The translations under genes and the position numbers were made by a program. Positions 1 through 16,000 of a DNA stretch of 16,000 nt are shown here, in pieces. The notes below the pieces were generated by a model. That model ran no database searches. It was not told where the DNA came from and saw only the letters and a list, made by a program, of their open reading frames with translations. The DNA comes from Elusimicrobiota bacterium (GTDB lineage: Bacteria; Elusimicrobiota; Elusimicrobia; UBA1565; UBA9628): contig DAHVNA010000039.1 in the NCBI GenBank assembly GCA_027319565.1, positions 1 to 16,000 of the forward strand, given 5' to 3'. Within the stretch, counting starts at the first letter, position 1. The number at the start of each line of letters is the position of its first letter.

Positions 1-767
1 GGAGAAAAACCGCCGGCGATATTAAGCCCCTGATAGGTCGAAAATGGCCGGGAATGGCTTCCAGGTTTTAAATCCAGAATAAACAGGTCGGGATTCCCAT
101 TTTTGTAGCTGGTATAGACAATCTGTTTTCCATCCGGAGTAAAACGCGGTAAAATGTCGATGGAATGATCCCAGGTCAATCTCCTCAAATTTTGACCGTC
201 ATAATCAACCAGATATATTTCCTTGTGCGTGGTTTGATCATTGGAGAACGCGATACGGGTATGGGCGATTCCCGGCTTTCCCGTTAAGGCCTCGACGATT
301 TCATCCGACATCTGATGGGCCATTTCGCGCCAAGAGTCGGAATTGCCTTTGTAAAAATGTCCGAGAATGGTCGAGCCGGAATTGATATCCAAAAGGTGAA
401 TTGTCACTTGCAATTGGTCCAAGGCCATAGAGACGTCCGCGGTCAACAAAAAAGACGCGCCTTTCTTGCGCCAATCGGAACTAATCTCCCGGGCATTAGA
501 GCCGTTAAAAGCCGGGCCGTTTTCAAGCACATTGAAATAACGGGACATCAATAAATCCGCCCGCACGACGTCCCGAAGGCTATGGGCCATGAGCGCCGCT
601 TTTTTCTGTCCCATGGGACGAGAGAAAAACGGCGGCAAAGCTAAATTGAGAAGGGGCTGGGACTGGTTTTGCCCCGAAAGCTGAAGATAAAGCTCGTTTG
701 TATCCGCCCAAAGAGGAAACTGGGAGAAAAATAAAAGAGCGGATAAAACCCAAGAAACTTTTTTCAC
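1..767 (-). CDS. tolB: Tol-Pal system beta-propeller protein TolB, N-terminal part (3' end lies outside the window)
   Basis: Not in the ORF track because the stop is outside the window; translated by hand. GTG at 767-765 overlaps the cpoB stop (GTGA) and the frame is open to position 1. Signal peptide MKKVSWVLSALLFFSQFPLWA; TolB-typical segments DVVRADLLMSRYF, AHQMSDEIVEALTGKPGIAHTRIAF, EIYLVDYDGQN and the PD40-like PRFTPDGKQIVYTSY...GNPDLF. Adjacent to pal and cpoB. Confidence 0.93.
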   Translation of the reverse strand, partial: MKKVSWVLSALLFFSQFPLWADTNELYLQLSGQNQSQPLLNLALPPFFSRPMGQKKAALMAHSLRDVVRADLLMSRYFNVLENGPAFNGSNAREISSDWRKKGASFLLTADVSMALDQLQVTIHLLDINSGSTILGHFYKGNSDSWREMAHQMSDEIVEALTGKPGIAHTRIAFSNDQTTHKEIYLVDYDGQNLRRLTWDHSIDILPRFTPDGKQIVYTSYKNGNPDLFILDLKPGSHSRPFSTYQGLNIAGGFS

Positions 768-1606
768 TGCGACGCTGCCGGCGGCGCTTGCCTTTTTATT
801 TTTTTCTTAGTCTTGGAGGGCTTATGAGAATGAATGAGCTTTTTCAAGGCCAAGGCCGCGGCATGAGCCTCGGGAGTCTGCGGGAAATCGTTTTCAACCG
901 ATTCCAGATACTGTTCCGCTTCCTTCTTTTTGCCTCCCAGGTGAATCAAACAGCGCGCATACATTAATCGCGTCGAAGGAATTAAATTGCTTTTCGGATA
1001 GCGGGTCATGAAAAGAGCGAACTGCTCGCCAGCCTTTTTCCAATCTTTAAGCCCGTAATAACAACGAGCGAGCTTATAAAGGGCGGCATCGGCAAAAGCC
1101 CCGTTGGGATATTTTTGCAGGTATTCGCTAAAGCCTTGGGCGGCTAAATCATAATTTTTGAGGCCGAGACGTATATCGGCGGAGTTAAAAATTTCCGTGG
1201 GAGAATGCCCGCGCGCCTTTTCATCTTTTTCCAGGGCGGCTTTCTGCGCCTCAAGACTTTTAATCTGCTGCGCCGTTAAAACCTTGCCAATGGATAAAAC
1301 CTGATTGGCGATCTGAACCCGCATGTCGTCTATTTTTGACGAGAGGTCGTTCATCTGACTTTCATTTTCCTTGATTGTTTCGGTGTAAACGCCCAGATCG
1401 TCGTGTAAATTCTTGACCTGCTCGGACAAATCCGCCTGATTATCTTGAAGAGAAGTCAAGGTCTTTTGAAGGCCCTCCAATTGCTGTTTGAGAGCGTCGG
1501 TCTGGGCTTCGAGGTCGACGACATCCTGTTGAGTCGCGACGCAGGCGCTAAAAAAAGAAACGCCGAAGGCGAGAGCCGCAAGCACAACCGTTTTTCTTAC
1601 GCGCAC
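764..1606 (-). CDS. cpoB: Tol-Pal associated TPR protein CpoB/YbgF, probable lipoprotein
   Basis: Signal peptide ending in a lipobox-like FSAC, long N-terminal coiled coil, and C-terminal TPRs (YDLAAQGFSEYLQKYPNGAFADAALYKLARCYY; FMTRYPKSNLIP; DFPQTPEA). Lies directly downstream of pal. Confidence 0.85.
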   Translation of the reverse strand: MRVRKTVVLAALAFGVSFFSACVATQQDVVDLEAQTDALKQQLEGLQKTLTSLQDNQADLSEQVKNLHDDLGVYTETIKENESQMNDLSSKIDDMRVQIANQVLSIGKVLTAQQIKSLEAQKAALEKDEKARGHSPTEIFNSADIRLGLKNYDLAAQGFSEYLQKYPNGAFADAALYKLARCYYGLKDWKKAGEQFALFMTRYPKSNLIPSTRLMYARCLIHLGGKKKEAEQYLESVENDFPQTPEAHAAALALKKLIHSHKPSKTKKKIKRQAPPAASQ

Positions 1607-1643
1607 TCAGAACCTTCGGCGATTTTCTATTTTCAATAATCAG

Positions 1644-2249
1644 TTATTGCCCGGCCGACGGAGCCGGAGCGGTGGTTGAAGACGAGGCTGGAGTCATGGA
1701 AGAAGCGCTTTTAGCCGCGATTTTCTCCCGAACCAAGGTGTCGGCATGCCGATTTTTAGACCAGCAGGATTCCGTCATCTCGGAACAAACCAGCTTCTCT
1801 TTTCCATATGAAATCGTGGCGATGCGATGGCCGGAAACTCCCAGAAGCATGTAGTAGCTCCGAACCGATTTCGCGCGACGCTGTCCCAAAGCGAGGTTGT
1901 ATTCGACCGTTCCCCTTTGGTCGCAGTTGCCCGTCACTAAAACGTCCAAATCGGGATGATTTTTTAAATAATGGGCGTTTTTCTTGAGTATGGAGCGAGT
2001 CTCCGCGCTCAATTTCGCGCTGTCATAATTAAAATAGACTGAAACGAGTTGCGGAACATCTTCAAACTCGCCGCCGCGCAAACTGGCCTCGGTCATTGAC
2101 GAGGTCGCGACCGTCGGAGTGGATACGGCCACCGCCGGAGGCGTCTGAACGCCGCTGACTTTGATATGCTTGGGGGAACATGAAATAAACGCCAGAACCC
2201 CCACTGCGACAATGCCGACAGAGACGAACTGAACGAAAGTCTTTTTCAT
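1644..2249 (-). CDS. pal: Peptidoglycan-associated lipoprotein Pal (OmpA-like C-terminal domain)
   Basis: VYFNYDSAKLS, GNCDQRGTVEYNLALGQRRAKSV, TISYGKEK and WSKNRH motifs; lipoprotein signal MKKTF...AFISC. Start placed at ATG 2249 rather than 2279 because of an upstream AAGGAG and the signal-peptide shape. Confidence 0.95.
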   Translation of the reverse strand: MKKTFVQFVSVGIVAVGVLAFISCSPKHIKVSGVQTPPAVAVSTPTVATSSMTEASLRGGEFEDVPQLVSVYFNYDSAKLSAETRSILKKNAHYLKNHPDLDVLVTGNCDQRGTVEYNLALGQRRAKSVRSYYMLLGVSGHRIATISYGKEKLVCSEMTESCWSKNRHADTLVREKIAAKSASSMTPASSSTTAPAPSAGQ

Positions 2250-2297
2250 ATTTTCCAATTTCTCCTTAAACCCCATCATAATACTTGCTACAGATTC

Positions 2298-2322
2298 ATT
2301 CTAACAAAAAATATGTTAAAAT
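2298..2322. promoter_or_regulatory. Back-to-back extended -10 promoters (bidirectional promoter)
   Basis: Minus-strand TGTTAGAAT (2306-2298) points to pal; plus-strand TGTTAAAAT (2314-2322) points to ORF 2346. Both fit TGnTAnAAT and together form an 8/9 inverted repeat with a 7-bp spacer in an AT-rich gap. Confidence 0.6.
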
Positions 2323-2345
2323 AACAAAACAAGGAGAGAAATCCT

Positions 2346-3245
2346 ATGGCATTTAAAAGAAAAGAGACGGTTATCGAAGCGATCGACTTAAATACCATCA
2401 CGACTGAAGACGCGGAAAGCCGCATCATCGCCGGCGTCAAGAAATACGCCACCAACGAGCCCAATTGGTCAAAGGCAGACACCAACACCCCTTATCTCGG
2501 CCATATTATAGGAATGGGAATTGAATCCGCCAATCTCGCCGATATCACGATGTCTATTGAAAGGCAATTCTTAACCAAGAAAACCCATCGCGTTCCGATT
2601 GAGGGAACCAATGATTTTCGCTTGGAAGACGGCGAGCTGGGAAAACTCCGAATTTTAGACGGTCAAGACGCCACCGCCGCGACCCCCGGACTTTCGGTTA
2701 AAATGCTGATGGATTTGGGGCATATGCCGAAAAACGACTCTTATTTATCCAAGGTCGTCGGTTTTGCCTATATCTCCAGCTTTGGAGAAGGCTACCGCCT
2801 CAATGAATCTCTCAAAAAATTGATGAACCGCATTGATAAATTGGCCGGCAATGAAAAGGCGGAAGCGATCCAAAATCTAAAGACGATGATCTCTCAAGCC
2901 AAAAGCTATCTCAGCGACATCTCGGACTCTAAGCGTTTCGCCGACTCAAAGCAAAAAGCCTACGAGACCGATAAAGCCGCCCACGACAACCTCACCCGAG
3001 AATTGTCTCTTCTTCAAGATAAAATCAAGGGATTGTCCTCCTCCAACGATCATGAAAAGGTTTCCGCCCTTAACGCGGAATTAGCCGAGTTAAAAACGCG
3101 CCTCAAAATGAGCTCCGATAAGTTGCGGGTATCTTCTGAAATCGCTTCTTGCGCGGCCCGGCGCTCTCCGATAGAAGAGGCCAAGGTCCTTGAGATCGCC
3201 TCTTTAATCTCTTCCACGGTTTCTCAAGCGGAAAAGATTTCTTAA
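2346..3245 (+). CDS. Uncharacterised protein: putative divergent ACP-like (phosphopantetheine-binding) N-terminal domain plus C-terminal coiled coil
   Basis: Strong SD (AAGGAG) before the ATG, so the CDS itself is well supported. Residues ~23-100 align by eye with ACP: AESRIIAGVKKY (helix I), GMGIESANLADITMSIERQF (cf. LGADSLDTVELVMALEEEF) and FRLEDGELGKL (cf. IEIPDEEAEKI). Residues ~150-299 are heptad-rich and helical. The neighbouring genes encode a PPTase and FabD. Confidence 0.6.
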   Translation: MAFKRKETVIEAIDLNTITTEDAESRIIAGVKKYATNEPNWSKADTNTPYLGHIIGMGIESANLADITMSIERQFLTKKTHRVPIEGTNDFRLEDGELGKLRILDGQDATAATPGLSVKMLMDLGHMPKNDSYLSKVVGFAYISSFGEGYRLNESLKKLMNRIDKLAGNEKAEAIQNLKTMISQAKSYLSDISDSKRFADSKQKAYETDKAAHDNLTRELSLLQDKIKGLSSSNDHEKVSALNAELAELKTRLKMSSDKLRVSSEIASCAARRSPIEEAKVLEIASLISSTVSQAEKIS

Positions 3246-3262
3246 GGGCTGTCTTATAAGAC

Positions 3263-4663
3263 GTGCTCTCGGATTGCGCCGTAAATAGGCTTCGCCGCCA
3301 GCGTTTTTTGAGTTCACTGTCCGCGGGGGCGGTTTATCTCGTTATTCTCGCCTTTTTGCGCTTTTACCTTCGCTACAACATCCAAAATCTCAAATCCTTC
3401 CGAAAGCAAGTGCGCAAGGCTCTTCAAGATCACACGGGGCCTGTCATCTGGGCCGCCAACCATCTAACGATGATCGATTCCTTCCTTATTTTCTGGGCGG
3501 CCTCTCCTTGGACCCAGGCGATGCGCGATTCCTCCATCCCCTGGTCGACGCCTGAAATAGAGAATTATTACTATCTGGGAGGCTGGTTCAAGAAAAATTT
3601 AATACGCGGCCTCATCTACCTTTGCCGCTGCATTCCGATTTCGCGATCCGGGGATGGAGAAGACGCGCAAAAAGGGCGCCAAGAAGTTTTTGAGAAGTGC
3701 GTTTGGATTTTAAAAAATAGCGGACCCGTTTTTGTTTTTCCGGAGGCGACGAGATCCCGGCACGGCTGGTTTAATCGGCATAAACCCAAGGACTTTTTGG
3801 GGCGACTGGCCCTTGAAGTTCCAAACGCGAAGTTTTTCTGCGTCTATTTCCGGGGAGAAAACCAGCTCTACTCCACCGCCGCGCCAATGAAGGGCGAATC
3901 CTTCCGCGCCTATTTCAAGGTGGTTCCCGCGGTTTTAGAAGGAGAAAAATCTCCCCGGCAGATTTCCGAAAGGCTCTTCAATATTTTAGGCGATTTGCAG
4001 GACCAATGGTTTCAACAGTCCGCCATGATTAAAAATTGTTCCGGCAACGACCTCATCGATCTTAAAGCGCCCGTGGCTCTAGAACATTTTGAAGAAGAAA
4101 ATGAAGAAAACACGGAGTGGATTTTGCGCCATTTAACCGACAAGGAAGCCTCTTATTGGAAAAATCAGCCCCCGGAAAAGCGTTTTTCCGTTTTCTGGAA
4201 AATTTTCGCCGCGAAAGAGGCGGCATCAAAGGCTCTTGAAAGATCCGGGATTTTTATTCCCTTTGGCGCTTTTCGCTCTTTTGAAACCGATCTCTTTACC
4301 AACCACATCACCCATCGCCCCACCGGAATTAGGCTCTCCCTTGCGTTCACCGATGAGGATCAAGACAAAATCCATTGCATTGCCGTCTTAAGAGGAGGCG
4401 TCATGGGAGACGAACACATCCCGGGAGACATTCTTTGGTCTATCGAGCAATTGCCGCCTAATACCAACCCCAGCGAATTTGTCCGCGAGCGCGCGCTTAA
4501 TTTTATCGCGGAATCATCCGATGACATTCTCTCTCCGGCGAGCCTGGCTCTTTCGGTTCACAACGGTCTTCCGGTCATCTACCGAAGCGGACGCTCCTTG
4601 GACATCAGCCTCTCTCTCTCTCATAGCGGGCGATACGCCGCCTTAAGCTTCATGATCTCATAA
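3263..4663 (+). CDS. Fusion of PlsC-like (LPLAT) acyltransferase and 4'-phosphopantetheinyl transferase (ACPS superfamily)
   Basis: N-terminal hydrophobic helix; catalytic NH67LTMID72 (HX4D), CIPISR and VFVFPEATRS (FPEGTRS-like). C-terminal half has G261NDLID, RHLTDKE, FAAK318E319AASKAL and ISLSLSH454SGRYAA. The GTG start is uncertain (weak SD). Confidence 0.88.
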   Translation: MLSDCAVNRLRRQRFLSSLSAGAVYLVILAFLRFYLRYNIQNLKSFRKQVRKALQDHTGPVIWAANHLTMIDSFLIFWAASPWTQAMRDSSIPWSTPEIENYYYLGGWFKKNLIRGLIYLCRCIPISRSGDGEDAQKGRQEVFEKCVWILKNSGPVFVFPEATRSRHGWFNRHKPKDFLGRLALEVPNAKFFCVYFRGENQLYSTAAPMKGESFRAYFKVVPAVLEGEKSPRQISERLFNILGDLQDQWFQQSAMIKNCSGNDLIDLKAPVALEHFEEENEENTEWILRHLTDKEASYWKNQPPEKRFSVFWKIFAAKEAASKALERSGIFIPFGAFRSFETDLFTNHITHRPTGIRLSLAFTDEDQDKIHCIAVLRGGVMGDEHIPGDILWSIEQLPPNTNPSEFVRERALNFIAESSDDILSPASLALSVHNGLPVIYRSGRSLDISLSLSHSGRYAALSFMIS

Positions 4664-4675
4664 AGGAAAAATGCG

Positions 4676-5617
4676 ATGGAAAAAAAATATTGCGTCCTGT
4701 TTGCTGGTCAATCCGTTCAGGAATCCGGCATGGGAAAAGATCTCCTCAAAATTCCCGCCGCCAAAGACGTTCTCTCGCGCCTTAAGCCCTTTCTGGGCGA
4801 AGACCTGGAATACCTGCTCGCCGAAATGCCGGACCCGGAATTGGCCCTGACTTTTAACGCCCAGCGCGCCATTCACGCTCATCATCTGGCGAATTATTTC
4901 GCCTACAAAGCGGCTCATCCGGAACTCATCCTCAACGGCGCCCTCGGGCATTCCATGGGAATTGTCGCGGCCTTGGTCGCCGCAGAATCAATCAGCGTGG
5001 AAGACTCCGGGAAATTTATTTTCGCCCGCGCCCAAGCTTTTTCTAAAGCTTGCAAAACTTTTACGGCTCCGATGGGACTGGCTTCGGTCAGCGCGGATGA
5101 TTTTAAAGACGTGGTTGACGAAGTCGCGCACTTTGCCCCCATTTCCGTCGCCCTTTACAACACCAAAAAGCGCGGGGTCTTGGGCGGAACCATGGCCGAG
5201 CTAGAGAACTTCGCCCAAAAAGCCCGAGAAGAAGACTGGCCGGTCCGTATTAAAATCCTTAAAGTCGAGGGACCATATCACACGAAGGCCTTTACGCCCT
5301 GCCGCGCCGAATTAGACCGCGCTTTATCCGCCATTGAAATCAAGCCGCCCAAAGCGCCGGTTTTCATGGGAACCTCCGGACAGGCCGAAAAAGATCCGGA
5401 GCGGATCCGCCGCCTTTTGTCCTCGCAAGCCGATTCCTCCGAACTCTATCTCCAGGCCGTTCAATCAGCATATTCGGCCGGCTGCCGAGACTTTATCGAA
5501 ATCGCCTACAAGCCCCAGCCCATCACCTGGATTCCCGAGCAGTTGATTTCGGAAGACGGCGCTTTATTTGAAGGCGTCACGACCAGCGCGATTAAAACGG
5601 AAGATATTCTCGCCTAA
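4676..5617 (+). CDS. fabD: Malonyl-CoA:ACP transacylase (FabD-like acyltransferase)
   Basis: LFAGQSVQ (FPGQGSQ-like), AQRAI, catalytic GHS93MG, conserved Arg in FARAQAF, LKVEGPYHT (GAFHS-like) and C-terminal FIEI; SD AAGGA upstream. Confidence 0.88.
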   Translation: MEKKYCVLFAGQSVQESGMGKDLLKIPAAKDVLSRLKPFLGEDLEYLLAEMPDPELALTFNAQRAIHAHHLANYFAYKAAHPELILNGALGHSMGIVAALVAAESISVEDSGKFIFARAQAFSKACKTFTAPMGLASVSADDFKDVVDEVAHFAPISVALYNTKKRGVLGGTMAELENFAQKAREEDWPVRIKILKVEGPYHTKAFTPCRAELDRALSAIEIKPPKAPVFMGTSGQAEKDPERIRRLLSSQADSSELYLQAVQSAYSAGCRDFIEIAYKPQPITWIPEQLISEDGALFEGVTTSAIKTEDILA

Positions 5618-5638
5618 GGGCTCGCTTCTGTGATCATA

Positions 5639-6478
5639 TTACGTCAACCCAGCTTGGCGGAACGCGCGGCGCACGGATTGGAAGACTTCATCAAATTCGG
5701 GAAGGGTCGCCATCTGAGACGCGAGACGTTTTTCCCACAAGGCCTTGAGTCGCGCTTCTTTAGCCTGCAACTCGCCACGCACGGCATCTAGTTTCTTGCC
5801 GCGGAATTCTAACTTCTCTTCAATCGCCCCAAAGATCTCGCCAAGTGCGACGTAATTATTCTCGGTCATATGCCAGATATCGTAAAGGTCTCGGGGCTCG
5901 TTTCGAGCCTTATCCATTAATGCAATCGCTTTCTCTGACGCAATCTCATTGAGAGAATAGACGTGGAGCTTGCTGTCCTCTGGCAGGTCGGCGTATTCTT
6001 CGTAGCCGCGAAGGACGGGGAGTTGCTCAATCTCGAAGACGAGCTTCTCCTTGATCGTGACATCTACCTTAACCTCTTTGACGGAACCTGTCGCAGGGAT
6101 AGGTCCTACGTAGCTGAGGTAAAACGTATGGCTGTTCTGATGGCTGTTCCGGTCCTCGCGCTGAAATTGAAACACGACCCCCGAGGCGCTTTGGACTCGT
6201 GCGAAGACGGGTTTGAGTCCTTCCTGGATCGCTTCGAATGTCGTGTCCTGGGCTAGCGTGAAGTCGAGGTCTTCAGAGAAGCGGTAATCCGCGAAGTGGC
6301 AGCGTTTGAGCGCGGTCCCACCTTTGAATACGAGACGTTGGCCGAGATATTCCTGTGAGAGCGCAATGAGAAACCAAGCTAGACAATAGTCTCGCTCAAG
6401 GACCGACTCCGGGATTCGACGGCCGCCACCTTTGGCCAGGCGGTTCGCTAGGAGTGAGAGGTTTCGCTGGGCGATCAT
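5639..6478 (-). CDS. abiEii: Type IV TA toxin, AbiEii/AbiGii nucleotidyltransferase (DUF1814 family)
   Basis: LERDY, VFKGGTALKRCHFADYRFSEDLDF, VKVDVT, EIASEKAIAL and R..PRDLYD motifs; begins 3 nt after the antitoxin stop. Confidence 0.93.
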   Translation of the reverse strand: MIAQRNLSLLANRLAKGGGRRIPESVLERDYCLAWFLIALSQEYLGQRLVFKGGTALKRCHFADYRFSEDLDFTLAQDTTFEAIQEGLKPVFARVQSASGVVFQFQREDRNSHQNSHTFYLSYVGPIPATGSVKEVKVDVTIKEKLVFEIEQLPVLRGYEEYADLPEDSKLHVYSLNEIASEKAIALMDKARNEPRDLYDIWHMTENNYVALGEIFGAIEEKLEFRGKKLDAVRGELQAKEARLKALWEKRLASQMATLPEFDEVFQSVRRAFRQAGLT

Positions 6479-6481
6479 GGG

Positions 6482-7312
6482 TTAGGTGTGCAAGACGGCG
6501 CGGAGTTCCTCGGCGGCGACGTTGAGCTGCAATCGCCATTTCGAAATAAACTTGCCTTCTCGAGGCAGCATCGGATCGAGCAGCGCGTAGGCTGACCCCA
6601 GCTTCTGGCGAAGCGCGTCCAAATCGCTCGGGGTTCCGATCTCGAGGATTTCCATGAGATAGCCTAGGCGTCCGAGCGCAGAGCCGAAGTCCAGCCGAAG
6701 TGCATATTCGACCAGCTTCTTCATGTTGATATCGGATCGCCGCATCCAAAATCCTTTAGCGACTTCGGTGATGCCGCCGCAGTGTTTCGGCTGGCGAACG
6801 CCATCAAGCACCGTTCGCTCCAAATCGCTGACCCAGACCTTTTCCTCGTTGGTCGCCCAATGCTCGGCGAGGCCGAAGAAACGCGCGGGAGGACAGCGGA
6901 CGAAGTGAAATTGGGCGCCGAAAATTGTGCGGCCCAAAGGAGGATTGGGAGAGGTCGCGTAGACCACGAGTTGAGGCTGTGTGGTCATACGATGAATCTC
7001 CATTGCGGACGCATGGGAAATATAGTATTTATGGTCGCGCAGCAACTCTCGCGCCACGACATAGGGATTGCCCAAATATTCCTTCTCCTGGCCAAGCTCG
7101 AACGGAACGAGGTTGAACAAGCCCGGACGCAGGCGCGCGGCGACGCCGCGGCTGACCAATGCGCGGATGAAGCTACGCGCGGAGGGCGCTTTCAAGCCCG
7201 TGATCTCGACAACCTCGGGCAGAGCGAAGATAAGGTGGCGCCGCTCCTGTAGCTTTGAAAGGAGCTTAGCCGCTTGAGGGCCAACAGTCTTCAAGTGAGT
7301 ATTCTGTTCCAT
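6482..7312 (-). CDS. abiEi: Type IV TA antitoxin AbiEi family transcriptional regulator
   Basis: N-terminal winged-HTH-like segment (ALPEVVEITGL...IRALVSRGVAARLRPGLFNLVP), YYISHASAMEIHRMTTQ and VSDLERTVLDG. Start placed at ATG 7312 (SD GGGGA) because the promoter predicts a TSS near 7326. Confidence 0.9.
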   Translation of the reverse strand: MEQNTHLKTVGPQAAKLLSKLQERRHLIFALPEVVEITGLKAPSARSFIRALVSRGVAARLRPGLFNLVPFELGQEKEYLGNPYVVARELLRDHKYYISHASAMEIHRMTTQPQLVVYATSPNPPLGRTIFGAQFHFVRCPPARFFGLAEHWATNEEKVWVSDLERTVLDGVRQPKHCGGITEVAKGFWMRRSDINMKKLVEYALRLDFGSALGRLGYLMEILEIGTPSDLDALRQKLGSAYALLDPMLPREGKFISKWRLQLNVAAEELRAVLHT

Positions 7313-7338
7313 AATGTGCTTCCCCAATGCACATTATG
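7310..7338. promoter_or_regulatory. Palindromic operator 1 (putative AbiEi site)
   Basis: Perfect 10-bp inverted repeat CATAATGTGC-N9-GCACATTATG covering the -10 box, the SD and the start codon. Confidence 0.75.
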
Positions 7339-7361
7339 AAATAAAAACAGTAGTTTGTCAA
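7333..7361 (-). promoter_or_regulatory. sigma70-type promoter of the abiE operon
   Basis: Minus-strand TTGACA (7361-7356), 17-bp spacer, then CATAAT (7338-7333). Confidence 0.85.
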
Positions 7362-7384
7362 GACTTGATATGTATTAAATCGTT

Positions 7385-7409
7385 AAATGTGCTATTTCAA
7401 TGCACGTTT
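7385..7409. promoter_or_regulatory. Palindromic operator 2 (putative AbiEi site)
   Basis: AAATGTGC-N9-GCACGTTT (7/8 inverted repeat). Shares AATGTGCT-N4-CAATGCAC with operator 1, 73 bp away. Confidence 0.7.
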
Positions 7410-7670
7410 CAGCTATAAAACATTATTCTCAATAACCCGTTATAGCGGCCTTTCTGTTCCCTGAATTCCAACACTCAATTCAATGGTGGCGATCACAAAA
7501 ACGATCACTGCCCCATCGTCACCTATCGAGAGACTTGGCAAATTATTGTTGTAAAATAAGGGATAAGTCTCCTGCCTTCTAAGCGCACCTAAAATTTTTA
7601 GTTCTTTTTTGCTCTCATTATTTGTTTTTGTTCCTTATTAGGTTGGCATCTTGGTTCTTTTTAGGCGACT

Positions 7671-7988
7671 TTATCCGTTGTTGTGCGCGGCTTTGAACAG
7701 ACCTTTTAGATTCATTAGTGAAACTCGAATAGTCCGAGTTTTGATTTCACCTGCGGCTTGCCGCAAGTCCAGGCTTTTTCGCAAGTCTTGGAAGTCCTCA
7801 ACCTTAAAATCACTAAGACTTTGGAGCGCTCGCTCTGGATGGGCTTTAACGACCTCGCGACAAAGCGCCGCAAAAGCGTTGCGATAACCGTCTGCCGTCC
7901 CTGGGCTTAAGGGTTCGCCGCTCCGCTGGTTGCGATAGGCGGCGATCACTCGCTCAAGTTGATCTAAAAGGCGCTCTTGCGTTTTCAT
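7671..7988 (-). pseudogene. Tyrosine recombinase/integrase N-terminal core-binding (SAM-like) domain only; truncated remnant or stand-alone small protein
   Basis: GGAGG SD before ATG 7988; 105 aa. LSPGTADGYRNAF, LSDFKVEDFQDLRKSL and KTRTIRVSLMNLKGLFKAAHNNG match the core-binding-domain pattern. The stop falls at the domain end and no recognisable catalytic domain follows. Confidence 0.65.
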
Positions 7989-8097
7989 AGCGCCTCCGAT
8001 GTCAAAAACGCACACAAAAGCGCACACTTAAAACCAATGATTTTTTGGAAAATGAATTTTCCCAATCCTCGAAGAAATCCATTTTCAGAGGGAAAAA

Positions 8098-8106
8098 TGT
8101 TAAGAT
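8098..8106 (+). promoter_or_regulatory. Extended -10 promoter of tRNA-Glu
   Basis: TGTTAAGAT ends 10 nt before the mature tRNA 5' end; no good -35 box. Confidence 0.55.
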
Positions 8107-8116
8107 AAACTTCAAC

Positions 8117-8193
8117 GGCGCGTTCGTCTAGCGGCCCAGGACGCTGCCCTCTCAAGGCAGAGACCACGGGTTCAAATCCCGTACGCGCCACCA
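8117..8193 (+). tRNA. tRNA-Glu (anticodon CTC)
   Basis: Acceptor stem GGCGCGT/ACGCGCC, D arm GTCTAGCGGCCCAGGAC, anticodon stem CTGCC/GGCAG with loop CTCTCAA (CTC at 8151-8153), T arm ACGGG-TTCAAAT-CCCGT, and encoded ACCA end. Confidence 0.97.
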
Positions 8194-8213
8194 AATTTAA
8201 TAAAAGCCAAAAT

Positions 8214-10535
8214 ATGCCGCGGCGACATTTTTATTTTCTCTTTCTCCTGATTTTTGTGTCCATCGTCGCGGGTTCCTGGACCCTTCGCCGTCTTTTAATG
8301 GGGCTCCCTGACATTCGCGCTCTTGAAAATTATACCCCCCCGCTGACGACCAAAATTTTTGACGTCAACGGAAAAACCATCGCGAACCTCTCCATTCAAA
8401 GGCGGACCCTTTTGACCCTCAACAAAATTCCGGTGGATATTCAAAACGCGGTGATCGCGGTCGAAGACGACCAATTCTTTCATCACTGGGGAATTTCGCC
8501 AAAGGGGATCATCCGCTCGGCTCTCATCGATTTTTTGCACGCAAGAATCGTTCAAGGGGCCTCCACCATCACCCAGCAATTGGCCAAGCAGGTCTTTTTA
8601 ACTCCGCAGCGAACGATTGCCCGCAAAATACGAGAAGTTCTGCTGGCGATTCAAATCGAACGCAATTTCTCGAAAGAAGAGATCCTTCAACTTTATTTAA
8701 ATCAAGTTTACTTCGGGGAGGGCGCTTACGGAGTCCAATCGGCGGCCAAAATTTATTTCGGAAAAGACGTTTCCCAGCTGACCCTTCCCGACTGCGCACT
8801 TTTAGCGGGGCTGGTCCGCTCGCCGCGATGGAATTCCCCCTTTCGCCACCCCAATCGCTCCCGAAAGCGGCGCGCGGTCGTTTTGCAGAGAATGTTCGAA
8901 CAGGGGATGATCACGGAAAAAGAAAAAGAAGACGCCAATAACGCCCCCATTCCCACCAGCCGACCGGTCGGGCCGGGAACCATGGCTCCTTTTTTTGTCG
9001 AGCATATCCGGCAGCGTTTGGAACAGGAATACGGCACCAACGCCGTCTGGAGAGGCGGGCTTAAGGTTTATACGACTCTCAATTTAGACATGCAGCAAAT
9101 CGCCGAGCAAGCGATGGAAAAGCATCTCGCCACCTTTGACGAAGCCGCGGCAAAAAGGCGCGAACAAAAAGACGCGGAACTGGCCAAACAGGGAATCGCC
9201 GCTTCCACCGCGACCTTAGGCCCCATCCAAGGCGCTTATATTTTACTCGACGTTAAAACCGGGGCCGTAAGGGCGATGATCGGCGGACGCGGAAATTCCG
9301 TTTTTAACCGCGCCACTCAAGCCCGCCGACAGCCGGGTTCAACTTTTAAGCCCTTTGTCTGGGCCGCGGCCCTAAACTCGGGGATGACCGCCAGCACTCT
9401 TATCAACGACAGCCCCGTCGCCTATTACTACGACGGCCGGGATTGGCGGCTTCTTGAAGGGGCCACCGATCAATACTCGATTAACCTGGCCACCCAGCCT
9501 TTCGCGAGCTCCCCGGATTTTAAAATCTGGGTTCCCAACGATTTTGACAGCAAATTTTTCGGAATCATTACCTTAAGGCGCGCGCTGGAGGAATCTCGAA
9601 ACGTCGTTTCAATAAAACTGATCATGCAAATCGGCGCGCCCTTGGTCGTCAGCTTGGCCCACCGCGCGGGCATCTATTCGCATTTGGATTCGGTCCCGTC
9701 CCTGGGCCTGGGATCTTCAGTCGTCAGCCCTCTTGAAATGGCCAACGCCTTTGGAACCTTCGCCAATGGCGGCATTCATGTCGTTCCCTACACAATCGAA
9801 AAAGTGGAAGACAGAAACGGGCGAGTTCTTGAAGAGCATGTGCCTATCGAAAAATCCGCCATGTCTCCGCAATTGGCCTATCTCATCACCTATCTGCTTG
9901 AAGGCGTCGTCCAGCACGGAACCGGAAGATACGCCCGCAGAATCGGCCGCGCGGTGGCCGGAAAAACGGGAACGACCAACGACAATAAAGATTTGTGGTT
10001 TGTCGGATTTACCCCGAACCTGGTCGCGGCAGCCTGGATGGGATATGACGATTTCACTTCTCTTGGACGACCCTCCGATATCACCGGAGGCTCGACGGTC
10101 GTTCCCTGGTGGACGGAAATTATGTCTCAAATTCTCAAGGGAACGCCCAAAGAAGATTTTACCCCGCCGGATAAAATTGTCTTTCGCCCCATCGACAAGG
10201 TCAGCGGATTTTTGGCTCTGCCCAGTTGCCCGCGCGGAAACGTTTTTTTAGAAGCTTATTTACAAAACATGGAGCCCCGAACCTATTGCCCCCTTGATCA
10301 CTCGCAACCCTTGGGCCCTCAGCTTGAAGTTCTCTTTAAAACCCAGAAAAAAGCCGAGGCGGAAAGCGCCGGAGAAAACATTCCTATTTCTTCAACCGCC
10401 TCATCCCCAGGGGCCTTGCCCCAAGCCTTACCCGCCGCGACTCCCGCCATCTCATCGCCGACGCAAAATCAAAACCCTAATTCGGATTTAGAAAACGAAA
10501 ACAACGATAATTCCGCGCCTTTTATTTTGCAGTAA
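8214..10535 (+). CDS. mrcA: Class A penicillin-binding protein 1A (transglycosylase/transpeptidase)
   Basis: N-terminal TM anchor; GT51 motifs EDDQFFHHWG, GASTITQQLAK, RKIRE, KEEILQLYLN; transpeptidase motifs STFK (SxxK), SRN (SxN) and KTGT; low-complexity C-terminal tail. Confidence 0.96.
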   Translation: MPRRHFYFLFLLIFVSIVAGSWTLRRLLMGLPDIRALENYTPPLTTKIFDVNGKTIANLSIQRRTLLTLNKIPVDIQNAVIAVEDDQFFHHWGISPKGIIRSALIDFLHARIVQGASTITQQLAKQVFLTPQRTIARKIREVLLAIQIERNFSKEEILQLYLNQVYFGEGAYGVQSAAKIYFGKDVSQLTLPDCALLAGLVRSPRWNSPFRHPNRSRKRRAVVLQRMFEQGMITEKEKEDANNAPIPTSRPVGPGTMAPFFVEHIRQRLEQEYGTNAVWRGGLKVYTTLNLDMQQIAEQAMEKHLATFDEAAAKRREQKDAELAKQGIAASTATLGPIQGAYILLDVKTGAVRAMIGGRGNSVFNRATQARRQPGSTFKPFVWAAALNSGMTASTLINDSPVAYYYDGRDWRLLEGATDQYSINLATQPFASSPDFKIWVPNDFDSKFFGIITLRRALEESRNVVSIKLIMQIGAPLVVSLAHRAGIYSHLDSVPSLGLGSSVVSPLEMANAFGTFANGGIHVVPYTIEKVEDRNGRVLEEHVPIEKSAMSPQLAYLITYLLEGVVQHGTGRYARRIGRAVAGKTGTTNDNKDLWFVGFTPNLVAAAWMGYDDFTSLGRPSDITGGSTVVPWWTEIMSQILKGTPKEDFTPPDKIVFRPIDKVSGFLALPSCPRGNVFLEAYLQNMEPRTYCPLDHSQPLGPQLEVLFKTQKKAEAESAGENIPISSTASSPGALPQALPAATPAISSPTQNQNPNSDLENENNDNSAPFILQ

Positions 10536-10544
10536 ACTTTGGGC

Positions 10545-11903
10545 CTAGGCCACCATCAAAGACTGAACTCGGAAAGTCGGAGAGCCCGTGCTTCCAAAGA
10601 AAGTTAAATCCGAGCCGATTCCGTCGATTCCCCTGAGGATATCAAGGATGTTTCCGGAAATCATCGCATTTTTGACGGGATGGGTCACGCGCCCGCGCTC
10701 AACGGCCAAGCCCGAGGCCCCCACCGAAAATTCTCCGGAGATAGGATCGGCCATATGCATTCCCATCACCTCCATTAAAACGATTCCGCGAGAGGTTTGA
10801 GAAATCATTTCCTCGTAGGAAAGGCCGCCCGGCTTCAAATAGAAATTAGAAGAAGACGGGCTGGGAAGCCCCTTAAAAGAACCGCGAGAAGCGCTTCCGT
10901 TGGAAGCGCGCCCTTCTTTTTGGGCGGTATAAAAATCATAAAAGTATTCTCTTAAGACTCCGCCGTCGATCATCGTTTTAGGAGCGGTCGGAAGGCCTTC
11001 GTCGTCATAAAGAGAACTTCCAAGCCCGGCCTCCATCCAGGGATCATCCATCAACGACACCGACTGCGCGGCAACCTTTTCTCCCAATTTCCCGGCCAAA
11101 AGCGATTTCCCTCGCTGAATCTGATCCGCGCACAGAAGGTCGGAAACGATTTCAAGAAATTCAACCGCGACCATGGGCGGGAAAATAACCGAACGATGGG
11201 ACGAGGATATTTTTTTCGATCCCAGAAGGCAAACGCCTCTCTCGGCCGCTTCTTGTCCAATTTTTTGAAAATCCAAGGCCTCTTTGCGGCGGGAAGACTG
11301 AAAAGCGGAGCCCACCTGAACTTCGGAAGAGTCCTTGGCCATCACGGAAACCCCCGCGCTGACCGAGGTTCCCGCTTCATAGACCGAAACCCCCAAGGTA
11401 TTTTCAATCGCCACTTCGGACTCCATCTCTCCGTATCCCGCGCGCAAAGCGGAAACAACGCGCGGAACTTTAAGAGCCGTTTGCTGCATAATCTCAAGTC
11501 GGGGAAATAAAATCTCCCAGTCTTCCCCGAAAAGAGAGCGGTCCTTGAGGGTTTTAACCCATGCCCCATTTTCCTTGGCGATGACGGGCTTGGGAAAACC
11601 CTTATGAGCGTCTTGTTCCAGATACGGGGTATGCGCCAAGGCCATGGCATACAATTCCTTGATTCTGTCAATTGAAATCTTAGATGCCGAGGCAAAACCG
11701 ATTCGCCCTTCCTTAAAAACCCTGAGCCCGACTCCTTCCGAAGAATCGTATTGGATTCCGTTGAGCTTGCCTTCCCTAAACTCAGCTCCTCTTTCCTTGG
11801 CCCGCGAGAGATAAATTTCGACCTCAACGCCTTTCGGGCGATTTTTTTGAATCCAATCAAGGCCTTCGCGCGCGACATCTTTTAAAGATTCATTTAGTTC
11901 CAT
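10545..11903 (-). CDS. pmbA: TldD/PmbA family protein, PmbA (TldE)-like
   Basis: EGVGLRVF..GRIGFAS, ADQIQRGKSLLAGKLGEKVA, DDP...GLGSSLYDDEG, SGEFSVGASG and ISGNILDIL. No HExxH motif, which fits PmbA rather than TldD. Confidence 0.9.
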   Translation of the reverse strand: MELNESLKDVAREGLDWIQKNRPKGVEVEIYLSRAKERGAEFREGKLNGIQYDSSEGVGLRVFKEGRIGFASASKISIDRIKELYAMALAHTPYLEQDAHKGFPKPVIAKENGAWVKTLKDRSLFGEDWEILFPRLEIMQQTALKVPRVVSALRAGYGEMESEVAIENTLGVSVYEAGTSVSAGVSVMAKDSSEVQVGSAFQSSRRKEALDFQKIGQEAAERGVCLLGSKKISSSHRSVIFPPMVAVEFLEIVSDLLCADQIQRGKSLLAGKLGEKVAAQSVSLMDDPWMEAGLGSSLYDDEGLPTAPKTMIDGGVLREYFYDFYTAQKEGRASNGSASRGSFKGLPSPSSSNFYLKPGGLSYEEMISQTSRGIVLMEVMGMHMADPISGEFSVGASGLAVERGRVTHPVKNAMISGNILDILRGIDGIGSDLTFFGSTGSPTFRVQSLMVA

Positions 11904-11904
11904 A

Positions 11905-12114
11905 TTAGCCTCCCCAACTCACATAGAGAAAAAGCAGAGAAAGGAGCAGGAAAAAAACGCCCCATTTTTTGCGTTCGAGATTGAAATAGGCGTCGTTAAA
12001 GACGGTCTCGCGAAAAAAAGAATTGATCCGGCTGATGATATCGGGCCGATAAAGATAACCCAAACCCAAGCCCAAGAAAATGAGGCCAAGAACGAACTCA
12101 GACAAGGATTTCAT
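11905..12114 (-). CDS. Small two-TM membrane protein of unknown function (69 aa)
   Basis: ATG at 12114 lies 1 nt past the pth stop and its stop lies 1 nt before the pmbA start. Two hydrophobic segments (FVLGLIFLGLGLGYLY; WGVFFLLLSLLFLYVSW). Tight packing supports this shorter start over 12204. Confidence 0.75.
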   Translation of the reverse strand: MKSLSEFVLGLIFLGLGLGYLYRPDIISRINSFFRETVFNDAYFNLERKKWGVFFLLLSLLFLYVSWGG

Positions 12115-12115
12115 A

Positions 12116-12682
12116 TCAATCGCTTCGCGCGTTATAACGGGACATCGCCCGGGCAATATCCCTTTCTTTAACCGCCAAAAGAACGGCTTCTTTTGCCGCG
12201 GCAATCATCCGTTCCAAGAGAGAACGTTCTTCTTTCGTAAAAGTTCCCAAGACAAAGGATGCCCCGTCAATCATCGGGGGTCGCGGGCCGATTCCCAATC
12301 TCAATCTCGGAATTTTATCGGTTTTGAGTTCCTCGGCAATCGAGCGCATCCCATTATGCCCTCCCGAGGAACCTTCTTCCCGAATCCGAATTTGCCCCAG
12401 GGGAATGGACATGTCGTCAAAACAAACCAAGAATTCGGAAGGCGGGATTTTATAAAAGCGCGAGAGAGCCGCGGCAAAACGCCCGGACTCATTCATATAG
12501 GTCAGAGGCTTGGCCAAAATAAAGTCGGGCATCACCAAATAGTCGCCAAGCTCGCCGGGCCATGATTTCCAAGAAGCGCCTTCAGACAAGGCATCCACCA
12601 GCATAAAGCCGGCATTATGACGAGTCTGGGCATAGCGCGCGCCGGGATTTCCAAGGCCCACGATGACGCGCACGCCAGGCAA
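12116..12682 (-). CDS. pth: Peptidyl-tRNA hydrolase
   Basis: IVGLGNPG..YAQTRHNAGF, KPLTYMNESG, GSSGGHNGMRSI and RLRLGIG. Start is TTG 12682 or GTG 12673. Confidence 0.97.
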   Translation of the reverse strand: MPGVRVIVGLGNPGARYAQTRHNAGFMLVDALSEGASWKSWPGELGDYLVMPDFILAKPLTYMNESGRFAAALSRFYKIPPSEFLVCFDDMSIPLGQIRIREEGSSGGHNGMRSIAEELKTDKIPRLRLGIGPRPPMIDGASFVLGTFTKEERSLLERMIAAAKEAVLLAVKERDIARAMSRYNARSD

Positions 12683-12691
12683 ATCTTTTCT

Positions 12692-13453
12692 CTACTTCTT
12701 GGGGGCTTCTTTACCCTTTTCAGGTCCCTTAGCCGCCGCGGCCTTGGCATCGCCGCCAGCAGCGGGGGCCTTGGTTTCCTTCGCCAGTTTGCCTTCTTCG
12801 TCTTTCTTGCCCTTCGTCGAGCTGCTTTCGGGCTCGGCAGCCGCAGCGCCGGCGGCCGCGGCCTCAACCGCGACGGGAGCCGCCGCCACTTCTTCTTTGA
12901 AGGTCGAAACGTGCACCACGCGATGTTCGGCAGAATCAAGAACCTCGACATCGGAGGGAACCTTTAAGTCTTTGACCGATAAATGCTGGTTGATTTCCAA
13001 GGAAGACACGTCCACCTCGATAGAGGCAGGGATATGGGTGGGAAGAGCCCGAATGGACAAGAAGCGAAGTTCGTGCTGAAGGATTCCGCCCGAGTTTTTA
13101 ACTCCGGAAGCCTCTCCAATGATATGAAGAGGAACCTTCGCCTCGATTTTTCTGGTCAGAGAAATTCTCTGAAAATCCGCGTGGATGGGGCGCTCGCTGA
13201 CCGGATGGCGCTGCAAGTCTTTTAAGATCACGGTCTCCGTTCCATTGCCCTCGATTTTTAAATGGATGACGGCGTTTAAACCGCCTTTTTTGCGCATCGC
13301 CAACAAATTCCGCTCATCCAGCGAAACTGAAAAGGGCGGTTTTCCCTCTCCATAAATAACCGCGGGGATATTAAAACTCCCGCGCAAACCCGAAAGCTGT
13401 TTCTTCGATGATTTCCCGTCTCGTTTAATTGCGGCTAATTCCAATTCTTCCAT
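12692..13453 (-). CDS. rplY: 50S ribosomal protein bL25 / general stress protein Ctc (long form)
   Basis: IPAVIYG, LKDLQRHPV..PIHADF, GEASGVKNSGGIL and IPASIEVDVSSLEI; Ala/Glu/Lys-rich tail; sits between prs and pth. Confidence 0.96.
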   Translation of the reverse strand: MEELELAAIKRDGKSSKKQLSGLRGSFNIPAVIYGEGKPPFSVSLDERNLLAMRKKGGLNAVIHLKIEGNGTETVILKDLQRHPVSERPIHADFQRISLTRKIEAKVPLHIIGEASGVKNSGGILQHELRFLSIRALPTHIPASIEVDVSSLEINQHLSVKDLKVPSDVEVLDSAEHRVVHVSTFKEEVAAAPVAVEAAAAGAAAAEPESSSTKGKKDEEGKLAKETKAPAAGGDAKAAAAKGPEKGKEAPKK

Positions 13454-13475
13454 TTTTATCCCCTCTGTCCTATTA

Positions 13476-14483
13476 TTATATAAAAAGAGCGCTAATAGAT
13501 TCCCCTTTATAATTTCTCGCGATCGCTTCTCCCATCAGTGGGGCAATCGACAAAATCTTGATTTTATCCGTCGCCTCCCCCGTAAAAGGGATTGAATCGG
13601 TGAGAATCAACTCCTCAAGCATGGACCGTCTAATGAGTTCCGAAGCCTGTCCGGACAAGACCCCGTGAATGCAGGCGGCATAGACTTTGAGAGCCCCCTC
13701 GGATTTAAGCCTCTCGGCCACCTTGACCAAGGTGCCGCCGGTATCGATCATGTCATCTAAAATAATCGCGTTCTTTTTATTGATGTCGCCGATAATGTTG
13801 TACACCGAGGCTTCGTTCGGGCGCGGACGCCTTTTGTCGACAATCACCAGCTGGGCTGGAAGCCTTTTAGCGAAAGCGCGCGCGCGCTCAACCCCGCCGA
13901 CATCCGGACTGACGACGACCAGATTTTTTAGATTTTTCTTGGCGATATAATCAAGGATGATGGGCGCGGCAAAGAGATGATCGACGGGAATATCGAAAAA
14001 GCCCTGAATTTGGGCCGCATGAAGATCCATCGTGATGACGCGGTTGGCGCCCGCGGTCGTAATCAGATTGGCCACTAATTTCGAGGAAATAGGAACCCGG
14101 GGCGAGGTTTTTCTGTCGGCGCGGGCGTATCCGAAATAAGGAACGACCGCGGTAATTCTGCCGGCGGAAGCGCGCCTTAAAGCGTCGATCATAATCAACA
14201 GCTCGAGCAAATTCTCGTTGACCGGGCGGCAGGTGGGCTGAATGAGATAGCAATCCACCCCGCGGACATTTTCGTTGATTTGAACGTTGATCTCGCCGTC
14301 GGCAAAACGCGAGACGGAAGCGTTTCCGCAGGAAATGCCTAAATAGCGGCAGATGGCCTCGGCCAGCGGGCGATTGGAGTTTCCGGAAAAAACCTTAAGC
14401 CCCACGAAGGTCCTAGACGGCCCCAGGCGATGATTGTGGTATTGTTTTTTGTTGAGCGGAATATCCACCGTTAGTTTAGGCAT
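13476..14483 (-). CDS. prs: Ribose-phosphate pyrophosphokinase
   Basis: [52 protein letters not shown] and DDMIDTGGT. An alternative start GTG at 14405 (AGGA 5 nt upstream) would remove a ~26-aa N-terminal extension. Confidence 0.97.
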
Positions 14484-14492
14484 GGGTTGACT

Positions 14493-15908
14493 CTATATCT
14501 TGTTAATTTGCCGCTCTCGCGCGATGGCCAAGGCCTTGGCGGGAACGTTTTCGGTAATGGTCGAGCCCGCGGCAATTCGGGCATAACGCCCGACCTTGAC
14601 CGGAGCGACCAGGTTGACATTGGAGCCGACAAACGCGCCGGTCTCGACCACGGTCTGATTTTTCTTCTTTCCGTCGAAATTGCAGGTAATGGTTCCCGCG
14701 CCGACATTGACCTCATCTCCGATCTCCGCATCCCCGATATAGCTGAGATGGCTGACCTTGGAGCCCATTCCGATCCGGGAAGCCTTGATCTCGCTAAAAT
14801 TGCCGACGCGGGCTTTGGGGCCGACGACGGAATCGGGCCGAATATGAGAAAAGGGCCCGATTTCGCTTTTTTCCAAAATCCGGCAGGAATCAAGCCGGGA
14901 CATTTCGATCTCGCATTCCGATCCAATTTCCACATTGGAAAGCCTTGAAAACGCGCCGATTCGGGTCTTTTTGCCGATTTTGCTTTTTCCCGATATAATG
15001 ACGAACGGCTCGATGACGACATCGCGAGCGATATTAACATCGCAATCGATATGGACGGACCCCGGATCTTTAATCGTAACTCCGGACAACATCAAACGCT
15101 CTAAAATACGGCGGTTCATGATGCGCTCGGCCGCCGCCAGCTGAACCCGGGTGTTGACCCCAAGGGCTTCTTCGGAGTTCGGGGTTAAATGGGCGGAAAT
15201 TCGTCCACCCTTGGAGCGCAGAATTTCAAGGATGTCGGTCAGGAAATGCTCTTTTTTCTCGCCCTTGGCCCCGATTTCTTTAAGGCCGTCAAGCAGGGCG
15301 CTGACTTCGAAAATATAGGATCCGGAATTAACTTCGCCGACCAAGGCTTCTTTCGGAGTGGCCACCGCTTCTTCGACGATTTTGAGAAATTCGCCCAAGG
15401 GACTTCTAATCACGCGCCCATAGCCTTTGGGGTTGGCGAGTTTCGCGCTTAAGAGAGTCGCTAAATTGCTATGCGCCTGGTGATTTTGGACGAGAGAATA
15501 GAGGCTCTCGTAGGTAATGAGCGGAGTGTCGGCGCAAAGAACGACGACCGATTTAAATTTTTTCAGAAACGGCAGGGCTTCCAGGACCGCGTTCCCGCTT
15601 CCCAAAAGTTTTTTCTGGAAAATAAACTGCGGCGGCTTTGAAATCGCGCAATCCTTAAACATCGCCGTCGCCGCTTTTTTGACGAGATCGGCCTGGTGAC
15701 CGATGACAATTCCGATGGCGGCCGGCTTTAAAGCCGAAGCGACGCGCAAAGCGTGAAAGAGCATGGGCCGCCCGCAAATGGGATGGAGCGCCTTGGGAAG
15801 ATCGGATTCCATTCTCGTTCCGCTTCCCGCGGCTAAAATCAATACCGCAATCTGGGAATTTTTAACGGGTTTGACGGGAACATCGTTGCGGCCATAGATA
15901 AAAGCCAT
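14493..15908 (-). CDS. glmU: Bifunctional UDP-N-acetylglucosamine pyrophosphorylase / glucosamine-1-phosphate N-acetyltransferase
   Basis: ILAAGSGTRMESDLPK, PKGYGRV, EVNSGSY, LGVN, hexapeptide repeats, IGPFSHIRP, GNFSEIK, HLSYIGDA and GAGTITCNFDG; GGAGG SD before ATG 15908. Confidence 0.96.
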   Translation of the reverse strand: MAFIYGRNDVPVKPVKNSQIAVLILAAGSGTRMESDLPKALHPICGRPMLFHALRVASALKPAAIGIVIGHQADLVKKAATAMFKDCAISKPPQFIFQKKLLGSGNAVLEALPFLKKFKSVVVLCADTPLITYESLYSLVQNHQAHSNLATLLSAKLANPKGYGRVIRSPLGEFLKIVEEAVATPKEALVGEVNSGSYIFEVSALLDGLKEIGAKGEKKEHFLTDILEILRSKGGRISAHLTPNSEEALGVNTRVQLAAAERIMNRRILERLMLSGVTIKDPGSVHIDCDVNIARDVVIEPFVIISGKSKIGKKTRIGAFSRLSNVEIGSECEIEMSRLDSCRILEKSEIGPFSHIRPDSVVGPKARVGNFSEIKASRIGMGSKVSHLSYIGDAEIGDEVNVGAGTITCNFDGKKKNQTVVETGAFVGSNVNLVAPVKVGRYARIAAGSTITENVPAKALAIARERQINKI

Positions 15909-15931
15909 TAGAGTCCTCCAGGGAAACCGCG

Positions 15932-16000
15932 CTCCCAGGCCTGGACTCGAACCAGGAATAACGGATTCAAAGTCCGCTGTGATACCATTTCACCACCTGG
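15932..16000 (-). tRNA. tRNA-Gln (anticodon TTG); about the first 2 nt lie outside the window, and CCA is not encoded
   Basis: Reverse complement reads CCAGGTGGTGAAATGGTATCACA GCGGA-CTTTGAA-TCCGT TATT CCTGG-TTCGAGT-CCAGG CCTGGGA G. Anticodon at 15970-15968. Usual position upstream of glmU/prs. Confidence 0.95.

Follow-up and report, generated by a model that had tools for sequence, protein, structure and literature searches.

A predicted giant acyl carrier protein and its fused phosphopantetheinyl transferase in a split fatty-acid operon of uncultured Elusimicrobiota

Introduction

AcpP is among the most uniform of bacterial proteins, and where annotation overlooks carriers, the lipid pathways of candidate lineages are misread. 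Three adjacent genes from an uncultured member of the Elusimicrobiota raise this problem: do they form an acyl relay that works without a ketosynthase, or do they belong to a fatty-acid synthase built on an unusual carrier? An earlier note on this DNA favored a self-contained, Dlt-like pathway that would prime a carrier, load it, and deliver malonyl, or some other short acyl group, to an acceptor that could be a lipid, a glycan or a protein; lineage-specific fatty-acid synthesis on a non-standard carrier was its alternative. Here, the window is the whole 16,000-nucleotide stretch that was analysed, and its genome (G000) is a 2-Mb assembly that is 91.65% complete.

The locus

The three genes are co-directional with gaps of 17 and 12 nt, as the ORF coordinates confirm, and Pfam bears out the domains first read from the sequence: a 4'-phosphopantetheinyl transferase (PPTase; PF01648), an HX4D acyltransferase (PF01553) and a FabD-like transacylase (Acyl_transf_1). 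The features are:

2346-3245, + strand: 299-aa ORF, giant ACP-like carrier; ACP-fold part with an inserted beta-hairpin, followed by a wholly helical part
2394-2729, + strand: ACP-fold domain, about residues 17-128 (fold matches of the N-domain model; HHalign)
2526-2528, + strand: Ser61, where helix II starts; predicted site of phosphopantetheine attachment (conservation, alignment, complex model)
2568-2645, + strand: optional inserted beta-hairpin, residues 75-100, behind helix II (strands of the AF2 model)
2760-3242, + strand: C-terminal helical bundle with a long helical hairpin, residues 139-299 (helices of the AF2 model)
3263-4663, + strand: 466-aa ORF with a GTG start, acyltransferase-PPTase fusion
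3263-4024, + strand: PlsC-superfamily HX4D acyltransferase domain with an N-terminal hydrophobic helix (PF01553)
4025-4663, + strand: PPTase domain with GND..D, KEA..K and C-terminal SHSG motifs (PF01648)
4676-5617, + strand: 313-aa ORF, FabD-like malonyl-CoA:ACP transacylase

Alignment of the 466-aa protein with its relatives begins at residue 1, the GTG start. Scanning showed no promoter-like site on the + strand ahead of the trio, and the number of terminators was what chance would give.

The 299-aa protein as a predicted carrier

An ACP-like serine motif, which is present as G-I-E-S61-A-N-L, prompted the idea that the 299-aa protein acts as a carrier, and fold matches, HHalign, conservation and a complex model now support that idea. 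In the AF2 model (pLDDT 91.6, pTM 0.85), the protein is predicted to have an ACP-fold N-terminal domain followed by a helical bundle of about 160 aa. Carrier-type chains (ACP, PCP and carrier-domain) made up all 50 of the 50 matches listed by VIA-align for the N-domain model, the label being given by title or, for subunits of complexes, by our own assignment, so that some are chains we take to be carrier domains. The best of these matches has a Z of 8.1, within the range that VIA-align calls common, and superposes 80 of 82 residues at an rmsd of 2.2 A; the Foldseek match of the N-domain to ACPs is weak (best E 0.14). HHalign pairs the N-domain with an 84-aa 'acyl carrier protein' at a probability of 96.3% (E 2e-9), and a profile comparison with the genome's own AcpP gives 1.3%. 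Fold searches with the full-length model returned generic helical bundles only and gave the C-terminal domain no assigned relative, which we do not read as a sign of a new fold.

Ser61 is serine in 129 of 129 sequences. It opens helix II (residues 61-74 in the model), in register with the NSANL serine of small ACPs by HHalign and, in a weak match, with the serine in the DSL motif of AcpP from this genome. The insertion that follows, with strands at residues 75-84 and 91-100, is largely absent from four homologues (P0009, P0013, P0016 and P0024). The protein matches no Pfam family over cut-off; the PP-binding family PF00550 leaves it unmatched, is not among the families listed for 36 homologues, and in a search of the genome returns AcpP alone. 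Pfam, NCBIfam and PDB-sequence scans of the carrier gave coiled-coil noise or nothing, an ESM Atlas search gave no usable match, and a literature search, mainly of open-access papers and at abstract level, returned no paper on the operon or the carrier.

A model of the carrier-PPTase complex brings Ser61 into contact with the PPTase catalytic Glu319 and seats the helical bundle on the PPTase C-lobe. Its score is 0.81 versus 0.01 for the best of three controls; that mark was attained by 116 of the 157 complexes with solved structures and by 2 of the 215 mismatched pairs. As ACP-PPTase complexes have already been solved, the score may partly reflect those known structures; contact agreement is at least 93% and partner pLDDT at least 84. 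The 34 bundle residues that touch the PPTase are more conserved than the rest of their domain (0.84 versus 0.68), and the PPTase residues facing the bundle are no more conserved than their neighbours (0.62 versus 0.73). We predict from this model that the helical bundle is a PPTase docking surface.

Alternatively, the 299-aa protein could bind the PPTase-acyltransferase as a scaffold or regulator with an ACP fold and shuttle no growing chains, all chemistry then running on AcpP. Consistent with this, the structure prediction joins the ACP and helical domains in a single rigid unit (the pTM of 0.85), the net charge of the ACP domain is just -4 versus -9 in a small relative, and the large second PPTase interface could hinder shuttling. 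However, the invariant Ser61 lies at the catalytic Glu in the model, and the carrier gene occupies the ACP slot between FabF and PPTase and is lost jointly with that FabF, so we consider a scaffold highly unlikely.

A fatty-acid operon split in two

The 313-aa protein matches Acyl_transf_1 (E 9.8e-21) and is the only PF00698 match in the genome. Among PDB entries it matches a malonyl-CoA:ACP transacylase best (E 1.7e-26), and S93 of the GxSxG motif, R118, H202 and G11-Q12 are kept in 52 of 52 distinct homologues; it falls under the TIGR00128 cut-off (119.8 versus 260.9). As first reported, no fabH, fabF, fabG, fabZ, plsX or canonical acpP lies in the window, a statement that holds among its 37 ORFs of at least 80 aa (10 of them Pfam-scanned). 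The absence of a ketosynthase is a property of the window alone, and of neither the genome nor the ancestral operon. KAS III, FabF, FabG, FabZ and a FabL-like enoyl reductase are encoded on contig C45 of the same genome and a FabA-like double-hotdog gene on contig C28. The genome thus holds a complete MAT, KAS III, KS, KR, DH and ER set, which forms a single operon in relatives, and the catalytic residues of KAS III and FabF, read by eye, are intact.

Synteny places the trio within this set. A FabF-type ketosynthase lies upstream of the 299-aa gene in all 20 relatives fetched from outside the genus, 19 of which have the full ER-KAS3-FabG-FabZ-FabF run. Of 45 metagenome loci, 36 have FabF upstream of the carrier; the remaining nine hold at most about 1 kb on that side. 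The genome's own FabF is 76% identical to the operonic ketosynthase of locus L014, and the cluster FabF has no plasmid match at E 1e-60. The trio is the tail of a fatty-acid operon that is split in two in this genus, with its front half on C45. Misassembly was rejected as the source of the split: the trio follows pal, divergently, in four of four close loci as it does in the window, and in G190 and G340 the operon ends at FabF, with no carrier gene.

These arrangements largely overturn the reading of the trio as a ketosynthase-free relay. The trio has all three activities that such a relay would need, and in this genus it is found by itself, diverging from pal, both in the window and at the four close loci. 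Yet the matching ketosynthase is in the same genome, along with reductases and a dehydratase on C45, and a Dlt-like relay implies no condensing enzyme linked to the carrier; here FabF precedes the carrier in every one of the 20 fetched relatives, accompanies it in 66 of 67 carrier-bearing genomes, and is absent from no carrier-bearing genome over 90% complete. We regard a relay of this kind as barely credible. The alternative, lineage-specific fatty-acid synthesis on a non-standard carrier, gains support from the C45 set, from synteny and from the carrier fold.

The gene-neighbourhood survey that the earlier note had proposed shows the first two genes travelling together. Carrier and fusion are both present in 66 of the 101 genomes of the order and both absent from 33, with a single one in 2, so their linkage is not chance. 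The one carrier-bearing genome without the cluster FabF in this 101-genome profile, G432, is 86% complete. Carrier homologues occur in 40 of 47 genomes of the family, and the sampled genomes from the phylum's other orders gave none. The genus g2 lacks both carrier and fusion (0 of 9 for each) and has a different FabF (34-37% identity) in eight of nine genomes, while it retains the cluster FabD in five of five fetched loci, with KAS III adjoining in four. The tree is midpoint-rooted with long branches, and for this reason we draw no order of events from it.

The fusion protein and the source of phosphatidic acid

The acyltransferase half of the 466-aa protein matches PF01553 at residues 52-186 (E 4.5e-10) and keeps H67, D72, P160 and E161, the HX4D dyad and block III PE motif, in 120 of 120 sequences, with a hydropathy peak of 1.8 at residues 14-34. 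Against the PlsC model TIGR00530 it scores 26.9 bits, below the cut-off of 102.95, and that model weakly matches 14 of 18 members; by sequence we assign the domain to the superfamily and do not claim that it is PlsC. The PPTase half matches ACPS (PF01648) at residues 281-344 (E 9.4e-8; 32.5 bits versus a cut-off of 25) and keeps D263, D266, K318, E319 and K323, likewise in 120 of 120. Over 205 aa it shares 32% identity with the PPTase that stands alone at locus L141. A PPTase is the constant neighbour of the carrier, standing alone in L120, L124, L125, L141, L162 and L163 and fused elsewhere. A PDB sequence search found no relative of the fusion or of its acyltransferase half.

A search for separate acpP, acpS, plsC and fabD genes, also suggested by the earlier note, gave a divided answer: canonical AcpP and AcpS exist elsewhere in the genome, and the FabD and PlsC-family genes, like those for KAS III and FabF, are the sole copies found. 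Part of what the earlier note had named as refuting its idea is thereby borne out. Neither plsX, plsY nor gpsA was found in G000 or five genus relatives, canonical PlsC was not found in the genus, and PlsB was not detected. GlpK, CdsA, PgsA, PssA and Psd are present. The genus therefore poses a puzzle as to its source of phosphatidic acid, for which the fused acyltransferase, the only PF01553 match in G000 and in four of the five relatives, is the only visible route. Most cluster-bearing relatives retain PlsX, PlsY and several PlsC-family genes, and thus the fusion is not normally a housekeeping acyltransferase. The fusion-less g2 genomes G194, G269 and G352 lack plsX and plsY as well; G194 (92% complete) keeps cdsA with zero PF01553 matches, so head-group genes are no proof of de novo phosphatidic acid synthesis. 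A role for the fused acyltransferase as the sole late lipid A enzyme is unlikely because the genome has a separate LpxL-family gene (PF03279) for lipid A.

A working model and its main alternative

In our view the three genes are likely to supply one half of a self-contained type II fatty-acid synthase that has a private giant carrier: the carrier itself and the activities for priming, loading and release. The PPTase domain would prime Ser61 with phosphopantetheine, as fold, conservation and the complex model suggest, with the helical bundle as a modelled second contact that may make the pair private and keep it apart from AcpP and AcpS. FabD, whose residues are intact, would then load malonyl, for which the chemistry is established. 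Synteny and joint loss point to KAS III and FabF, FabG, FabZ or FabA, and the enoyl reductase as the enzymes that would elongate the chain, and the membrane-anchored HX4D domain may pass the finished chain to a lipid acceptor. Genome content suggests glycerol-3-phosphate or lyso-phosphatidic acid as the likeliest acceptor, a choice to which we give about an even chance. As the only FabD, KAS III, FabF and PlsC-family genes found belong to it, the module is probably the cell's main source of fatty acids, and its enzymes probably also serve canonical AcpP for lipid A. If the model is right, a carrier-PPTase pair insulated from other such pairs by a large docking domain would offer an orthogonal chassis for fatty-acid engineering. 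The predicted 300-residue carrier with its own PPTase, family-wide in uncultured Elusimicrobiota, is missed by Pfam and NCBIfam.

Cluster copies in Acidobacteriota suggest that the release step varies. These have a stand-alone PPTase, a thioester-reductase-like gene and an ADO-like gene, an ending found in both of the PPTase-only GTDB genomes fetched. The ADO-like gene is over the Pfam cut-off for PF11266 (E 6e-18) and under that of TIGR04059 (64 versus 223 bits).

Such a hydrocarbon-type exit fits a specialised-lipid branch resembling rhizobial AcpXL/LpxXL, in which an unusual (very long or modified) chain would be built on the giant carrier and moved by the HX4D domain to an acceptor other than a glycerophospholipid. 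Bulk fatty acids would be made on AcpP by the same enzymes, and bulk phospholipid would be scavenged or made by an unrecognised enzyme. That canonical AcpP and AcpS remain means that the giant carrier may serve a special product alone. The PlsX, PlsY and PlsC held by many relatives besides the fusion, the distance of the acyltransferase from canonical PlsC, and the ability of g2 to run the cluster FabD and KAS III without the giant carrier also speak for this branch. It is made less probable by the fusion being the sole PF01553 match in G000 and most genus relatives, by lipid A already having its own LpxL-family enzyme, and by no tailoring gene being constant in the cluster; we hold it to be possible, if rather unlikely. 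It differs from the self-contained synthase in product and acceptor only.

Extending that synthase model, the helical domain could clamp the carrier to the membrane-anchored PPTase-acyltransferase as a tethered, channelled type II machine, a single HX4D domain could acylate glycerol-3-phosphate twice to give phosphatidic acid without PlsX, PlsY, PlsB or canonical PlsC, and the module could feed hydrocarbon synthesis in some Acidobacteriota. That all of these hold together is doubtful.

Comparison with known systems

Like bacterial type II synthases, the system has a discrete enzyme for each step with intact catalytic residues, a carrier with a helix-II serine, and HX4D release. Unlike them, its carrier is 299 residues long, contains an inserted hairpin as well as a helical domain, and escapes the Pfam PP-binding family; its PPTase, predicted to be private, is here fused to an acyltransferase, all of its enzymes fall far under canonical NCBIfam cut-offs, and a normal AcpP/AcpS pair is present alongside.

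In the rhizobial system for very-long-chain acylation, AcpXL is a specialised enlarged ACP with one extra helix, which donates to a dedicated acyltransferase, LpxXL, that acylates lipid A, beside a housekeeping ACP (PMC4402001). The giant carrier shares the enlarged form, dedicated acyltransferase and accompanying housekeeping ACP, and differs in having an extra domain of 160 aa. LpxXL is an LpxL-type enzyme that is not known to be fused to a PPTase, whereas the acyltransferase here is a PF01553 protein and the PF03279 gene is separate.

The nearest small relatives by sequence are the 84-aa 'NSANLVD' ACPs (P0282 and P0284-P0290; search E 0.03-9), which have weak PP-binding matches. They share the pattern of helix I, loop and helix II with the serine in register, but are acidic, of ordinary size and devoid of the helical domain. 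Searches of plasmids and viral contigs did not recover their gene context; presumably they come from flavobacterial clusters that combine FabF, ACP and PPTase genes with a type III PKS.

Chlamydial PlsE/PlsC carries out acyl-ACP-dependent acylation of glycerol-3-phosphate without PlsY or PlsB, using two acyltransferases (PMC6167442). The route proposed here would be analogous, with one PF01553 protein found, fused to a PPTase, in place of two. The two acidobacterial copies, ending in a reductase and a PF11266 gene, recall the cyanobacterial acyl-ACP reductase/ADO alkane route; they differ from it in that the reductase is thioester-reductase-like and the ADO-like gene is below TIGR04059, and neither gene is part of the window's operon.

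The trio is half of a split fatty acid synthesis operon

The window corresponds to contig C44 of a genome of 2.03 Mb that is 91.65% complete. The three co-directional genes described in the earlier note, spaced 17 and 12 nt apart, are borne out by open reading frames, and Pfam confirms the acyltransferase, PPTase and FabD domains named there; the first gene is family-less, as claimed.

2346-3245, + strand: carrier gene, ORF of 299 aa, in no Pfam or NCBIfam family
3263-4663, + strand: fusion gene, ORF of 466 aa, Pfam acyltransferase and PPTase
4676-5617, + strand: FabD gene, ORF of 313 aa, Pfam acyl-transferase (FabD)
5639-7327, - strand: AbiEii/AbiEi type IV toxin-antitoxin pair directly past fabD, PF08843 above cut-off, AbiEi match weak
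7671-8027, - strand: ORF of 118 aa, no Pfam or NCBIfam match

Upstream of the trio lies pal/cpoB, in divergent orientation. The interval from fabD to pbp1A is different in each of four close loci and empty in locus L012, and is therefore an insertion hot spot. The 118-aa ORF, judged by eye, may be an N-terminal fragment of an integrase.

The trio is half of an operon whose other half sits on contig C45 of the same genome. There a run encodes a FabL-like enoyl reductase, KAS III, FabG, FabZ and FabF, the last being the genome's single FabF-type ketosynthase, and no carrier stands at the end of the run. Carrier matches occur in 41 other genomes; we fetched regions from 20 of them, picking long contigs from outside the genus. 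FabF is upstream of the carrier gene in all 20 and the complete five-gene run in 19; the fusion follows next after the carrier in 19, the remaining region reaching its contig end, and FabD lies within the region in 16. Among 45 metagenome loci, FabF is upstream of the carrier in 36, and the other nine hold at most about 1 kb upstream. The linkage of the trio that the earlier note wished surveyed thus holds, and its main reading, a relay working without a ketosynthase, becomes very improbable given the FabF on C45 and its position in the relatives. The split is common to the genus, which rules out an assembly error as its source. Three of the 20 clusters (L047, L051 and L063) have two tandem copies of KAS III.

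Carrier, fusion and ketosynthase are lost together

Of 101 genomes surveyed in the order, 67 have the carrier and 67 the fusion; both are present in 66, neither in 33 and only one in two. The cluster FabF is found in 66 of the 67 carrier-bearing genomes, and in none of the 67 did a further FabF of canonical type appear at E 1e-40. In genus g2, carrier and fusion are both absent (0/9 each), and eight of the nine genomes have a different FabF (34-37% identity), which was not beside acpP in the five g2 regions fetched. In the five g2 loci fetched for it, the cluster FabD is always kept, with KAS III in four. This pattern indicates that carrier, fusion and cluster ketosynthase were lost together, in one or a few events, since kin genomes are not independent; FabD and KAS III seem able to function in their absence.

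The housekeeping locus of four relatives reads rpmF-plsX-fabG-acpP-rnc, without fabH, fabD or fabF. The source genome retains fabG-acpP-rnc and a separate acpS, so that two of the four separate genes that the earlier note proposed to look for, acpP and acpS, are present.

In most other genomes of the order, acyl-transferase domains lie inside open frames of 2,000-2,900 aa (e.g. G092:C15, G072:C12, G078:C34), and the same genomes have no strong stand-alone FabD; no such frame was found in the source genome. These are probably pfaA-like megasynthases (compare Type R of PMC3098273). In the available part of that paper only a pfaA-like cluster is described, in Elusimicrobium minutum.

A predicted dedicated carrier and its PPTase

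Sequence libraries of Pfam and NCBIfam missed the carrier. Its full-length model is confident (pLDDT 91.6), and fold searches with it were dominated by matches to the helical half. Residues 10-131, folded alone (pLDDT 83) and compared with 48,161 chains, gave ACP, PCP or carrier-domain chains in all of the best 50 rows, with a best match of Z 8.1 and 2.2 A rmsd over 80 residues; for several rows the title names no more than a mitochondrial complex, and we take the chain to be its ACP subunit. Foldseek also ranked carrier-type chains first, with weak E-values (best 0.14). The nearest small relatives of a profile of divergent N-domains are 84-aa proteins (E 0.03-9), two of them named 'acyl carrier protein', and HHalign confirmed the link (96.3%, E 2e-9). 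Ser61 stands at the start of helix II and is serine in 129/129 sequences; the beta-hairpin after this helix is optional among homologues. Two points speak against an ACP identity: the genome's own AcpP is matched by profile at only 1.3%, and the N-domain is less acidic than a small ACP. The carrier has the predicted fold and the serine of an ACP and is not recognised as one by Pfam.

Catalytic residues are intact in both halves of the fusion (120/120 homologues) and in FabD (52/52). Six loci beyond the main clade have a stand-alone PPTase and no acyltransferase after the carrier, which makes the PPTase the carrier's constant partner. A predicted complex of the carrier with fusion residues 255-466 scored 0.81, against 0.01 for the best control. 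Of 157 solved complexes, 116 attain the mark reached here, and so do two of 215 mismatched pairs; contact agreement between runs was at least 93% and partner pLDDT at least 84. Ser61 contacts Glu319 of the KEA motif in this model, an interface the predictor may remember because ACP-PPTase complexes have been solved. A second interface sets 34 helical-domain residues against the PPTase C-lobe, and we know of no solved model of that kind. Conservation on its carrier side exceeds that of the remaining helical domain (0.84 vs 0.68; 0/10,000 random draws, made regardless of surface exposure, reach 0.84); on its PPTase side no such excess is seen (0.62 vs 0.73).

From these genes, motifs, linkage, joint loss and predicted fold, it is quite likely that the cognate PPTase primes Ser61, that FabD loads malonyl and that the C45 enzymes elongate the chain on the carrier. 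The acyltransferase would then release the chain to a glycerolipid, although the odds of this over a specialised acceptor are about even. The trio would work as type II FAS does, but with a dedicated carrier, a logic like that of AcpXL/LpxXL in the available part of PMC4402001. Our literature search found no description of the operon.

Possible acceptor and alternative exits

The acyltransferase, which the earlier note placed in the PlsC family, is a member of the HX4D superfamily, and PlsC identity is a candidate assignment. The fusion is the source genome's sole PF01553 match, even when a profile built from eight relatives' PlsC-like proteins was searched unfiltered, and four of five genus relatives likewise have a single match. 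Neither the source genome nor these five yielded plsX, plsY or gpsA. Three relatives from the order have plsY-gpsA after hflX, or beside it as read; in the source genome the gene after hflX, mid-contig, encodes a bifunctional nuclease. GlpK, CdsA, PgsA-like, PssA-like, Psd and cardiolipin-synthase-like PLD genes are present, as are a biotin carboxylase, a biotin carrier and three carboxyltransferases. Given the sole PF01553 match, the absence of plsX and plsY and the head-group genes, the best candidate acceptor is G3P or lyso-PA. Other observations weigh the opposite way: most relatives that carry the cluster retain PlsX, PlsY and PlsC, three g2 genomes without plsX and plsY also lack the fusion, and G194 (g2, 92% complete) has cdsA but no plsX, plsY, gpsA, PF01553 or FabF match. 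G194 is a possible lipid scavenger, and phospholipid may be obtained by scavenging.

Genus g8 has none of plsX, plsY and gpsA (0/4 each) but retains PlsC-like genes. In g6, plsX and plsY are missing (0/3), and the two better genomes each have one weak PF01553 match. Two successive genes read by eye, the first acyl-CoA-ligase-like and the second GlpD-like (G000:C100:70-2474 in the source genome), could offer another route to acyl-CoA or G3P.

Full-length carriers occur in three of 301 Acidobacteriota genomes sampled. One of the three has the fusion; in the other two the PPTase stands alone, and after it come genes for FabD, a thioester-reductase-like protein and an ADO-like protein:

L162:12238-14702 (G483): reductase/ADO-like exit, ADO-like PF11266 above cut-off
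L163:1958-4438 (G499): reductase/ADO-like exit, ADO-like PF11266 above cut-off

In both, an uncharacterised 203-aa gene comes after the ADO-like gene in the run behind the giant-carrier FAS cluster; KAS III was not found within these regions. They are a candidate alkane route outside cyanobacteria. Since either the fusion or the reductase/ADO pair ends the same module, it appears to be a private synthase with different exits.

Genes on contig C28

Contig C28 of the source genome carries two orphans, a double-hotdog FabA-like gene and, after it, another FabZ-like gene, about 2 kb from a Cas12b gene:

L102:1445-4648: Cas12b, NF033949, E 4e-183, above cut-off
L102:6547-8217: FabA-like double-hotdog and FabZ-like genes, read by eye

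The FabA-like protein has its catalytic His in the first half only and the FabZ-like protein lacks the GHFP histidine; read from sequence, the latter is possibly an inactive partner subunit.

Follow-up and report, generated by a model that had tools for sequence, protein, structure and literature searches.

Organization of the locus

Within the window, i.e. the whole stretch of 16,000 nucleotides of DNA that was analyzed, three genes on the plus strand encode a protein of 299 amino acids, a fusion of a lipid acyltransferase with a phosphopantetheinyl transferase (PPTase) and a FabD-like malonyl-CoA:ACP transacylase (Table 1). The product of the first gene is here designated ACPX, and the genome, with a completeness of 91.65%, is designated G000. 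Judged from its sequence and predicted models, this protein, which occurs in uncultured Elusimicrobia, is probably a carrier of enlarged size that standard annotation overlooks. The earlier note had located a putative carrier serine, Ser61, at the TCC codon 2526-2528, which is correct in ORF 2346-3245 of the plus strand; the stretch around this residue reads GMGIESANLADITMSIERQF. A promoter scan yielded no sigma-70-like site on the plus strand upstream of the ACPX gene, and no membrane span was predicted in ACPX.

Table 1. Features of the ACPX gene and its downstream neighbors in the window.
Feature	Position	Strand	Length or basis
Shine-Dalgarno-like AGGAG, 9 nt 5′ of ATG	2332..2336	+	sequence
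ACPX, putative enlarged acyl carrier protein (ACP domain, beta-hairpin insertion and C-terminal helical domain)	2346..3245	+	299 aa
ACP-fold domain, predicted, residues 18-128	2397..2729	+	VIA-align of full model versus 1x3o
Helix I, residues 20-34	2403..2447	+	predicted; ungapped with small-ACP helix I, motif removed, P 9e-4
Ser61, predicted phosphopantetheine attachment site, start of helix II	2526..2528	+	conservation; alignment with E. coli AcpP serine
Helix II, residues 61-74, most conserved region	2526..2567	+	predicted model, conservation
Beta-hairpin insertion, between helix II and helix-III region	2571..2645	+	models, alignment
Helix-III region (I103-T113) and helix IV (114-123)	2652..2714	+	models, alignment
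C-terminal helical domain, residues 139-299	2760..3242	+	predicted helical bundle with long alpha-hairpin
HX4D lipid acyltransferase (PF01553; H67-D72)-PPTase (PF01648) fusion	3263..4663	+	466 aa; Pfam, motifs
PPTase part of fusion, GND..D and KEA..K	about 4034-4660	+	PF01648, motifs
FabD-like malonyl-CoA:ACP transacylase, GHSMG	4676..5617	+	313 aa; Pfam, motif

After fabD, an AbiEii gene (PF08843, 132 bits) and an AbiEi-like gene scoring below cut-off form a pair of raised GC content on the minus strand (5639-7327). The pair looks like a recent insertion, since a PBP gene lies less than 200 bp after fabD in L008, a close relative. In the window, a 118-aa ORF (7671-8027, minus strand) separates the Abi pair from the PBP gene; no Pfam match was obtained for it at E<=10.

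Conservation of the serine motif

A total of 257 homologs of ACPX were found at E<=0.001, corresponding to 24 representatives after clustering at 50%, and most of those that carry a name come from Elusimicrobia. Conservation was analyzed in an alignment of 128 sequences comprising the window protein, 120 listed of the 257 homologs and 7 distant ones. Ser61, the residue singled out by the earlier note, was conserved in all 128 and was the sole invariant serine; the only further invariant columns were G96, I103 and T113. Three of these columns (S61, I103 and T113) map to ACP S36, I54 and T64, where I54 and T64 are given in the mature numbering of E. coli AcpP, and the serine of E. coli AcpP aligns with ACPX Ser61. 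Conservation averaged 0.98 over residues 57-75, versus 0.59-0.76 in the tail. The pattern G-x-[DE]-S-x7-M-x-[LI]-E-x-x-F was found in only 2 of the 9,834 six-frame ORFs of G000 (1.27 million residues), namely ACPX and the canonical AcpP; thus, the claimed spacing of ACP helix II is beyond chance within this genome. The change from DSL to ESA that had been described is present in the window protein, but it is the variant of G000, position 62 being Ser in 119 of the 128 sequences and Ala in 9. Helix II of ACPX carries a net charge of -2 versus -6 for the same 16 residues of E. coli AcpP, and residues 12-125 carry -5, while E. coli AcpP carries -15. The most distant full-length homolog (P0139, 288 aa) keeps the serine, reads D-I-P-S and has the tail together with an insertion of 5 residues only, which suggests that the tail may have arisen earlier than the long hairpin.

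Profile searches and class assignment

Searches with the Pfam and NCBIfam ACP profiles yielded no match to ACPX even at E<=10, either for the full protein or for residues 15-150, and five distant homologs gave no PF00550 or TIGR00517 match at E<=0.01. In the G000 genome, the ACP profiles retrieved the canonical AcpP only, which is encoded by a gene separate from ACPX. ACPs were absent from the matches of PDB sequence searches with ACPX alignments, and the ESM Atlas gave no usable match for residues 10-150 or for whole ACPX, a result that shows neither absence nor novelty. ACPX lies below the curated PF00550/TIGR00517 cut-off and therefore is not a member of the family as curated. Canonical AcpP is characterized by D-S-L, a strongly acidic character and about 80 aa; ACPX has E-S-[SA]-N, a net charge of -5 and 299 aa. 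Because of these profile and motif results, ACPX was filed neither as AcpP nor under PF00550.

Predicted fold of the carrier domain

The AlphaFold2 model of full-length ACPX had a mean pLDDT of 91.7 and contained helices at residues 20-34, 38-42, 61-74 and 114-123, and a further five long helices spanning residues 140-298. A beta-hairpin is formed by strands 75-84 and 91-100, and this pairing was seen both in the full model and in a model of residues 10-136. Aligned by VIA-align with the T. thermophilus ACP 1x3o, the full model gave Z 9.3 and an rmsd of 2.0 Å over 80 of 80 residues, the alignment covering model residues 18-128. The predicted model thus contains the helical bundle I, II, (III), IV, in which the invariant serine marks the N-terminus of helix II: the helix-I-like segment reported ahead of the motif corresponds to predicted helix 20-34, and Ser61 opens helix 61-74.

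Foldseek returned no match at E<=0.001 for the full model or for the 10-136 model, so the ACP-like fold expected in the earlier note was borne out by the alignment of the full model with 1x3o but not by Foldseek at this threshold. All listed rows of the 10-136 model with a target TM-score >0.45 were chains of 75-89 residues, either ACPs by title or ACP-sized chains of complex I, supercomplexes or mitoribosomes. The full model matched mostly coiled coils, with ACP chains (9ihq_T among them) at ranks 38 and 44. For the isolated N-domain, VIA-align against ACP-size chains gave Z 5.3-5.6, within the range that the tool calls common. When the N-domain was searched against 48,161 chains without Foldseek, carriers or carrier-holding complexes made up most of the 50 rows listed; the best Z was 5.4, and the top four included an ATP-synthase subunit and a protein of the mitoribosome. 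Residues 50-61 had pLDDT <50 in the isolated domain and were confident in the full model, the underlying alignments holding 69 versus 128 sequences; the tail may support loop I in the models.

In an alignment of ACPX with small ACPs, the G000 AcpP and E. coli AcpP, the helix-III region I103-T113 aligned with I54-T64 of E. coli AcpP. Therefore, the hairpin insertion comprises 24 extra residues in ACPX, and not the 12-15 aa proposed before; it comprises 12 residues in P0128, 9 in P0131 and 5 in P0139. The segment FRLEDGELGKL had been taken for the helix-III equivalent, and residues 91-100 are instead a beta-strand that pairs with 75-84 in both models. Likewise, the domain extends to about residue 128 (nt 2729) rather than ending at 2660. 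The C-terminal domain gave generic helical structural matches only, with Z up to 11.7, which lies below the caution level set for helical bundles. Matches of the tail to pore-forming toxins or SMC proteins were rejected as chance rows, with an rmsd of 7-20 Å or confined to the hairpin.

Operon context and neighboring enzymes

The genomic context was surveyed at 70 ACPX loci from other genomes. A FabF-like gene was located within 2 kb upstream of ACPX at 62 of the 69 loci with upstream sequence (the exceptions being L008-L011, L016, L031 and L075), and the PPTase or its fusion lay directly downstream at all 67 loci with downstream sequence, including L064, L068, L069 and L075, where the PPTase is a stand-alone gene. 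The genes are usually arranged as fabL/I-fabH-fabG-fabZ-fabF-ACPX-(acyltransferase-)PPTase-fabD. No canonical ACP was found at the 70 loci, the best E value of 1.1 belonging to ACPX itself, and a FabA-like gene was present at 11 of them. In G000, the operon is split in three, with five genes in C45:36547-40980 (FabH-, FabF-, FabG-, FabZ- and FabL-like), FabA-like and FabZ-like genes in C28 (L082:4547-6217) and three genes at 2346-5617 of the window; the upstream genes of the same operon in relatives are those found on C45 and C28. A 396-aa protein of C28 resembles a doubled FabA domain and has relatives at 11 of the 70 loci. The arrangement of ACPX adjoining pal is common to L008-L011 and G000. 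A 'ketosynthase-free acyl relay' was rejected, as ketosynthases are encoded on C45 in G000 and directly upstream in most relatives.

The catalytic motifs of the operon partners are intact. The PPTase neighbor scored 32.5 bits with PF01648 (cut-off 25), contains the G-x-D and K-E-A motifs and has AcpS proteins as its best solved relatives. Among 55 aligned PPTase domains G-N-D and K-E-A were invariant (55/55), the domains having been extracted with that same pattern. These sequence data are consistent with a co-encoded PPTase that would be dedicated to ACPX. In the PPTase domain, of about 210 aa, G-N-D and K-E-A lie within the first half, S-H-S-G being located at the far end, so that the domain looks like a two-lobed enzyme with the lobes in the reverse of the Sfp order. 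When plasmids were searched with the PPTase domain (E 0.01) or with the FabF-like protein (E 1e-60), no match was obtained.

Small sister ACPs and the origin of ACPX

Two other phyla, represented by 201 and 301 genomes, were subjected to a motif-free search in which the operon FabF-like protein was the only query. The search retrieved three already-known ACPX genomes and four new ones, with FabF-like identities of 48-52%. In all four new genomes, the synthase gene is directly followed by one for a protein of 82-83 aa with V-N-S-A-R-L-V-D; a PPTase gene lies after it, with an acyltransferase gene in between in three of the four. All three of these small ACPs that were scanned passed the PF00550 cut-off (4 of 6 small ACPs reached it in another scan), and the profile of the three matched solved ACPs with E values as low as 2.5e-15. 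When aligned with hhalign, ACPX and the three motif-free small ACPs gave a probability of 63% and E 7e-5 with the serines in register; ACPX against canonical AcpP gave 1.9%, and against a motif-selected small-ACP set 90%. When the comparison with the motif-selected set was repeated with the motif left out, register was kept over helix I and loop I, with P 9e-4 and a probability of 23% (P 0.44 and 0.57 in cross controls), and the part after helix II did not align (P 0.24). The pre-motif profile alone failed to single out ACPX among the 9,834 ORFs of G000. A word-indexed search with the 66-aa core against proteins of 36-116 aa gave 8 short matches, which appear to be fragments of the ACPX family, and no small ACP.

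A motif scan of metagenomes covered at least 120 loci and yielded 116 short ORFs with the motif, with the same synthase type upstream in 53 of the 55 with room there and a PPTase downstream in 58 of the 68 with room there; motif likeness within this set was not counted as evidence because the set was chosen by a motif resembling that of ACPX. In one motif-selected operon (L092:1278-2327, the one case scanned), the starter condensing gene was classed by its score as a type III PKS (chalcone-synthase-like). Clusters of this kind are known from Bacteroidota.

A ketosynthase tree with a midpoint root was built from 37 sequences, comprising 18 ACPX-linked and 12 motif-selected enzymes, both sets hand-picked, 4 from the motif-free search and 3 canonical FabF. 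The ACPX-linked enzymes form one clade (95/98) within a subfamily (100/100) that is apart from canonical FabF and whose other members have small ACPs. The ketosynthase of L033 (G166), a genome titled Acidobacteriota, groups with Elusimicrobia (98/95), a placement that is a recent transfer or a binning error. ACPX occupies the same slot as the small ACPs, with a FabF-like gene on one side (on another contig in G000) and a GND-type PPTase/acyltransferase on the other. Helix II of the small sister ACPs shows the same lowered charge, and intermediate insertion lengths of 5, 9 and 12 residues occur between small ACPs and ACPX.

The earlier note had called the domain degenerate, a description that does not fit, since the small sister ACPs already read N-S-A-[NR]-L. 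Because the motif-free genomes hold a VNSARL ACP in the slot, 'ESA' would be an inherited subfamily motif and not a decayed DSL. The motif of ACPX and the PPTase look co-inherited, since the small sister ACPs share N-S-A-[NR]-L and adjoin the same PPTase type. Thus we infer from sequence comparison that ACPX descended from the small-ACP subfamily, and it is likely an enlarged carrier, because an ACP-like predicted fold is combined with a slot that holds an 83-residue carrier in sister operons. The claim of a divergent carrier missed by profiles was therefore upheld by the predicted fold, the invariant serine, the ACP slot of the operon and the lack of a profile match.

Fatty acid gene inventory

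G000 has canonical AcpP, AcpS, FabG, FabZ, LpxA, LpxB and LpxD, and the FabD, FabF and FabH matches found are those of the operon only. The FabD-like gene is the sole PF00698 match of the genome and the fusion its sole PF01553 match. In G000, G150, G151 and G153, four close kin, PlsX and PlsY were not found and the only PF01553 match is the fusion adjoining ACPX; G171, whose genome is complete, has six PF01553 matches, PlsX and PlsY in addition to ACPX. FabF and AcpP were surveyed in 39 of the 70 genomes with an ACPX locus, counts which are not independent because the genomes are incomplete and related. FabF above the TIGR03150 cut-off was present in five of the 39 (G166, G181, G184, G185 and G189), none of which is titled Elusimicrobia and whose titles include Acidobacteriota and Planctomycetota. 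The operon synthase is the sole FabF-like match at E<=1e-20 in G000 and in 9 of the 39 relatives, and canonical AcpP exceeded the cut-off in 35 of the 39. Within the phylum, ACPX occurs sporadically, in 3 of the 151 genomes sampled (G000 included), and G088, a member of the same family without ACPX, has canonical FabF.

Remnants of a canonical fab operon, plsX-fabG-acpP-rnc, are present in G171 (L218) and G088 (L219), and in G000 it is cut down to fabG-acpP-rnc (C111:20033-21858). In four genomes of the same order that have neither ACPX nor a FabF above cut-off (G070, G076, G090 and G142), frames of 2,800-2,970 aa with ketosynthase and acyltransferase matches were found, which may represent a different replacement for the lost canonical fatty acid synthesis (FAS).

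Proposed role of ACPX

On the basis of sequence and models, ACPX is very probably an acyl carrier protein. Given that it is a carrier, it is likely to serve the main membrane fatty acid line in this lineage, and the full reading, i.e. a carrier for the main fatty acid line that grew from an 83-residue carrier through the hairpin and a 160-residue tail, is considered fairly probable. The chemistry of the line is probably ordinary fatty acid synthesis. The functions of FabD, FabF, PPTases, PlsX/Y and LpxA/D are established. The following sequence of events is proposed. The PPTase half of the fusion, with intact motifs and always adjacent, would load phosphopantetheine from CoA onto Ser61, and FabD, encoded two genes on and the only FabD found, would load malonyl. 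The FabH-, FabF-, FabG-, FabZ- and FabL-like enzymes of C45 and the FabA-like enzyme of C28 would then extend the chain. Its transfer to a glycerolipid would be performed by the acyltransferase half of the fusion; apart from this half, no HX4D acyltransferase was found, nor were PlsX and PlsY. In the weakest step, the tail would pack on the carrier domain as a docking or spacer arm and separate this line from AcpP/AcpS, and the canonical AcpP/AcpS would serve lipid A. A more far-reaching proposal is that this Elusimicrobia lineage with its small genomes replaced the AcpP route to membrane lipids, which is nearly universal, with a private ACPX, one bifunctional membrane protein that would both activate and unload it as PPTase and sole glycerolipid acyltransferase (no PlsX, PlsY or PlsB), docking to this protein by the arm and AcpP left for lipid A; this is put forward tentatively and is somewhat unlikely in its full extent.

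According to a different explanation, ACPX would be a true carrier for an accessory or specialized lipid, and bulk synthesis would run on AcpP via the same divergent FabD, FabF and FabH or with imported activated chains. Such a role would fit the retention of canonical AcpP in most of the ACPX genomes surveyed, the presence of AcpS, FabG, FabZ, LpxA and LpxD in G000, the FabA-like gene at some loci and the type III PKS-like gene that replaces FabH in one scanned small-ACP sister operon; furthermore, a Coxiella block with the same gene order is read, by homology, as an unsaturated fatty acid add-on in the accessible part of its description (PMC5423948). In the five genomes with canonical FabF beside the ACPX operon, the operon must be accessory, and an accessory line is the best reading of ACPX wherever canonical FAS exists. 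For G000 and the nine relatives in which the operon synthase is the sole FabF-like match, this explanation is harder to maintain; the sole HX4D acyltransferase of G000 is fused to the operon PPTase, and the presence of a private PPTase and FabD beside ACPX is in keeping with a self-sufficient line. The accessory role is thus regarded as unlikely here, yet it stays alive because ACPX as the sole FAS carrier would not account for the acyl-AcpP needed by LpxA and LpxD for lipid A, and for this reason the same FabD and FabF may load AcpP too. Far less probable is that ACPX keeps an ACP-like fold without phosphopantetheinylation, as a scaffold or regulator of a complex, with the PPTase acting on AcpP. 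Non-carriers with ACP-like folds do occur among the top structural rows (3j6b_8, 8ux4_8 and 6ynx_q), the acidic character is largely gone and a non-ACP helical domain makes up more than half of ACPX; but Ser61 is the sole serine without exception in the alignment, kept even in P0139, no other ACP is encoded at the 70 loci, the AcpP of G000 already has its own AcpS, and the small sister ACPs share the lowered charge of helix II.

With ACPX as the carrier of the main line, an answer would be offered to how fatty acids are synthesized in Elusimicrobia without canonical fabD, fabF and fabH. Few bacterial proteins are as constrained in size and sequence as type II ACPs, and ACPX, as a stand-alone carrier of 3.5-fold the usual size, would show the extent to which the fold can be rebuilt, in a traceable series that leads from an 83-aa ancestor via insertions of 5, 9, 12 and 24 residues and the tail. 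It would also show that a protein central to metabolism can escape annotation in dozens of genomes. Moreover, the ACPX/PPTase pair may be orthogonal to AcpP/AcpS and of use in FAS and PKS engineering.

Comparison with known systems

By title or start of abstract, no description of the ACPX protein or its operon was found in the open-access literature, and literature searches gave none of the small N-S-A-[NR]-L ACPs. The latter share with ACPX the slot, the neighbors, the ketosynthase subfamily and the G-[ND]-D PPTase type, in operons of the order fab(L)-fabH-(fabA)-fabZ-fabF-acp-(plsC)-PPTase (L209-L211, L214/L217 and the 116 metagenome ORFs). They differ from ACPX in that they have 82-87 aa, no hairpin and no tail, and in that acyltransferase and PPTase are separate genes. 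Type II AcpP (E. coli b1094; 1x3o; PF00550, TIGR00517) resembles ACPX in the four-helix arrangement over the whole ACP length, as predicted for ACPX, in the S-x7-M-x-I-E-x-x-F spacing with the serine opening helix II, in the equivalents of I54 and T64, which are invariant in ACPX, and in being a stand-alone gene beside fab genes. In contrast to AcpP, with about 80 aa and D-S-L-D, ACPX has E-S-[SA]-N, is far less acidic, adds a 3-aa insertion in loop I, the 24-aa hairpin insertion and the 160-aa helical tail, lacks a profile match and has its own PPTase.

By gene order, the nearest described block is the Coxiella burnetii cluster CBU_0034-0038, which encodes ACP, FabB and FabZ together with FabA and FabH, with functions assigned by homology, and which is described as horizontally moved (PMC5423948). 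Its order fabH-fabA-fabZ-fabB/F-acp, the only property compared, equals that of the sister operon in L214, and it likewise represents a second FAS block in addition to a vertical one; the accessible part of the source does not mention an enlarged ACP (PMC5423948). A precedent for an enlarged ACP core is the ACP of S. cerevisiae FAS I, which, as far as the consulted part of the source goes, is enlarged by an extra structural subdomain (PMC8683515); it belongs as a domain to a type I megasynthase, whereas ACPX has a gene of its own within a type II operon. In the same phylum, Elusimicrobium minutum is described, in the part of the article considered, as having a Type R Pfa-like synthase, a multidomain type I enzyme with tandem ACPs (PMC3098273). 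This non-canonical fatty acid synthase also has its own PPTase, but its multidomain architecture differs from the dissociated ACPX operon (PMC3098273).
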